Shown: positions 1 to 64,000 of the stretch, in pieces
How the letters are laid out: the number at the start of each line of letters is the position of its first letter
How positions within the stretch are numbered: the first letter of the stretch is position 1
NCBI GenBank assembly: GCA_028716485.1
Contig: JAQUPS010000001.1
Span: forward strand, 11,935 to 75,934
Source: Patescibacteria group bacterium
GTDB taxonomy: Bacteria > Patescibacteriota > Patescibacteriia > Patescibacteriales > WJLG01
Length of the DNA: 64,000 nucleotides
Direction of reading: 5' to 3'
The notes under the pieces: generated by a model
The model's database searches: none
What the model saw: the letters and a program-made list of their open reading frames with translations, nothing else
Told to the model about the DNA's origin: nothing
Translations under genes and position numbers: made by a program

Positions 1-545
1 GTTTTCGGATCAACCGCTTCCTTAAAAGTAATAAAAATGGCCGTGTTCCTTGGCACCGCGGTTTGGTTCGGCGTAGGATAAACATTCTGGACGCTGCACT
101 CGCCGATGACTCCGGCTCCGCCGATTCCGCCGCCCGCTCCGCCGCCGCCTCCCCCACCTCCGCCGCCCGCGCCAGTACCGGTAGCATTCAAAATTGAGTT
201 AAGAATAAAAGTGGCAATTCCGAAAGCTGATAAAATTATGGCCAAACCAATAAGGGCGCTGATCAAAGTTTTTTTGGCGCGATCAATCTGCTCTTCATTT
301 CCCGCCGCGGTCATCCATAAAAAACCGCCATAGATAATCAATCCGATGGCGATGATGCCCAAGAAACCTAAAAATATCTGGATGATGCGGGCGATGACAA
401 TCCGCGGATCAGTCGATGATAATCCGGTGGCGGCGCCAAATCCCAAACCCAAATCGGGCGCGGCAGCCGAAACTAAATGATAAACAAAAAACACTCCGAA
501 TAAAAAAGTCAGCGCGGTTATCAATTTTTTCACGGACTTAGGCAT
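1..545 (-). CDS. Partial (3' end beyond window start) membrane protein. Signal/TM, then two hydrophobic helices (TrbC/VirB2-pilin-like N-domain), then a poly-Gly linker (TGTGAGGGGGGGGGGAGGG)
   Basis: Minus-strand reading frame open from the ATG at 543-545 to the window edge. Translation MPKSVKKLITALTFLFGVFFVYHL...IIYGGFLWMTAAGNEEQIDRAKKTLISALIGLAIILSAFGIATFIL followed by a Gly run. Not in the ORF track because it runs off the window. Confidence 0.6.
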   Translation of the reverse strand, partial: MPKSVKKLITALTFLFGVFFVYHLVSAAAPDLGLGFGAATGLSSTDPRIVIARIIQIFLGFLGIIAIGLIIYGGFLWMTAAGNEEQIDRAKKTLISALIGLAIILSAFGIATFILNSILNATGTGAGGGGGGGGGGAGGGIGGAGVIGECSVQNVYPTPNQTAVPRNTAIFITFKEAVDPK

Positions 546-578
546 TTTCGTATTTCGTATTTCGTATTTCGTATTTCG
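546..578. repeat. Heptamer array TACGAAA x4 (minus sense) running directly into the start codon of the 1..545 gene
   Basis: Minus sense TACGAAATACGAAATACGAAATACGAAAATG. Confidence 0.9.
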
Positions 579-689
579 CTCACCTCAATTTAAGGCTCAC
601 AATAACAAAAAACGCGAAACGAATCATTGACTAATCCTCAACGTTGTTATTAAATGATATTATACCACAAAATACCAAGTAAATAAAAT

Positions 690-726
690 ATACGGAATAC
701 GAGATACGAAATACCCGATACGAATT
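690..726. repeat. Heptamer array TACGGAA TACGAGA TACGAAA TACCCGA TACGAATT abutting the relA start
   Basis: + sense, ends ...GATACGAATTATG; inverted relative to the 546-578 array across a divergent spacer. Confidence 0.85.
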
Positions 727-2199
727 ATGACTATCGAGCAAATCGCGGAAAAAGTGAAAAAAAACAACCCCAAAGCCGACACGGATCTGGTCAGGCTGGC
801 TTATGATTTCGCATCCGAAGCTCACGCCGGGCAAGTGCGGAAAAACGGCGAACCCTATATCCAGCACAGCCTGCACACGGCCTTTGTTTTGGCGCAGATG
901 AAAGCCGATTTGAATACCATCATCGCCGGCTTATTGCACGACGTGCCGGAAGACACCAGCCATACTCTGGCTGATGTGGAAAAAAACTTCGGCAAGGAAA
1001 TCGCCGGCCTGGTGGAAGGCGTTACTAAGGTGGGGAAAATTCGCTACCGCGGCATCCAGCGCTACCGGGAAAATTTAAGAAAAATGTTTCTGGCTCTGGC
1101 GACGGACATTCGGATCATTATGATCAAATTCAGCGACCGCCTCCACAATCTCCGCACCCTGGCCGCCCTGCCGCAGGACAAGCAGGAACGGATTGCCAAA
1201 GAAAGCCTGGAAATTTACGTTCCCATCGCCGAACTCTTGGGCATCTGGGAATTGAAGTGGCAGATGGAAGACATCTGCTTTAAAATCCTTTTTCCGGAAG
1301 AATTCAAAAAGCTGCAATATAAATATGAAGTCGAGCGCAAAGCGGAAAACAACCAGCTGATCCAAAAAATAAAAAAAATTCTGGGCGAAGAATTAAAAGC
1401 CGCCGGCGTTGAGCATGAAATCGTCGGACGCTTCAAGCATCTTTACAGCATCTATTTGAAAATGCAGGAAAAAAATTACGCCTTTGACGAAATTCTCGAC
1501 GTCTTCGCCCTGCGGGTTCTGGTTAATCATATTTCCGACTGCTACAAAGCTCTGGGCATCATCCATTCGGTCTGGAAACCGAAAGCCGGGCGCTTCAAGG
1601 ATTATATCGCCCTGCCCAAACCGAACGGCTACCGCTCCCTGCATACCACGGTTTTCGGGCCGGAAGGAAAATCAGTGGAATTCCAGATCCGCACCGAAGA
1701 AATGAATGACGAGGCGCTTTACGGCATCGCCGCTCATTGGCATTACAAAAGAAAATTCCAGAATGAAGACCGCAAACAGCCGAAATGGGTGGAAGAAATT
1801 TTGGAAATTCAAAAACAGATCAAAGACACCAAGGATTTCATCAAAAATATCAAGCTTGATGTTTTCCAGCACCGCATTTTTGTTTTAAGCCCCAAGGGCG
1901 ACGCTTTTGAATTGCCCGAGGGTTCGACGCCGGTTGATTTCGCCTATGCCGTGCACACCGATATCGGCAATAAGACGGTCGGCGCCAAAGTCAACGAACA
2001 AATCGCCACTCTTGACCAAGAGCTGAAAAACGGCGATATGGTGGAAATAATCATTGAAAAAAATAAAAAAGGCCCGAGCAACAGCTGGGTCAGCTTCGTC
2101 AAATCCAAGCGCGCCAAGGAAAAGATCAAGCAGAATGCCAAAAAAAATTCAATCTTCGGCAAATTCATCCCCAAATTCAGCGGGAAGGAGAAAAAATAG
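727..2199 (+). CDS. relA: Bifunctional (p)ppGpp synthetase/hydrolase, RelA/SpoT family (HD + synthetase + TGS domains, no ACT)
   Basis: HD-domain motif HSLHTAFVLA...LLHDVPEDT, synthetase motif GYRSLHTTV, TGS-like VFVLSPKGDAFELPEGSTPVDFAYAVHTDIG. Confidence 0.9.
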   Translation: MTIEQIAEKVKKNNPKADTDLVRLAYDFASEAHAGQVRKNGEPYIQHSLHTAFVLAQMKADLNTIIAGLLHDVPEDTSHTLADVEKNFGKEIAGLVEGVTKVGKIRYRGIQRYRENLRKMFLALATDIRIIMIKFSDRLHNLRTLAALPQDKQERIAKESLEIYVPIAELLGIWELKWQMEDICFKILFPEEFKKLQYKYEVERKAENNQLIQKIKKILGEELKAAGVEHEIVGRFKHLYSIYLKMQEKNYAFDEILDVFALRVLVNHISDCYKALGIIHSVWKPKAGRFKDYIALPKPNGYRSLHTTVFGPEGKSVEFQIRTEEMNDEALYGIAAHWHYKRKFQNEDRKQPKWVEEILEIQKQIKDTKDFIKNIKLDVFQHRIFVLSPKGDAFELPEGSTPVDFAYAVHTDIGNKTVGAKVNEQIATLDQELKNGDMVEIIIEKNKKGPSNSWVSFVKSKRAKEKIKQNAKKNSIFGKFIPKFSGKEKK

Positions 2200-2355
2200 A
2201 TTTTGAATATTCAAAATTAAGATATTGGAAATTTGAAATTAGGTATTTTTTAAAAGGTCTTGGAAATCCAAATATCCAATTTCAAATTTCTAATTTCTAT
2301 TTTAAAAAACAAAAACACGGTCTTCCAAATAATGGCCGTGTTTTATAATCTACAT

Positions 2356-2595
2356 CTATCGCCGATACGACGTTTCTTCCTCGGGCAATTTGCCGATCTT
2401 GCGCAGATAATTTTTCTGTTTCCGCAGTTCCAAACTTTTCAGAGCGTATTCTTTCTGCTTGCGGCGGCTTTTTTTAGGCAGCAAAGACCGCTTGGCGCGG
2501 GCGATATTCAAAGTTTTCGAATTGCGCAAGCCCTTGTTGAAGCGGCGCAAGAAACTTTCAAAACTTTCTCCTTTTTTTCTTTTAAATTCGGTCAT
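2356..2595 (-). CDS. rpsU: 30S ribosomal protein S21
   Basis: 79-aa basic protein; ESFESFLRRFNKGLRNSKTLNIARAKRSLLPKKSRRKQK matches the S21 pattern. The overlapping + ORF 2260..2607 is antisense. Confidence 0.8.
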   Translation of the reverse strand: MTEFKRKKGESFESFLRRFNKGLRNSKTLNIARAKRSLLPKKSRRKQKEYALKSLELRKQKNYLRKIGKLPEEETSYRR

Positions 2596-2702
2596 ATATT
2601 AGTATGAAGTATTTGATATTAAGTATTTGGTATATTACTTTAAATTTTAAAAAATTGCAACAGGGCGCGCATGACGCGTAACGGTTCAGAAAAATATTTA
2701 CG

Positions 2703-4073
2703 CTACACGGCGTTGATCCTCTTCTCGACTTCGGTTTTTACTTTTTTATAATCGATCACCTCCTGATTGCCCGATTCCATATCGCGAATCAAAATGGTCT
2801 TGTCGTTCATTTCCTTCTGGCCCAGAATCAAAGTCAGTTTGGCGCCCAAGGCGTTCGCTTCTTCCAGCTGATCCTTCAAGCTGTCGCGGGTGAAGGCCTG
2901 CTTGACTTTCAGCCCGGATTTGCGCAATTCTTCGAACAACAGCATAGCCTTGCGCCGAGCCGCATCGCCCAGTTGCGCGAGAAAAATAATATTCTTATCA
3001 TCTTTTTCCAAAGGAACTCCGCTGGTTTTTATTTTCGCCACTGTCCGCTCGATGCCGAGCGCCAAGCCGCAAGTCGGAGTTGGCCGGCCGCCGAAAAATT
3101 CCACCAAAGTATCATATCGTCCGCCGCCGCCCAAAGACAATTGGCCGCCTTGATTCTTTTCCGGATCTTCCTTGGCGGTGATTTCAAAGACCGTGCCGGT
3201 GTAATAATCCAAACCGCGCACCAGATTCAGATTCAAATTATAAGGAATATTCATTTCATCAAGATATTCCAAGACGCGGGTGAATTTCTTTTTGCAATCC
3301 TCGCAGAGGAAATCAACGATCGGCGGCGCGCCTTCTTTGAGAGAAATGCAATTCGCTTCTTTGCAATCCAAAAGCCGCAGAGGATTTTTATCCAATCTTC
3401 TCTTGCAATCATTGCAAAGCCGGGCGCGGTTGCCTCTTTCTTTATAATACCCGGTCAATTTTTTGATATATTCGCCGCGGCATTGTTTGCAGCCGATATT
3501 ATTCACCTGCAATTCAATATCAATTTGCAGCTCGCTGAAAATATTATAGGCGATGAGCATCAAGAGGAAATCGGCCACCGGGCTGGCTTCGCCGAAAATT
3601 TCCATATCAAATTGGTGCGACTGGCGATAACGGCCGGCTTGCGGTTTTTCATGGCGGAAAATCGGCCCGACCGAATACATCTTCACCGGATGCGGCATAT
3701 TCAGCATGCCGTTTTCAATATAAGCTCTCACCAGGCTCGGCGTGATTTCCGGCCGTAAAGCGATTTTTTCGCCATTCTTATCGACAAAAGCGTACATTTC
3801 TTTAGAAACGATATCACTACTTTCGCCGGTGGATTTACGGTAGAGTTCGAGCGGCTCCAAAATCGGCGTCTGGATTTTTTTAAAACCGTAAACCTCGGCC
3901 AAATCGGAAGCCTTCTTGATCACCAAATCCCAATATTTATTTTCCTCAAAAATAACATCCTTCATCCCCCGCAGGCGGACGAGTTTTTCCGAAAGGCCTT
4001 TCTGCTTCAATTCTTCTTTGTGAAAAAAGTCTCGGCGCTGATTATTATTTCCGCTATTTTTATGGCGAGGCAT
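2703..4073 (-). CDS. hisS: Histidine--tRNA ligase (class II aaRS) with an 8-Cys insertion
   Basis: HisRS motifs LRGMKD, YGFKKIQTPILE, LRPEITPSLVRAY, GRYRQSHQFDMEIFG; extra segment with CKQC...CNDC...CKEANC...CEDC. Confidence 0.9.
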   Translation of the reverse strand: MPRHKNSGNNNQRRDFFHKEELKQKGLSEKLVRLRGMKDVIFEENKYWDLVIKKASDLAEVYGFKKIQTPILEPLELYRKSTGESSDIVSKEMYAFVDKNGEKIALRPEITPSLVRAYIENGMLNMPHPVKMYSVGPIFRHEKPQAGRYRQSHQFDMEIFGEASPVADFLLMLIAYNIFSELQIDIELQVNNIGCKQCRGEYIKKLTGYYKERGNRARLCNDCKRRLDKNPLRLLDCKEANCISLKEGAPPIVDFLCEDCKKKFTRVLEYLDEMNIPYNLNLNLVRGLDYYTGTVFEITAKEDPEKNQGGQLSLGGGGRYDTLVEFFGGRPTPTCGLALGIERTVAKIKTSGVPLEKDDKNIIFLAQLGDAARRKAMLLFEELRKSGLKVKQAFTRDSLKDQLEEANALGAKLTLILGQKEMNDKTILIRDMESGNQEVIDYKKVKTEVEKRINAV

Positions 4074-4076
4074 ATC

Positions 4077-4108
4077 TTTTCGTATCTCGTATCTCGTATT
4101 TCGTATAC
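4077..4108. repeat. Heptamer array TACGAAA TACGAGA TACGAGA TACGAAAA 5 nt upstream of the hisS start
   Basis: Minus sense ...TATACGAAATACGAGATACGAGATACGAAAAGATATG. Confidence 0.85.
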
Positions 4109-4264
4109 TGCGAATAATACGATTGAAAATAAAAAATTATAATTTGAAAATTATTATGATGACTAACTTATAAAATGTTTTTCCGCATTATCTCGCTTTA
4201 AGCGGCATATTCGCACCCTCCCTTATCTAAAAATATACGAAATACCAAATACAATATACGAATC

Positions 4265-4849
4265 TTAATATTGATAACTCGGCGTCTGAAAAACGGTTAT
4301 TTTGTTCAACGGCCAGCCGCGGAACATGACGCGGCCGATGATAAAGCTGCGATCAACCGGCCCGAAACTGCGGGAATCCTTGGATGAATTGCGATTATCG
4401 CCCATAACATAAAATTCATTCGGCCCGAGCTTAACTGACTCCGTCCCGGTATTGGCGAAAGTTTTCAAATCTGCCGGCAGATAAGTCTCCTCAAGCGCGA
4501 CTCCGTCTTTAAATTCCTGGTTATAGACAAAAACTTGTCCGTCTTTCACTTCAACTTTTTCGCCAGGCAAGCCGATTACCCGCTTGATAAAATATTCCTG
4601 CGGATCCTTGGGATAGCGGAAGACGATAACATCGCCGCGGGCCGGGTTATGGAAACGGAAGCTCAATTCATCGATTATCAAATATTGGTGATCTTCGAAA
4701 TTAGGCTCCATTGAAGCGCCCTTGACGTAAAAGGGCTGGATGAGGAAATACCTGACCGGAATAATTATTACCAGCGAAATCACCACCACTTTAACCAACT
4801 CCCAGGTAAACGCAAGAATTTTTTTAAGCATTGTTCTATAAAATAACAA
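4265..4849 (-). CDS. lepB: Signal peptidase I
   Basis: N-terminal TM; catalytic GASMEPNF (Ser), GDVIVF, IKRVIGLPGE (Lys), GDNRNSSKDSR box. Confidence 0.9.
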   Translation of the reverse strand: MLFYRTMLKKILAFTWELVKVVVISLVIIIPVRYFLIQPFYVKGASMEPNFEDHQYLIIDELSFRFHNPARGDVIVFRYPKDPQEYFIKRVIGLPGEKVEVKDGQVFVYNQEFKDGVALEETYLPADLKTFANTGTESVKLGPNEFYVMGDNRNSSKDSRSFGPVDRSFIIGRVMFRGWPLNKITVFQTPSYQY

Positions 4850-5004
4850 TCCCTCCTTGTTATTGGGGGAAGTCTTAATGATTAGTTAAACTTATATCCA
4901 ATATAACATTAAAAAATGTGACAGTCAACTATCGGAAGTCAGATGTCAGATATCAGAAGTCGGATATCTTATTTCCAACATCCGACATCAGATATCTGAA
5001 ATCC

Positions 5005-5024
5005 CTGCCTGCCGGCAGGCAGGC
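5005..5024. repeat. 20-bp perfect GC palindrome CCTGCCTGCCGGCAGGCAGG (copy 1 of 4)
   Basis: Exact string. Embedded in a hairpin-rich spacer (4915-5070) that also holds a terminator-like AAACCGGCC...GGCCGGTTTTTGTTTT. Confidence 0.9.
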
Positions 5025-5331
5025 GATATCCGACACAAAACCGGCCCCCCAAAAGAAGGCCGGTTTTTGTTTTCCCGAATGAAGTCGACTCGTCTAAATT
5101 AGTCTACATCATCCTGTGGATAATTATAGCAAACAAAATAATCATGGTCAATAGTTTTTAAATTAGTCATATAAATAAAAATGGCATTTTCGATTTCAAG
5201 CTGCGGAAATTTGAGATTGGAAATTAGAGATTTGGTTTATTTAAATACTAATCTCTAATTTCAAATCTCCAATCTCCCAACAAAAAAGAACCCTGGCGGG
5301 CTCTTTTTTTATCCTGAAATATTCAATAGCT

Positions 5332-6504
5332 TTATTTCTTGACCTGATATTTGTCCCCGGCCTTTTCAAAAATGTCTTTATTCATTAAGGCCAGGTTGAT
5401 AGTGGTGTTCTTAACCATCCGGTTTTCCAAAACTTTTTTGATGATTTCGTCTTTGGTCAGCGGGCCGTTTTCGGTTAAGATATCGCGAATGACATCCTGG
5501 ACGATCCCTTCCTTATAACCCCATTCCTTGAGACCGTAAATTCCGCGGCCGATCAAAACGTATTTGGGATCCAAGATCAATTCGTTATGGACAGTCGCCG
5601 GATTGGCGGTCTTGTGATCAAAACTCACTTCATTGATTTTTTTGGCAATGTCCACGAAATGGATCGGTTTGCCTTCATTCTTCAAAACCAGATAAATCTT
5701 ATGGTTGATGGTCTTGGGAGAAATTTCTTCCCAATTATAAATACCCCAGAAACCGAATTTATTCTGCTCGACTTCGCGGGCGGCGATCAACAGCGAATAT
5801 AAAACTTTATTATTTTGGATCAATTCCGAATTCTCATCGAACAAGCAATTATTCCAGTAGCTGGAAACATTGATTTCCGAGGGAACGGCCAATTTTTCCT
5901 GGTGCTTGCCGTAGGCGTCAGTTTTGGTCAGCATATCGATTGCTTGCTCGGTTTTGACGACTTCTTTCAAATTCGTGATGCCGGCAATCAATTCCTTAGC
6001 CAATTCTTCCAAATGATCGAGAGATTCAGCCTTTATCTTATAAGAAGTTTTGAAAACATCGGAATCTTTCACCTCTTCGAATTCATCTTGCAATAAGCGG
6101 GAAAGCATAAAATCGTATTGATTCTTCTCCACATCGTAATCGTCGCTGCAATAATCGACCGGGGAAAAAGTATTCAAAAGATGGAAAAGATATTCCTTTT
6201 CCGCCAGGCCGCCATGCTCCACCAAAAGCTGGCTGGTCTTGCCTCTTAAATCAGCCAATTCTTCTTTGAGTTCCTTAACTTCGCGCAATTTCTTGATGGT
6301 CGCATTCTCGATCTGGCGAATTCTTTCGCGAGTCAGATTATGCAGACCGCCGACAGCTTCCAGCGTTTCCTTTTCGCTGTCTTTCAAACCGAAACGGCGG
6401 GTAATGATATCCCGTTCTTTTTTGGAAAGCCTGCCTAAAAGGCTTTTCACAATTTCGTTGCTGTTTAATTTTGTGCTGTTATCAATCGCCATATTGAGGA
6501 ACAA
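5332..6504 (-). CDS. Protein with an N-terminal sigma-70 region 4-like HTH, followed by a ~300-aa domain of unknown function
   Basis: LSKKERDIITRRFGL...TLEAVGGLHNLTRERIRQIENATIKKLR is a textbook sigma-70 region 4.2 signature, but at the N-terminus. No region 2 is recognisable. Confidence 0.6.
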   Translation of the reverse strand: MFLNMAIDNSTKLNSNEIVKSLLGRLSKKERDIITRRFGLKDSEKETLEAVGGLHNLTRERIRQIENATIKKLREVKELKEELADLRGKTSQLLVEHGGLAEKEYLFHLLNTFSPVDYCSDDYDVEKNQYDFMLSRLLQDEFEEVKDSDVFKTSYKIKAESLDHLEELAKELIAGITNLKEVVKTEQAIDMLTKTDAYGKHQEKLAVPSEINVSSYWNNCLFDENSELIQNNKVLYSLLIAAREVEQNKFGFWGIYNWEEISPKTINHKIYLVLKNEGKPIHFVDIAKKINEVSFDHKTANPATVHNELILDPKYVLIGRGIYGLKEWGYKEGIVQDVIRDILTENGPLTKDEIIKKVLENRMVKNTTINLALMNKDIFEKAGDKYQVKK

Positions 6505-6562
6505 GAGCTTGGGGTTCTTGTCTTGATATATGATTTATTTATAATAAAATATTTGAGTTAAA

Positions 6563-6591
6563 ATAATATCATTAATAATAAAATTAGTCAA
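6563..6591 (-). promoter_or_regulatory. Sigma-70-like promoter for the 5332..6504 gene (-35 TTGACT at 6586-6591, 17-bp spacer, -10 TATTAT at 6563-6568)
   Basis: Read on the minus strand: TTGACTaattttattattaatgaTATTAT, about 55 nt upstream of the ATG. Confidence 0.45.
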
Positions 6592-6723
6592 GAGCAACAA
6601 TATTTGTATCCTACCAGCTTATTGTAAAGATGTAAAGGGATGGCGTTGAATTAAGTAAAAAAATAGCTAACATTAAAACAAAATTAGCTATAAAGTTTCG
6701 CTATTATTTATCGCTAAAAAACC

Positions 6724-7209
6724 TTAACGGCTTTTCAAATCATTTATAGCGCTAATGGCGATGGCCAGCGCATCAGCGGCATCGTCCGGCTTGGGTATTT
6801 CTTTCAAGTTCAAAAGCAGTTTGACCATTTTCTGCACTTGCGCCTTTTCCGCCCGGCCATAGCCGGAAATCGTCTGCTTGACCTGCAAAGGAGTGAGTTC
6901 GACAATCGGCACTTTATTTTTCCGGCAAGCCAGAAGAATGACGCCGCGAGCCTGGCCGACAATGATCGCTGTCTTGGCATTATTTTGAAAAAACAATTCT
7001 TCCACGGCGGCGAGCGCCGGCCGGTATTTTTTGATTATTTTTTCCAATTCATCGTTGAGCGTTTCCAGCCTGGATGCCATCGGCATTCCGGCCTTGGTCT
7101 TTATCGAACCGTAAGAGACGCAGGAAATTTTTCCGCCCGCGCCTTTTTCTATAACGCCAAAGCCGGTGTCAGCGATGCCGGGGTCGATGCCAAGTATCAT
7201 TTTAGACAT
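6724..7209 (-). CDS. ruvC: Crossover junction endodeoxyribonuclease RuvC
   Basis: ILGIDPGIADTGFGVIE, catalytic-acid pattern, C-terminal DDAADALAIAIS. Confidence 0.9.
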   Translation of the reverse strand: MSKMILGIDPGIADTGFGVIEKGAGGKISCVSYGSIKTKAGMPMASRLETLNDELEKIIKKYRPALAAVEELFFQNNAKTAIIVGQARGVILLACRKNKVPIVELTPLQVKQTISGYGRAEKAQVQKMVKLLLNLKEIPKPDDAADALAIAISAINDLKSR

Positions 7210-7378
7210 AAAATAAAATATCCAATAACCAATATCAAATATCCAAACAATATTTAAATATCAAAATATTGCTTTAAATATTGGTTATTTGATATTGGGT
7301 ATTTATCTGCTATTGCAATTTATAGATTATTATGTTATAGTATTTTTTAACAAAAATCCTCACCGAAGGAGCTAAAAA

Positions 7379-7618
7379 ATGAAGACGCTCTTTATTTCAA
7401 TCTTAGCCGTAATTTTTTTGGCCGGATGCAATAGCCAGGTTGACAATCCCGCGCCGCCTGCTGAGCCGACTTATACCGACACTTTGGCGATGCTCGACAC
7501 CGCCTATGTTGATCCGATTTCGGGAAAAATCAAACCGCCCTGCTCGCTTAGTCCGGCTTACTGCGATTGCCTGGTACATCGGGGCGCGGCGAGAGACAGG
7601 ATTCCAGATTGCCATTAG
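7379..7618 (+). CDS. Small lipoprotein (signal peptide with LAGC lipobox)
   Basis: MKTLFISILAVIFLAGC...; SD GGAG 8 nt upstream; followed by a clean terminator. Confidence 0.6.
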   Translation: MKTLFISILAVIFLAGCNSQVDNPAPPAEPTYTDTLAMLDTAYVDPISGKIKPPCSLSPAYCDCLVHRGAARDRIPDCH

Positions 7619-7621
7619 CAA

Positions 7622-7651
7622 AAGCCCTCGACAAAAGAGGGCTTTTTTTTA
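7622..7651 (+). terminator. Rho-independent terminator (AGCCCTC-gacaaaa-GAGGGCT + T8), possibly bidirectional
   Basis: Perfect 7-bp stem followed by TTTTTTTT. Sits between the convergent lipoprotein and yebC genes. Confidence 0.8.
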
Positions 7652-8368
7652 TTTCAAGTTGGAATAATGATCCGAGATATCTTCATTCTCATCCATGGCG
7701 GAAATTAATTTTTCGATTTTTTCCGCCGCTTCGCCGGAAACTTCGATCGTATCTTTGGCCACATATTCGATTTCCGCCGATTCGGTGGCAATACCCTTGC
7801 CTTCCAGATAGCTTTTAACTTTCTGCAAATTTGTCCCGGAAGTATAAATAGTCAGACCTTCCTCTTCCTTTTTAATATCATCGGCGCCGGCATCGATTAA
7901 TTCCAGCTGGCCTTCGTCGCTCGCTATCCCTTTCGCTTCCGCAACAGCGGCCGCCACGCGGATGACGCCCTTTAATTCGAAATTCCAGAGCACCGCGCCC
8001 ATCGCGCCGCCGTGCTCGGCCAGCAAATGGCGGATTTCCGCGGCCGTGCGATTTTTATTATCAGTCAAAATCTTGATGACGAATTGCGAATTGGCCGGGC
8101 CGACCGCCTCGTAAACCAATTCTTCGATGGTCGCGCCGGCCAGTTCGCCGGTGCCGCGCTTGATCGCCCTTTCAATATTATCTTTCGGCATATTCACCCC
8201 TCGGGCGCGGTCGACGGCGATGCGCAAAGCGAAATTTGTCGTCGGATCGCCGCCTTTTCTGGCCGCAATCGTTATCACATTGGCGATTTTAGTAAAAGCC
8301 GCGCCGCGTTTGGCGTCATTGGCTTCTTTTTGGCGATGAGTGGTCGCCCACTTGGAATGTCCGGACAT
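7649..8368 (-). CDS. yebC: YebC/PmpR-family DNA-binding regulatory protein
   Basis: MSGHSKWATTHRQKEANDAKRG...NMPKDNIERAIKRG. The ORF-track extension to 8407 translates the upstream heptamer array; the start is more likely at MSGHSKW. Confidence 0.85.
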   Translation of the reverse strand: MSGHSKWATTHRQKEANDAKRGAAFTKIANVITIAARKGGDPTTNFALRIAVDRARGVNMPKDNIERAIKRGTGELAGATIEELVYEAVGPANSQFVIKILTDNKNRTAAEIRHLLAEHGGAMGAVLWNFELKGVIRVAAAVAEAKGIASDEGQLELIDAGADDIKKEEEGLTIYTSGTNLQKVKSYLEGKGIATESAEIEYVAKDTIEVSGEAAEKIEKLISAMDENEDISDHYSNLK

Positions 8369-8490
8369 ATTGGAGATTAGAAATTTGAGATTTGAAAAAA
8401 ATGACAAAAATAAATTTCTGGTTAATAGCTTTTAACCAACTTTAACACGCCAAAAAGTAAAAATCAACCCCGCGATTAGTTGAATTTTTA

Positions 8491-8559
8491 GCTCAGGGCT
8501 TTGGGCGCAAGGCTTAAGGCTTTTGGTTTGACCCTAACCCAAAGCCCTGCGCTCAGAGC
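8491..8559. repeat. ~70-bp GC-rich imperfect palindromic element (copy A) in the 3' flank of the beta-helix gene
   Basis: gctcagggctttgggcgcaaggcttaaggc...ccctaacccaaagccctgcgctcagagc; shares the core GGGCTTTGGGCGCAAGG / CCCAAAGCCCTGCGC with copy B. Confidence 0.7.
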
Positions 8560-8658
8560 CAAAATACAACAACAAAATCGCCCCTATTCAAAGCTGTCAC
8601 GTTCGCTTGTCAGCCTGACTTTAAAAATCTAATTTTCTAATTACCTAATTTTAATATC

Positions 8659-11079
8659 TCACCTCTTCGCCCCCGAATACGCGATCGCTCGCACAATATC
8701 CCATTCTCGGGCCGTGGCCGGAGTCCGATGATAAATGAAGCGGAAAGATTTGATGGCGGCTTTTTCGCTGTTAATATTCCGGGCGGCCGGCCTTAGGCCG
8801 TAGGCCATGATGGTAACGGCGGCATTGTCGTGCGTATTATTCATGTCCGGATTTCTGCCATAGACAATCTTGAAATTAATTTTGGCCCGGGCTTCGGCGG
8901 TGGCGCTTCTTTGGGTCGGCCAGCGGCCATTGCCGATTTTTACCACATCCTGCCAATCCAATTCCGAGCCGGGCATCCGGCCAAAAGCTGACAAGAAAGA
9001 AGCGATTGAACCGGCGCGCTCCCCTGCTCCCAAAATTAAAGTTGTCGGCGTCCCGGACTGGATAAAATTGGCGATAATTCTTTTCTGCGCGTCAGATTGC
9101 GACGGAGCTTCGACGATAAGCTTGGCATAAGAAGTTTGCGCGCCGGAAGACAAAGAAGCATAAGTTGTCCGGGAAATTATCAAGCCGGCTTCGCTCAAAG
9201 ATATCTGATTAACCGTAGCCGAGGAAGCGCCAATCAAAGTTGCCGGAGTGGAAATGGAATTTTTATTTTCTTGATTGGTAACGGCAGGCGCGGCAGCAAT
9301 CGGAGTTACAACAGGATTCGCCGGAGGCGCAACCACTGGTGGAACGACTGACGCGGCATTTCCTTCTGAACTTCCGCTGCCGGAACCGCTGCTCCCCGAA
9401 GAACTTCCCGAACTTCCGCTGCCGGAAGAACCGCCGCTGACGGGCGGGGTGACCGCCGGCGCGGGCGGAGGAGTTGTTTCGGCCGGCGGAGTAATCGTCC
9501 CTGAAACATATTCGTAAGCGCCGATGTCCCAGGCCGAACCTTGCGGACGGGAAACATCATTTTTATCATTGCTGAAACCGGAAATTGCCTGTCCGGCATC
9601 AATGGCGGCGCTGCCGGCTTGCAGGCGCAAATCCATCTGCTGGCAATTCAATGGATACTCCGAAGTGTCGATAAATTTAATCGAATCGAGCGAAGAAAAA
9701 ATCAAACCATGCGCTTCATAACCCTGCTTCTGCCAATCGGCGAAATTCCAATTTCCCCAAGGATTCGCCCGCGTCACGTATCTGTCCGCTTGCGGTACGT
9801 AAGCGGCGTTATAATCCATTTGTAAATTTAACAAATCCTGAGCGTCGTTGTCGTAAGTCATCGCCCCGGATGCAGCAATCAGATTATTTCGGATATCATT
9901 GCCCCCGCCGGAAGCCAGGGAAACTCCGGCGGCGCGCGTCGAATAAATCGTATTGTTGTAAAATTTCGTGCCTTGCGAAGTCCAATTAAATCCGACCGTG
10001 ATATAGCTGTGCGGATTGATAAAAACATTATTGCGGATTATTGTATGGTCGGCGTAAGACAAAAATATCATCGCCGTGCCGCCATAGCCGTGATTGGTAA
10101 AATCAATATTATTGTAAAAAAGATTTCCTTCGACGATATTGCCGGCCGGCCGCGCGTAAGTCGCGTCGCTGTCCCCGCCTCGCCTGATGAAAATAAAATC
10201 CGTATGCGGCGGATCGACTTTGGTATCGCCGTAAAAATTCTGGTCGTATTGATAGATATCGTGGATGGAATTGCCGCGCAAAATATTTCTGACCGAAGCG
10301 ATCAGGTGATCGGGCGCGACATCGATCCCCCAGGTGATATAATCATGGATATTATTATTTTCAATCACGCAGTCCTGCGCGCCGGCCAAAGCTATGCCCG
10401 TGCCGCCGATTTTGGTTATTTCGTTGCCGGAAATTTCACAGTCGCTGGTTCGCAAAAAACCGATGCCTTCGCCTTGCGGAGTGATCGATCCGCCATTCTG
10501 CCAATAACCGTTATCGTGGATATAGCAACCGGCAATAGTGATGTGATCGGAAGTATCGGCAAAATTAATGCCGATTCCCGAAGCCCAGGGCGCTGGCGCG
10601 TTAACTCCCATATTCCTGATTTCAAAAGAATTTATTTCCACATAAGACCGGACATTGGAAGATTTAAAACCGAACATCAATGTTCCGCCGCCGTCAATTA
10701 TCGCCTTTCCCGTTCCCCAAGCGCCACTGGAATTGCCGTCATAGACAATCGGATTGCCGGACGTTCCGCTCCAATTAATGTTTATCTGCCCGGAATAGAC
10801 GACGCCGCCCTTGAAAATAATTTCATCGCCGGCTTGCGGAGTTTTGCTCAAAGAAATCCCGGCGGCATTCGGATCGCCCGGACAATGTTTCCAAGCAGCG
10901 TCGATTGAGGTTCCGGGGTTGGCATCATCGCCGCTGGTAAAATCAACATAATAAGTCGCGCCCGAAGCGGCCGAGGCTTTGGGCGAGTAAATTATTAAAA
11001 ATATAAATATAAAACTTAGAAGAAAAAACGCTTTTAACCAAATATTTTTAGCTATTTGTCTGCTTGAATTTTTAATCAT
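8659..11079 (-). CDS. Large secreted/surface protein: signal peptide, right-handed parallel beta-helix (pectate-lyase-like repeats), Gly/Ser-rich linker, C-terminal domain of unknown function
   Basis: Repeated NNNIHD / GNSIHD / GNEITKIGGTGI beta-helix rungs; linker SGGSSGSGSSGSSSGSSGSGSGSS; 806 aa. Confidence 0.7.
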   Translation of the reverse strand: MIKNSSRQIAKNIWLKAFFLLSFIFIFLIIYSPKASAASGATYYVDFTSGDDANPGTSIDAAWKHCPGDPNAAGISLSKTPQAGDEIIFKGGVVYSGQININWSGTSGNPIVYDGNSSGAWGTGKAIIDGGGTLMFGFKSSNVRSYVEINSFEIRNMGVNAPAPWASGIGINFADTSDHITIAGCYIHDNGYWQNGGSITPQGEGIGFLRTSDCEISGNEITKIGGTGIALAGAQDCVIENNNIHDYITWGIDVAPDHLIASVRNILRGNSIHDIYQYDQNFYGDTKVDPPHTDFIFIRRGGDSDATYARPAGNIVEGNLFYNNIDFTNHGYGGTAMIFLSYADHTIIRNNVFINPHSYITVGFNWTSQGTKFYNNTIYSTRAAGVSLASGGGNDIRNNLIAASGAMTYDNDAQDLLNLQMDYNAAYVPQADRYVTRANPWGNWNFADWQKQGYEAHGLIFSSLDSIKFIDTSEYPLNCQQMDLRLQAGSAAIDAGQAISGFSNDKNDVSRPQGSAWDIGAYEYVSGTITPPAETTPPPAPAVTPPVSGGSSGSGSSGSSSGSSGSGSGSSEGNAASVVPPVVAPPANPVVTPIAAAPAVTNQENKNSISTPATLIGASSATVNQISLSEAGLIISRTTYASLSSGAQTSYAKLIVEAPSQSDAQKRIIANFIQSGTPTTLILGAGERAGSIASFLSAFGRMPGSELDWQDVVKIGNGRWPTQRSATAEARAKINFKIVYGRNPDMNNTHDNAAVTIMAYGLRPAARNINSEKAAIKSFRFIYHRTPATAREWDIVRAIAYSGAKR

Positions 11080-11153
11080 AAAATCAATATTTAATGAATT
11101 AAAATTGTCAGAATATTATACTACATTTTGGTAAAACAATAAAGTCCAATCTG

Positions 11154-11229
11154 GCTCGGGGCTTTCGGCGCAAGGCTCAAGGTCTGCATAAAATCATTGA
11201 CCTTGCGCCCTGAGCCCAAAGCCCTGCGC
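11154..11229. repeat. ~76-bp GC-rich palindromic element (copy B), 3' of ndk and upstream of the beta-helix gene
   Basis: gctcggggctttcggcgcaaggctcaaggtc...gaccttgcgccctgagcccaaagccctgcgc; arms pair over about 25 bp. Confidence 0.7.
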
Positions 11230-11293
11230 TAAAAAATCAAACAAAAACCACCACCCTTTTAAGGGCGGTGGCTAGGTCAAAATAATTCTTAAT

Positions 11294-11905
11294 TCATTCT
11301 CTGATTCCGTCCAGGTTCACGTCATAAATCATCCTTTCCTGAATATGATTGTATTCCAGCAGTTCCTCATCGCGGAACCAGATCTTTATTTCTTTGGCGG
11401 CTTCGGCGGGATTGCCCGAAGCGTGAATCAGATTGCGGACACTGCGAGCGTCAGTGTCGGCCGCCTGATAAGAATCAATGGTAAAATCGCCGCGGATCGT
11501 GCCGACATCGGAGGATAGCGGCTCGGTCGCGCCGGTCAATTTGCGAACAACGGCACAGGCCTGATTGCCTTCCCAAACCATGCAGATCACCGGTCCGGCC
11601 GAAAGATATTTGGCATTGGCTTTCAGAACCGCCCAGCCATTATCTTTATTGGTGGCATAGGGCGACTTCATTCCCTTTTTTTCATAAGCGACGCGGGCTT
11701 TGGCGCCGACCGCTTCCAGCCATTCGTCGCCGCCGACTTCGTGATAATGCTTGATGGCGTGGTCTTCGGAAGGAATAACCATTTTCAAAGCGACCAATTT
11801 CAAACCGACCCGCTCGTAGCGGCCGACGATTTCGCCGACCAGCGAGCGCTGGATGCCGTCCGGCTTGATGATAACCAAAGTCCGTTCTCGTTTGACGATA
11901 GGCAT
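11294..11905 (-). CDS. ndk: Nucleoside diphosphate kinase (with internal insertion)
   Basis: ERTLVIIKPDGIQRSLVGEIVGRYE, catalytic-His region NLIHASGNPAEA, GTIRGDF. Confidence 0.85.
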   Translation of the reverse strand: MPIVKRERTLVIIKPDGIQRSLVGEIVGRYERVGLKLVALKMVIPSEDHAIKHYHEVGGDEWLEAVGAKARVAYEKKGMKSPYATNKDNGWAVLKANAKYLSAGPVICMVWEGNQACAVVRKLTGATEPLSSDVGTIRGDFTIDSYQAADTDARSVRNLIHASGNPAEAAKEIKIWFRDEELLEYNHIQERMIYDVNLDGIRE

Positions 11906-12020
11906 AAAATTATAATGCTAATTTCGCGAATAATATATTTATTAAAAAAATAATTGGCTCTTAAACACCAATTTCCGCTGTTTATAATTATAACAACTGA
12001 AAGAAAAAATGCAATGGCGA

Positions 12021-12058
12021 TAAAAAACCCGGATGATGCTTGAAGCAAAATCCGGGTA
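12021..12058 (-). terminator. Rho-independent terminator after the purF-like gene
   Basis: Minus strand: ACCCGGAT-loop-ATCCGGGT followed by TTTTTTAT. Confidence 0.7.
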
Positions 12059-12064
12059 TGCTGG

Positions 12065-13549
12065 CTAATTAATGGAATGTGGCAAGACAGGATATTTTCC
12101 TCCGAAACACCCGCCGCAAATTCCGCAATTATAGGTTTCTTTCACGCACCACATAAGATCGGCGAGAGAGAGATAATACAATTTGTCGGCGCCAATTTCC
12201 TTGCGAACCGCTTCCTTGTCCTTTTGAAAAGCGACTAATTCCCGGCAAGTCTGGAAATCCATCCCGTTGGGACAAATATTCCTGATCGGCGGAAATCCCA
12301 CGCAAAAAATCACTTTTCTGGCGCCGGCGGCGCGCAGCATTTCAATCACCGCCTTGGCCGTATTGCTGCGCACAATTGAATCGTCCACGACAATCACCGT
12401 CCGCCCGTTCACCGCTTCTTTTTTCAGATGCAATTTTTTACGGACCACATTCACTCTTTCTTCCGTGTTCACGCAAGTGAACGACCTGGATTGCCCGCCC
12501 AGCGGACCGTGCGCGCGCTGCAAAATTTCCTCGTAAATCTCTTCGTAGCGGAAGCCGGTTTGAGCCAAGTGGCGAGCCAATCCTTCGGCAAAATGCTTGC
12601 CCGAATCAAGGATGGGGACGACCAGCGGCTTATCATACAAATCCTGTTCGCTTAGACGGCTACCCATTGTCTGGCCGATCAAGCGCCGGAAATCTTCATG
12701 ATAAACGCCATTGATTTGGGAACGCGGATTGGAAAAATAAATCGCTTCGAAGATGCAGAGACACGGATCAGGCTCGGCGTAAATCACGCTTTTTGGTTTG
12801 AGCTTGCCTTTTTCGAAAATCACCATTTCACCCGGCAGCACATCCCGCCAATACTCGGCGTCAGGAAATTGGTCAAAGGCCACGGTTTCCGAACAGACCA
12901 AATGCCCTTTGTCGATTTTAGCCAGAGAAAGCGGCCGGTTGCCAAACCGGTCGCGGATGGCGAAAATCCTCTCGCTATTGATGATCAAGAGCGAATACGA
13001 ACAGGCGATTTTTTGCACCGCGGAAACAACAGCCTTCTCAATATCGTTCTTGCCGGACTGGAGAATCAGGTGAATAAAATTTTCCGTATCAGTAGTCGTA
13101 TTGTAAGCGGCTCCGGCGCGGATCAATCCGGCTTTTATTCTTTCGACATTAACCAATGTTCCGTTATGCGCTATTGCCAGGGGTCCGTATTTAGATTCGA
13201 CCAATGTCAATGGCTGAACATTGGCCACGAAATCCGGATCGCCTTGTGTCGCGTAACGGCAATGGCCGATCGCCGCGGTTCCGCGCAGTTCTGTCTGAAA
13301 ACGCGTTTGATCATACCAGCGGAACTGAACGCTGAACGGCCCGATACGCCGCCGATGATCCAATTTACCGGCATGGCAAGCGACGATTCCGCCGCCCCGC
13401 TCGCCTCTTCGTTCGATAGAATTAATCATCTGCGCGGTCATCCAGGAAGCATCAGACACGTTAATCGCCGCGGCCAAGCCGCAGCTTTCCGGCATCACTT
13501 CCCGCAGATCGTCATCCAAATCCCGGTTATTGAAACAAAGTATTCTCAT
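12065..13549 (-). CDS. purF: Amidophosphoribosyltransferase-like (class II glutamine amidotransferase + type I PRTase domain)
   Basis: Ntn-type Cys after a propeptide (ESCGLAAAI), GHCRYATQG, PRTase motif IVVDDSIVRSNTAKAVIEML, C-terminal Cys cluster. A real SD AGGGAGGGG lies upstream. Confidence 0.7.
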   Translation of the reverse strand: MRILCFNNRDLDDDLREVMPESCGLAAAINVSDASWMTAQMINSIERRGERGGGIVACHAGKLDHRRRIGPFSVQFRWYDQTRFQTELRGTAAIGHCRYATQGDPDFVANVQPLTLVESKYGPLAIAHNGTLVNVERIKAGLIRAGAAYNTTTDTENFIHLILQSGKNDIEKAVVSAVQKIACSYSLLIINSERIFAIRDRFGNRPLSLAKIDKGHLVCSETVAFDQFPDAEYWRDVLPGEMVIFEKGKLKPKSVIYAEPDPCLCIFEAIYFSNPRSQINGVYHEDFRRLIGQTMGSRLSEQDLYDKPLVVPILDSGKHFAEGLARHLAQTGFRYEEIYEEILQRAHGPLGGQSRSFTCVNTEERVNVVRKKLHLKKEAVNGRTVIVVDDSIVRSNTAKAVIEMLRAAGARKVIFCVGFPPIRNICPNGMDFQTCRELVAFQKDKEAVRKEIGADKLYYLSLADLMWCVKETYNCGICGGCFGGKYPVLPHSIN

Positions 13550-13593
13550 TTGCCCCTCCCTTGTTTTATATCATTAATGAAAAGAACTGGAAC

Positions 13594-13755
13594 CAGAACC
13601 CATCTCAAAAATAATCTCCGGCTCGTTTTCGGTCTTTTTTGGCTGCAAAATCCGAAAATTTCGTCAGTATAGCCCGCTATTCCTCCTCAATTTTCGGATT
13701 TTTCGCCTAAAAAATCCGCGAAAACGACCAGAAGCTATTTTTGAGATGGGTTCTG
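13594..13755. repeat. 162-bp nested inverted repeat (20-bp perfect outer arms CAGAACCCATCTCAAAAATA, 14-bp perfect inner arms AAAATCCGAAAATT); candidate MITE or structured RNA
   Basis: Outer arms at 13594-13613 and 13736-13755; inner arms at 13648-13661 and 13689-13702; 27-nt loop. Confidence 0.7.
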
Positions 13756-13893
13756 ATTATTTTATTCTTAAACTGAAAAAATATCAAGAGCAAAAAATCA
13801 CGTAACCCATATCACACAACACGTAACGGTACTAAAAATATTTTCTTGACAATTTTAATTTTTTTTCTTCCGGCGCAATGAGCAGATTTTTTT

Positions 13894-13984
13894 GTTACGT
13901 GTTACGTGTTACGTGTTACGTGTTACGTGTTACGTGTTACGTGTTACGTGTTACGTGTTACGTGTTACGTGTTACGTGTTACGT
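13894..13984. repeat. Tandem heptamer array, 13 x GTTACGT, abutting the stop codon of the 13984..14838 gene
   Basis: Exact 7-nt periodicity over 91 nt. The + ORFs MLRVTCYV... in the track are translation artefacts of this array. Confidence 0.95.
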
Positions 13985-14838
13985 TACCTCTTGCTTCTTA
14001 CTTCAATTTTCGTCCCGTCGCTGGTGATTTTGACCGTACCATTGAGATCGGTGCGGAAAATTTTCGCGCCGGCTTTTTGCAATCGCCAGAGCGTGTCGGC
14101 CTTGGGAAAACCGAATTGATTATTCAGGCCGCATTCGATGACGGCGATTTGCGGCGCGACAACGCGCAAAAAATCCAGCGAGGAGGAAGTTTCCGAACCG
14201 TGATGGCCGACTTTGAGAACGTCGGATTTTAGATTAATTTTTTCGGCAAGCAATTCGGCTTCGGTCTTATCGCCAGCGTCGCCGGTAAATAAAAAAATTT
14301 TATTTTTATAAACCAAGCGCGTGACGATAGAATCTTCATTCAAATCCGCGCCCAAATCGTTTTTGCCCGGATAGATGATTTCTAGAACCAGATCATCGCC
14401 CAAAGTTATTTCTTCCTCGCCGACCGCGATAATCACCGGCGTTTCCTTTGCCGCCCGCACTTTTAAAAATTCTTCAAAGGGCGGAGCGTTACTGGAGGCG
14501 TTGGTCATCAAAATCCGGTCAACGCGGTATTTTTTCAAAACATCGATCAAGCCGGAAATATGATCGTCGTGCGGATGAGTGTTGATTACCAAATCGATAT
14601 GCCGGTCAAGCCAGGGCAAGTTTCTTCCCAGCTCGGAAAGAACTTTATTATCCGGCCCGCCGTCGATCAGAATATTCTGCCCATACGGCGTCTTGATCAA
14701 TTCCGCGTCGCCTTGCCCGACATCCAAAAAGTCAACTTCCAAAAATTTCTGCGGATGATAAAAAAATAAAAAAAGGCAAATACCTAAAAGGGTTATTGCC
14801 GCGCCGCCTAATAAAAAAAATTTTGCCCTCCTTTGCAT
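13984..14838 (-). CDS. ComEC/Rec2-type metallo-beta-lactamase-fold hydrolase with N-terminal TM anchor
   Basis: LDVGQGDAELI...INTHPHDDHISG...KVGHHGSETSSS. Confidence 0.8.
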   Translation of the reverse strand: MQRRAKFFLLGGAAITLLGICLFLFFYHPQKFLEVDFLDVGQGDAELIKTPYGQNILIDGGPDNKVLSELGRNLPWLDRHIDLVINTHPHDDHISGLIDVLKKYRVDRILMTNASSNAPPFEEFLKVRAAKETPVIIAVGEEEITLGDDLVLEIIYPGKNDLGADLNEDSIVTRLVYKNKIFLFTGDAGDKTEAELLAEKINLKSDVLKVGHHGSETSSSLDFLRVVAPQIAVIECGLNNQFGFPKADTLWRLQKAGAKIFRTDLNGTVKITSDGTKIEVRSKR

Positions 14839-14867
14839 AATAAAATTATAGCAAATTTTTCGTGTAA

Positions 14868-14895
14868 CCTAAAAACGGCCATTAAGCCGTTTTAG
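14868..14895 (-). terminator. Rho-independent terminator after the 14909..15568 gene
   Basis: AACGGC-cattaa-GCCGTT hairpin followed (minus sense) by TTTTT. Confidence 0.6.
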
Positions 14896-14908
14896 TTTGT
14901 AATAAACT

Positions 14909-15568
14909 TTATTTTGTAAATTTAAGCGAATATACTATCGCTTTCATCATAGCGTCTTGATTTTTAGGATTTCCTACGTCCATAGCTTCGAATCTGAAAA
15001 TTTTATTTCCTTTTTTGACGCTATAGGCATAAGCCCCCAAGGATACTGTCTCGGCAAACGCTCCATCGCTCGTAGGAATATTAATTTTAATAAAATCTTC
15101 GTGACTGTTTTCTACTCGCGCTTGTGATTTCTGCAACCAATCATTTATTGACGAATTATCAATTTGCGCAGATACAGCTACCGGCGCACGGAACGGATCG
15201 TTGTCGACAGGATCTTCTATTAAAAGTTGCCCGCCATTTTCCAAGGAACCATTATCAGCAGATAACGTTATCGACCAATTTTTCGGTGCGCTAATTTCAA
15301 AACTGTATTGTTTGTCTTTAAATGTTTGCCAACCGGCTTTATCAATCGCTACCGCATCAAGTTCCGCAAAGCTCGGATGAATTATTCCTAATGATTCCGA
15401 GGGCAAGGCGGTAGAAGCCTCAGGGGAAGAGCCGGATGTTTTCTGGGGCCATTGAATATTTTTACTTTCCTGCAAAACTATTTTTGATTGATATTCTTGG
15501 TAAATAACTATACCTGCTAAAATTAATAATAAAGCAAAGGCGCTTATAATAATTGAATTTTTTTTCAT
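14909..15568 (-). CDS. Hypothetical secreted/membrane-anchored protein
   Basis: N-terminal hydrophobic segment; no recognisable motif; long ORF with terminator. Confidence 0.5.
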   Translation of the reverse strand: MKKNSIIISAFALLLILAGIVIYQEYQSKIVLQESKNIQWPQKTSGSSPEASTALPSESLGIIHPSFAELDAVAIDKAGWQTFKDKQYSFEISAPKNWSITLSADNGSLENGGQLLIEDPVDNDPFRAPVAVSAQIDNSSINDWLQKSQARVENSHEDFIKINIPTSDGAFAETVSLGAYAYSVKKGNKIFRFEAMDVGNPKNQDAMMKAIVYSLKFTK

Positions 15569-15659
15569 AGTGGAAAATTATAATTATAATAATTTAGTCT
15601 AAATTTAAAATTTGATGGAGCGTTTAATTCTTAAACGCTCCATCTTGAACAACGGATTA

Positions 15660-16304
15660 CTAATGCGGCTGAACGTGATAGACAGTGTACCCCGTATTGA
15701 GACCGCCGGAATTGGGGCCAGTCCATTTAACAAAAGAATCACAGCAAACGGAATGCGTGCCCACCGAATCATGCCCCACATAATTACAGTCAAGCCAGGT
15801 CATATTTTTAGAGTCTTTACTGATCAAAAATGCCGTGTGCGGTCCGGTTGAATAAGATCCGTCTTTATAGCGGCACCGCCATCTCATCTGGATAATATCC
15901 ATACCATTCATACTTGAGGGCGAAACAGTTCCTCTGCTAACGACATTCACGCCAATGCAAGGATTGCCGCAATAATCATTACTCATCCAAGAACGATCAT
16001 TGTTAGTGTTATTTGGCAGCGTGATGCCGCTGGCTGCCAAGACAACGTTCGTGACCCACGGTTTGCATTCTACGCCGACATTTTTCCCGACATAATAAAG
16101 CCCGACACTAAAAAGCTTGGAATCTCTCGACGTTTGCGTCATGGCATTCCAGGTCTGAAGAAGCGTAGCGTCAATGCAATTTACAACCTTAGCCAGACCA
16201 TGAGGGGTCGACTGTTCTTTGCTGCCATTCACGGAGTAATTACTGTTTCCGCATCCGAAAATAGCAGCCGACAAAATGAGAGGCAGAATCAACTTCGTCT
16301 TCAT
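15660..16304 (-). CDS. Cys-rich lipoprotein (11 Cys), hypothetical
   Basis: Signal peptide + FGCG lipobox; SD AAAGGAGAT upstream; a 14-bp perfect palindrome (15627-15654) downstream. Confidence 0.55.
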   Translation of the reverse strand: MKTKLILPLILSAAIFGCGNSNYSVNGSKEQSTPHGLAKVVNCIDATLLQTWNAMTQTSRDSKLFSVGLYYVGKNVGVECKPWVTNVVLAASGITLPNNTNNDRSWMSNDYCGNPCIGVNVVSRGTVSPSSMNGMDIIQMRWRCRYKDGSYSTGPHTAFLISKDSKNMTWLDCNYVGHDSVGTHSVCCDSFVKWTGPNSGGLNTGYTVYHVQPH

Positions 16305-16502
16305 GATCGAATCTCCTTTGGTTTAAAATTTTTTTATTTCCTGACAATAGTAATTAATTTTGAAAAGAACAAACGCTGAAAGAACATCAACTCGAATCCA
16401 TTTTTTCTCCCTGTTAAGATTATATGATTAATTAACGACTATTAACAGGGTAGCAAAAAAAAATGGAATCCGTCAAACTTTAGTCAAATTATATTCTAAA
16501 AT

Positions 16503-16527
16503 GCAAAAACCGCCCGATCAAGGGCGA
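16503..16527 (-). terminator. Rho-independent terminator after rpsT
   Basis: CGCCC-ttgatc-GGGCG followed by TTTTTG on the minus strand. Confidence 0.65.
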
Positions 16528-16541
16528 TTTTTGAAGGAATT

Positions 16542-16811
16542 TTATTTGGCTTTTTTCATCTTGTTCAGGCGCAAGTTGAGGCGGGATTTGCGGCGGGCGG
16601 CGGTATTTTTCTTAATGACGCCTTTCTGGGCGGCCTTGTCGAGCGCTTTCATAGTCAATCTGACTAATTCAGCGGCTTTGGCATCCTTAGCTTCGATCGC
16701 CTTATGGCTTTTCTTGATCAAGTCTTTGATGCTCACTTCAATATTATTATTGAAGGCGCGGCGCTTGATGTTCTTGCGATACTCTTTCGCGGCTGATTTG
16801 ATATTAGGCAT
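16542..16811 (-). CDS. rpsT: 30S ribosomal protein S20
   Basis: MPNIKSAAKEYRKNIKRRAFNN...KGVIKKNTAARRKSRL. Confidence 0.85.
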   Translation of the reverse strand: MPNIKSAAKEYRKNIKRRAFNNNIEVSIKDLIKKSHKAIEAKDAKAAELVRLTMKALDKAAQKGVIKKNTAARRKSRLNLRLNKMKKAK

Positions 16812-16815
16812 AATT

Positions 16816-16857
16816 TTCGTATATCGTATGTCGTATATCGTATTTCGTATATCTCGA
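16816..16857. repeat. Heptamer array TACGA[AT/CA]A x5 running into the rpsT start codon
   Basis: Gene sense: ATACGAAATACGATATACGACATACGATATACGAAAATTATG. Confidence 0.85.
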
Positions 16858-16931
16858 CATAAATTATATTAATATTATTTTTTCATTTTGAGATTTTAAT
16901 TTTACATTCTCTTGTCTGGCTGCTGGGAATT

Positions 16932-16951
16932 CCTGCCTGCCGGCAGGCAGG
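16932..16951. repeat. CCTGCCTGCCGGCAGGCAGG palindrome (copy 2 of 4), between rpsT and tRNA-Pro
   Basis: Exact string flanked by GGAATT/GGGAAC. Confidence 0.9.
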
Positions 16952-17006
16952 GAACCCAATCGGCTTGTCTTCTTGCCAGGAACAACAAAAATTAATTTAC
17001 AACCTG

Positions 17007-17077
17007 TCGGGCTGCTGGGAATTGAACCCAGTCTACATGCTCCCAAAGCACGCGTACTACCGGTATACGACAGCCCG
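17007..17077 (-). tRNA. tRNA-Pro (anticodon UGG)
   Basis: Acceptor CGGGCTG/CAGCCCG, anticodon loop TTTGGGA, T-arm CTGGG-TTCAATT-CCCAG; manual fold. Confidence 0.7.
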
Positions 17078-17197
17078 TATCGGATATCAGATGTCGGATT
17101 TCAGATGTCGGATAAACCAGTTAAATAATTTTATTTAAACAAAATATTTTGAACACTAAATCCGATATCTGACTTCCGAAATCTGAAATCCGGTATG

Positions 17198-17269
17198 TGC
17201 CGAGGGTGAGAATCGGACTCACGACACAGCGATTTTCAGTCGCTTGCTCTACCACTGAGCTACCTCGGC
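17198..17269 (-). tRNA. tRNA-Phe (anticodon GAA)
   Basis: GCCGAGG-TA-GCTC-AGTGGTA-GAGC...anticodon loop CTGAAAA...GTGAG-TCCGATT-CTCAC-CCTCGGC-A. Confidence 0.85.
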
Positions 17270-17362
17270 CCTTCAAAGTGCAAAGTACGAGGTGCGAAGT
17301 GCGACTTGATTATATCAAAATATAATTCGCACTTCGAAATTTGCACTTCGAAATTTGGATTG

Positions 17363-17434
17363 TTGCGGGGGCCGGATTTGAACCGGCGACCTCCAGGTTA
17401 TGGGCCTGGCGAGCTGCCACTGCTCTACCCCGCG
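17363..17434 (-). tRNA. tRNA-Met (anticodon CAU) with an unpaired C1:A72 and A73; likely the initiator tRNA
   Basis: CGCGGGG...anticodon loop CCCATAA...CCCCGCA-A. A 1:72 mismatch is the bacterial initiator hallmark. The anticodon stem has only two of the three expected G-C pairs, and position 33 is C. Confidence 0.75.
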
Positions 17435-17537
17435 GCACTTCAATTGAAAATTAAAAAAGAAAAAAGAAAAAATTTAGTAATTATACCGGCGCAAATTATT
17501 TTTTCTTTTTTATTTTTTAATTTTTATTTGATTGGTG

Positions 17538-17611
17538 TGGGCAATGATGGAATCGAACCATCGACCTCGTCATTATCAGTGACGCGCTCTAGCCATCTGA
17601 GCTAATTGCCC
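17538..17611 (-). tRNA. tRNA-Ile (anticodon GAU)
   Basis: GGGCAAT-TA-GCTC-AGATGGCTA-GAGC...CTGATAA...GATGG-TTCGATT-CCATC-ATTGCCC-A. Confidence 0.85.
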
Positions 17612-17739
17612 TTCGTCCGCCGTAGCCTTGGCGGAGGCGGACTGCCCGCCTATATCAGTCTTATGGATACAAAAAATTGCCCCCATAAAGCTGATGGTAA
17701 TATAACAGAAGATTTTAAAAAAGACAAGGCCTGGCGCGG

Positions 17740-19350
17740 CTACAGTTTTAATATGCTCTCAAACTCCTCTTCCCGCTGGAATGGCCCGATAATAGCCAGA
17801 TTCAATTTTTCATTCTTGAAAATATCTTTGGCCACTCGGCGGATATCTTCGGCTTTAACTTTGTCGATCTTGGTGAAATATTCTTCCGGCGTAATAATCG
17901 CCTCTTTTAAGACCGCGCGCTGGGCATACCAATTGGCGACATTATCCGACTGCTCAAAACTGATTATCGTTCGGCCTTTGACCAAATCTTTGGCGCGTTT
18001 GAGCTCTTCTTTGGACACCGGTTTGGAACGCATTTTTCGATACTCGGCTAAAATTACTTTAACCGCCTGATCCTGTTTGCCGACCGGAATGCCCGCCTGC
18101 GTGGTCAAATAACCGGTGTCGGTATAACACTCAGCGGAAGTATGAACCGAATAGGCCAAGCCTCTTTTTTCCCGGACTTCGGTGAACATCCGCGAGCTCA
18201 TTGAACCGCCCAAGATCACCGCCAGCAATTTTAAAATTATCTTATCCTCATCGTATGCGTTATAAGCTCGGACGCCCAGAGAAATCACGGCCTGATTGCC
18301 TTCCTTATAATGAAGTTTTACGGCCGGAACTTTTTGCGCGTCCGGCGTGCCGATTTTTTCCTTGAAAGCCGAGCGGGGCATTTTTCCGAAGTATCTTTCC
18401 GCCAGCCGCTGAATTTTTTCGTCAACTTGGCCGGCCAAACACAAAACCGCCGAGTTCGCTCCGTATTGCGAGTTGAAATAATTCAAAAAATTCTGCCGCT
18501 TGAAGGATTTGATATTGGCTTTCGTGCCGGCAATTTCCCGGCCGGCCGGCGTATCGCCGTAAAGGCAGGACTCGAAAACATCCTCGATATACATCATCGG
18601 ATTTTCGTGGTACATATTTATCTCTTCGATGATCACGCCTCTTTCTTTGGAAATTTCCTTGGCGGAAAATTGCGAATGCAAAAGCATGTCGGATAAGATA
18701 TCCAAGGCGGCGCCGATTTTCGAGCTGTCGACTTTTATCCAATAACCGGTATATTCTTTGGCGGTAAAAGCATTGTATTCACAGCCCAAGGCATCCAGTT
18801 CGCTGGAAAGTTTTTGCGCTCCGAGGCGTTTTTTTGTGCCCTTGAAAAACATGTGCTCGAGAAAATGCGACAAGCCGCTCACCGAAAGGCTTTCGTATTT
18901 GGAACCGGTGCTGAACATAATCAGCGCTGTCACGGTCTTGGTGCCGGCAATCGGCGCGGTAATTAATTTTAAACCGTTAGCCAAAAGGCTGCGCTGATAG
19001 GAATCGGCTCCGTCGGGCGCAAAAACTTCCGGCCGGCCTGCTTCCCCGCCCCGGTCGATTTTAATTCTTTGCGCGGATTTTTCCGCGATTTTTTCTTCAA
19101 AGGATTTCGCCGCCGTTGCCTGCTTGGATTTTTTTCCACCCCTTGCCCGCCTTTGCCGCAAATTAACTATCTCGCTTTCTTCGGCAATATCCGATTGCTC
19201 CGGCCGTTCCCAAGTTCGTTCTTCTTCCGCTTCTTTTTTCCGCCGGCCGCTTTCATCCAGCCTAATCCGGACTTGCCGCTGCGCTTGCTCGCGATCCAAA
19301 TCAGCTTTTCTTTTTTTCAAATCCAATCTGTCGATTTTTATCTTAGCCAT
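17740..19350 (-). CDS. M16-family zinc peptidase (pitrilysin/insulinase-like) with a ~120-aa highly charged N-terminal extension
   Basis: Inverted zinc motif HFLEHMFFKGT; Lys/Arg/Glu-rich N-terminus. Confidence 0.85.
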   Translation of the reverse strand: MAKIKIDRLDLKKRKADLDREQAQRQVRIRLDESGRRKKEAEEERTWERPEQSDIAEESEIVNLRQRRARGGKKSKQATAAKSFEEKIAEKSAQRIKIDRGGEAGRPEVFAPDGADSYQRSLLANGLKLITAPIAGTKTVTALIMFSTGSKYESLSVSGLSHFLEHMFFKGTKKRLGAQKLSSELDALGCEYNAFTAKEYTGYWIKVDSSKIGAALDILSDMLLHSQFSAKEISKERGVIIEEINMYHENPMMYIEDVFESCLYGDTPAGREIAGTKANIKSFKRQNFLNYFNSQYGANSAVLCLAGQVDEKIQRLAERYFGKMPRSAFKEKIGTPDAQKVPAVKLHYKEGNQAVISLGVRAYNAYDEDKIILKLLAVILGGSMSSRMFTEVREKRGLAYSVHTSAECYTDTGYLTTQAGIPVGKQDQAVKVILAEYRKMRSKPVSKEELKRAKDLVKGRTIISFEQSDNVANWYAQRAVLKEAIITPEEYFTKIDKVKAEDIRRVAKDIFKNEKLNLAIIGPFQREEEFESILKL

Positions 19351-19357
19351 AATATTA

Positions 19358-20737
19358 TTAATTTTTATTTAAACTTTTATAGATCAGTCCGATTAAAATC
19401 CAAAAAAATAAAATGCCGAAAGGCAAGCTCCAGAGATAATGGTCAAACATCATCATTATAACCAAAGCAACCAGGATAGACAAGCTTAAAATATTATTTT
19501 TTTTCCATGATTGCAAGAATAAATATATTAGCAGGGCGGCGAAAAAAAACAAGCCGAAAATTCCGATTTCCGCCCAGACGAGCAAGAAAGCATTATGCAC
19601 GGGCTGTAAATAATACCAGGGCCGCTTCAAGTCGCTGCTTGACAGCGCTTTGGTGTAATTGCCGATGCCTGAGCCGAACAGCCAATTTTTTTCAATTATT
19701 TTTTGCGAATCAGTCAGATACATTTCCCTTTCTGAAAAAGATTTTTGCTCCAATCGGGCAGCGCCGACAGCGCGGGTGATAAATAAATTCTGGTAAGTGA
19801 AAAAAATCACTCCGGATAAAATTCCTGCTAAAATCATCACCAGCCCCAGCCGTTTCAGCGCCGGCCAATCCTTCTTAAAAATAATCATCGCCAAAAATAT
19901 GACAATGCCAACCGCCAAGGCCAAAAACGCGGAGCGGGAAAAAGTGAAAAGCAAGGCGGTAAATAAAAGAAAGAATAAAAGATAAAAAATAAAAAATTTT
20001 TTATTTTTTATTTTTTCTTTTTTAATTTCTTCTTTTTCCAAATAACCGCTAATGAAAATGTAAATAATGATTATTAAGCTCAATGCCAAAACTCCGCCAA
20101 GTATGTTCGGGTGATCAAGCGAACCGTAGGCGCGGAGCCAGCGCTCGGCAACGCCGTCTGAACCGGTAGTTTCAATCACTGACGCGCCCAAATCGCCCGG
20201 CAAATGCGCCGCCAATCCCAGCCATTTAAAAGCAAAAGTTCCTTGGTTTAAGAATTGCCAAATCGCCAAACCGCTCTGGATTAACAGGCCGGAAAAAAAA
20301 GCGATTGCCAATTTGATATTATCATATTCGGTCTTGACTATCAGCCAAAACAAGCCCAGCCCCAGCAAGAATAAAACATAGCGATAAGCCGCCAAAACCA
20401 AATCCGGCGCGAAAAATATGGAAATAAAAACAAACAAATCCAGCCCGGACAAAATAATTAATATTCCCCTCCTCGGGAGGGGTGGCCGCGCCGCGCGGAC
20501 GGGGTGGGTTATAATCGTAGTCTCGATCTGTCCCCCCTTCTTCTCTCGCCACGACAAAATAAAAAATAAAATCAACAACCCGATCAATAAAATATCCGTG
20601 CCGTATAAACTTATCGTCCCGTATTCCCAATCGCCGCGATTCAGCCAGCCCGGGCGTAAAATCAATTTCGTCTGCCAGGGCAAGAGGAAAACAAAAAGAT
20701 AAAGGCCATATTCTAATATTTTTTGAATTTTTTTCAT
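19358..20737 (-). CDS. O-antigen ligase/polymerase-family (Wzy_C-like) polytopic membrane protein
   Basis: About 10 TM helices with a periplasmic loop containing HNAFLLVWAEIG, a Wzy_C-like pattern. Confidence 0.6.
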   Translation of the reverse strand: MKKIQKILEYGLYLFVFLLPWQTKLILRPGWLNRGDWEYGTISLYGTDILLIGLLILFFILSWREKKGGQIETTIITHPVRAARPPLPRRGILIILSGLDLFVFISIFFAPDLVLAAYRYVLFLLGLGLFWLIVKTEYDNIKLAIAFFSGLLIQSGLAIWQFLNQGTFAFKWLGLAAHLPGDLGASVIETTGSDGVAERWLRAYGSLDHPNILGGVLALSLIIIIYIFISGYLEKEEIKKEKIKNKKFFIFYLLFFLLFTALLFTFSRSAFLALAVGIVIFLAMIIFKKDWPALKRLGLVMILAGILSGVIFFTYQNLFITRAVGAARLEQKSFSEREMYLTDSQKIIEKNWLFGSGIGNYTKALSSSDLKRPWYYLQPVHNAFLLVWAEIGIFGLFFFAALLIYLFLQSWKKNNILSLSILVALVIMMMFDHYLWSLPFGILFFWILIGLIYKSLNKN

Positions 20738-20782
20738 AAAAATCTCAATTTTACCTGCCGGCAGGCAGGCAGGAATTTTAAA
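20738..20782. repeat. Left copy of a ~44-bp element containing the GC palindrome CCTGCC(TGCC)GGCAGGCAGG
   Basis: aaaatctcaattttaCCTGCCGGCAGGCAGGCAGGaattttaaaac; inverted relative to the copy at 21958..22003. Confidence 0.8.
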
Positions 20783-20794
20783 ACAACTTAAAAT

Positions 20795-21826
20795 TTAGAT
20801 TTGCGATTTTAAAATTCTATTATTAAATTCTTCCCTGAAAAATTCCCTCCTGTCATTTTCATGAAATTTCAGGATATTATCAGCGATGATAACGCCGGGG
20901 CCGGAGCGGCGGCCTGACATTTTTTTCATTTGAATTTTCCTGGCCAGCGTTTCCAAACAGGCGCCAATGAAAGAATCAAACCACCAAGAATTTATTTTTT
21001 TCTCTAACGCCGCCAACCGATTGTCTTTTACAATTTTCGTCTGATTGGCGACGATAGGGAGAATATTGGGAAAATAATTATTAAGCCAAACATTAGCCTG
21101 CCAAAATAAATCATAACACTCTTGCCCGTAAATAGGCTTCAAAAATGCCAGCCAGTAGGCCAAATAAGGATCTGCAACGGCCGCTGGCTCGCCATCTTTT
21201 GCGGACTTTAAGGCAATTTTTTCCAAATTAAGATTATCTTCGGTAATATAAAAACTCAAGCAGATCCGATTGGCGATTTTTTTGCCATGCCGGCGCAAGC
21301 GAAAAAGATGCAAAGCCGCCGTTACTAAAGCGCGGCCAAGCCACATTCTCCCTTGTTCTAAAACAATAAAAAAATCAATGTCTGATTCGGGCCGATAATA
21401 AAAATTATTGCAGAGCGCAATCATCTTAACGCCCGGGATAAAATGCAATAGCCAAGCCGCGCGCTTAGCAATCTTAAATTTACTTTCCGCCAAAGAAACA
21501 AATTCCCGCCGTTTTTCTATCAACTCCTCTCGCCCTGACAAAAAATAGAAACCATTTTTTTCTTTGTCATCCCGAGCGTAGGCCGCCGCGGCCGAAGCCG
21601 AGGGATCCCTTTTTTCTCCGATAGCGCTTTCAGGCGGAACGAAAGGGATTCCTCCGCTCCGCGCGAGGCGCGCTTCGGTCGGAATGACAAAAGAAGAAAG
21701 AATATTTACTGTTTCCCCCAACTCCGCGCGCACCGGCAAAAACCGCCAGATTTCCATGGCGGTCAACGGATAATCGAAAATATCCAGAAAAATCAGGGAT
21801 TTTATAATATCTCGTTGCTTTATCAT
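20795..21826 (-). CDS. Hypothetical protein (possible nucleotidyltransferase-like core ESDIDFFIVLE) carrying an in-frame GC-rich palindromic insertion
   Basis: 343-aa ORF. The segment encoded by 21562-21693 is Ala/Pro/Arg-rich and corresponds to a TIR-bounded element. Confidence 0.55.
   Translation of the reverse strand: MIKQRDIIKSLIFLDIFDYPLTAMEIWRFLPVRAELGETVNILSSFVIPTEARLARSGGIPFVPPESAIGEKRDPSASAAAAYARDDKEKNGFYFLSGREELIEKRREFVSLAESKFKIAKRAAWLLHFIPGVKMIALCNNFYYRPESDIDFFIVLEQGRMWLGRALVTAALHLFRLRRHGKKIANRICLSFYITEDNLNLEKIALKSAKDGEPAAVADPYLAYWLAFLKPIYGQECYDLFWQANVWLNNYFPNILPIVANQTKIVKDNRLAALEKKINSWWFDSFIGACLETLARKIQMKKMSGRRSGPGVIIADNILKFHENDRREFFREEFNNRILKSQI
21562..21693. mobile_element. RPE-like palindromic element (~131 bp, 17-bp terminal inverted repeats CTTTGTCATCCCGAGCG / CGGTCGGAATGACAAAAG) inserted in-frame in a CDS
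   Basis: GC-rich, multiple internal palindromes (AGGGATCCCT, CCGCGCGAGGCGCGC). A solo TIR-like copy TTTGTCATCCTGAACGCCGCGCGA lies at 21838-21861. Confidence 0.55.
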
Positions 21827-21957
21827 TTTTTATTTGTCATCCTGAACGCCGCGCGAAAAATCTGTTTTATGCCAAGCAATTCAAAATTTTAAAATCACAA
21901 ATCTAAATTTTAAAATAAATCAAAAATTACAAATTTAAATTTTTATTTTGAAATTTA

Positions 21958-22003
21958 TTTTAAAATTCCTGCCTGCCGGCAGGCAGGTAAAATTGAGATT
22001 TGG
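21958..22003. repeat. Right (inverted) copy of the ~44-bp CCTGCCTGCCGGCAGGCAGG-containing element
   Basis: ttttaaaattCCTGCCTGCCGGCAGGCAGGtaaaattgagatttgg is the reverse complement of the left copy at 20738..20782. Confidence 0.8.
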
Positions 22004-22007
22004 AATT

Positions 22008-23183
22008 TTATTCTTCCCCTTTCGGCCTTTCCAATTCCAGCGCTTCGATTTTTGATTCCTCGCCCGTGATGCGGATGACGTCTTTATCGACTTTCTTGAA
22101 TTCTTTATAGGCCGAGTTGTAATGATTAACCGTAACGCATAAAGAATTTCCGAGCTTCTGAAAATACTCGTCATAGGAATTCAGATGCCGGCCGAGCTTT
22201 TCGACATTGGCCTGAATTTCCTTGGCAGTTTCCTCTATCTTCATCGCTTTCAAGCCTTGCAAAACCGTTTGCAAATAAGCCAGAAAAGAAGTGGGCGAAA
22301 CGATAATCACTTTCTTGTCGCGGAAAGCGTATTCGATCAAATCGCGCGTATTGATTTTTACCGCCCCGACTTTATTGATGAGCAAATCATAATAGATTGC
22401 CTCGGAAGGAATGAACATAAAGGCGAAATCCATCGTGCCCATTTCCGGCTTGATATATTTGGAAGTCTCGTCAATGCGATTTTTTAAATCCTGCCGGAAA
22501 ATCTTTTCCAAATTTTCCCGCTCAACCGCATCGGTGGCGTCCAGAATCCGCTGATAATTTTCCAAAGAAAATTTGGCATCGATCGGAATGATTTTGTCTT
22601 TCACGAAAACCGCCGCATCAACGATTAAATCCGCGTTGCCCGCCTTGTCCTTGCCCAGTTTGTATTGCATCTCGTAAGCGCCGGGCGGCAGGACATTTTT
22701 CAAAGTTTCTTCCAGAAAATATTCGCCCAAGACGCCGCGCTGTTTGGGATTTTTCAGAATATCCTGCAAGTTCTGCAATTGGCCGGAAAAATTGATCACC
22801 TGCTTGTTGGTCTCATCCAGTTTGGCCAATTTTTCCGAAACCTCGGTGATGACTTTCTGCGACTGCGCGTGCATTTCCATCATCATCTTGTTCGCCTGGC
22901 CGGTAACGCCTTGCATCAGCCCGGCGGTTTTGCCGAACTGGTCTTGCGTGGTTTTGTAAGCTTCAGAAAGTTTGGCATCCAGCGCCTTGCGCATTTCCTC
23001 GTTCTGCGTTGCCAAATTTCCCAAACGCTCCATCATTACGGCGATTTTCTCGTCGCCTGAACCGCTTTTTTTTCTCAGCAACAGATAAATTATAATTACC
23101 ACTCCTGCCAGCAGTAAAATCGGAAATAAATTATCCATATAAATCAAATAAAAAATTAATGTTTTATTACCTGATTTTATCAT
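22008..23183 (-). CDS. rmuC: DNA recombination protein RmuC
   Basis: N-terminal TM, coiled coil, RmuC core RGVLGEYFLEETL...IPIDAKFSLENY. The true start may be the internal Met near 23138. Confidence 0.8.
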   Translation of the reverse strand: MIKSGNKTLIFYLIYMDNLFPILLLAGVVIIIYLLLRKKSGSGDEKIAVMMERLGNLATQNEEMRKALDAKLSEAYKTTQDQFGKTAGLMQGVTGQANKMMMEMHAQSQKVITEVSEKLAKLDETNKQVINFSGQLQNLQDILKNPKQRGVLGEYFLEETLKNVLPPGAYEMQYKLGKDKAGNADLIVDAAVFVKDKIIPIDAKFSLENYQRILDATDAVERENLEKIFRQDLKNRIDETSKYIKPEMGTMDFAFMFIPSEAIYYDLLINKVGAVKINTRDLIEYAFRDKKVIIVSPTSFLAYLQTVLQGLKAMKIEETAKEIQANVEKLGRHLNSYDEYFQKLGNSLCVTVNHYNSAYKEFKKVDKDVIRITGEESKIEALELERPKGEE

Positions 23184-23257
23184 TTTCCAGCCGTAAAATC
23201 AAGCCAAATAAAAACTGCTTAAACTTGATGCTTAAGCAGCTATTTCAACATTTATTA

Positions 23258-23297
23258 GCAGATTAGGATTTATTCGGATAATCAGGATGTTTATTCG
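23258..23297. promoter_or_regulatory. Conserved ~40-nt motif AGATTAGGATTTATyCGGATAATyAGGATkTTATTC (copy 1); candidate regulator-binding site
   Basis: About 35/40 identical to 63011..63049 (upstream of 23S). Contains the palindrome TTATCCGGATAA in the second copy. Confidence 0.4.
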
Positions 23298-23806
23298 TTA
23301 AAAAATTTTATGTAAAACTCCCGCAAGAGTTTGGCGTCGTCCAAGGCATGATGCTCGCGGTATTTCTTCCAGTCGATGCCGAGCTTGTCGAACAGGCCGG
23401 TCTTGTCGCCGTCGCCGAAATCCTGCGGATTGAGGCCGAGCGTGAAGAACATCGAAGAGATATCCAGGGTAATCCATTGGAAAATATTATCTTTCGCCTG
23501 CCCGATGATTTTTTTCAGATAAACCGCGTCGTAATTATCAATATAAGAGAGCAGATAAGGCTTCTCCGAACCGGCAAAGGCTTTCATTTTCTCGAAAGCA
23601 ACGGCCGGACTGACTTTTTCGCCGGTCAATAGCGGCAGGACATTGGCTTTCACCCAATCGATCGGCTCGTTGGCGTATTCCAATTCCAGATACAATTCTT
23701 CGCCGTTCATCTTCACCATCCCGATCGACAAAAGCTCCCCCTCTTTCGGATCAAGGGAAGAAAATTCCGAATCGAAAAAAATTATATTGTCGGAAAATGG
23801 TTTCAT
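23291..23806 (-). CDS. DEDDh-family 3'-5' exonuclease (DnaQ/RNase T-like)
   Basis: FFDSEFS (Exo I), YDAVYL, HHALDDA (Exo III with His). Confidence 0.75.
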   Translation of the reverse strand: MKPFSDNIIFFDSEFSSLDPKEGELLSIGMVKMNGEELYLELEYANEPIDWVKANVLPLLTGEKVSPAVAFEKMKAFAGSEKPYLLSYIDNYDAVYLKKIIGQAKDNIFQWITLDISSMFFTLGLNPQDFGDGDKTGLFDKLGIDWKKYREHHALDDAKLLREFYIKFFNE

Positions 23807-23812
23807 AGTTTC

Positions 23813-23883
23813 AATGCTAAATGATGAATGCTAAATTATTTTTTAATTTCATCTCAGCATTCATCATTTAGCATTTAGCATTT
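23813..23883. repeat. Palindromic element built from AATGCTA-type heptamers (copy 1), abutting the secA stop
   Basis: aatgctaaatgatgaatgctaaatt...tcagcattcatcatttagcatttagcatt; near-identical element at 27696..27767. Confidence 0.8.
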
Positions 23884-26658
23884 TTACTTGCCACAACAAT
23901 TTTTATACTTAACCGGCGTGCCGTCCGGTTTTTTAGCTCCGCAGGGACAAGGATCATTGCGGCCTACTTTCTCGCCTTCGGCATTGAGAGTTTTTTGTTT
24001 GACATTGTCAAAAGCCGCGCGTCCTTCGGCCGAGGCTTCGGCGGTTTTGGCCGGCGCGGAAAAAGTACGGGCGCGCTGGAGCAGATTGGGCGCGGAAAAT
24101 CCCATCGCCGTCAGGCCTTGCGCCGAGCCGAATTTATAAATTCCGTAGACCACTTCTTTCTGAATTAAATTATTCAATTCGGAAAACATCCGGAAAGCTT
24201 CTTTTTTATATTCCACCAGCGGATCGCGCTGGCCATAGCCTCTTAAGCCTATGCCGCGACGCATAAAATCCATCGAATCCAGATGATCAACCCAAAGCGA
24301 ATCGATCGAGCGCAACAGGATATTTTTCTCAATGTCGCGCCAATCCAAACCGGCGGCGACATAATCTTCGGTCATTTTCCCATAGCGCTCACCGGCCAAT
24401 CCTATTAAATGTTCGATAATTTTAGTGCGCACCAGCGCCTTTTCTAATTTTTTAGTTTCGTCGGCAATGCCCGACAAATCGGCCATCAGCTCGCTTTTAA
24501 CCGGAAAAATTGTGTTCACCGTTTCATAGATTTCCTTAATATTCCAGGACTTAATATCATCGGCCGCGGTATGGAAAAAAACGACTTGCTCCAACTCTCC
24601 TTCCACCATTTCCAAAATAAGTTCCGAGAGTTTTTCCGGCTCAGTTTCCGCCTTGGCTAAAATTTCGTCGCGGCGGCGATAAATCGTTTCGCGATGCTTA
24701 TTGATGACATCGTCATATTCGACCAGATGTTTGCGCAGATCAAAATTATTGGCTTCCACTTTTTTCTGCGCCGTTTCAATCGAGCCGGTGATCATCCGGT
24801 TCTCGATCGGCATATCCTCGGGCAAGCGCAAGGTCGTCATCAGTTTTTTCATCCGGTCGCCGCCGAAAATGCGCATCAGATCGTCCTCGCAGGAAAGATA
24901 AAAACGCGACATGCCTGGGTCGCCCTGGCGTCCGGCGCGGCCGCGGAGCTGATTGTCGATGCGACGCGCTTCGTGGCGCTCGGTGCCGATGACATACAAA
25001 CCGCCCAAAGCTTTCACTTTTTCGCTTTCTTCCTTCCAAGCGGCAACTTCCTCCGGCGTCATATCCTTATCCATCTGTCCGCCTAAAATAATATCGACGC
25101 CGCGGCCGGCCATATTGGTCGCCACGGTAATCGCGCCGAGTTTGCCGGCTTGGGAAATAATGCGCGCTTCCCGCTCGTGATTCTTGGCATTCAAAAATTC
25201 CGGATTCAATCCTTCGCGAACCATCAGCTCGGAAAGCAATTCGTTTTTCTGGATGGAAATCGTACCGACCAGAACCGGCTGGCCCTTCTCGTGTTTATCT
25301 TTAATATCTTTGATCACCGCCTGAAATTTCGCCAGTTCGGTCTTGTAAACCAGGTCATTCAAATCGTTCCTCACCATCGGCTTATTGGTCGGCATCACAG
25401 CCACTTCCAATTTATAAATCTTGGCGAATTCTTCCGCTTCGGTCACGGCCGTTCCGGTCATACCGGCGAGTTTTTTATACATCCTAAAATAATTCTGAAA
25501 AGTGATAGTCGCCAAAGTCTGGGATTCGCGCTGGATCGGCTGGCCTTCTTTGGCCTCGATCGCCTGATGCAAACCTTCACTGTAGCGGCGGCCCGGCATC
25601 AAGCGGCCGGTAAATTCATCAACGATCAAAACTTCGCCATTCTTGACGACATAATCCTTGCCTTCTTTGAAAAGCACTTCGGCCTTCAGTGCCTGCTCGA
25701 TGTGATGGACTTCGCCGATCCCCTTTTCCACATAAATATTGCCAATGCCCAGATAGCCTTCCATTTTCTCAATGCCGCTTTCGCTTAAAGTGACGGTGCG
25801 CATTTTTTCATCGACATTATAATCTTCATTTTCTTTTAAGCGACGCACGAGGTCGGCGAATTTATAATATTTATCGGTTGATTCCTCGGCCGGCGCGGAA
25901 ATGATCAGCGGCGTGCGGGCTTCATCGATCAAGATGGAATCGATTTCATCAACGATGGCGAAATTCAAACCGCGCTGGACTTTATCTTTTTGCGACGGAA
26001 CCATATTGTCGCGCAGATAATCAAAACCAAATTCGTTATTGGTGCCGTAAACAATGTCACAGGCATAAGCTTCCTGGCGTTCGGCTTTGCGGAAATGCGC
26101 CAGACGCTCATCGTATTTTTCTTCCTCGTTGATAAAATCAGCGTCATAAATGAATGAGGCTTGATTGACGATGACGCCCACCGAGAGGCCGAGAAAATTA
26201 AAAATCGGAGCCATCCAGCCGGCGCCGACGCGGGACAAATAATCATTGACGGTAACCAGCTGGACGCCTTTGCCGGTTAAAGCATTAAGATATAAAGGCA
26301 AGGTGGCAACCAAAGTTTTTCCTTCACCGGTTTTCATTTCCGCAATCTGGCCGCGATGCAAGACGATGCCGCCCATCAGCTGGACGTCGAAATGCCGCTG
26401 ATTGATTTTACGTTTGGCGGCTTCGCGCATCACCGCGAAAGCGTCGGGAAGAATTTCATCCAATTTTATTTTTATCTCATCGTTTATTTCCGGAACTTCG
26501 CCAAGACATTCTTTCAATATTAAAGTCTGCCCGGCGAGTTCTTCGTCGGACATTTTAGAATATTTTTCTTCGAGCTGATTTATTTTTTCCACTTCCGGCA
26601 ATAATCCCTCAACGACTTTTTCATTTGGATCGCCGAAAATCTTGGTCAAAAAAGACAT
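23884..26658 (-). CDS. secA: Preprotein translocase ATPase SecA (with C-terminal zinc-binding tail)
   Basis: 924 aa. DEAD-like motor motifs (MKTGEGKTLVATLP, VDEIDSILIDEARTPLIIS), C-terminal CPCGAKKPDGTPVKYKNCCGK. Confidence 0.95.
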   Translation of the reverse strand: MSFLTKIFGDPNEKVVEGLLPEVEKINQLEEKYSKMSDEELAGQTLILKECLGEVPEINDEIKIKLDEILPDAFAVMREAAKRKINQRHFDVQLMGGIVLHRGQIAEMKTGEGKTLVATLPLYLNALTGKGVQLVTVNDYLSRVGAGWMAPIFNFLGLSVGVIVNQASFIYDADFINEEEKYDERLAHFRKAERQEAYACDIVYGTNNEFGFDYLRDNMVPSQKDKVQRGLNFAIVDEIDSILIDEARTPLIISAPAEESTDKYYKFADLVRRLKENEDYNVDEKMRTVTLSESGIEKMEGYLGIGNIYVEKGIGEVHHIEQALKAEVLFKEGKDYVVKNGEVLIVDEFTGRLMPGRRYSEGLHQAIEAKEGQPIQRESQTLATITFQNYFRMYKKLAGMTGTAVTEAEEFAKIYKLEVAVMPTNKPMVRNDLNDLVYKTELAKFQAVIKDIKDKHEKGQPVLVGTISIQKNELLSELMVREGLNPEFLNAKNHEREARIISQAGKLGAITVATNMAGRGVDIILGGQMDKDMTPEEVAAWKEESEKVKALGGLYVIGTERHEARRIDNQLRGRAGRQGDPGMSRFYLSCEDDLMRIFGGDRMKKLMTTLRLPEDMPIENRMITGSIETAQKKVEANNFDLRKHLVEYDDVINKHRETIYRRRDEILAKAETEPEKLSELILEMVEGELEQVVFFHTAADDIKSWNIKEIYETVNTIFPVKSELMADLSGIADETKKLEKALVRTKIIEHLIGLAGERYGKMTEDYVAAGLDWRDIEKNILLRSIDSLWVDHLDSMDFMRRGIGLRGYGQRDPLVEYKKEAFRMFSELNNLIQKEVVYGIYKFGSAQGLTAMGFSAPNLLQRARTFSAPAKTAEASAEGRAAFDNVKQKTLNAEGEKVGRNDPCPCGAKKPDGTPVKYKNCCGK

Positions 26659-26795
26659 ACAGAAAATTTTTAAATTTTAAATTTTTAAATAATTTTTAAG
26701 CTCTAATTTTTAATTTTTAAAAAAACCGCCTAAAATGTTGCTTAAAAATTAAAAATTCTGATTTCTTTAAAAATTATAAAAATTAAAAATTTATA

Positions 26796-27107
26796 TTAGA
26801 CCTCTCTCCCTTTCTCCTTAAACTTGATTATTTCCCTTTCCATATGATCTTTCACCTTGTCGATCGCCTTATACAAATCCTTTTCGGTTTTTTCGACGCG
26901 CAGTAATTTGCCGTTCAAATCCAGATTTATTTCCGCCCGATAAATTTCCCCCGAATGCTGGCCGCCGACCGCCAAGCCGACTTCAAAATGGCAATTGATC
27001 ACCGGCATGCCGCCGGTGAATTTTTCCAGCATATCGACTTTTTTCTGGATGTAATCGCGGATCGCGTCGGTTAATTCAATTTTGGTGGCTTTAATTTGAA
27101 TTTGCAT
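26796..27107 (-). CDS. hpf: Ribosome hibernation promoting factor (HPF/RaiA family, short form)
   Basis: MQIQIKATKIELTDAIRDYIQKKVDMLEKF...HFEVGL. Confidence 0.85.
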   Translation of the reverse strand: MQIQIKATKIELTDAIRDYIQKKVDMLEKFTGGMPVINCHFEVGLAVGGQHSGEIYRAEINLDLNGKLLRVEKTEKDLYKAIDKVKDHMEREIIKFKEKGREV

Positions 27108-27227
27108 AGGTTTTTATCTTATTTTTTTATTTAATTATATCCAAAATCTTACGCTAAAAATGGCTCAAAGTCAAGATTGTGGCAATAAAAAAGCGGCCTG
27201 TTTCCAAGCAGCCTAAATTATTAAAAA

Positions 27228-27692
27228 TCAAATCTTTTCAAATCTTATCGTCTTGCCGGCTTCATCAAGATAAAATCGCAGGCGGGAAAATTTTCCGGAC
27301 AAGGCGTCCTTAAGCCAATATTGGTCATCGTCCCACATTTCCGCGCGCGGAAAATTTTCTCTCTTGAACCATCTTAATTCGCCTTCGCCGCCATCTCGCA
27401 ATTCCCCTTCCCATTCTTTAACTGAAAAAACATGGACTGCCCAATTTTTCTGTTCGTGATCCGGCGGCCAGATATATTCGATATAGCCGATCTTTTCCAA
27501 ATTTTTCACTTACACTCCCGCCTCTTCCCGAATTTCCCTGATGGCTGCGGCCAAGATATCTTCGCCAGGTTCGGCTTTGCCGCCGACGCCATTCCATTTG
27601 CCAACGCCCAAACCGCGCGATTTTTTCTGCAACAGAATTTCGCCGTTATCGTTAATAAAATAATTCAAGCTGGCGACCGTAAAAATTTTCAT
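27228..27692 (-). pseudogene. NUDIX hydrolase (MutT-like) interrupted by a single in-frame TAA at 27510-27512
   Basis: ORFs 27510..27692 (Nudix box GGKAEPGEDILAAAIREIREEAGV) and 27228..27509 are in the same frame, separated only by TAA; the C-terminal part continues the NUDIX fold. Confidence 0.6.
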
Positions 27693-27695
27693 AAA

Positions 27696-27767
27696 AATGC
27701 TAAATGATGAGTGCTAAATGCTAAATTAAATAAAAAATTCAGCATTCATCATTTAGCATTTAGCATT
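27696..27767. repeat. Palindromic AATGCTA-heptamer element (copy 2) between the NUDIX start and the cca stop
   Basis: aatgctaaatgatgagtgctaaatgctaaatt...tcagcattcatcatttagcatttagcatt. Confidence 0.8.
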
Positions 27768-29256
27768 AGACTTTGAATTCCCGCTTCATCTGCCGGTCTT
27801 CTTCTTCGCGTTTTTCTTCTACCACTTCTTTGGATTTTTTTCTCAACTCGGCCGCATCCATTTTATTGAGTTCAATGGCGCGCTCGCTTAAATATTTTGG
27901 GTTATTGTTTTCCGGATTCTCGATCACTTCGGCTAAAAGCACATCTAAAATCTCCCCGATTTTCGGCGAGGGCGGAATTTTCAAGTCGTTCATCAAATCC
28001 GTGCCGTTGATTTTTAACATCTTTACCGAAACCGGATCATTCTGCACCCGCTCGAACATATATTGCAGATGGCGCAATTTATAAGGCTCGGCTTTGGGCG
28101 TGCCCGAACCTAAGCGGTCGGCAATGCGCAAGTCAATCAAATCCTTTAAATTTTCCTTGCCGACTTTCTTGATTAAGCGGCGCACCGAAGCGGCGGTTAC
28201 TTCGCCGGCATTATAATAGAACATATGATGGCGAACCAGATTGACGATGCGCTCCGAATCGGCGGCGGAAAATTTCAAACTGCGGCAAAGGCGGTCAGCC
28301 AGGCGGGCGCCGACATATTCGTGATTATAAAAAGTGGCGATGCCATTGATTATTTTTTTCGTTTTCGGCTTGCCGATGTCGTGGATCAGCGCGGCAAAAC
28401 GCACCTGCCATTCCTTTGCCGGACAAGTTTTTAGCGACAAAACGCCATGCTCAAAAACCGTATAGATATGATGCCGACTTTGCTCGATGCCCACGCCCTG
28501 TTCTAATTCGGGAATGATATATTGCAATAATTTAGTATTATGCAAAGCCATAATGCCGTCATACGGGCGGTCGGATTGCAGAATCTTAATCAATTCCACG
28601 GCTACCCGTTCGCGGGCGATGAATTTCAAAGACCCGGCCATCTTAACGATGGCACGCTCGGTTTTCGGCTCAATGGAAAAATTAAGCTGGGCGGCAAAAC
28701 GGATCGCCCGCATCATCCGCAACGCGTCTTCCTTAAAACGGTCATACGGTTCACCCACGGCGCGAACAATTTTTTTCTTCAAATCTTTTACTCCGCCGAA
28801 CAAATCAATGATCTGATAACTTTCCTGCACAATCACAAATCTTGCCAGATCTTCTTTTAAAGGCAATTTGCTTTTTTCATTGCGCATTGCCAAAGCGTTA
28901 ATGGTAAAATCACGGCGCGCCAAATCCGCGTCAATGTCTTTTTCAAACTTGACCTCATCCGGCCGGCGGCGGTCGGAATAGCCTTGCTCGGAACGATAAG
29001 TGGTAACCTCAATTGCATCCAGCACTTCCTCTTTTTCATTTTTTACCGGCAAGATAACCGTACCGAAAATATTTTCATAATGCGCTTCGGGGAAAATTTT
29101 CAGCATTTGTTCCGGCAAGGCATTCGTCGTTAAATCCCAATCGTTCGGTGTCTTATCCATTAAAAAATCCCGCACGCAGCCGCCTACGATCCACGCCTCA
29201 AAATTATTTTTTTCCAGCGTTTTAATTATTTCCTCAAGATATCTTGGAATAACCAT
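27766..29256 (-). CDS. cca: CCA-adding tRNA nucleotidyltransferase with C-terminal HD domain
   Basis: GGCVRDFLMDKTPNDWDLTT, RRDFTINALA, HD motif HDIGKPKT. Confidence 0.9.
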   Translation of the reverse strand: MVIPRYLEEIIKTLEKNNFEAWIVGGCVRDFLMDKTPNDWDLTTNALPEQMLKIFPEAHYENIFGTVILPVKNEKEEVLDAIEVTTYRSEQGYSDRRRPDEVKFEKDIDADLARRDFTINALAMRNEKSKLPLKEDLARFVIVQESYQIIDLFGGVKDLKKKIVRAVGEPYDRFKEDALRMMRAIRFAAQLNFSIEPKTERAIVKMAGSLKFIARERVAVELIKILQSDRPYDGIMALHNTKLLQYIIPELEQGVGIEQSRHHIYTVFEHGVLSLKTCPAKEWQVRFAALIHDIGKPKTKKIINGIATFYNHEYVGARLADRLCRSLKFSAADSERIVNLVRHHMFYYNAGEVTAASVRRLIKKVGKENLKDLIDLRIADRLGSGTPKAEPYKLRHLQYMFERVQNDPVSVKMLKINGTDLMNDLKIPPSPKIGEILDVLLAEVIENPENNNPKYLSERAIELNKMDAAELRKKSKEVVEEKREEEDRQMKREFKV

Positions 29257-29364
29257 AGTTAATAAAATCTCAATTTAAAATTTTAAAATAAATCAAAATA
29301 TCTAAATTATAAATTCTTAAATTTCTGATTTGAAATTTTTTTTAAAATTTAAAATTGTGATTTG

Positions 29365-30309
29365 TTATTTTAATATGACTATTTCTTCTTCCAACTCTAC
29401 CTTGAATCTTATTTTTATTTCTTTCTTCACAAAATCGATTAATTCCATCACGTCGCGAGCAGTGGCGCGGCCGGTGTTGACGATGAAGTTAGCGTGCTCG
29501 AGGGAAATTTTGGCGCCGCCGACGGCTTTGCCTTTCAGGCCATGCATATCGATCAAATAGCCGGCGCCGACCTTGCCGCCTTTCGCCACGCCCTGCTCAT
29601 CGATGAATTCGGCCAGTTGCGGATTGATGTGGCGGACGTCGTCCAAAAATAAATTCTTGAATGTTGATCCGGCGCTGGGCAAACGGGGCTGGCTGGTGTC
29701 GCGCTTCTTCATATTATTTTCCACCATCTCGTTTATCTGTTCGGCCGGAGCCGGTTTCAAACGCAAAGTCGCCGACCAAATTATCAAATCCGGATCAGTT
29801 TTAAAAATGCTGGCGCGATAACCGAACTGGCAATCCTTCTGGCTTAAAGTTTCCCAGCGGCTTTTTTTAAGATTATAAGCTTCAACTGTTTCAATCACTT
29901 CGCCGGTATTCATCCCGAAGCCGCCGGCATTGCCGCGGATACAGCCGCCGATAGTCGCCTGCGGGATGCCAAAACCCCATTCCAGGCCGGATAATCCCGC
30001 CGAGCGAGCCAAAGAAATGACATAAGATAGAGACGCGCCGGCGCCGCAGGAAAAACGCGGCGACAAATTCATCGCTTCGCGATTGGCAAATTTTATCACC
30101 ATGCCCGGCAAGCCTTCATCGGCGATCAATAAATTGCTGCCGCCGCCCAAACAATAAATATTTTCCTTTTCTTTTTTAGCCCATTCCACCGCCTCAACCA
30201 GATCTTCCTTGGTTTTCACTTCAATAAAAAACTTGGCCGGCCCCCCGATTTTGAAGGTGGTCAGCTGCGCTAACGGCATATTCTTTTTGATTCTTCCTTC
30301 GATGCTCAT
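29365..30309 (-). CDS. murB: UDP-N-acetylenolpyruvoylglucosamine reductase
   Basis: FAD-binding pattern LGGGSNLL, catalytic-region GYRAS, MurB C-terminal domain. Confidence 0.9.
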   Translation of the reverse strand: MSIEGRIKKNMPLAQLTTFKIGGPAKFFIEVKTKEDLVEAVEWAKKEKENIYCLGGGSNLLIADEGLPGMVIKFANREAMNLSPRFSCGAGASLSYVISLARSAGLSGLEWGFGIPQATIGGCIRGNAGGFGMNTGEVIETVEAYNLKKSRWETLSQKDCQFGYRASIFKTDPDLIIWSATLRLKPAPAEQINEMVENNMKKRDTSQPRLPSAGSTFKNLFLDDVRHINPQLAEFIDEQGVAKGGKVGAGYLIDMHGLKGKAVGGAKISLEHANFIVNTGRATARDVMELIDFVKKEIKIRFKVELEEEIVILK

Positions 30310-30367
30310 TAAACTTTTTAAATCTAAATTTTAAATTTTAAAATAAATTAAAAATCTAAAAATCAAA

Positions 30368-30724
30368 TTACTTCTTTCTATCTATTTTATTCCTAATTGC
30401 CGCAAATATCAAAACAAGCTCGTGAGCTTCTTGCCAAAGCAATCTTAGTCTACACTTTATCCCTTCGTCAACTATGGCGCAAGCCAGCATTTCAATCCAA
30501 TATTTTGTTTCCCGCGCCTCCTTGATACAAATGCAAATTTTATTCCTGAAATCTCGATCAGAACTTCCGCCATTGGCTTCGTGATAATTGGCTCCGACGC
30601 TTGTCGCCGACCTAATTAATTGGCTGGCAATATTTCTATTTAAATCACTTAACCTTAAAGAATTTAACAAAATAATTATTTCTCGGCCAAACTCCTTGGT
30701 TCTGTTCTCTAAATCATAAATCAT
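30368..30724 (-). CDS. Four-helix-bundle protein (the family first described as the 23S rRNA intervening-sequence protein)
   Basis: 118 aa; ATSVGANYHEANGGSSDRDFRNKICICIKEARETKYW matches the family signature; own SD GGAGGCT. Confidence 0.7.
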   Translation of the reverse strand: MIYDLENRTKEFGREIIILLNSLRLSDLNRNIASQLIRSATSVGANYHEANGGSSDRDFRNKICICIKEARETKYWIEMLACAIVDEGIKCRLRLLWQEAHELVLIFAAIRNKIDRKK

Positions 30725-30766
30725 AGCCTCCTATTTTTATTTTTGATTTATTTTAAAATTTAAAAT

Positions 30767-32212
30767 TTAGATTTGGGATTTTATCAAGGCTTCTCCCACC
30801 CTAAACACGTCTCCCGCGCCGATGAGGATGATGATTTCATCGCGCTGAATATTTTCCCGCAAATATTTTTCGCATTCAGCCAAATCTTTGACGTGTATAA
30901 ATAATTTGTCCACCTTCGCTAAAGCTTCGGCGGACGCGGTCGGCAAAGCAGAGTTGGATTTGTTTGACTCATATTCGCGCATCTTTTCTATCAAATCTAA
31001 GCTGGAAACGCCGCCCTGCGTCTCGCGAGCCGAGCCATAAATATCCAAAACGATCACTTTATCAGCGTCGGAAAAACTTTGGGCGAATTCATTTAATAAA
31101 GCCTTGGTGCGCGTAAAAGTATGCGGATGGAAAACGGCCGTAATTTTATTTTTAGGATAAGCGGCGCGCGCGCCGGCCAGCGTCGCCCGAATTTCGGTCG
31201 GATGATGGCCGTAATCATCGATAACCGTCGCACCATTGAATTTGCCCATTATTTTAAAGCGCCGGTCGGTGCCAGAAAATTCTTCCAGATAAGTCCGGAT
31301 GTCTTTCAGGTCCGCGCCCAATTCGACGCTGGCGGCAATCACGGCCAGAGCATTGTAAATATTGTGTCGGCCGGAAAGCTGGATGGAAAAATCTCCGATC
31401 CCCTCGCCGTCCATTTTGACCTTAAAGAATTGTTTCAGACCCTGCTGTTTTATTTCGTAAGCAAAATAATCTACATCTTCCCTATTCAAAGCATAGCTGA
31501 TTATTTTTCCGCGGCAATTGACGTTGGCGATCTTGGCGATTTCCTCGTCATCGAAATTAGTTATCAGAAAGCCTTTCTTGGGAATTTTCTCGATGAATTT
31601 TACAAAGGCGTTGACATAGCTTTCCAGCGTCGGATAAAAATCATGATGGTCGTGGTCGATGTTATTCAATAAAACCGCTTTGGGGCTGTAATATTTTAAT
31701 TTATTCTGATATTCGTCGGCCTCAATGACCATATAATCAGAGCTGCCAAAAACGCCGGCGCCTTCGAATTGCTCCACGCGCGCGCCCACCAAAACGTTCG
31801 GTTTTAGGCCGGCTTTCCATAAAACATAGCCCAGCCAGGCGGTGGTCGTCGTCTTGCCGTGCGAGCCGCAAACGGCAATGCCATACATCTTATTAAAAAT
31901 TTCACCCAAAACTTCGGCATAAGTTAATGTCTTGATTTTTCCGGCCAGCGCCTTGGCAACCTCGCTATTTGTCTGCGCATTATATGCCGAAGAGTAAATA
32001 ATCAAATCAGCGTCAACCGGCGTATTGGCAGCGTCAAATCCCTGATTAATTTTAATTCCATATTTGGCCAAAATCTGATCAGTCATAAAAACTTCAGCCA
32101 CATCCGAACCGGAAACTTCATAACCCTTACTAACCAAAAACTGCGCCAACATTGTCATGCCCACGCCTTTGATGCCGATCATATAAACTTTTTTGAGTTT
32201 GGATAAATCCAC
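30767..32212 (-). CDS. murC: UDP-N-acetylmuramate--L-alanine ligase (probable GTG start)
   Basis: Mur ligase P-loop GSHGKTTTTAWLGYVL; catalytic and C-terminal domains present. Confidence 0.9.
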   Translation of the reverse strand: MDLSKLKKVYMIGIKGVGMTMLAQFLVSKGYEVSGSDVAEVFMTDQILAKYGIKINQGFDAANTPVDADLIIYSSAYNAQTNSEVAKALAGKIKTLTYAEVLGEIFNKMYGIAVCGSHGKTTTTAWLGYVLWKAGLKPNVLVGARVEQFEGAGVFGSSDYMVIEADEYQNKLKYYSPKAVLLNNIDHDHHDFYPTLESYVNAFVKFIEKIPKKGFLITNFDDEEIAKIANVNCRGKIISYALNREDVDYFAYEIKQQGLKQFFKVKMDGEGIGDFSIQLSGRHNIYNALAVIAASVELGADLKDIRTYLEEFSGTDRRFKIMGKFNGATVIDDYGHHPTEIRATLAGARAAYPKNKITAVFHPHTFTRTKALLNEFAQSFSDADKVIVLDIYGSARETQGGVSSLDLIEKMREYESNKSNSALPTASAEALAKVDKLFIHVKDLAECEKYLRENIQRDEIIILIGAGDVFRVGEALIKSQI

Positions 32213-32273
32213 AGCGGTAAATTTTAAAATCTAAATTTTAAAAAACTTTTCTTTCAATATTTTGATTTTGAAT

Positions 32274-33377
32274 TTATTTTAAAATTTGAATTTGAGATTT
32301 TAAGATTTTAATAATTGCCTCGTTCGCTCCTTCCTTGAACAACGCCTTAATATTTTTTCCGAGCGCTTCCCGCTCCCCTGCGTTATCCAGCAAAAATTTT
32401 ATCGCCGCCACGAACGAATCGCCGGTCAAAATTTTCTGGTTCAAGACCACGGCGGCGTTTTTTTCCACGAGCAAGGCGGCGTTGTCTTCCTGATGAGAGT
32501 CGGGCATTGGAATGACGATGGCCGGCTTGCCGGCCGAAGAAAGTTCGGCAAGCGTGCCGATACCGGCGCGGCAAACAACTAAATCGGCCGCGCTTAACGC
32601 CTCGGCCATTTCTTCGGAATTTAAAAATTCGTAAGGGTGATAATTTTCATGGCGCTTGGTAATCATCTTTCCTTTGCCGGTCGAATGGATTATCTGACAA
32701 AAAGTAACCAGATTTTCCAAGCCCGCTTCCACCAATCTGTTTATTCCTTCCGCTCCCGTTCCTCCGCCGACGACGAAAACAACCGGCAAATCATTTTTTA
32801 AATTAAACTTTTCCGATATTTTTAATTTTTCATTTTTAATTTTTAATTGAGTCGGGTTCCCCGTCCAGACAGCTTTTTTTCCGTAATCGGCCAATGATTT
32901 TTCAAAAGTCACGGTGATGACGCGGGCAAACGGCGCCATTAGGCGATTAGCCAATCCGGGGCGGACATCCATCTGATGAATAATAATCGGAATCCGCAAA
33001 ATCCAGGCCGCCCAAACTACCGGCACGGCGACAAAACTGCCGGCCGACATTACCAGATCCGGCTTGACTTTGAGTAAAATAAAAAAGGATTGCCAAAAAG
33101 CCAGCTTAATTTTGGCCACGTCCAGAAAATTCCGCCAATCAAAATAACGGCGTAATTTTCCGGCCAAAATCGCCCGATACGGCAGTCCCGCTTCCTTGAC
33201 CATCTGTTTTTCAATACCTTCTTTCGTGCCGAGAAATAAAAAATCAAATCCGCCCTTGTCCGCCGCAGCCTTGGCGAAGGCGGATTGCGCGCGCAAATCT
33301 TCGGCAATGGCCAATAAAGGCGAAACCGAACCGGCCGTTCCCCCGCCGGTCAATATTATTTTCTTATGATTATCCAT
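32274..33377 (-). CDS. murG: Undecaprenyldiphospho-muramoylpentapeptide beta-N-acetylglucosaminyltransferase
   Basis: GGGTAGSVSPLLAIAEDL N-terminal motif, GT28 C-terminal domain. Confidence 0.9.
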   Translation of the reverse strand: MDNHKKIILTGGGTAGSVSPLLAIAEDLRAQSAFAKAAADKGGFDFLFLGTKEGIEKQMVKEAGLPYRAILAGKLRRYFDWRNFLDVAKIKLAFWQSFFILLKVKPDLVMSAGSFVAVPVVWAAWILRIPIIIHQMDVRPGLANRLMAPFARVITVTFEKSLADYGKKAVWTGNPTQLKIKNEKLKISEKFNLKNDLPVVFVVGGGTGAEGINRLVEAGLENLVTFCQIIHSTGKGKMITKRHENYHPYEFLNSEEMAEALSAADLVVCRAGIGTLAELSSAGKPAIVIPMPDSHQEDNAALLVEKNAAVVLNQKILTGDSFVAAIKFLLDNAGEREALGKNIKALFKEGANEAIIKILKSQIQILK

Positions 33378-33448
33378 GCCTCAATCTTAGACTAAAACAA
33401 AAAATAACTCAATAATGAGCTATTTTTTGAATATTTAAACTATTCTTA

Positions 33449-33799
33449 TTACATTCCGGCCGTTTGCGTCGGGCCACTGGCCTGTTTATTATGCTCTCTA
33501 TTAGCTTCGTTGATTTTTTTCTGCTCCGCTTGCAATTGTTCCAAAGTTTTGTTTTCACCCGTCTTTTCCGCGTATTGCGCGGCGCCGGCGCCCTTTCCTT
33601 TTATTTCCATGGTGGTTGAGACGTCCTTGCTAAAGTCAGCTTTATTTTCCGGAGCTTTTTCTCCTGCCATGATGCTTCCGGCCGTCAGACCGATTCCCAG
33701 CGCAGCAGCTTTAACAAAAGACTTGGCCTTGCTGCTTTTTGGAGTTTCTTCGGTTGTTTTCGGTTTTTCACCGCCAAAGATTTTTCCCATTCCAAACAT
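33449..33799 (-). CDS. Small low-complexity hypothetical protein inside the mur/fts cluster
   Basis: 116-aa ORF, Lys/Ala/Gly/Glu-rich, no motif. Confidence 0.35.
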   Translation of the reverse strand: MFGMGKIFGGEKPKTTEETPKSSKAKSFVKAAALGIGLTAGSIMAGEKAPENKADFSKDVSTTMEIKGKGAGAAQYAEKTGENKTLEQLQAEQKKINEANREHNKQASGPTQTAGM

Positions 33800-33890
33800 A
33801 AATTTTCCGTTAATTTATTAAAATGTCCTCCTTATTTTAATATTATATCACTCTTCACCCCAACAGTCAAGGTAAAATTTTTATCAAAAA

Positions 33891-35036
33891 TTATCTTCCG
33901 GATATGCTAACAGTCTGGCGGCTGATGTTAACGATAATTCCCAGACCGATCAGGGCGGCGATCAAGCTCGAACCTCCTTGGGAAACAAACGGCAAGGGCA
34001 CGCCGGTCATCGGAATCAGGCCGATGATTCCGCCGACGTTGAAAAAAGTCTGAATGGCGAGCCAGGAAGCCACGCCAACGCAAAGTAATTTGCCGAAAAG
34101 GTCGGGCGCGCGCTTGGCAATCAAAATTATCCGATAAAAAATAAAAACATAAAGTAAAAGAAAAGCGGCGGAGAAAACAAAACCGATCTCTTCGGCCATC
34201 ACCGCGAAAATCGAATCGCCGTAAACTTCCGGCAGATAAGCGAATTTTTGCCGCGACTGCCCCAAGCCGCGGCCGAAAATTCCTCCCGAACCCACAGCGA
34301 TGAGCGACTGGTTAAGCTGATAGCACTGAGCTTTCACATTAGCCGAAGGGTCAAAGGCGCATTGGAATCTTTCCATCTGGTAAGGCTTGAAATGAATCGC
34401 CACTGTCAGAGCCAGCGCGGCCAAAAGCAAGACGATGGCCAGATGAGAAATTTTTCCGCCGCCGACAAAATAAACGATCAAGGAAACGCTGCCGATGATG
34501 GCCAGTGTTCCCAAGTCCGGCTGTAAGAGCATTAGCGCGGCGATAACCAGCAAGACGGCCAGAAAGGGGCCGATCCCCTGCTTAAAATCATGTAAATCTT
34601 TGCGCCGGGCTTCCAGCCAGGCCGCCAGATAAATCAGGAAAAAAATCTTGACGAATTCCGAGGGCTGGACGGAAAAACCGAAAATATCCAGCCAGCTCTT
34701 TGCTGTGCCGCTTTGCCTGCTCAAGCCCGGAATAAAAACCAATGATAAAAAAATACAGGAAATAATCAAAAAGAAAAAAGCATACTTGCGCCAGAGGCGG
34801 TAATCGATGATATAGCAGACATAAAACAATACCAGGCCGACTGCCGCCACCAGCAATTGCCGCTTAAAAAAATAATCGCTTGAGCCGTAGCGGGTATAAG
34901 CGACCGCCGCCGAAGCCGAGGAAAGAAAAACCAGGCCGAGGACGATTAAAAGCCCGATGGAAATCAATAGTTTCTTATCGGGCTGATGGGCGGTTGAAGT
35001 ATTTCTTTGTTGGATTGGATGACCTACCTTAAACAT
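33891..35036 (-). CDS. ftsW: SEDS-family peptidoglycan glycosyltransferase (FtsW/RodA)
   Basis: 10-TM profile and FtsW/RodA signature residues; position within the dcw cluster. Confidence 0.85.
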   Translation of the reverse strand: MFKVGHPIQQRNTSTAHQPDKKLLISIGLLIVLGLVFLSSASAAVAYTRYGSSDYFFKRQLLVAAVGLVLFYVCYIIDYRLWRKYAFFFLIISCIFLSLVFIPGLSRQSGTAKSWLDIFGFSVQPSEFVKIFFLIYLAAWLEARRKDLHDFKQGIGPFLAVLLVIAALMLLQPDLGTLAIIGSVSLIVYFVGGGKISHLAIVLLLAALALTVAIHFKPYQMERFQCAFDPSANVKAQCYQLNQSLIAVGSGGIFGRGLGQSRQKFAYLPEVYGDSIFAVMAEEIGFVFSAAFLLLYVFIFYRIILIAKRAPDLFGKLLCVGVASWLAIQTFFNVGGIIGLIPMTGVPLPFVSQGGSSLIAALIGLGIIVNISRQTVSISGR

Positions 35037-35234
35037 ACAAAATTATAATGCCTATTTAAAAAATACGAAATGCGAAATTCTAAATTCGAAACAAATCCAA
35101 ATTTTCAAAATCCGAAATACTAAACATTTTGAATTTTGGTCATTCGAATTTTGGGCTTGTTTAGGATTTAGTGTTTAGAATTTCGGATTTACATTCATTG
35201 TACTCGCAAAGTTTTCATCATCGGTGTCACAAAC

Positions 35235-36272
35235 CTAAAATTTAATATCAAGAAAGAAGACGGCTAATCCGATGGCCGCGACAACGCCGGCGATCAGCCA
35301 AAACCGCATCACGATTTTCGGTTCCGACCAGCCCAGCGCCTGGAAATGATGATGAATCGGCGCGGATTTGAAAACTTTCTTGCCGCCGCGCAATTTTTTG
35401 GAAGTAAGCTGGATGATTACCGACAAAGATTCAATGACAAAAATGAAACCGACCAAGGGCAAAATAAAAACGCTGTTAGTCAATAAGGCGATGACGCCGA
35501 GCGCGATTCCCAAGCTCATTGCTCCGGTATCGCCCATATAAAATCGGGCGGGGGCGATGTTAAACCAGAGAAAAGCGGCCAGGGCGCCGATGATCACTCC
35601 GCAAAAAGCGGCTAAGTCATATCTGCCCAAAGCGAAAGAAATGACGGCAAAAGACGCAAAGGCGATCAACAAAGTTCCGCCGGCCAAGCCGTCCAGGCCG
35701 TCGGTTTCGTTGACGGAAAAAGCGGTAGCGACGATGACAAAAATAAAAAACGGAATATACCAGGCGCCGATTTCCAGATTTTTCCAGAATGGAATATGCA
35801 AAGTCGTCCAATCCAATTTAAAATAAAACCAGGCGGCGCCGAGCGCGGCGATAGCCGTATAAATAATCAGCCGATGTTTCATCCGCAGGCCACCCTTGCC
35901 TTGGCCGCGGACATCCAGCCAGTCGTCAAACAAGCCGACTATGGCGCTGAACAGCAAAATCGCCAGCGGCAAAAGAGTTTCCGGACGGGAAAAAAAGTTC
36001 AAGGCCGAAAGCCCGGGAAAAATCAATCCCAAAAAATAAAAAAAGGCGATAAAAATAGTTAGCGTTCCCCAGATCAAAATCCCGCCCATCGTCGGCGTGC
36101 CGGCTTTATGCAGATGCAAGGCGGTGAAGATCGGCGTATTGCCGTTGTTGCGGATTTGCTTGCCCAGTTTATATTTATACAAAAAGTGGGTCAAAATCGG
36201 CGCGCAGGCAAAAGCAAAAATAAAAGATAGCGAAGCGAGTAGTAAAATTCGGACAAGTTGGAGCTCGGGCAT
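35235..36272 (-). CDS. mraY: Phospho-N-acetylmuramoyl-pentapeptide transferase
   Basis: GTPTMGGILI, HHHFQALGWSE. The ORF-track start at 36290 is a GTG inside the heptamer array; the ATG at 36270-36272 is more likely. Confidence 0.9.
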   Translation of the reverse strand: MPELQLVRILLLASLSFIFAFACAPILTHFLYKYKLGKQIRNNGNTPIFTALHLHKAGTPTMGGILIWGTLTIFIAFFYFLGLIFPGLSALNFFSRPETLLPLAILLFSAIVGLFDDWLDVRGQGKGGLRMKHRLIIYTAIAALGAAWFYFKLDWTTLHIPFWKNLEIGAWYIPFFIFVIVATAFSVNETDGLDGLAGGTLLIAFASFAVISFALGRYDLAAFCGVIIGALAAFLWFNIAPARFYMGDTGAMSLGIALGVIALLTNSVFILPLVGFIFVIESLSVIIQLTSKKLRGGKKVFKSAPIHHHFQALGWSEPKIVMRFWLIAGVVAAIGLAVFFLDIKF

Positions 36273-36435
36273 ATTTTTTTCACGTAACACACATCACGCA
36301 ACACGCAACATGATGAGCGAATGATTTAATCAGCCAATCTGCTTTTTTTAAATAACCGTCTCACTGGTAAAATAGTAAAGAAAATTATTGACAAAAATAT
36401 TTTTCTTCCTATTTTTAAGTGCGGAAAAAACAAAT

Positions 36436-36547
36436 TGTTATGTGTTATGTGTTATGTGTTATGTGTTATGTGTTATGTGTTATGTGTTATGTGTTATGTG
36501 TTATGTGTTATGTGTTATGTGTTATGTGTTATGTGTTATGTGTTATG
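36436..36547. repeat. Tandem heptamer array, 16 x TGTTATG, between the 36553..36975 gene stop and the mraY upstream region
   Basis: Exact 7-nt periodicity over 112 nt. A related array GTTGCGT GTTGCGT GATGTGT GTTACGT abuts the mraY start (36273-36310). Confidence 0.95.
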
Positions 36548-36552
36548 GGAAA

Positions 36553-36975
36553 TTACCGGAAATTCATCCAATAGATCGGGCCAAGCGCCAAAGATAAAAA
36601 AATATTAACCATCAAGGCGGCGGCCAGAAGGATGTGGGCAATAAACTTAAAATCCTTTTTTTTCAAAAAGACGAACAACAGCAAAAAATTCAGCGCGCTG
36701 ACAAATAAGCCGAGAATGGGAATCATAAATAATTTGTTGGCATCGCCGACCAGATCAATGCCGAAATCAACGGTGAAGTGCAGGATCGTCAGGTTGCTGC
36801 CGACGCGGCGCGCGAAAAGCCAAACAAATCCCCAAAGCGAAATATTCTGTAAAAGGAGGATGGCCAGATAAACTTTGATAAAAAGCAAACCGAAAACTTC
36901 CGCCAAATTATAAGAAATTTTGCCTCTCAACAAATCAAGGTGATGATAAATTTCGGATAAACCAAGCATAAACAT
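36553..36975 (-). CDS. Small polytopic membrane protein, hypothetical
   Basis: 140 aa, 4 predicted TM. Confidence 0.5.
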   Translation of the reverse strand: MFMLGLSEIYHHLDLLRGKISYNLAEVFGLLFIKVYLAILLLQNISLWGFVWLFARRVGSNLTILHFTVDFGIDLVGDANKLFMIPILGLFVSALNFLLLFVFLKKKDFKFIAHILLAAALMVNIFLSLALGPIYWMNFR

Positions 36976-37050
36976 AATGCGAATCTACGAATTAGCGCGA
37001 ATGCCGCAAATAACGCGAATAATAAAAGTTAATTTTATTTTACCCGCTAT

Positions 37051-38196
37051 TCAGTCTTTTGCCAACCTTATCACCTCGTCAATATAATCAGGCGACGACC
37101 AGGCCATTTCTTTAGTCTTTATTTCATTAAGTTTTTCCGAATTTTTAATGACTTCAGCCATTCTTTCCGCCAAATCATCTTCATTTCCCGGCTCGAACAA
37201 GATTCCGCCGGCGGCCTCGATCAATTCGGTTATGCCGCCGATTTTCGCGCCAATAACCGGCAGCTGCGCGGCAATCGCCTCATAAATCACGGTTGGCGAA
37301 TTCTCATAGCAGAGCGACGGGACAATCAGACAATCCGCCGCTAACATCAAATCTCTAACTTCTACTTCATTTTTTCTTCCCAATATTTTTATTTCCTTTT
37401 CATCTCCGGCCATTTTTTTTATTTCTTCCGATTGCGAGCCGGAACCAATAATCGACAATTCCGCTTTTGCATTGCTTTCCGCCAAAAATTTCAAAAAACT
37501 TTCGATTAAAAATTCAACTCCTTTATGTTTCTCGATTTGCCCGATATATAAGAAAGTGAATGTGTTGTTTTCAGACCTTATGCCCTGCGCCTTATGCCCT
37601 GCGCCCTCGAAGTAATTCGGTAAGATGATTTTTTTAGAATTTTTGAAAAATCCTCTCTTCTCGTGTTCTTCCAAAAGCCATTTTGACGGAGAAATTATTA
37701 GCGCTGGCGAACCCATCAAAAAATTCATAACTGCCTGATAAATTTTGGCCGCGGGCGTATCAATCATTTTTTCTTTCCCCCAAATCATCAGGCCGGACGG
37801 ATGAAGCAGCTGAATATCGTGCAGAATATGAAAATGCCTGATTTTCATTTTTTCCAACAGGCCGGGGACAAGATAGCCGACGCCTTGTAAATTATTGGTG
37901 ATGACCAAATCCGGCCGATGCTCGGCTAAAAATCTTTTTATTTTACCGCGATTGATAAAATTGGCGATATCCCAAAGGTGCCAGAAAAATCTCTGCCAGA
38001 GCGGATATTTTTCCAAATTATAAAAAATCGAAGCCAGATAATAATTTTTTTCTGTCCGTGATTCTTTCGGGGCAGTGGTAATAACTAAAACTTCGTGGCC
38101 TTGTTTTTCCAGGCCCTCGATTATTTTTTCCGCGATCCGCTCGGCTCCGCCGCGGATCCACGGTGAATATAAATTGTTGATGATTATTATTTTCAT
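37051..38196 (-). CDS. Glycosyltransferase family 4
   Basis: GT4 signature ENSPTVIYEAIAAQLPVIGAKIGGITELIE (EX7E). Confidence 0.85.
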   Translation of the reverse strand: MKIIIINNLYSPWIRGGAERIAEKIIEGLEKQGHEVLVITTAPKESRTEKNYYLASIFYNLEKYPLWQRFFWHLWDIANFINRGKIKRFLAEHRPDLVITNNLQGVGYLVPGLLEKMKIRHFHILHDIQLLHPSGLMIWGKEKMIDTPAAKIYQAVMNFLMGSPALIISPSKWLLEEHEKRGFFKNSKKIILPNYFEGAGHKAQGIRSENNTFTFLYIGQIEKHKGVEFLIESFLKFLAESNAKAELSIIGSGSQSEEIKKMAGDEKEIKILGRKNEVEVRDLMLAADCLIVPSLCYENSPTVIYEAIAAQLPVIGAKIGGITELIEAAGGILFEPGNEDDLAERMAEVIKNSEKLNEIKTKEMAWSSPDYIDEVIRLAKD

Positions 38197-38201
38197 TGCG
38201 C

Positions 38202-39317
38202 CTAATTAACTAATATGCCGATTAACTTATCGCTAATTTTATTCCGTGAATATTTTTCTTCCGCCAATTCCCGCGCCGCTTCGCCCATCGCTTGCCGCTT
38301 CGCCGGATTTTCCATTAAAAATTTTATTTTATTTTGCAAATCGCGCGCGTCTCCGGGTTTCGCCAATAGGCCTTCCGCGCCGTCAGTGAATACTTTCCGC
38401 ACCCCGGGCAGATCGGTGGCGATCACCGGAATTCCCGAAGCCATCGCTTCCAGCAAGACGATGCCGAAGGCTTCGCCGCGATTGACCGACGGCAGAACCA
38501 GACAATCAGCCTGCTGATACTTTTTCGGCAATTCTTTATCGCTTGCTTTGCCGGAAAAAATTATTTTGTCGGCAATTCCCAATTCGCGAGCCTGATTTTC
38601 ATATTGCGGCCGCAAATCCCCGCCGCCGACGATTTCCGCTTGCCAAGCCTGATTATTTTTGGCCAGCAAACTCAGCGAGTCAAGCAAAACATCAACACCC
38701 TTGAAATAATGGGCCTTGTCCAGGCCGCCGACGAATAAAATTTTAAAATTTTCGCGAGACTGCGCCGCTTCCGCCGGCTTGAATCTTTCCGTGTCAACGC
38801 TAAAAGGAATTTCCCTGATTTTGTCCTGATTGTCATGCCATATTTTTGCAGGCATATTGGCCTCGGCATAATCGCGCGAAGCGCAGATGATCAAATCCGC
38901 TTCCTGAAAAAGCGACGGCGCGATCAGCCGCGACGGCAATGATAAAATTTTTAAGAGTGGTGAGGAAAATTCCGGCTCCATATGGAAATGGATGATCAGC
39001 TTGGTTTTATTTTTCCAGGCAAATTTTTTCAAAAGCCAGATTATTTCCGCGGCGCCGAAAAAAGGATAATGCAGATAAACCAAATCAAAACCATTGAGCC
39101 GCCGGAATAATTGCGGAAGCAGCCCCCCGTTGCCAGATTTTAAAACCGCCTTCAGCCTGACGACCTCCTCGCTTTCTGACGTATTTTGCCCATCAGTCAA
39201 AGTGAAGGTTTTCACTTCGTTGCCGGCCGATGACAAAACGCGCGCCGTTTCCAGCGCGCTCGTGCCGATTCCTCCCCGATACGGCGGATAAACGCAGACG
39301 ATTTGGGCTATCTTCAT
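38202..39317 (-). CDS. Glycosyltransferase family 4
   Basis: EAFGIVLLEAMASGIPVIATDLPGVRKV. Confidence 0.85.
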   Translation of the reverse strand: MKIAQIVCVYPPYRGGIGTSALETARVLSSAGNEVKTFTLTDGQNTSESEEVVRLKAVLKSGNGGLLPQLFRRLNGFDLVYLHYPFFGAAEIIWLLKKFAWKNKTKLIIHFHMEPEFSSPLLKILSLPSRLIAPSLFQEADLIICASRDYAEANMPAKIWHDNQDKIREIPFSVDTERFKPAEAAQSRENFKILFVGGLDKAHYFKGVDVLLDSLSLLAKNNQAWQAEIVGGGDLRPQYENQARELGIADKIIFSGKASDKELPKKYQQADCLVLPSVNRGEAFGIVLLEAMASGIPVIATDLPGVRKVFTDGAEGLLAKPGDARDLQNKIKFLMENPAKRQAMGEAARELAEEKYSRNKISDKLIGILVN

Positions 39318-39392
39318 AAATATCGAAATTAGATATTAGAAATTGGAAAATTGGTTATTTTTAGTTACAACCGCTAAGAAGAGATCTAATTT

Positions 39393-39806
39393 CTAATTCT
39401 CCTTCCCGAACAGCCACTTTTGCCAAAGATAAGCGATAATGAAAACGGCTAACGCTCCCAGAATATCGGCTAAACCGACTTTTTTATTGGCTATAAAAGC
39501 GGTCAGCAGCACAGCGGCCGGAAGCAAAAAAAGAAAAATATCGCTTTTCAATTTATCGGAAAAAGTCAATTGCAAGGTCAAACCCAGATTGCCTTCCCGC
39601 TCTTTTTTCTTGGCTTTCTCGCGCCAGAGCTTCAGATTGATCAGAAAAATCAAGGCCAAAACCGCCAGCGGAACTAAGGCTTCCAAGATGCGGCGGAAAT
39701 TTTCGAAATTATCGCCGGCGATAAAATAAATAATGCTTAGGCCGATAATAAGAATGGCGAAAACAAAATTTATAAAATTAATCAACATGTCTTTGGCGGA
39801 AACCAT
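39393..39806 (-). CDS. Small membrane protein, hypothetical
   Basis: 137 aa, 4 TM, internal KKKEREG loop. Confidence 0.5.
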   Translation of the reverse strand: MVSAKDMLINFINFVFAILIIGLSIIYFIAGDNFENFRRILEALVPLAVLALIFLINLKLWREKAKKKEREGNLGLTLQLTFSDKLKSDIFLFLLPAAVLLTAFIANKKVGLADILGALAVFIIAYLWQKWLFGKEN

Positions 39807-39818
39807 GGAATTATAGAT

Positions 39819-40163
39819 TTATTTTTTATCTTCGGGCTGGCAATTTTTATTAAGCGCCGAATCGCGCACCAGTTGAGTGATGTCTTTGTCCATTTTCTCC
39901 ACTTTCAGGCGCAGGCGGAAATTCATATAAAATAAGACGGCCACGGCGGCATAAAGGATTATTTGGATGCCGGAAGCGGAAAATCCCAAACGCGCGGCCA
40001 GCGCGTCCAAATCTTTGACGAAAATAATTCCGGACGCGGCGATCAGCCAGAAAACCAGCCAGAAAATAAATTCGTTGGCCGAAACCTTGCCGCGCTTTTT
40101 CAGGACAAACAAGCGTAAGACAAAAAATAAAATTATTATCAGAGCGATTAGTTGTTGTAACAT
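39819..40163 (-). CDS. DUF2304-like small membrane protein (GT2 partner)
   Basis: 114 aa, 3 TM, charged C-terminal tail; immediately upstream of the GT2 gene, as is typical for DUF2304/GT2 pairs. Confidence 0.5.
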   Translation of the reverse strand: MLQQLIALIIILFFVLRLFVLKKRGKVSANEFIFWLVFWLIAASGIIFVKDLDALAARLGFSASGIQIILYAAVAVLFYMNFRLRLKVEKMDKDITQLVRDSALNKNCQPEDKK

Positions 40164-40232
40164 TGTTAATTAAAAATTTAAAGTTAAAAGTTAAAAATAT
40201 TTTTAATTTTTCACTTTTAACTTTAAATTGTG

Positions 40233-40904
40233 TTATTCCATTATCTTCGCCAGCAATAAATCTTTGATGATCCGCACTCCCCCGCCGAAGTTCTGGCCAA
40301 AATCGTCGTAGCGCACCGTAATCGGCGCTTCGACGACACGCAATTTATTTTTAAAAACCTTGGCGATGATTTCCGAGCAATGCGCCATGCCGTCCTGATT
40401 GATCTTGATTTTCCGCCAAGCCGAGGAAGTCGCGGCGCGAAAACCGGATTGCGGATCGGTGAGCACGACGCCAAAAAGCAGAAGGTTAACCAGCCGGGCG
40501 ATGGGCATAAAAAATTTTTCTTTCAAAAACGGCAGCTTGGATTTTTTTTCCAAGAAGCGCGAACCGAAAACCACGTCAGCTTGGCCGGAAATCAAAGGCG
40601 CGAGAATCGAGGGAATATCAGCGGCGGAAAACTGGCCATCAGCGTCAAAATGAAAAATTATCTCCGCCCCGCGAGCCAGCGCGTATTGATTGCCGGTTTC
40701 CAGCGCCGCGCCCTGGCCGCGGTTAAGATGATGTTCCAAAACGATCGCCCCGGCCGCAGCCGCAATTTCTTTGGTATTGTCGATAGACCCGTCATCAACC
40801 AAAACAACCTCATCGACCAGCGGCCTAACTTTCATCACCACCTCGCCGATAGTTTTTTCCTCATTCAGGGCGGGAATAATGCAAAAAATCTTCATATATC
40901 TCAA
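40233..40904 (-). CDS. Glycosyltransferase family 2 (dolichyl-phosphate hexosyltransferase-like)
   Basis: IIPALNEEKTIGEVV...VVLVDDGSIDNT...DADGQ DXD region. Confidence 0.85.
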   Translation of the reverse strand: MRYMKIFCIIPALNEEKTIGEVVMKVRPLVDEVVLVDDGSIDNTKEIAAAAGAIVLEHHLNRGQGAALETGNQYALARGAEIIFHFDADGQFSAADIPSILAPLISGQADVVFGSRFLEKKSKLPFLKEKFFMPIARLVNLLLFGVVLTDPQSGFRAATSSAWRKIKINQDGMAHCSEIIAKVFKNKLRVVEAPITVRYDDFGQNFGGGVRIIKDLLLAKIME

Positions 40905-40968
40905 TTTATATCAGGTCTAAGCAGAATTGATATTAGCATTAATCCCGTAAAAATCAAGTTATTCTTCT

Positions 40969-42234
40969 TTATTCCGCGGCCTTTATCACAGCTTCAAGAG
41001 AAATCAGCCCGCCCAACGCCTTGATCAGGGCGTCTTCGGCCAAGGAATAACCGCCCTGTTTTTCCGGCTCGCGGCGAAGCGAAGAAAAATGCCCGGTCTT
41101 GATTATATTTTTTACTTCCGGAGTTATTTCCAAAACTTCAAAAATTCCGATCTTGCCCGCGACTCCCGAATTATGGCAGCGCGGACAGCCGGCGCTTTTA
41201 TAGAAAATCAAATCTTCGGGTTTGTTTATTCTGTTAGAAATAATTTTGTCGCGCATCAACCGGGACAATAATTTCCGCAATGACAATTTTTCTTCCAGGC
41301 GTCGCCGGCTTTCCCTGCCGATCTTTTGCTTTGTTAAGCAAAAGGGACAATTTTTATCAGCCAATCTTTGGGTGATGGCCATTTTGGCATTGGCTGAAAA
41401 TGAAGACAAGGTTACGCCCGCCTCCTGCAAAAAATTTAAAGCAACGACGATATCGCGGCTATAAATGCCCGCCAAGATAAAGTGTCCGGATTGAGCCAAA
41501 TTAAAAGCGGCTTCCGCGGTTTCACGATCATTGATATCGCCGATCATGATCACGTCGGCATCTTGGCGCTTGAGCGCGTTAATCGCATTTTTAGCGCTGA
41601 ATCCGTCGAGTTTGCTCAAACGGCTCTGATTTATTTCCGGCAAATCGCAGGCTACATCCTTTTCCACCGTGGCGATATTCAGTTCCGGATGTTTGAGAAA
41701 ATTGATAAAACTGTAAAGCGTGGCGGTGCGGCCGGAATTGAAATCGCCGATTACCGCCGTCAGCCCCTGGCGGTTGAGCAGATTTTTCTTGACAATTTCC
41801 AGGGCTTTCGCGTTCAAGCCCAGCTGCCCCAAGCCGAACAGCTGAAATTTTTCTTTAGCCAGATTGACGGTAATTTTTTCTCCCGCTGAACCGGAACGGA
41901 CGCACAGCGAAAAAATTATTTTATAACCCAGAAAATCTTTTTTGAATTTCCTGCCGCCGGCCGAATTATCAGCCGGATAATTCAACCCGGCCTTGGCTTT
42001 TACGCCGGCAATAACCGCCTGCTCCGCTTTTTTGGGCAGAAGCAAAGTATTTTTCAATTCGCCGTCGGCCATAAAATTAACCGCCAAATCTTTGGCTCGC
42101 GGCTCGAATAAAATCTCTTCCGCCTCGCAACCGATGGCAAAATTAAAAATCTTGTCGATCGCCCGGATGACTCTGACATCGGAGCTGAGAGATAATTGTT
42201 CTTTTACTTTTTCTCTAATTGATTGCATAAACAA
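40969..42234 (-). CDS. GspE/PilB-family secretion-type ATPase homolog with degenerate catalytic motifs (probable pseudo-ATPase)
   Basis: GspE N2-like region (GRKFKKDFLGYKIIFSLCVRSGSAGEKITVNL). Walker A reads GDFNSGRT (canonical GPTGSGKT: the Lys is Arg and the second Gly is lost). Asp/Walker-B box DVIMIGDINDRETAEAAFNLAQSGHFILAGIYSRD (canonical GEIRD...TGHLV..TLHTN). Tetracysteine CPFC...CPRC retained. Confidence 0.75.
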   Translation of the reverse strand: MFMQSIREKVKEQLSLSSDVRVIRAIDKIFNFAIGCEAEEILFEPRAKDLAVNFMADGELKNTLLLPKKAEQAVIAGVKAKAGLNYPADNSAGGRKFKKDFLGYKIIFSLCVRSGSAGEKITVNLAKEKFQLFGLGQLGLNAKALEIVKKNLLNRQGLTAVIGDFNSGRTATLYSFINFLKHPELNIATVEKDVACDLPEINQSRLSKLDGFSAKNAINALKRQDADVIMIGDINDRETAEAAFNLAQSGHFILAGIYSRDIVVALNFLQEAGVTLSSFSANAKMAITQRLADKNCPFCLTKQKIGRESRRRLEEKLSLRKLLSRLMRDKIISNRINKPEDLIFYKSAGCPRCHNSGVAGKIGIFEVLEITPEVKNIIKTGHFSSLRREPEKQGGYSLAEDALIKALGGLISLEAVIKAAE

Positions 42235-42358
42235 ATGTTAAACTGCTGCATTGTTACACGACGGAAAAATAAACAATTTAACAATGTAACAATTTTTATC
42301 CCAACTTTAATCTCGTTCAATTTCTCGCCGACAAATCAACGGGACGCTTTTCCAACAT

Positions 42359-43375
42359 CTAATCACCAATCCCCTTCAACCCTTTGCTTGCCCGCAGTTC
42401 GGCAATGGTTTTTTCCAATCCTTTATCCAAAGTGACAATCGGCAGCCAGCCAAGGTTGTTGGTGGCGAGAGATATGTCCGGCAGGCAAAGCTCGGTCATG
42501 AAGAAATGCGACGGCTCATAAACTATTTTTGATTGCGAACCGATCTGGTCGATTATTTTTTGCGCTAAATCAGATAGCTTGATATCGACATCGGAACCGA
42601 CATTAAGCGGGCCGGTCAGATCGGTTTCCATAATTTTCAGCGCCGCGTCAATCACGTCGGAAACATAGCAGAAAGAGGAAGTGAAGCCTTCTTCGCCGTA
42701 AATCACCAAATCCTGATTGTCCAGGGCATTGCTGACAAAATCCGGAATCATCTGGTTGTCGCGCAACGGCATCCGCGGGCCGTAAGTGCGGAAGACGCGG
42801 ATAATTTTCGCGTCAACGCCATGCATTTCGCGATAAGTATGGACAAAAGTTTCGGCAAACCGCTTGCCTTCGTCATAACAGGCGCGGTCGGAAAGAAAAT
42901 CAACGGCGCCGATATCATCTTCTTTTATTTTCGGATTGTCCGGACGGCGCGAACCATAAACCACCGAGGAAGAAAAATGCAATAATTTCGCCTCGTATTT
43001 TTTGGCCAAATCCAAAACATTTTTCACCACGTAAGAATTGGCCAATAAAGTCGCTTCGCGATTTTTCTGGAAATTTTTGGCTGAATTCGGGCAGGCCAGA
43101 TTATAAATTTCCTGGATGCCCTGGAATTGGATTTTGAATTTCTGCAGCGATTGCTCGCTTTCCAGATCGATCGGCTGGCTCAAGTCGTGCCGCAAGAAAG
43201 CGAAATCCGGCTCGGCGAAAAGATGGTCGATATTCCGTTCATTGCCGGTGGAAAAATTATCCAGGCAGATCACTTTGCTGGTCTTGATCAATTCGTCGCA
43301 AAGATGCGAGCCGATAAAACCGGCGCCGCCGACAACGAGAACGTTCTTTTTTTCAAATATTGCGCGCTTAGCCAT
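42359..43375 (-). CDS. NAD-dependent epimerase/dehydratase of the UDP-glucuronate decarboxylase (UXS) type
   Basis: GGAGFIGSHLCDEL, YDEGKR, RVFRTYGPRM. Confidence 0.8.
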   Translation of the reverse strand: MAKRAIFEKKNVLVVGGAGFIGSHLCDELIKTSKVICLDNFSTGNERNIDHLFAEPDFAFLRHDLSQPIDLESEQSLQKFKIQFQGIQEIYNLACPNSAKNFQKNREATLLANSYVVKNVLDLAKKYEAKLLHFSSSVVYGSRRPDNPKIKEDDIGAVDFLSDRACYDEGKRFAETFVHTYREMHGVDAKIIRVFRTYGPRMPLRDNQMIPDFVSNALDNQDLVIYGEEGFTSSFCYVSDVIDAALKIMETDLTGPLNVGSDVDIKLSDLAQKIIDQIGSQSKIVYEPSHFFMTELCLPDISLATNNLGWLPIVTLDKGLEKTIAELRASKGLKGIGD

Positions 43376-43432
43376 AAAATTAAAAATTAAAAAATAAAAG
43401 ATAAAAAAGAAAAATTTTTTATTTTTTCTCTT

Positions 43433-45772
43433 TTATTTTTTAATTGATACGACGCCCACGTTCACGCCGCCGGAAAAATTGGGGTCGAAGGCGTAAAAAG
43501 AATCAAGGATAAGGCCGTTAGGGTCGAAGACTCTGACGTGCGGCCCGCCGCCCGGACCGGCGCCGGTAATGACTTCTGACAAACCGTCGCCGTCAGTATC
43601 GCCCGAGGCGATGCTGACGCCGCCGTGGAAACTCTGGTCATAGGCAAAAAATTGGCTTTGCAATTTTCCGTTGTTATCAAAAATTCTGATGTGCGGCCCG
43701 CCGCCTTTTCCGGGAGCGGTAACGATTTCTTCCTGATGATTGGCCGCGCCGCCGTTAAGATCGGCAACGGTTACGTTAACTCCGCCGCGAAAATTCTGTG
43801 CGTAAGCCAAAAACTGGCTTTTAAGCTTCCCGGCCGGACTGAAAATTTTCACTTGCGGCAGGAAGCCCGAGCCCGGTCCGGTAACAATTTCAATTTTGCC
43901 GTCGCCATCGACATCGCCCGCGGCAATATTCGCTCCACCCAAAAACTTGGCGTCATAGGCGATAAACTGATTTTTTAGCTTGCCCTGATTATCAAAAATC
44001 TTTACATCGGACTTCAAGCCGGAACCGGGCGCGGTAACAATCTCGTCTTTCCCGTCATTATCAAAATCCCCCACTGCGACTTTGACGCCGCCGCGGAAAT
44101 TTGAAGCATAGGCGTAAAATTGGCTTTTTAATTTTCCATCGGCGCCGAATATCTTGACTCGTCCGGCGCTTCCCGATCCGGGGCCGGCGATAACTTCATC
44201 TTTATTGTCGCCGTCAACATCGCCTGATGCCAGATAAACTCCGCCGGTTGGATTGGCATTGAATTTAGCAATCAAGCTGCCATCGGGCTTGGTTTCTTTC
44301 ACTTGCGCCGCATCGCCAGTTGCCGGAGCCAGCAGAAGTTTAATGCTTTGATCTTGTTTTTCCCGCTCGGCCAAAGCCACGGCGCTTAAAGCGTTCACCC
44401 GGCCGCGTCCCAATTCGCCCGGATAGTTAGGATTAAGTTTATTAATGTCATCGGCGGTAGCCAAAAGAATATCTTTAATTTGTTGCGCTTTGGCTCCGGG
44501 ATTAATTCCTTCCAATAACGCCAATACTCCGGAAACGACCGGAGTGGCCATTGAAGTTCCCGACCAATATCCGCCGTAATATTGATCAAGATAAGTATTG
44601 TTTATTTGCTCGGTCGGCGCGAACACGGCCGTGCTGAAAAAACCGACGCCGGGCGCGGCCAGGTCAACGCAGCGGGAACCGTAACTGGAAAAAACCGCTT
44701 TTTGGTCGATCGCGTCGGTCGCGGCCACACCGATCACCATATTGTCTTCACCGTCATCGCAAGCCGGATACATCGGAGTTTCATCAAGATTATAGCCCTG
44801 CCCTTGCGTTTGCTCATTGCCCGCGGCCGCCACCAAAATTACGCCGGCATTGTGGGCGCGAGTGACCGCTTCGTATAAACCGCGGCTGTAATCCAGACCG
44901 ACAAAACTCAAATTAATGATCGCCGCTTTGTTATTGATGGCATAATCAATCGCCCGGATCACGTCGGAAGTTTTTCCTTCGCCTTTATCATCCAAAACTT
45001 TCAAGGGCATTATTTTCGCCTGCCAAGTGATGCCGCTGATTCCAACGCCGTTATTGCCGGCGGCGGCGATAATTCCCGCGACGATCGTGCCGTGCATAAT
45101 CCCGGCTTCGGTAAAACCGTCTTCGAATTTCGGCGACGGGTCGGGCACATTATTAATAAAATCCCAGCCGTTAACATCGTCAATGAATCCATTATGGTCA
45201 TCATCAATGCCATTGCCGGGAATTTCATCGGGATTTTTCCAGATATTGGCGGCGAGATCCGGATGATTGATCTGCACGCCGGTATCGATGACAGCGATAA
45301 CCACATTGGGGGTTTCGCGGATCCTGTCCCAAGCGAGCGGCGCGCGGATTCTGTCCAGATACCATTGTTTGCTGTAATACGGATCGCTGGGAATTACCGA
45401 AGCATGATAAACATAATTCGGCTCGGCATATTCCACGTCGCTTCTTTTTTCAACGCCGGCCAAAAAATCTTGCAAGCTGATTCCTCCCGGAACTTTAACT
45501 GCCGCCGGCTCGGTAATATTTTTGTATTTAACTAAAATTTCGTCAACCGCGGCTGCACTTTTATTTGCGGAAGTCGGCGTCGTGCCGAGAGCCGAAGAAG
45601 CCTCTAAAAAACAAAAACCGCCGATTAAAATTATGGCAATAAATATACCTAAAAACTTGGCGGATTTGCTCGTCATATCATCTTGATTATACCACATCAG
45701 GCCAACCACCGCCAAATGATTTCCTGTCATTATTTGTAGGATATTCGAATGTTTTACCCGCGGCATTTGCAA
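43433..45772 (-). CDS. Subtilisin-family (S8) serine peptidase fused to a C-terminal array of about 6 FG-GAP/VCBS-like repeats
   Basis: AVIDTGV (Asp), HGTIVAGIIAA (His), GTSMATPVVSGVLALL (Ser). Repeated GDVDGDxKDEIVTxPGSG...KIFxxxGKLKSQF units. The start is probably the internal Met (MTSKSAKFLG...). Confidence 0.85.
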   Translation of the reverse strand: MQMPRVKHSNILQIMTGNHLAVVGLMWYNQDDMTSKSAKFLGIFIAIILIGGFCFLEASSALGTTPTSANKSAAAVDEILVKYKNITEPAAVKVPGGISLQDFLAGVEKRSDVEYAEPNYVYHASVIPSDPYYSKQWYLDRIRAPLAWDRIRETPNVVIAVIDTGVQINHPDLAANIWKNPDEIPGNGIDDDHNGFIDDVNGWDFINNVPDPSPKFEDGFTEAGIMHGTIVAGIIAAAGNNGVGISGITWQAKIMPLKVLDDKGEGKTSDVIRAIDYAINNKAAIINLSFVGLDYSRGLYEAVTRAHNAGVILVAAAGNEQTQGQGYNLDETPMYPACDDGEDNMVIGVAATDAIDQKAVFSSYGSRCVDLAAPGVGFFSTAVFAPTEQINNTYLDQYYGGYWSGTSMATPVVSGVLALLEGINPGAKAQQIKDILLATADDINKLNPNYPGELGRGRVNALSAVALAEREKQDQSIKLLLAPATGDAAQVKETKPDGSLIAKFNANPTGGVYLASGDVDGDNKDEVIAGPGSGSAGRVKIFGADGKLKSQFYAYASNFRGGVKVAVGDFDNDGKDEIVTAPGSGLKSDVKIFDNQGKLKNQFIAYDAKFLGGANIAAGDVDGDGKIEIVTGPGSGFLPQVKIFSPAGKLKSQFLAYAQNFRGGVNVTVADLNGGAANHQEEIVTAPGKGGGPHIRIFDNNGKLQSQFFAYDQSFHGGVSIASGDTDGDGLSEVITGAGPGGGPHVRVFDPNGLILDSFYAFDPNFSGGVNVGVVSIKK

Positions 45773-45833
45773 TTAGCATTTGTGGATAAAAAAAACGGCG
45801 CCTTTTGCAAAGCGCCGGTTTAAAATCCGTCTA

Positions 45834-46262
45834 TTATTCTTTAACCTTATCGGGAGCCAGCCATTTACCAATCAGCTCAACTGTAATACTTCTCCAATCC
45901 AAAGGTTTCTTATAAAATCCATTATACAACCCGCGGCTTTTAAGAGGAACTACCTCATTAAAATCTTTGCCGGTCATTAGGAAAATTAACCCGGCAAAAC
46001 CGCTTTTCCACGATTTACGAGGGTATCTCAATTCGGCGGCGATAGGATAACTCAACTTTTCGCCTTCTAATTGCCCATCCAAAAACGCCAGAGCGATTTT
46101 AGAATAGTTCTCTATCACCTCCAAATATTCCTTCGTTGCCGCAAGCGAATCAAGGACGACAACCTCGTATTCTTCAGGCGAAAAAGCAGTATCAATAAAC
46201 AATTTTGCCAAATCGGCAAGATCCGGCTGATCTTCAACGATTAGAATGACTTTCTTGGCCAA
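45834..46262 (-). CDS. Stand-alone response-regulator receiver (REC) domain protein
   Basis: KVILIVEDQPD, FLDGQL (phospho-acceptor Asp), conserved Lys region. Confidence 0.65.
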   Translation of the reverse strand: MAKKVILIVEDQPDLADLAKLFIDTAFSPEEYEVVVLDSLAATKEYLEVIENYSKIALAFLDGQLEGEKLSYPIAAELRYPRKSWKSGFAGLIFLMTGKDFNEVVPLKSRGLYNGFYKKPLDWRSITVELIGKWLAPDKVKE

Positions 46263-46331
46263 AATAACCTCCCGGTTAAGTTAAAGAACTTAAAAACGTT
46301 TCTTTATTATTACCATATCAACTTAAAAAAG

Positions 46332-47615
46332 TCAAGGGGCGAGCAGAACAGCCAAGGTTTCGCGGGCGCATTTCTCCCAGCTGAATTCTTTAGCTCTGGC
46401 CAAGCCCTTGGCAATCAATTCCGCTCTTAATTTTTCATCAAAAATTATTTTCTCCATCGCGCCGGCCATATCTTCTTTGTCGTGCGGATTGAAATACAGA
46501 GCGGCGTCGCCGGCCACTTCGCGCAATGCCGGAATATCGGAAACGGCTGCCGGCAGGCCGCAAGAGAGAGCCTGTAAAATTGTTATGCCGAAACCTTCAT
46601 GCAAGGAAGGAAGAATATAAGCGTCAGCGCCGTTAAAAATATAAGGGACATCTTCTTCGTTCGCCCAGCCGGGCATGATCACATCGTTTTGCAGCCCGAA
46701 TTCATGGATAATATATTTTATTTCGTCAAAGCCGAAGCTCGCATCGCCGATTAAGACTAGTTTTTGCGCCAGATTATGGCGGCGATGTTTTAATTTGACG
46801 AACGCTTCCAGCAGCAGCGGAGTATTTTTTTTCTTTTCCAACCGGCCGGCATAGAGAAAATACGGCCGAGTAATTCCGTATTTATTCAAAACCTCGGCTA
46901 TTTTTGCCTCATCATTGATTTTTTTATAGAGTAAATCATTGAAACCGTTATAAATGACAGTTATTTTTTTCTCCAAGCATTTGTACATATCAAGTATTTC
47001 GTCGCGGGAAAATCGGGAAACGGTAATTATTTTTTTTGAATTTTTTATAGAGTAGACAGTCGACCAATTAAGATAATCAGTGGAGTTGGCGCCGTATTTT
47101 CCCAGCGTAAAAAGGCGGACAAGAAAATTTATCACTCTCCTTCCCCGGCCCTTTTCCGGGCCAAGCTTATTTTCTTCGTAAAGTTCGGCCTCTCTTTTGA
47201 AAGCGACATCATGAATCGTATTGATTGTTCTTTTCGGCCTGATCAAGGGCAGTCCGTGAGCCGGAATAAATAGAACGTCGGGTTTATGCCAAATCATCCA
47301 GATTGACAGGCGGCCCAAGGTCCAAAAATAAGAAAAAGGCCAGCGCAGGACTTTGGCCTTGAAATTATGATGGGGGCTTTTAATGATTTGATAGCCGTCG
47401 CGGTCATATTCCGGATGCCAATCATTTTTTTCCCGGCGAATAAAATTCAATTCCGTCAAATCGGCCAAATCGGCCGAGAGCGGTTTATCAGTATACAAAA
47501 CAAATTGGTTATCCTTATCAAGCTGGGCAAAATATTTGATCAGGTAATAAGAATACCATTCAGTGCCGCTTTTGTGAGTTCGATTGGCGCGCGAAGCGTC
47601 GATGCCGATTAACAT
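46332..47615 (-). CDS. Glycosyltransferase family 4
   Basis: EGFGITILQALSCGLPAAVSDIPALREV. The ORF-track start at 47648 lies inside the heptamer array; the start is more likely the ATG at 47613-47615 (MLIGID...). Confidence 0.85.
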   Translation of the reverse strand: MLIGIDASRANRTHKSGTEWYSYYLIKYFAQLDKDNQFVLYTDKPLSADLADLTELNFIRREKNDWHPEYDRDGYQIIKSPHHNFKAKVLRWPFSYFWTLGRLSIWMIWHKPDVLFIPAHGLPLIRPKRTINTIHDVAFKREAELYEENKLGPEKGRGRRVINFLVRLFTLGKYGANSTDYLNWSTVYSIKNSKKIITVSRFSRDEILDMYKCLEKKITVIYNGFNDLLYKKINDEAKIAEVLNKYGITRPYFLYAGRLEKKKNTPLLLEAFVKLKHRRHNLAQKLVLIGDASFGFDEIKYIIHEFGLQNDVIMPGWANEEDVPYIFNGADAYILPSLHEGFGITILQALSCGLPAAVSDIPALREVAGDAALYFNPHDKEDMAGAMEKIIFDEKLRAELIAKGLARAKEFSWEKCARETLAVLLAP

Positions 47616-47617
47616 TT

Positions 47618-47645
47618 CGTAACACGTAACACGTAACACGTAACA
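47618..47645. repeat. Heptamer array 4 x GTGTTAC (gene sense) running directly into the GT4 start codon (…GTTACGAAATG)
   Basis: + strand cgtaacacgtaacacgtaacacgtaaca. A second degenerate array TGTGTTA TGCGATA TGTGTTA CGTAAAG lies at 47663-47690. Confidence 0.9.
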
Positions 47646-47691
47646 CAAATCAAAAAAATATTATGTGTTATGCGATATGTGTTACGTAAAG

Positions 47692-48699
47692 TTATTTTGT
47701 CGCAAGAATGGATCTCTTATAAGAATCCAGATTGTCCAGCGCAATGCCCGTCCCTTTCGCAACGCACAAGAGCGGTTCATCGGCGATATAGACCGGTACG
47801 CCGATCGTGCGCGAAACCAATTGATCGATATTGCGCAGAAGTGAACTGCCGCCGGCCATCACGATCCCTTTGTCCATGATATCGGCGGACAATTCCGGCG
47901 AAGTATCATTCAAAACTTTCTTGATCGCCACGATAATCGCTTCCAATTCATTTTGAATCGCCTCGGTCACGTCGTCGCTGATCACATTGATACTGCGCGG
48001 CAAACCGCTGACCACGTCCCGCCCGCGGACTTCCATCGTCAATTTATTTTTCAGATACAGCGCGGCGCCGACATTGATTTTTATCTCTTCAGCCGTGCGT
48101 TCGCCGATGGAAAGATTGTATTTGCGGCGGATATGTTCGGCAATCGCCACGTCGAATTTATTACCGCCGACTTTGACGGAATTGACGCAGACGATGCCGC
48201 CCAAGGAAATCACGGCCATTTCCGCGGTGCCGCCGCCGATATCCACGATCATATGGCCGGAAGAAGAACCAATGGGAATATCCGCGCCGATGGCCGCGGC
48301 AATCGGCTCTTTAATAATGTAGGCGGCTTTGGCGCCGGCGGAAATCGTCGCCTCGATAACGGCACGGCGTTCGGTGGAAGAAATGCCGGCCGGCACGGCG
48401 ACCATCACTTCCGGCCGGAACAGCCGGAAATTCCCCAGAGTCTTATTGATAAAATACCTGAGCATCGCTTCGGTGGTGCGGTAATCGGCAATCACTCCGT
48501 CCTTCAACGGCTTGACGGCGATGATATTATCCGGCGTGCGCCCGAGCATTTCCTTGGCTTCATTTCCCACGGCCAAAATCTTGCGGTCGCTGATCGAAAC
48601 CGCGACGACGCTCGGCTCGTTAATCACAATACCCTTCCGGGGCAGATGCACCAGAGTATATGTCGTTCCCAAGTCGATTCCGATTGATTTGATAAACAT
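47692..48699 (-). CDS. mreB: Rod shape-determining actin homolog MreB
   Basis: IGIDLGTTYTLV, actin-fold phosphate/adenosine motifs, 335 aa. Confidence 0.9.
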   Translation of the reverse strand: MFIKSIGIDLGTTYTLVHLPRKGIVINEPSVVAVSISDRKILAVGNEAKEMLGRTPDNIIAVKPLKDGVIADYRTTEAMLRYFINKTLGNFRLFRPEVMVAVPAGISSTERRAVIEATISAGAKAAYIIKEPIAAAIGADIPIGSSSGHMIVDIGGGTAEMAVISLGGIVCVNSVKVGGNKFDVAIAEHIRRKYNLSIGERTAEEIKINVGAALYLKNKLTMEVRGRDVVSGLPRSINVISDDVTEAIQNELEAIIVAIKKVLNDTSPELSADIMDKGIVMAGGSSLLRNIDQLVSRTIGVPVYIADEPLLCVAKGTGIALDNLDSYKRSILATK

Positions 48700-48832
48700 A
48701 ACGATAAATTTCTAATTTTGTAATTTTTAATTTTTAAATAATTTTTAATGCTTAATTTTTAAACAAACAATTTAAAACTGGCGTTTAAAAATTAAAAATT
48801 TTGATTTATTTAAAAATTATAAAATTCAAAAA

Positions 48833-50839
48833 TTAAAAATTAATTTCAAATGACTTATCCGTCTCCAGCGCCGAATTCCAAATAATTTCATTCTGGCGAA
48901 CTTCGGCGCCAATCAAAGGATTGTATGATTTTATCGCAGTTGGAGCCATTACGTCAACCTGCAAGGATTTGATCATATTTCCCGGCTGTTTCTGCGCGTA
49001 AAGCTGATAATTTCCTTGGGAAAATTGATTGGCCAAATCAGCGGGTAATTTATAAGAAATATCCAACTCCGCGCTCTTACCCAGGCGGACATAGAATAAT
49101 CCCGCCACCACTGTCTTGCCCGATTCATCATAAGGCTTGTCGGGCGAAGAAAATCCGGCCGCGCTGATTATCTCGCTGCCAGCCGGCAGATAAATCCGGG
49201 CGTAATCTTTATAATCGCTGGTTCGCCAATCGGCAACGCCGGAATTATGATAAGTAATTTTCAAATCAGCGTAAAGGCCGTCGGATTTCTGCCTGACTTG
49301 ATAATTGATTTTTCTCTCCATCACCGAGTCGGTTTTCAGCGATGCCATATTAGCATCGACCAGCATGAAATAATCGCCGGCGGTTGTTTTTATTTCTCCG
49401 CCCGCGCCTAAATTTTGCACCAGACCTTCGCGATAATCATTCGGCAGATAAGCCAAGACGTATTTTTGCCGCACCGCGCCGGCAAGATCCGCTAACGCCG
49501 TTGGCCATAGGCTGTAATCCAGATTAAAAAGCTTGGTTTTCATTTCAGCTAATATCTTGCCGATGATTTCCTTGCGCTGCCAGGAACTGACATTTTGCGA
49601 GGCCAGATCCTGTTCAACTTTATATTCCAAAAGATTGGTAAAATTATCTTTGGTGAACTGCTCGCCGTTGATAGTTATCGGTCCGGTCAAATCTAAGAGC
49701 GAGGTGACGAATTCCGGCGTAATGGCGATGACACCGTTGAAATTACCGCTGAAATTATTGATCTGATTCTTGGGCGGCAGAAGATTATTCTCTTTATTGT
49801 AGAACCAGATTATCTGCTGCGCTGAAGTCGGCCAATCGGGCGACCAATTGGCATCGCGCATATACCAGGTCTTATTCAAATATTTTTTTATCGGGTCAGG
49901 CGGCACGATCGAAAGCAGATGCAAAGCTTCCATCGGCTGATCCATGTGGTAAATGTCGTGAGAATCAAAACGGACCACATCGCCGTTTGCTGTCTGCAAA
50001 ATTCCATAAGTTCCCAAGAATCCGCCGGTCGGGCGCAGCTCGGCGTTATTTTCAAACAGCACCAAGAAAGTCGATTGAGACGGATAGCCGAAAAATTCCG
50101 GCGCCAGCTGGGAAACGATGGCCGCCTCGGCTAAAAGATTCGAGGCGTCGGTTAATTTGTTTTTGGCTTCATTGATTTGCGCTTTAAAGGGCGCGAGCAA
50201 TCCGTCGGCTTCGACTTTGTCCAAATTAAGCAAAGCCAGATCCAAATCTGCCTTAAGTCCGTTAAGTTCCGGGCCGGATTCGTAAATTGATTTTAACAAA
50301 GCCCTCTTTTGCTCGGTAGAGAACTGGGAAAAATTGGCGCCGAACTTTCCTCCCATTATCTCGTTCCATTGCTGTCCAACCGCGGCCGCCTCATTCAGCG
50401 CTTTGCTGATTACGCCGGCGCTGGCAATCAGATAATCGACATCAGCCAATTCCTTTTGGCCGATATTTAAATTTTTAAAAATTATGTTATTTCTCAACGC
50501 CTGCAATTTGCGGGATAGCGCGGTGAAAGAATTTTCCGCCGCCAAAGAATCATCGCCCATCGCGTTAAAATTTTTCTGTTGCGCCGCCGCGAGCGAATTT
50601 TGCAGATTATTTTTTCCAAAAATCGCCAAATCATAAATCCCCTTGAATTGAAAAAGTAAAATTCCCGCCAAAATCAAGCCTAAAACAAAAACAACCAGCA
50701 AGAAAGTAGAAAAATATTTCAAAAAATGAAAAATCGGCTGGCGGCGTTTCTGCTGCAAATGCAAAGCTTCCGCCAGGGAAGCAACGCTTTCATGACCGGC
50801 TAAAAAATCGATTTTTTTGTGTTTTTTCCGCCAGAACAT
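48833..50839 (-). CDS. Large membrane-anchored extracytoplasmic protein of unknown function (possibly DUF4012-like)
   Basis: N-terminal TM, 668 aa, no catalytic motif recognised. Confidence 0.5.
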   Translation of the reverse strand: MFWRKKHKKIDFLAGHESVASLAEALHLQQKRRQPIFHFLKYFSTFLLVVFVLGLILAGILLFQFKGIYDLAIFGKNNLQNSLAAAQQKNFNAMGDDSLAAENSFTALSRKLQALRNNIIFKNLNIGQKELADVDYLIASAGVISKALNEAAAVGQQWNEIMGGKFGANFSQFSTEQKRALLKSIYESGPELNGLKADLDLALLNLDKVEADGLLAPFKAQINEAKNKLTDASNLLAEAAIVSQLAPEFFGYPSQSTFLVLFENNAELRPTGGFLGTYGILQTANGDVVRFDSHDIYHMDQPMEALHLLSIVPPDPIKKYLNKTWYMRDANWSPDWPTSAQQIIWFYNKENNLLPPKNQINNFSGNFNGVIAITPEFVTSLLDLTGPITINGEQFTKDNFTNLLEYKVEQDLASQNVSSWQRKEIIGKILAEMKTKLFNLDYSLWPTALADLAGAVRQKYVLAYLPNDYREGLVQNLGAGGEIKTTAGDYFMLVDANMASLKTDSVMERKINYQVRQKSDGLYADLKITYHNSGVADWRTSDYKDYARIYLPAGSEIISAAGFSSPDKPYDESGKTVVAGLFYVRLGKSAELDISYKLPADLANQFSQGNYQLYAQKQPGNMIKSLQVDVMAPTAIKSYNPLIGAEVRQNEIIWNSALETDKSFEINF

Positions 50840-50880
50840 AAAAAATTCAATTATTGCAAGATATCAAATTAGGTGTTTGA

Positions 50881-50909
50881 ATTATACTTGATTTTATCAT
50901 TTTTGGCAA
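50881..50909 (-). promoter_or_regulatory. Sigma-70-like promoter for the 48833..50839 gene (-35 TTGCCA, 17-bp spacer, -10 TATAAT)
   Basis: Minus sense TTGCCAaaaatgataaaatcaagTATAAT, about 40 nt upstream of the ATG. Confidence 0.5.
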
Positions 50910-51018
50910 GAAAAAACTTGCCTATTTTTTCGGCTTAAATTATAAATCTCAACACATCGGCTCGAAAAATCTCTTCTTCATTATGAATCGGCAGACAAAA
51001 TTCAGTCAGTATAAAAAA

Positions 51019-52659
51019 TTATTTTTTTATAAAAATCTCCGCCAGATTATCGTTATAAACTTCTTGCCATTCCGGCGAAATGGCTAAATAATCCGCCAAA
51101 GCCAAGTTTTCTTGCTGCGCTTTTAATAAATTTTCCTCGTTAATGCCTAAAAAGGCTTTTTCCCACCAATGTATTTTTACCGGCTCGATTTTCACCCTTG
51201 CCAATACCAAGCCAATTTTATGCTGCTTGAGCCTGGCGGAAATTTTAGTTATATCGTAAAAATCATTATATTCTTCAAGCAGGGAATGGCCATTAAATTG
51301 ATATTGCGGCAGACGGCCATCGATGAATAATCTCTTTTCCGGATATTGCCAGATCAGATAACCGCCCCAGCCATAATTATTGAAAATCCTTAAATCATCC
51401 CATTCCGGATGGGCGCGCAAAAATGCCACGGCTTGATAAGGATATTCGTTTTGATAAACTTTTTCCGGCTGATTGATGAAATTAATTTTTAGCACGATGA
51501 TGGCGCCGGCAACAATCAGGCCCATAGAAGATAAAATAAAGATTAATTTCTTGAATGTAAAATTTTTAATTTTATCCGGCTTGAAAGACAAATTATGCAC
51601 GAAAAAATTAACGAATAACTCAGCGATAAGCGGCAAGGAAACGATGAATAATAAAGGAAAATGCCGCCGGGCCTTGATGGCCATGCCGGTAAAAATAATG
51701 ATTAAAATAAAATCAAACAGATTGATTTTACGGCGATGCTCGCCCTTGAAAATAAAAGCGGCAAAAAATAATAGCGGCAAAAAAATCAAAACAATCTCAA
51801 TGTAGATAAGTTGCGGATAAATGAATGGTAAATAATATTGACCAAGCCATTCGGAAAGATGAGCCTGATAATAAGTGTCGCGATAACCTAATAAAAAAGC
51901 GTAAAGACGCAGGCCATAAGGAGTGGTCAGCGTCGTTGCCGTTGCCAAAAAAGAAAAGCCAGCAAAAACCCCGATCTGTTTCCAATTTAAAATTTTATTA
52001 TAATCAACAAATTGCCAGGGAAATTTTTCGGCGCTCCATAATTCTCCGGCTTTAATCAGGACGAATAGCGCCAAAATAAATAAACCGATCAAAAATCCGG
52101 CATGAACCGAAGCCCAAAAAAGGAAAAGCGGGATGAGCCAGAAAAGAATCCGATAATTTTTATTTTTATTGTAAAGATAGATTATTATTGTCAACAACAA
52201 CAGAAGGAAAATAGAAATTTCCTGCACGCGGACGCCCAGATGCGGCAAGCTGGCATACAGGCCGAACCCCTGTAAAATCAGGACAAAGAACAAGCCGCGG
52301 TCATTTTGCAAAAAATATTTTCTGATGAATTGTAATTGGATTATCAAGGCCGCCAAAATCAACAGGGCAAAACAAATGCTTAAAACAATATAGCCGAAAT
52401 AACGATCAATCAAATAAATAAAAACATTGGCCAGCCATTCGTGATCGACCCAATGCGTTCCCAATAAAGTATAATCTTCGCGATTGATATCCGGCACGGC
52501 GTGGGTTTGCCAAATCTGCTCGCCCATCTTCAAGTGCCAGCCGAAATCCGGATCAAGATAAGCGAAAGAATTATAAAGCAAGACGACAAAAATAAAGGCG
52601 TAAAACAGCCCGAGCAATATTTTCAGCCATATTTTATTTTTATCGTTTTCTGCTGACAT
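51019..52659 (-). CDS. Polytopic membrane protein, putative GT-C-fold glycosyltransferase (ArnT/PMT-like) with a C-terminal soluble domain
   Basis: 12+ TM, first-loop acidic motif (DPDFGWHLKMGE, WVDHEWL), C-terminal GWGGYLIW...FIDGR. Confidence 0.45.
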   Translation of the reverse strand: MSAENDKNKIWLKILLGLFYAFIFVVLLYNSFAYLDPDFGWHLKMGEQIWQTHAVPDINREDYTLLGTHWVDHEWLANVFIYLIDRYFGYIVLSICFALLILAALIIQLQFIRKYFLQNDRGLFFVLILQGFGLYASLPHLGVRVQEISIFLLLLLTIIIYLYNKNKNYRILFWLIPLFLFWASVHAGFLIGLFILALFVLIKAGELWSAEKFPWQFVDYNKILNWKQIGVFAGFSFLATATTLTTPYGLRLYAFLLGYRDTYYQAHLSEWLGQYYLPFIYPQLIYIEIVLIFLPLLFFAAFIFKGEHRRKINLFDFILIIIFTGMAIKARRHFPLLFIVSLPLIAELFVNFFVHNLSFKPDKIKNFTFKKLIFILSSMGLIVAGAIIVLKINFINQPEKVYQNEYPYQAVAFLRAHPEWDDLRIFNNYGWGGYLIWQYPEKRLFIDGRLPQYQFNGHSLLEEYNDFYDITKISARLKQHKIGLVLARVKIEPVKIHWWEKAFLGINEENLLKAQQENLALADYLAISPEWQEVYNDNLAEIFIKK

Positions 52660-52716
52660 ACTATATTATTATAGCAAGGTATGAAGAATAATTATAATCT
52701 GATCATGTTTTACACA

Positions 52717-52745
52717 TTGACAGAAACACTAAGCCTTGATATAAT
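52717..52745 (+). promoter_or_regulatory. Canonical sigma-70 promoter (TTGACA, 17 bp, TATAAT) upstream of the CAP-domain gene
   Basis: Exact consensus hexamers with a 17-bp spacer, about 50 nt upstream of the ATG at 52797. Confidence 0.7.
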
Positions 52746-52796
52746 TATATATGGATAAGGTCAAAATCAATCTTATCGCCAAAATAAAAACAAAAA

Positions 52797-53474
52797 ATGA
52801 AAATTACACAAAACCGGCCGATTTCTCCGAATTTTGTTTGTATTTCCCTAAAATTAAATAAATTTATTCGCTCCGCTTCCCTGTTTGCCATTGTGCTGGG
52901 GATTTTTTTATTGCCCAAAACGGCCTTGATGGCCGCGATTACGCCGGAAAAAATAATTTCTTCGACTAACGAAGAAAGAAACCGGGCTGGTTTAAATATT
53001 CTCTCATCAAACGACCAGCTCGCCAGAGCCGCCAATGCCAAGGCGCAGGCGGTTTTGGCCAGCCAGATATTTGATCACACCATCAATGGCAAAAAATTTT
53101 CCAGCTGGATAAAAGATACCGGCTATCGATATTCTTTGGCCGGAGAAAATCTGGCGATGGATTTTGTCAGCTCGGAAGGTTTAATGCGCGCCTGGATGGC
53201 TTCGCCGGATCATCGCGCCAATATTTTGGAAAATGAATATGCCGATATCGGCGTGGGCGTAGCCGAAGGGAAATTCGCCGGCCAGAAGACGATTGTCGTC
53301 GCCCAAATTTTCGGCGATCCGCTGATCAAAACCGCTCCGATCCCCGCCGATATCGTCCAACTAAATGAGAGAATTATGGCCTGGAAAAATTCCCCGGTAA
53401 ATCATTTATCCTTTTATTATAATCTCTTCGGGAACATCTCCTTACTCACCACCCGCCAAGTCGCCTTATTCTAA
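52797..53474 (+). CDS. CAP/SCP/PR-1-like (YkwD-type) secreted protein
   Basis: Signal peptide; GENLA, HRANILENEYADIGVGV CAP motifs. Confidence 0.8.
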   Translation: MKITQNRPISPNFVCISLKLNKFIRSASLFAIVLGIFLLPKTALMAAITPEKIISSTNEERNRAGLNILSSNDQLARAANAKAQAVLASQIFDHTINGKKFSSWIKDTGYRYSLAGENLAMDFVSSEGLMRAWMASPDHRANILENEYADIGVGVAEGKFAGQKTIVVAQIFGDPLIKTAPIPADIVQLNERIMAWKNSPVNHLSFYYNLFGNISLLTTRQVALF

Positions 53475-53578
53475 AATTTTATTTCGAATACTCGCAATAT
53501 CCTACCAACGCTCAATAGCAAAAAATATCCGCTTAAACGGATATTTTTAATTTTACATTTTAAATTTTTAATTGGCCA

Positions 53579-54202
53579 TTAATCCGCGCCATATACTCCG
53601 CCGGAATAATCCGTGTCATTCTTAACTTTCAAAATAAACTTTTCAACTTTAACCAAGCCGATATTATCATTAAAGACCGCTTCGGCCAGATAATTATCCG
53701 AATTTTCATGATAGAAAATCAGGGCGCGGTTGGTATTGATAAAATCAACGCTGTCGACTGTCGAACCGCCTCCGCCCGCATTATCAGCCTTGGCCAGCGC
53801 CGCGATGTTTTGGCGGATATAGGCCTCTGCCTCGTCCATTATTTTATTATAATTGTCCGCGGGATCAGCCTGAGCAACGACGACAACCGATACTTTTTCA
53901 CGATTAACGCCGGTCGCATTCTGAACATTCCCGGCAAAAATTACGGTAACAAAGATAAGCGCGACAACTGAAAAAAAAGTATACAAAGCCACGCCAAGAT
54001 AAAAATCAGTCCGTTTCTGGCGAGTTTTTTTTCTCTTTCTCATCTGATTATAAATAAAAAATAAAAATGGCACCAAGGCGATCAGCCAAAACTTACCGGC
54101 GACAATTTTCTTTTCTACATCGCTAAAAAAGCGGCTTTTGCGTTTTGCCTTGAAGTTTTTCAGCCGTTGTAAAAATTTTAATTTCGCCATATTGGCCGTC
54201 AA
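53579..54202 (-). CDS. Hypothetical membrane protein (start uncertain; overlaps the upstream gene by about 80 nt)
   Basis: Two TM segments, poly-Gly GGGG, no motif. Confidence 0.4.
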   Translation of the reverse strand: MTANMAKLKFLQRLKNFKAKRKSRFFSDVEKKIVAGKFWLIALVPFLFFIYNQMRKRKKTRQKRTDFYLGVALYTFFSVVALIFVTVIFAGNVQNATGVNREKVSVVVVAQADPADNYNKIMDEAEAYIRQNIAALAKADNAGGGGSTVDSVDFINTNRALIFYHENSDNYLAEAVFNDNIGLVKVEKFILKVKNDTDYSGGVYGAD

Positions 54203-55433
54203 AGCCGGGTTTAATCGCTAATTTTCCCTCCCGCACCCGTTTTATCCCTTCGGCAATCAGCGGCAAGGTCCTGCCGGCCAATTTATCCAGGGGCAAATCC
54301 ATCAGGATAAATAATTCCGGGCCGAAATTTTTAATTAATTTGTCGTATTCGGCTTTAACTTTTGTCGAGCTTCTTGATTTAACCCCCAGCGCCTCGGCGA
54401 TTATCTTGTCCAGCTCCACTAATTTTACGAATGGGTAAGATTTTTTCGGAATAATGTCAGACGGTCGGTCGGCTAATTCTTCCACGCGATTTAAAACGCC
54501 GATGGTCAAAGGCTTCTTGCAGACCGGGCAGATGCCCTTATGCTTTTTGGTTTCTGATGGCATGAAAGAAATTCCGCACGTTAAATGGCCGTCATAATGA
54601 TACATTCCCTCTTCCGGATAAAATTCAATCGTTTTGACGATTTTCTTCAAGTCCTTATTTTTTATTATACCATAAATCTCCTGATAGGAAAAATCGTTTA
54701 AGTCAAATACGTTGCATTCTCTTCCAAGATTAGCCAAGCTATGCGCGTCGGAGTTGGAAAGCAAAGTCAGATTATCCAGGGCGGATAAACGCCAATTCAT
54801 TTCCGGATCAGAGGACAAGCCGGTTTCATAAGCGTAAATATTTTTCGTCTGCTCGCGGAAACATTCTTCCATCTTATCAAAACCGGATTTGGAGCCGAAT
54901 ACGGAAAACCATGGCGTCCAGATATGCGCCGGGTAAATCAAAAATTGCGGATGGATATCCAGACAGGTTTTTACCAAGTCCGGCGCTGACATTCCCAAAA
55001 TCGGCCGGCCGTCGGAGCGGATATTAAAATTTTTATCCAAATAATTATTCAGCTTCCCCGCCGCCTCGATATTCGGCGCCATAATTACCAGATGAATTCT
55101 TCTGGCGTGCGGCCCGCCATCTTTATAAATCAGCGCAACCTCGGTCGATAAAATAAATTTCGTAGGAACGCAATATTTTGCGTTCAAATTTTTATCCTGC
55201 TCGCCGATCGGAACGCAAGATATTGCGTTCCTACGCTGATATAATCCGCCGCCATTTATTTCTTCCAGCTCATTCTTTATCGCCTCAAACCACTGCGGAT
55301 AAGTAAAATCCCCAGTCGCAATAACATCAATGCCTTTCACCCGGCACGCCGCGTCAATATTCTCCAGCGTCAACTGTCCCGAACAGGCGCGGGAATATTT
55401 GGAATGGATATGCAAATCTAAAATCTGTTTCAT
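54123..55433 (-). CDS. PHP-domain metal-dependent phosphoesterase/nuclease-like protein with C-terminal zinc ribbon (EndoQ-like architecture)
   Basis: DLHIHSKYS PHP motif I, further His/Asp motifs (SNSDAHS), CPVCKKPL zinc ribbon. Contains an in-frame palindromic segment at 55161-55235. Confidence 0.6.
   Translation of the reverse strand: MKQILDLHIHSKYSRACSGQLTLENIDAACRVKGIDVIATGDFTYPQWFEAIKNELEEINGGGLYQRRNAISCVPIGEQDKNLNAKYCVPTKFILSTEVALIYKDGGPHARRIHLVIMAPNIEAAGKLNNYLDKNFNIRSDGRPILGMSAPDLVKTCLDIHPQFLIYPAHIWTPWFSVFGSKSGFDKMEECFREQTKNIYAYETGLSSDPEMNWRLSALDNLTLLSNSDAHSLANLGRECNVFDLNDFSYQEIYGIIKNKDLKKIVKTIEFYPEEGMYHYDGHLTCGISFMPSETKKHKGICPVCKKPLTIGVLNRVEELADRPSDIIPKKSYPFVKLVELDKIIAEALGVKSRSSTKVKAEYDKLIKNFGPELFILMDLPLDKLAGRTLPLIAEGIKRVREGKLAIKPGFDGQYGEIKIFTTAEKLQGKTQKPLF
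55161..55235. repeat. 75-bp nested palindrome inside the PHP CDS (CGTAGGAACGCAATAT...ATATTGCGTTCCTACG), in frame
   Basis: Outer 16-bp perfect arms; inner AACGCAA-tatttt-TTGCGTT; encodes RRNAISCVP...AKYCVPTKF. Confidence 0.6.
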
Positions 55434-55524
55434 AATACTGATATATTAGCATCTTTGGGATGATTATGGCAAAATTAAAAACCCGCAATTAATTAAATCA
55501 CGGGTCTGTAGAATTATTTTTCAC

Positions 55525-56133
55525 TTAGCAATCTTTGGCGACAAACCGACCGATACTGCCTGCCGCTGCGGCTAAGAAAAAAATTATGGCTCCGGCAATC
55601 AGCGAGCCGGTAATAGTTCCCATTTGATAAGAAATTATTGCCGTGAAAATAAGCAATGATACTCCGGCCAATCCGACACGCAAACCATCTCTGCCTCCGA
55701 ATACCCGATGGCGAGGAGACGAAAGAGCCTCGAATGCCAAAAAAGCAAAGTTAACCAGTGCCACTAATTCGACAATTTCAATCACTCCGAAATTATTCAT
55801 CACGCTAAGCGCCATGATCCCGACAATAACCGCCGGAAAAAAACTAAGCACTGAAAAAATTCGGCTAAGCCAAAAATCATCAAATCGCGTCGCCCTCCCC
55901 CACAAAAAAGCGGTAACCAATATCAGTCCGATAAGCACGCTGATAAAAAAAGAAAAATCATCCTGACCAGCGCTCTGCGACGATTCGACTTTGGGAATTA
56001 ATCCCTGCCAATAATAATGGTGCGATAAATTCAATTCATTGGCGCCGACAGTTTTTATCAAACCCGATGGCGGAACCGCGGCCCAAGCGAAAGACGCAAA
56101 CAATACTGTAATCATCAGCGAAACTTTAAACAT
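55525..56133 (-). CDS. Hypothetical polytopic membrane protein
   Basis: Signal + 5 TM; no motif. Confidence 0.5.
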   Translation of the reverse strand: MFKVSLMITVLFASFAWAAVPPSGLIKTVGANELNLSHHYYWQGLIPKVESSQSAGQDDFSFFISVLIGLILVTAFLWGRATRFDDFWLSRIFSVLSFFPAVIVGIMALSVMNNFGVIEIVELVALVNFAFLAFEALSSPRHRVFGGRDGLRVGLAGVSLLIFTAIISYQMGTITGSLIAGAIIFFLAAAAGSIGRFVAKDC

Positions 56134-56543
56134 AGCAGCTCCCTTGCTGGTTTAGGAAAAAGATCGGCGCATCTCATTTTTTTATATATACAATAAAAAG
56201 TTGAGATGGTGAGATAAAAATATTGCGAATCGACTTTATTTGGGTCGATAATATTGGAAACTTGCCGGCGAAGCATTGTTTCCCAGTGGATTTCAAGAAT
56301 CGAAATGATGACGTCAAACTTCCTTTCCCGAGTTTCTTTTCCGAAAAGAGAGCAATAACGAAGAATATCTCTTATGTATTCGGAAAAAATATCGCCATAA
56401 TTATGATAAACAGCCGCGGTTCTTTTCCAGTAGCGACCCAAATTTTTTTCAAAACGTTCGGCAAATTCTTTTTCATTTTCCTCCAATATTTTTAAAGAAC
56501 TCATTTTAAACCCCTTTCTTTTTACAATCCTACTATTTTTCAA
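56115..56543 (-). CDS. Hypothetical protein
   Basis: 142-aa ORF; no motif; the start may be the internal MSSLKIL. Confidence 0.4.
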   Translation of the reverse strand: MKNSRIVKRKGFKMSSLKILEENEKEFAERFEKNLGRYWKRTAAVYHNYGDIFSEYIRDILRYCSLFGKETRERKFDVIISILEIHWETMLRRQVSNIIDPNKVDSQYFYLTISTFYCIYKKMRCADLFPKPARELLCLKFR

Positions 56544-56610
56544 TTAAAAAGTAAAGCAAACAAAAAACCCGTTTTTAAAGCAGGTTAATTTAATTTGATT
56601 GTATTATTCT

Positions 56611-56684
56611 GGCGGCTTCCTACTCTACCAGGGCTCAGGCCCAAGTACCATCGGAGCAAGCGGGCTTAACTTCTGAGCTTGCCC
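56611..56684 (-). other. Truncated 5S rRNA-like fragment (3' two-thirds of 5S), tandem to the intact 5S
   Basis: CTACTCTACCAGGGCTCAGGCCCAAGTACCATCGG is identical to the 3' part of the adjacent 5S, then diverges into a hairpin plus CCGCACCTTTTTG. Confidence 0.6.
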
Positions 56685-56711
56685 CGCACCTTTTTGCTTT
56701 TTGAGTACAAT

Positions 56712-56830
56712 ATTCCCGGCGCTGGCCTACTCTACCAGGGCTCAGGCCCAAGTACCATCGGCGCTAATGAGCTTAACTTCTGTGTTCGGGATGGGAACAG
56801 GTGTAGCCTCATTGCGAAAGTACCGGGAAT
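56712..56830 (-). rRNA. rrf: 5S ribosomal RNA
   Basis: Minus sense ...CCCATCCCGAACACAGAAGTTAAGCTCATTAGCGCCGATGGTACTTGGGCCTGAGCCCTGGTAGAGTAGG...; helix I closes with CCCGG/CCGGG. Confidence 0.85.
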
Positions 56831-57105
56831 ATTAGACTCAAAAAGGTGCGGGGTGAGAGATGGGATCAGGTGTGACCCCGCCGCGATGCCACCAAAATAA
56901 TAAAATCAAATTGTTAAAAAAACTCTAACAACTGAATACTATAGATAATATGAGATAAAAAATTCTTCTTCATCTTAGAAACAAAAATGTGGGAAAATCT
57001 TCCGGTTTATTAGTACCCCTCCGCTCAATGCCTTACGGCACTTACACGTAGAGCCTATCAAGGCAGTATTCTCCTGCCAACCTGTGAAACCTAATCTTAG
57101 AGACA

Positions 57106-57136
<31 letters not shown>

Positions 57137-57216
57137 AAAACCGAAGGTAGCTACTCGGCAATGCCCCTGGCGGGACAGTCGATACACCAGAGCTTCGTTA
57201 TTCCCGGTCCTCTCGT

Positions 57217-57998
57217 CATGTATAGTTCACTTATTTCTAAGTGCATAGACTATATCTTCACCCTCTGTTCCGTATTCGTAAAAAGGAACGAATTCGGGGT
57301 AGGGGTCGGCATATTATAGAAGTTTAGATCCGGATTATCCGGTACCTTCTATATCTCCCTGCTTGGGATCAGTCGTTACGGGGTCAAACCAAGTATCTTT
57401 TTCATCCGCGCGCCGGTCTGGCGCTGGGCGGACTTATAATTATCTTTCTGAATTCCGATGATGCAAGACAAAATATTTCCGCGATCTTTTTTAGACAATT
57501 CAGACAGACGTTTATTCGTTAACATGCTTGTCGCCTTTAACAAATATTCCGCCTGGCTTTTTTTGAATCTGATAAACGGATAAAGCTTTGCCAAAATTTT
57601 ATGGCATTGCTCATGTCCATTTATTCGCAATTCGGTCATTCCGTCTTTTCTTTTTGACAGATAACCGATGCCAAGACTTTGTCTTAGCCAATGAAGCGGC
57701 TCGTCATGGCGGCTGTCTTGATAAAAACAGATAGTAGCCATGAAGCGCCAGCCTCTCGGCGAATCGCTTCGTTTTTTAATTTGCAACATCAGACTGCCGT
57801 CTCCATCAAGGAAACCGGCAATATACGCCAAATCTGTTGCTTTTTTCGTGATACTTAATCGACTTCCCACGGTATTGACTTAAAATTAATTATGGTCCTT
57901 AAGCATTATGATACCATAAATATTTTGAAGCTTCCACCGTTATTAGCCGTATATTCGAGCGGGATTACTCCCGCAAGTAGCATGACCCTTTCGGGTCT
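57217..57998 (-). mobile_element. Putative group I intron A in 23S (near the sarcin-ricin loop region, about E. coli 2656) carrying a LAGLIDADG ORF
   Basis: Exon ...CCCTAGT | intron ... CATG | ACGAGAGGACC exon. Intron ends in G and the 5' exon ends in U. Boundaries by eye. Confidence 0.45.
57376..57870 (-). CDS. LAGLIDADG homing endonuclease (intron-encoded, single-motif type)
   Basis: LAYIAGFLDGDGS motif; 164 aa; same strand as 23S. Confidence 0.85.
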   Translation of the reverse strand: MGSRLSITKKATDLAYIAGFLDGDGSLMLQIKKRSDSPRGWRFMATICFYQDSRHDEPLHWLRQSLGIGYLSKRKDGMTELRINGHEQCHKILAKLYPFIRFKKSQAEYLLKATSMLTNKRLSELSKKDRGNILSCIIGIQKDNYKSAQRQTGARMKKILGLTP

Positions 57999-58072
57999 AC
58001 TAGGGAATAGACTCTGCAAGTTTCCGCGACCATAGTAGATAGGAGACCAACCTGTCTTACGCATTATTTTAT

Positions 58073-58753
58073 CGCTTGTTACCAAACGTATGGACTATAC
58101 CACCATCCGGTTTTAACCGGAGGTCAACGTGTTAGCAATGCTCTTCGCATCACTCTCTCCCTGTGCGGGATCAGTCTCTACGGGGTTAAATTATGCCTCT
58201 TCCTTTTTTTGGAGTAGTTAAGTTCCCTGAACTTATCTATCATACCAGCCAATTTTTCAAAATCTTTTTGATCTCTGACGTTTTCTTTCATCTCAAATAT
58301 TTTAATCATCAATTCCGCCTGACGTCTTTTTAAGATCAAAAAAGGTTTTACTTGGGACAGAAAATCGACTATCTCATCTTTTTTATTGATGACATATTCC
58401 ATTATTCCGTCTTTTCGTTCTCTCATATAACCGGCTCCGGCAAGAGCGCAAACTCTCGCGAAGTTTTCTTTCTCTTTTTTGGCTTGGAAAAATGCGATGC
58501 AAGGAGAAATCTGGAATCCGAACCGATAGGTCGGATTTGGTTTCAATCTTACATAGATGCTTCCATCGCCATCGAGAAAACCGGCTAAATAAGCCAAATT
58601 TTTGACTGTGATGTTTTTAGACATAATCAACTTCCCTCGGTATTATCCTAACATGTGACAGGTTATTTTGCAATAACTAATGCCAGGACTTCACCGATAT
58701 GAGTTGACTTTTTCGAATTCGATTACTCGAATAAGCCGCCAAATTGACGGTTT
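58073..58753 (-). mobile_element. Putative group I intron B in 23S (about E. coli 2586-2593) carrying a LAGLIDADG ORF
   Basis: Exon CGAGCTGGGTT | intron | ...ATGCGTAAGACAGGTTGG exon (homolog of TAGAACGTCGTGAGACAGTTCGG); 74-nt exon between introns A and B matches E. coli spacing. Confidence 0.5.
58178..58630 (-). CDS. LAGLIDADG homing endonuclease (intron-encoded)
   Basis: LAYLAGFLDGDGSIYV; 150 aa; the C-terminus ...HNLTP parallels ...LGLTP of the first endonuclease. Confidence 0.85.
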   Translation of the reverse strand: MIMSKNITVKNLAYLAGFLDGDGSIYVRLKPNPTYRFGFQISPCIAFFQAKKEKENFARVCALAGAGYMRERKDGIMEYVINKKDEIVDFLSQVKPFLILKRRQAELMIKIFEMKENVRDQKDFEKLAGMIDKFRELNYSKKRKRHNLTP

Positions 58754-58772
58754 GAACCCAGCTCGCGTGCCT

Positions 58773-58803
<31 letters not shown>

Positions 58804-59356
58804 GCTTCTACACCCCCAGGATGAGACGGGCCGACATCGAGGTGCCGAACCTGGTCGTCGCTGTGGACGCTTGGACCAGACTAGCCTGTTATCCCTAGAG
58901 TAGCTTTTATCCGATGAGCTTCCACCATCCTATATTGGATGGTCGGATCACTAAGTTCTGCTTTCGCAACTGCTCGACGTGTCAGTCTTGCAGTAAAGCC
59001 GGCTTGTGCCTTTGCGCTATCTCCCGGGTTTCCATTCCGGGATAGCCGACCTTTGTAAACGCCTCAGTTACTTTTTATGAGGCATCCGCCCCAGACAAAC
59101 TACCCACCAGACACTGTTCCCCGGAAGGATTCACTTCCTAGGGTAAGAATTTAGAACAAACAAGGGTGGTATCTCACTGGTGCCCGAAGGCTCCCACCTA
59201 TTCTGAACATGCGTATCCCAAATCCAATATCAAGTTATAGTAAAGCTTCATAGGGTCTTTTCGTCCAGCTATGGTTAATGAGCATCTTCACTCATCCTGC
59301 AATTTCGCCGAGTTCTTCGTTGAGACAGCGCCCAAGTAGTTACGCCATTCAAGCAC

Positions 59357-59388
<32 letters not shown>

Positions 59389-59395
59389 GCACCTT

Positions 59396-60430
59396 CTTAA
59401 TATTTCTATTAAGCTTGGACTATTTCTTATCCCAAATTAGGGATCTCAATGTTTAGTCTCTGAGGATTAAAAATTAATCCTGCGCGTTTGCCCCGTGTAT
59501 TTTCAGATTTTTACCGCCAACTTAATGGCTTGGTACTGAAAATCTTTTGAGGATTTCCACGCATTTTATTGAGTATTTATAGACAACTATAACTTTCGTT
59601 ATAGCCAGGCAGCGGATTTATATGAATCGTCCCAGTCTTTCTGCAATCTATTATTTTCAAATAAATTGCAAAACCTTAGGACGATTCATTAATGTTAAAC
59701 CTCTTTTAGATTTCCCGAGTCTTCGGGACTTTATGTTTCCATAAAGATCGGACTATATCATTCACGGCTTTCCGGACGGAAAGCGCGCGATTCGGCGTAT
59801 AGTCTCTGGGGATTATCTACTCGCGATTGTTCAAAATCGCTTTGGTTGTATTTTCTCTTTCTTCCGCGGCCGGCATTTAATTCTTCTCTTAGCTCAACGA
59901 TCTTTTTTAAACCGTCTTCATTTAAATGCTCTTTGCCGAAAACTAATTCGGCGATCCGGCAGAAGATAGAAAAATTCTTCTTTTTCGTTTGGGAAAGGAA
60001 ATAAAATTTCCGAAAAAACGGAATCACTTTCTCTTGAATGGAAAGCGGGTTGCTGACTACAAACATATGCAATCCGTCGCGCCGTTCAACTAATCTGCCG
60101 CAGCCTAAAATCTTTTTAAACTGCGATAAGATATAACTTTCCTTTTGGGAAACGTTAAATGTCAGAACGACTTGCCAGCCCATTTTATGGTCCAGCCTCT
60201 TTCTCAAAGAGACATTGAAACTTCCTTCGCCATCGGTAAAACCGGCAAAATAGTAACCTATTTCCGGTTTTATGTTGTTTAACCAATTTTGATTCATAGA
60301 TTCTTTCCTGCGGATTGTCCGCCAATGACTTTAAAAGTCATGTTAACTTTTTGATTTTTACTGCGGATTAAATTTCCCACGAGTACAAAAAGTTTGGGCG
60401 GATGTTCCCGCAAATAGCCAAATTTTTTAA
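59396..60430 (-). mobile_element. Putative group I intron C in 23S (about E. coli 1917-1923 region, domain IV) carrying a LAGLIDADG ORF
   Basis: Exon ...GATAACTATGAAC | AT-rich intron | AAGGTGCTAAGCGAAATTCCTTGTCGGGTAAGTTCCGAC exon. Confidence 0.5.
59758..60297 (-). CDS. LAGLIDADG homing endonuclease (intron-encoded)
   Basis: YYFAGFTDGEGSF motif; 179 aa. Confidence 0.8.
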   Translation of the reverse strand: MNQNWLNNIKPEIGYYFAGFTDGEGSFNVSLRKRLDHKMGWQVVLTFNVSQKESYILSQFKKILGCGRLVERRDGLHMFVVSNPLSIQEKVIPFFRKFYFLSQTKKKNFSIFCRIAELVFGKEHLNEDGLKKIVELREELNAGRGRKRKYNQSDFEQSRVDNPQRLYAESRAFRPESRE

Positions 60431-61726
60431 CTACAATTTTGTTCATAGTTATCGCCGGCGTTCATCCACGCTTCAGTTCAGGGCTTCGCCTTGCGGCTAA
60501 CCCCTCGCCTTAACGTTTGGACACTGGCCAGGCGTCACTCCCTATACATCCTCTTACGAGTTAGCAGAGAGCTGTGTTTTTGGTAAACAGTCCCTTGGGC
60601 ACTTTAGCTGCGGCCTATCTTGCGATAGGCAGGCCTTCTTGCGAACTTACGGCCGATTTTTTGCCGAGTTCCTTAACGAAAATTCTCTCGTGCACCGTTA
60701 GTCTTCTCGACTTGCAAACCTGTGTCGGTTTTAGTACGGTTGCCGTTTCCTTAACCCTAGAGATTTTTCTGGGAAGCTCCTCCCCTCAAATTGACGATCC
60801 ATTGCTGGACCATCTGCAAACGGCTCCTTGAAATATCGCTCCGGATTTGCCTGGAGCTATTCTTGAAGCAATTAACGCATATACCAATATCGCGCTTGAG
60901 GTTCGAAACTTCGTTATCCCATCAGCAGAAACGGTAGTGCTGGAATATTAACCAGCTTATCCATCGGCTACGCCCCCATTACAAAGGCCTCGTCTTAGGA
61001 CCGACTAACCCTGGGCCGATTTACGTTGCCCAGGAAACCTTATGCTTTCGGTGGGCAGGGTTTTCACCTGCCTTTATGCTACTCATGCCAACATTCTCTC
61101 TTCTTGCCGCTCCACCACGTCTCGCGGCGTGACTTCAGCGCAGGCAAGAATGCTCCTCTACCGCTCCAAATAATTAAATTTGAAACCCGTATCTTCGGTA
61201 ATATGCTTAGCCCCGGTAAATATTCGGCGCGAAACAACTTGACTAGTGAGCTATTACGCTATCTTTAAAGGATGGCTGCTTCTAAGCCAACCTCCTAGTT
61301 GTCGCAGTCACGACACCACCTTTTACACTTAGCATATATTTAGGGACCTTAGATTACGATTTGGGCTGTTTCCCTTTTGACCGATGAAGCTTAGCCCCCA
61401 TGGTCTGACTCCCGAGTTATGTTGATTGGTATTCGGAGTTTGGTTAAGAGTAATATCTTGCGACTTACCCTCATTCAGTGCTCTACCCCCAATCATAAAC
61501 ACTCGAGGCTAGCCCTAAAGCTATTTCGAGGAGAACCAGCTATTGCCTAGTTCGATTGAAATTTCATCCCTAACCACAAATCATCCCCTAGTGTTGCACG
61601 GCTAGTGGGTTCGGTCCTCCATCCGTCTTTCGACGAACTTCAACCTGTCTGTGGTTAGATCACCAGGCTTCGGGTCTTATACATGCGACAAACGGGCTAT
61701 TAACCCTCGCTTTCACTACGCCTCCT

Positions 61727-61828
61727 CCCGCACCTTTTGCACAAACATCATTATTTATCATCGAATATAATGCTTATGATTATGTCAATAATTTTTATTA
61801 TCAACACCTTTTTTCAAAAGGTGCGGGA
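61727..61828 (-). other. 23S intervening sequence (IVS) in helix-25 region, ORF-less, bounded by CCCGCACCTTTTG / CAAAAGGTGCGGG
   Basis: AT-rich ~75-nt insert between inverted repeats; the following exon aligns to E. coli 23S around 600-700. Confidence 0.6.
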
Positions 61829-61961
61829 TTAGGCAAGCCGCATACAATAAACTCGTTGGCTCATTCTTCAATAGGCACGCCGTCACCCTGGCTTGCGCCA
61901 AGGCTCCGACTCCTTATAAGTATATGGTTTCAGGTACTATTTCAACTCCCTCACCGGGATG

Positions 61962-61998
<37 letters not shown>

Positions 61999-62334
61999 AT
62001 CATAAAAAGTATTTAGTCTTGGATCATAGTCGACCCGGATTCACGCGGGATTTCACGAGTCCCGCGCTACTTAAGAATAATAAAGACGGTTCAATGATAC
62101 TTGTCGCGTACGGGGCTATCACCCTCTTTGGCCAAGCTTTCCAGCTTGCTTCTGCTAAATGTCATCACATCCCGCTTCGTCCATCCCAAGGGACAAAATA
62201 TACTATTCTTACAACTACCCATGAACATGTGGACTTGGATCCTTCCTAACGCCATACCCGAAGGCACAACATTATTCAGTTCACGAGATTTAGACTGGTC
62301 CCCTTTCGCTCGCCACTACTTGGGGAATCATCCA

Positions 62335-62428
62335 GCACCTTTTGAACATAACAATTTATCTTAATAAATTTTTATTTTTCATAAAAATATTAAGAAAAAA
62401 TCGTAATGTTTTATTCAAAAGGTGCGGG
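62335..62428 (-). other. 23S IVS (domain I, about E. coli position 200), ORF-less, bounded by GCACCTTTTGAA / TTCAAAAGGTGC
   Basis: AT-rich insert replacing a short E. coli segment between GGAAAAGAAAT and GATTCCCC. Confidence 0.55.
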
Positions 62429-62489
62429 ATTTTTTATTAATTTCTTTTCCTCCGGCTACTAAGATGTTTCAGTTCACCGGGTAATCTAT

Positions 62490-62593
62490 CTCGCACCTTT
62501 TCGGCAGAGCAACTTTATTTTAAAACTTTTTCGAGTTTTATAAAAAGTTACTAAACAGTTGGAATTTCTTTTCAACTGCCGAAAAGGTGCGAG
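62490..62593 (-). other. 23S IVS in helix 9 (about E. coli 130-150), ORF-less, bounded by CTCGCACCTTTTCGGCAG / CTGCCGAAAAGGTGCGAG
   Basis: 18-bp perfect inverted repeat enclosing a 68-nt AT-rich insert; helix 9 is a classic IVS site. Confidence 0.6.
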
Positions 62594-63010
62594 ATCATCC
62601 TGTCTTCAACAGGATAGGTTTCCCCATTCGGAAATCTTCGGCTCAAAGGTTGCTTGCCACCTCCCCGAAGCTTATCGCAGGCTGCTACGTCCTTCATCGT
62701 CTTTTTATGTCAAGGCATCCACCATATACCCTTAATGAGATTTTCCCACATTCTTATCGCTAAGAATGTGTTTGCTCATTTTTACTTCTTGCTATATTTA
62801 ATAACTTTAAACTTTTTGAAGTTTATAGTTCATTAACCTTTTCTAGACTTCTTTTAGACCTCTTCTTTTTTTCTTTACCTCTTCGCCTCCCCCGTCGGGA
62901 GACGAAAATTATCTAAGTATTCAGTTGTCAAAGTTCTTTACGATAGCAGTATTTCTGAAAACAATTTTTAAAAAAATTACTTTCAGAATTCTAATATCAT
63001 TTTATAATTC

Positions 63011-63049
63011 GTAGATTAGGATTTATCCGGATAATTAGGATTTTATTCC
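63011..63049. promoter_or_regulatory. Second copy of the AGATTAGGATTTATCCGGATAATTAGGATTTTATTC motif, in the 23S leader/promoter region
   Basis: Matches 23258..23297 at about 35/40 positions; contains the 12-bp palindrome TTATCCGGATAA. Confidence 0.4.
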
Positions 63050-63063
63050 AAACTTTTTAGCAT

Positions 63064-63088
63064 TTAAAAAAACCGCTTATCAAGCGGT
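63064..63088 (-). terminator. Rho-independent terminator after pilT
   Basis: Minus sense CCGCTT-gat-AAGCGG followed by TTTTTTT. Confidence 0.7.
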
Positions 63089-63189
63089 CAGCAAAACTTG
63101 CGGGCAAGTCATTTGTTAACTGCTTGAGATGAGAGAAGTTAATAAGCGATTTATCATATGATTTGCCTTAGTTTTTGTGATGTTTCTAA

Positions 63190-63217
63190 TTATACATTAT
63201 AGAAATTATATGTCAAG
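63190..63217 (-). promoter_or_regulatory. Candidate rRNA promoter (-35 TTGACA, 16-bp spacer, -10 TATAAT) about 450 nt upstream of 23S
   Basis: Minus sense TTGACAtataatttctataatgTATAAT; overlapping TATAAT-like hexamers make the register ambiguous. Confidence 0.35.
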
Positions 63218-63308
63218 AGGCCGGAAGGCAAAGAAAAATTAAAAAAGAAAAAAGAAAAAAAACGGCTAATAATAAACAAGGTTTTTTCTTTTTTATTTTT
63301 TCTTTGAA

Positions 63309-64000
63309 TTACATGGCTCCCAGGCTTTTCAGCTGGCTCTTGGCCACCTCGTCGCTGATTTTTCCGGACTTGAACAATTCCCGCAAATCGCGTTCGGCGC
63401 TGATCATGCCGTCGGCCGAACCGGACTCGATCACGCTTTGGATCTGGGCGATTTTATTTTCGCGGATCAGATTGGACACGGCGGAATTCCTGATCATTAT
63501 TTCCCGGGTGGCGATTCGTCCGCCGCCAACCGCGGGCAAGAGACGCTGAGAGATGACCATCTCCAAAGTCATCGAAAGCTGGGTCCTCACCTGGCCTTGC
63601 TGATCAGAAGGAAAGACATCAACGATACGGTCAATGGATTGCGCGGCGTTATAAGTATGCAAAGTCGCCAAAACCAAATGGCCGGTTTCCGCCAAAGTAA
63701 TGGTGGCGGCGATGGTTTCCAAATCGCGCATTTCTCCGACCATGATCACATTCGGATCTTGTCTTAAGGCGTGCTTCAAACCGGATTCGAAAGTCGGGAT
63801 ATCGCTCCCCAGCTGGCGCTGAATGATGATGCTTTTATTCGGCTTGAACAAGAATTCAATCGGATCCTCGAGCGTGATTATTTTACGGCTGTAATTATCG
63901 TTGATGTAGGCGATGATAGCGGCTAAAGTCGTAGACTTGCCGCAGCCGGTCGGGCCGGTTACCAGCACCAAGCCGCGATTATGATGGATCATTTCGGTGA
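63309..64000 (-). CDS. pilT: Twitching-motility ATPase PilT (type IV pilus retraction ATPase); 5' end beyond the window
   Basis: Canonical Walker A GLVLVTGPTGCGKSTT, Asp box DPIEF, Walker B/His box RQDPNVIMVGEMRDLETIAATITLAETGHLVLATLHT. Confidence 0.85.
   Translation of the reverse strand, partial: TEMIHHNRGLVLVTGPTGCGKSTTLAAIIAYINDNYSRKIITLEDPIEFLFKPNKSIIIQRQLGSDIPTFESGLKHALRQDPNVIMVGEMRDLETIAATITLAETGHLVLATLHTYNAAQSIDRIVDVFPSDQQGQVRTQLSMTLEMVISQRLLPAVGGGRIATREIMIRNSAVSNLIRENKIAQIQSVIESGSADGMISAERDLRELFKSGKISDEVAKSQLKSLGAM

Follow-up and report, generated by a model that had tools for sequence, protein, structure and literature searches.

The gene analyzed here lies within a 64,000-nt stretch of DNA from a Patescibacteria group bacterium (the window, a term that denotes this whole stretch throughout), where it occupies a slot in a minus-strand operon between a sugar epimerase gene and a GT2 glycosyltransferase gene. 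An alternative TTG start at position 42234 would extend the product to 421 aa (40969-42234, minus strand); the ATG at 42228, two codons after this TTG, is the start in orthologs and in NCBI record MDD5527399.1. The features of the operon and of the window end are as follows:

42359-43375, minus strand: NAD-dependent sugar epimerase/dehydratase (SDR), the upstream operon neighbor, 91% identical in close orthologous loci
40969-42228, minus strand: coding sequence of the PilB-like pseudo-ATPase, 419 aa, with N2 domain, C-terminal ATPase-fold domain and Cys4 zinc module, without N1 domain
40233-40904, minus strand: GT2 polyprenyl-phosphate sugar synthase (PF00535) of GacI-like type, the downstream operon neighbor
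39819-40163, minus strand: DUF2304 small membrane protein (PF10066) of GacJ/Rv3632 type, partner or activator of the GT2
39393-39806, minus strand: conserved 137-aa polytopic membrane protein that follows DUF2304 in nearly all orthologous loci
63309-64000, minus strand: 3' part of a canonical PilT-type ATPase running off the window, with GPTGCGKS, LEDPIE, GEMRD and TGHLVLATLHT

The original prediction had placed a non-catalytic PilB paralog among glycosyltransferase genes and a canonical PilT at the window end. Annotation of the neighboring genes bears out the first point, and the intact motifs of the PilT fragment (63309 to beyond 64000) the second. Besides the PilB-like gene, this fragment, 21 kb away from it, is the sole T2SSE-family locus of the window: tblastn with four canonical Patescibacteria PilBs retrieved only these two loci and no canonical PilB. 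The operon adjoins MraY-FtsW-MurG genes. Loci with as little as 37-38% identity still show its order (epimerase, PilB-like protein, GT2, DUF2304, 137-aa protein); in several of them, adjacent genes are spaced by 0-10 nt or have overlapping stop/start codons. The best NCBIfam match of the GT2 is PpgS (E = 4.5e-45), at 154 bits and hence below the equivalog cutoff of 370. The succession of a GT2 and, directly after it, a DUF2304 membrane protein resembles the GacI/GacJ pair of S. pyogenes and the PpgS/Rv3632 pair of M. tuberculosis, GacJ and Rv3632 being DUF2304 proteins (10.1101/180810), but no PilB-like component is known from the GacIJ and PpgS systems.

The PilB-like protein is matched over residues 18-416 by the Pfam T2SSE profile (PF00437; E = 7.8e-52, 176.6 bits, cutoff 24.9). 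Sequence comparison identified T. thermophilus PilF, Geobacter PilB and Vibrio GspE/EpsE as its best relatives of solved structure (E = 1e-45 to 1e-35), with a core identity to PilB/PilF/GspE (EpsE) of 25-31%. For the profiles TIGR02538, TIGR02533 and NF007755 it scores 199, 188 and 196 bits versus 676, 630 and 617, thus staying below the equivalog cutoffs (up to 850). No match to the N1 domain (T2SSE_N, PF05157) was obtained in the protein, whose first residue corresponds to position ~165-175 of canonical PilBs (560-585 aa); all members of its clade are ~420 aa long. With the PilB, PilF and GspE (EpsE) families (TIGR02538, TIGR02533) it shares the N2 and C-terminal fold and the tetracysteine zinc module, but it differs from them by its missing N1 domain, by the loss of the catalytic residues and of eight conserved arginines, and by the absence of pilC, pilM or pilin genes alongside. 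An AF2 model (pLDDT 83.7, pTM 0.70) had PilF 5oiu, PilB 5tsh/5zfr and EpsE 1p9w as its top Foldseek matches (E = 1e-37 to 1e-33; TM 0.72-0.81), so that the three-dimensional fold of the PilB/GspE type is predicted to be retained. The segments considered below are:

42184-42228, minus strand: N-terminal 15 residues, MQSIREKVKEQLSLS, conserved across the clade with K9 and L12 invariant, of low pLDDT
41935-41958, minus strand: N2-domain segment GGRKFKKD, aligned to the canonical QDGR[FI], with the canonical Gln and Asp gone
41725-41748, minus strand: degenerate Walker A, GDFNSGRT (PilF: GPTGSGKS), with Lys replaced by Arg and the canonical Pro, Thr and Gly gone
41650-41670, minus strand: degenerate Asp box, TVEKDVA (PilF: TIEDPVE), with the canonical D-P and second Glu gone
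41515-41547, minus strand: degenerate Walker B region, MIGDINDRETA (PilF: MVGEIRDSETA), with Glu replaced by Asp
41452-41490, minus strand: degenerate His box, SGHFILAGIYSRD (PilF: TGHLVIATLHTND), with the second His replaced by Tyr (GH...IYSRD)
41176-41349, minus strand: tetracysteine zinc module CPFC ... CPRC, with CxxC pairs at 41338-41349 and 41176-41187 separated by a long insertion

The protein was aligned residue by residue to PilF, and 31 clade members were compared with 76 canonical Patescibacteria PilBs. Where the latter read GPTGSGKT, TIEDPVE, GEIRD and GHLVLSTLHTND, the PilB-like protein reads GDFNSGRT, TVEKDVA, GDIND and GHFILAGIYSRD. The position of the Walker A lysine, occupied by Lys in all 76 canonical proteins, is Arg in 24 clade members, otherwise Cys, Gln, Ile, Thr, Leu or Val, and Lys in a single one of the 31. 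The D-P and second Glu of the Asp box, the Walker B Arg and the second His are likewise lost across the clade, each being present in 76/76 canonical PilBs; the GEIRD arginine is absent from 31/31 clade members, and the second His position varies freely (His in 4/31). Since each of these catalytic positions is invariant in the canonical set, their loss goes far beyond chance. Other positions persist: the Walker A Thr (30/31), the first Glu of the Asp box (31/31), an acidic residue in Walker B (31/31; Glu in 26, Asp in 5), the final Asp of GEIRD (D234; 30/31), and the first His of the His box (23/31). The damage reaches well past the named motifs, as the clade has lost 37 and kept 29 of the 82 positions with ≥95% conservation among the canonical PilBs. 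Among the 37 are eight arginines, the Walker lysine and two histidines, and persisting ones include the zinc cysteines and structural glycines. About 20 residues have become invariant specifically in the PilB-like family. These include F95 and K96 of the N2 segment, in which a position that is basic in canonical PilBs (Arg in 42, Lys in 32 and His in 2 of 76) varies between Lys, Arg, Ser, Gly, Asn and Thr.

These data largely agree with the original prediction of a PilB/GspE-family member with a destroyed catalytic site that has kept its fold and zinc site, in view of the motif alignment and of the structural model and its Foldseek matches. Every substitution that had been listed recurred in the PilF alignment, and both CxxC pairs of the tetracysteine were found. 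Two statements need qualification. The Walker B Glu to Asp exchange is real in this copy but does not characterize the clade, as it is confined to this protein and four others. The N2 domain, described as conserved, has kept its fold but lost its conserved arginines. The signatures that mark functional ATPases (a Walker A with Lys, the Asp box, Walker B and a two-His box) are not those of this protein. Because essentially all phosphate-contacting and catalytic residues have been lost, the protein is, judged by its sequence, almost certainly unable to hydrolyze ATP and probably does not bind it. The four-cysteine module, with C294, C297, C348 and C351 invariant in 29/29 orthologs, is a putative zinc-binding site, and the N-terminal 15 residues may form a partner-binding helix.

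The degenerate motifs are no sign of a decaying gene. Some 30 orthologs with 37-70% identity have intact full-length reading frames devoid of frameshifts or stops. Their alignment contains 36 invariant and ~42 near-invariant columns, the four cysteines being among them. The expectation that orthologs share the degenerate motifs was confirmed by the lack of the Walker A lysine in 30/31 members, as was that of purifying selection by dN/dS values of ~0.15-0.29, away from 1, compared with 0.04-0.17 for neighboring genes. These values are approximate, as dS (1.1-1.8) is near saturation, and pairs below 40% identity were left out because of saturated dS. The PilB-like protein thus has the marks of a pseudoenzyme, with catalytic residues lost, a predicted fold that is retained and purifying selection across orthologs. 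The family is monophyletic and confined to one small Patescibacteria lineage, with one member labeled Falkowbacteria. A single insertion event between epimerase and GT2 was recovered in 198/200 bootstrap replicates (99%): the gene was inserted once, as a single gene, then vertically inherited and tightly packed into the operon. Four orthologs of the same locus (L008, P0104, P0107 and P0111) still carry GxxxxGKT, so the Walker lysine was lost late and apparently more than once.

Short PilB-like Patescibacteria proteins of ~400-450 aa (P0119, P0124, P0125, P0127, P0128, P0151, P0104, P0107, P0111 and L008) resemble the present one in being N1-less and in having a long insertion in the zinc loop. 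Among these, P0104, P0111 and L008 lie in the operon slot of the present protein, and the genes for P0119 and P0124 sit beside hyp140-MraY homologs. P0119 and P0124 differ from our protein by retaining GxxxxGKT, TIEDxIE and the Walker B Glu, being devoid of only the Walker B Arg and the second His, whereas P0104, P0107 and P0111 have kept just the P-loop Lys of the catalytic set. An unbootstrapped NJ tree suggests that these short, partly degenerate proteins represent earlier steps of this decay.

The gene context argues for a link to the cell envelope rather than to the pilus: pilC/T2SSF, pilM, pilin or pilT genes were not found within ~8-10 kb in the window, in loci L001-L005, L008, L086, L088 and L089, or in three JGI contigs. 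Coupling of the PilB-like protein to the GT2/DUF2304 module is not obligate, as epimerase and GT2 directly abut, with no T2SSE gene, in 42/44 related loci. Any coupling would be lineage-specific and accessory, since the glycan module of most relatives dispenses with the PilB-like protein. Our preferred explanation, to which we assign a probability of roughly 40%, is that a folded pseudo-ATPase derived from PilB acts as a non-enzymatic scaffold or regulator of envelope-glycan synthesis, a function that we infer. The protein would serve, without catalysis, the membrane-associated pathway for envelope glycans (lipid-carrier sugars) or the neighboring cell-wall machinery, and might represent a PilB frozen in an apo-like signaling state, by analogy to the Walker-A-dead PilB of Myxococcus xanthus. 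The GT2-DUF2304 pair of GacI/GacJ or PpgS/Rv3632 type and the lack of adjacent type IV pilus genes speak for this explanation, as do the single insertion, the conserved operon order and the position of the P0119 and P0124 genes beside hyp140-MraY homologs. Weighing against it, neither gene fusion nor co-variation nor a physical link ties the protein to GT2, DUF2304 or MraY; in genomes this small, part of the synteny may be due to gene order being conserved in general; judged by homology, its partners would belong to the pilus machine; the protein diverges faster than its operon neighbors; and, as the residues that coordinate Mg are still there (Walker A Thr, Asp-box Glu and Walker B Glu/Asp), some binding of a ligand is conceivable.

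The analogy to M. xanthus deserves some comment. There, PilB K327A binds no ATP and supports no pili, yet activates EPS production, and apo-PilB was proposed to be the signaling state (Black et al. 2017, PMC5544727). Common to both cases would be an ATP-dead PilB with a polysaccharide output, in ours a naturally Walker-A-dead protein inside a glycan operon. The M. xanthus protein, however, is a fully active moonlighting motor, whereas ours is a dedicated degenerate paralog known from sequence. A Dif-type chemosensory pathway was not seen in the loci examined here.

A close rival, which we regard as possible but somewhat doubtful, is that the protein belongs to the type IV pilus machine as an accessory component. 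As a dead hexamer of its own or joined to PilB/PilT hexamers, it would bind to the PilC/PilM platform and there, without catalysis, regulate extension or retraction, hold a place or serve as a brake, and it might couple pilus biogenesis to the expression of envelope-glycan or pilin-glycosylation genes. In sequence and fold, PilB, PilF and GspE are indeed its nearest relatives, and the genome carries at least a canonical PilT. The zinc module that is invariant in the orthologs is essential for function and activity of GspE/EpsE, according to a reference cited in PMC11656802. A precedent for non-catalytic motor roles is the PilT/PilU system of V. cholerae, in which Walker-box-inactive PilT is still functional via PilU (PMC11656802). 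In a related lineage, moreover, pilC, three pilin-like genes, a PilX-like gene and pilM directly follow the same epimerase, so pilus genes and the epimerase operon can be neighbors. A single ancestral pilus-cluster insertion common to the PilB-like and the PilC-slot lineages nonetheless lacked bootstrap support (0/200), and in none of ~12 ortholog and relative loci does the PilB-like gene neighbor pilC, pilM or pilins. The N1 domain, which in GspE-type ATPases contacts the stator of GspL/PilM type, is missing as well. Incorporation into a working hexamer is doubtful because of the eight lost arginines, several of which presumably act across subunits in EpsE/PilB hexamers.

Several candidates that might have borne on pilus relationships were discarded. 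ORFs of ~390-399 aa located after the epimerase in sister loci are PilC (T2SSF) rather than hyper-degenerate PilB, and a 421-aa ORF in sister loci is a PilX-like minor pilin and no PilB relative (hhalign probability <1% versus the clade profile). Tandem proteins of ~1000 aa, which came directly after the clade in an exhaustive profile search, each matched over two stretches, were considered as Rosetta-stone fusions. They turned out to be PilB-PilB, each half carrying canonical motifs; the profile score is high because two domains are summed, and they are therefore no evidence for a heteromer of a dead and a live subunit.

It is rather improbable that the protein binds nucleotides or acts as a weak ATPase through non-canonical residues, with Arg substituting for the Walker Lys, perhaps serving as a sensor of nucleotides or nucleotide sugars. 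The prevalence of Arg at the Lys position (24/31) would fit this idea, as would the P-loop pattern G-x-x-[ND]-S-G-x-T, the persistence of the Walker A Thr (30/31), the Asp-box Glu (31/31), the Walker B acid (31/31) and D234 (30/31), and GxxxxGKT in L008, P0104, P0107 and P0111. A required phosphate contact at the Lys position is nevertheless incompatible with Cys, Gln, Ile, Thr, Leu or Val at this site in 6 members, and the Walker B Arg, both N2-domain Arg positions, the second His and the D-P...E of the Asp box are lost throughout, 8 invariant arginines being gone. Finally, a functionless relic, be it a decaying pseudogene or the remnant of a lost pilus cluster, is strongly disfavored and would seem very improbable: the gene evolves faster than all its neighbors except the RR-like gene (37-70% identity between loci compared with 72-91% for the epimerase), its catalytic positions drift freely and most relatives have a functioning operon that lacks it, but the frame is intact and full-length in ~30 lineages down to 37% identity, at dN/dS of 0.15-0.29, with 36 invariant and ~42 near-invariant columns (including the four Cys), ~20 newly fixed clade residues and a confidently predicted fold, and the host genomes are streamlined.

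The scaffold explanation can be placed in a wider frame, which we consider unlikely as a whole. The short N1-less PilB-like proteins of Patescibacteria would have left the pilus machine altogether to become components of cell-envelope or cell-wall biogenesis, the branch studied here being a structural or regulatory hub. Early members such as P0119 and P0124, next to hyp140-MraY-MurD-FtsW, would still be ATPases, and the Falkowbacteria-like branch would have turned the hexameric motor into a structural/regulatory hub of a lipid-carrier glycan pathway. In the way that PilB docks on PilM and PilC, such a hub might attach to actin-like MreB or to glycan enzymes of the membrane. If true, this would amount to a new cellular role for the secretion-ATPase fold.

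To our knowledge, PilB/GspE/PilT motors are regarded as obligate ATPases. A naturally dead member of this family that is maintained by selection is not described in the full-text literature searchable here, which included a 2024 review on multiple PilB homologs and on PilB regulating other processes; the search likewise returned nothing relevant on natural pseudoenzymes among PilB/secretion ATPases or on reports specific to Patescibacteria. Our findings suggest that a motor has been reused as a non-enzymatic part, in an operon for cell-envelope sugars instead of a pilus locus. A conserved pseudo-PilB would be a natural experiment on which parts of the motor matter without catalysis, namely the zinc module, the core fold and the newly fixed surfaces. 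It would also lend evolutionary support to the notion of M. xanthus apo-PilB as a signaling state that controls polysaccharides. Patescibacteria are ultra-small bacteria whose surface biology underlies their episymbiotic lifestyle, and the locus suggests hitherto unexplored connections of pilus-derived proteins with the synthesis of envelope glycans or the cell wall in this group.

About 30 database entries of this family carry the label 'PilB' or 'GspE/PulE ATPase' and are thus wrongly annotated as active ATPases. Promoter and terminator scans around the PilB-like gene gave counts no higher than those for shuffled sequence; farther upstream, one strong terminator-like hairpin was seen at ~45796-45817, upstream of an S8 gene.

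The PilB-like gene was called as a 421-codon ORF (40969-42234, minus strand); the orthologs and the NCBI record MDD5527399.1 start two codons downstream, at an ATG at 42228, which yields a protein of 419 aa. Pfam T2SSE (PF00437) covers the entire protein (E = 8e-52), which scores about 180–200 bits with the NCBIfam equivalogs PilB, GspE and TfpB, versus cutoffs of 617–850. By sequence, its nearest relatives of known structure are Thermus PilF, Geobacter PilB and Vibrio GspE/EpsE, and it has no N1 domain (PF05157). The AlphaFold2 model obtained with the ortholog alignment is confident (pLDDT 83.7, pTM 0.70), with PilF, PilB and EpsE as top structural matches (TM ≤ 0.81). HMMER alignment of the protein to PilF gave the following motif pairs.

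Motifs of the PilB-like protein versus PilF
Walker A: GDFNSGRT versus GPTGSGKS
Asp box: TVEKDVA versus TIEDPVE
Walker B: MIGDINDRETA versus MVGEIRDSETA
His box: SGHFILAGIYSRD versus TGHLVIATLHTND

Each of the motif substitutions listed in the original prediction was borne out by this alignment, and the tetracysteine that it described is present as well: both CxxC pairs are retained.

In a search of 5.8 billion proteins, the ortholog group proved sharply bounded, with about 30 proteins, each of about 420 aa, at 38–100% identity, followed by canonical PilBs of 560–620 aa at ≤30% identity. An alignment of 29 orthologs has 36 invariant columns and about 42 more that are ≥90% conserved, all four cysteines included. 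We compared 31 clade members (the PilB-like protein and its orthologs) with 76 canonical Patescibacteria PilBs from GTDB genomes, in which all eight tabulated positions are conserved in 76/76.

Canonical catalytic residues retained in the clade (n = 31)
Walker A Lys: 1/31 (R in 24; also C, Q, I, T, L, V)
Walker A Pro: 0/31
Asp-box D-P: 0/31
Asp-box second Glu: 1/31
Walker B Arg: 0/31
Walker B Glu: E in 26, D in 5
First His: 23/31
Second His: 4/31

The degenerate motifs are thus common to the clade. Canonical PilBs have 82 positions with ≥95% conservation. Of these, 37 are lost in the clade, including the Walker Lys, two histidines and eight arginines (R51, R75, R107, R122, R217, R233, R266 and R291 in the numbering of the PilB-like protein), and 29 are retained, mostly glycines, a few acidic residues and core positions. 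Some 20 invariant residues are specific to the clade and newly fixed, among them K9 and L12 of a conserved N-terminal helix, G379-H380 and Y394. Pairwise dN/dS in measurable pairs was 0.15–0.29, values that are rough because dS (1.1–1.8) is close to saturation, yet clearly far below 1; the neighbouring epimerase, GT2, GT4 and 137-aa genes gave 0.04–0.17. The PilB-like gene is under purifying selection and belongs to a conserved clade rather than being a decaying copy. Judged by its sequence and modelled fold, its product is a folded PilB derivative that has lost the catalytic and phosphate-binding apparatus, i.e., a predicted pseudoenzyme and non-catalytic member of the PilB fold.

The gene sits in a long minus-strand array that encodes, in transcription order, DUF4012, MreB, GT4, a small response-regulator-like protein and an S8 peptidase with FG-GAP repeats, then an SDR sugar epimerase/dehydratase, the PilB-like protein, GT2, DUF2304 and a 137-aa membrane protein, and finally GT4, GT4, a 140-aa protein, MraY, FtsW/RodA, MurG, MurC and MurB. 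The glycosyltransferase cluster noted in the original prediction is evident in the GT2 and GT4 genes of this array. The top NCBIfam match of GT2 is PpgS, a polyprenyl-phospho-GalNAc synthase; the DUF2304 small membrane proteins GacJ and Rv3632 bind and stimulate the lipid-carrier sugar synthases GacI and PpgS (10.1101/180810). The order epimerase, PilB-like gene, GT2, DUF2304, 137-aa gene is kept in all ortholog loci examined, down to 37–38% identity, with junctions often of 0–10 nt or overlapping, and none of these loci contains pilC, pilM or pilin genes. The sole other T2SSE-family locus in the window lies 21 kb away and agrees with the canonical PilT noted at the window end.

63309 to beyond 64000 (window edge): canonical PilT-type fragment
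45834-46262, minus: 142-aa response-regulator-like protein, no Pfam match, weak receiver-domain similarity in NCBIfam
36553-36975, minus: hyp140, ~131–140 aa, without family assignment (homologs at L087:229-642 and L089:7327-7722)

The 142-aa protein gene evolves very fast (37–39% identity where neighbours have 70–99%), and the protein at the equivalent position of the P0024 locus, which is flanked by an RVT_1 gene, is called Response_reg.

A metagenome scan anchored on the epimerase yielded 80 loci (epimerase identity 89% down to 43%), and only the two closest carry the PilB-like gene. In 42 of the 44 loci having both epimerase and GT2, the two abut directly (median gap ~6 nt) without a T2SSE gene, and in a distance-based epimerase tree the loci bearing the PilB-like gene (n = 8) were monophyletic in 198/200 bootstrap replicates. 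Abutment and monophyly together show that the gene entered once and has since been inherited vertically; it was placed within a coupled gene pair of an operon that is older and self-sufficient. This one insertion took place in an envelope-glycan operon that neighbours cell-wall genes, and pilus genes do not accompany the PilB-like gene. Compared with the epimerase, its divergence has been about three to four times faster. Related loci with epimerases 66–72% identical hold a pilus cluster, without PilB, directly after the epimerase; Pfam assignments come from L097 only, while L093, L094, L095, L100, L101, L103 and L108 were typed by a phmmer PilC match.

L097:5033-10722: PilC (T2SSF), three pilin-like genes (GspH / N_methyl), a 421-aa PilX-like protein and PilM

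An exclusive sister relationship of the PilC-slot and PilB-like insertions was found in 0/200 bootstrap replicates of the distance-based tree. The interval between epimerase and GT2 looks like a hot spot for insertions. In two ortholog loci (L001:9260-12208, L003:9270-12737) the PilB-like gene is immediately followed by an inserted gene for a giant secreted protein of 982–1155 aa, with FG-GAP and CLIPPER domains in both, PG_binding_1 in L001 and Flg_new_2 in L003; the inserted gene overlaps the PilB-like stop codon in L001 and is absent from the window. On the JGI contig of ortholog P0028 (~15080-16544), a bAvd / 23S_rRNA_IVP-family accessory gene and a split RVT_1 reverse transcriptase lie between GT4 genes of the orthologous cluster, likely a diversity-generating retroelement.

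In an exhaustive profile search that covered 1.84 billion cluster representatives, related short forms made up only about a dozen clusters at 50% identity. P0119 and P0124 retain most catalytic motifs, with the Walker B Arg and the second His as the sole losses; P0104, P0107, P0111 and L008 retain GxxxxGKT and have lost the Asp and His boxes; P0106, P0030, P0128, P0151 and the core clade have lost the lysine too. In an unbootstrapped NJ tree the short forms branch off stepwise at increasing distance from canonical PilBs, and the lysine was lost at least twice; this order may reflect long-branch artefacts. The P0119 and P0124 genes divergently adjoin homologs of the hyp140-MraY pair; the wider family therefore remains near the cell-wall cluster. 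Hyp140 is conserved, is always found upstream of MraY, and is a possible partner candidate. Proteins of ~1000 aa ranking high in this search (P0102, P0103, P0105, P0108, P0109, P0113, P0118) were set aside as irrelevant: they are two fused PilB cores, fully canonical in Walker A, Asp, Walker B and His motifs in both halves (GPTGSGTT in the first half of P0118). Each would amount to a covalently linked PilB dimer, a hexamer then needing three copies.

We tentatively favour, at a probability of about 0.4, a function linked with the lipid-carrier glycan or cell-wall pathway of the putatively co-transcribed operon, where the protein would act as a non-enzymatic scaffold or regulator, because of the persistent operon embedding and the precedent of M. 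xanthus: in that species, a PilB with a dead Walker A can no longer bind ATP or form pili yet activates exopolysaccharide production, the apo form being the proposed signalling state (PMC5544727). The main rival, an accessory of the pilus machine, is somewhat less likely; homology, the invariant zinc module and the pilus cluster in the equivalent slot of relatives speak for it. Residual ligand binding would be improbable and is considered because the Walker A Thr, Asp-box Glu and Walker B acidic residue persist. That the gene is a functionless relic is very unlikely.

Our full-text literature search returned no report of a PilB/GspE homolog that is inactive in nature, nor did a term search of a 2024 review that devotes sections to multiple PilB homologs and to the regulation of other processes by PilB. 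The pseudoenzyme concept is not new, since pseudoenzymes are common in other ATPase families; the pseudo-PilB family is small and confined to uncultivated Patescibacteria, with a putative function.

The window also holds RNA genes and homing-endonuclease ORFs.

58484-62747, minus: 23S rRNA gene
59758-60297, minus: LAGLIDADG homing-endonuclease ORF, PF00961 confirmed
58178-58630 and 57376-57870, minus: putative LAGLIDADG ORFs, sequence motifs only
56714-56827, minus: 5S rRNA gene
17007-17611, minus: cluster of four tRNA genes

At 4264 nt versus the 2925-nt model, the 23S rRNA gene carries insertions; intron-interrupted rRNA genes are typical of Patescibacteria. Three contigs bearing this operon of Patescibacteria type (L007, L008, P0027) have public record titles that name them 'Nanoarchaeia archaeon', 'uncultured Gammaproteobacteria bacterium' and 'Candidatus Methylomirabilis sp.'; they are probably mis-binned or mis-classified MAG contigs.
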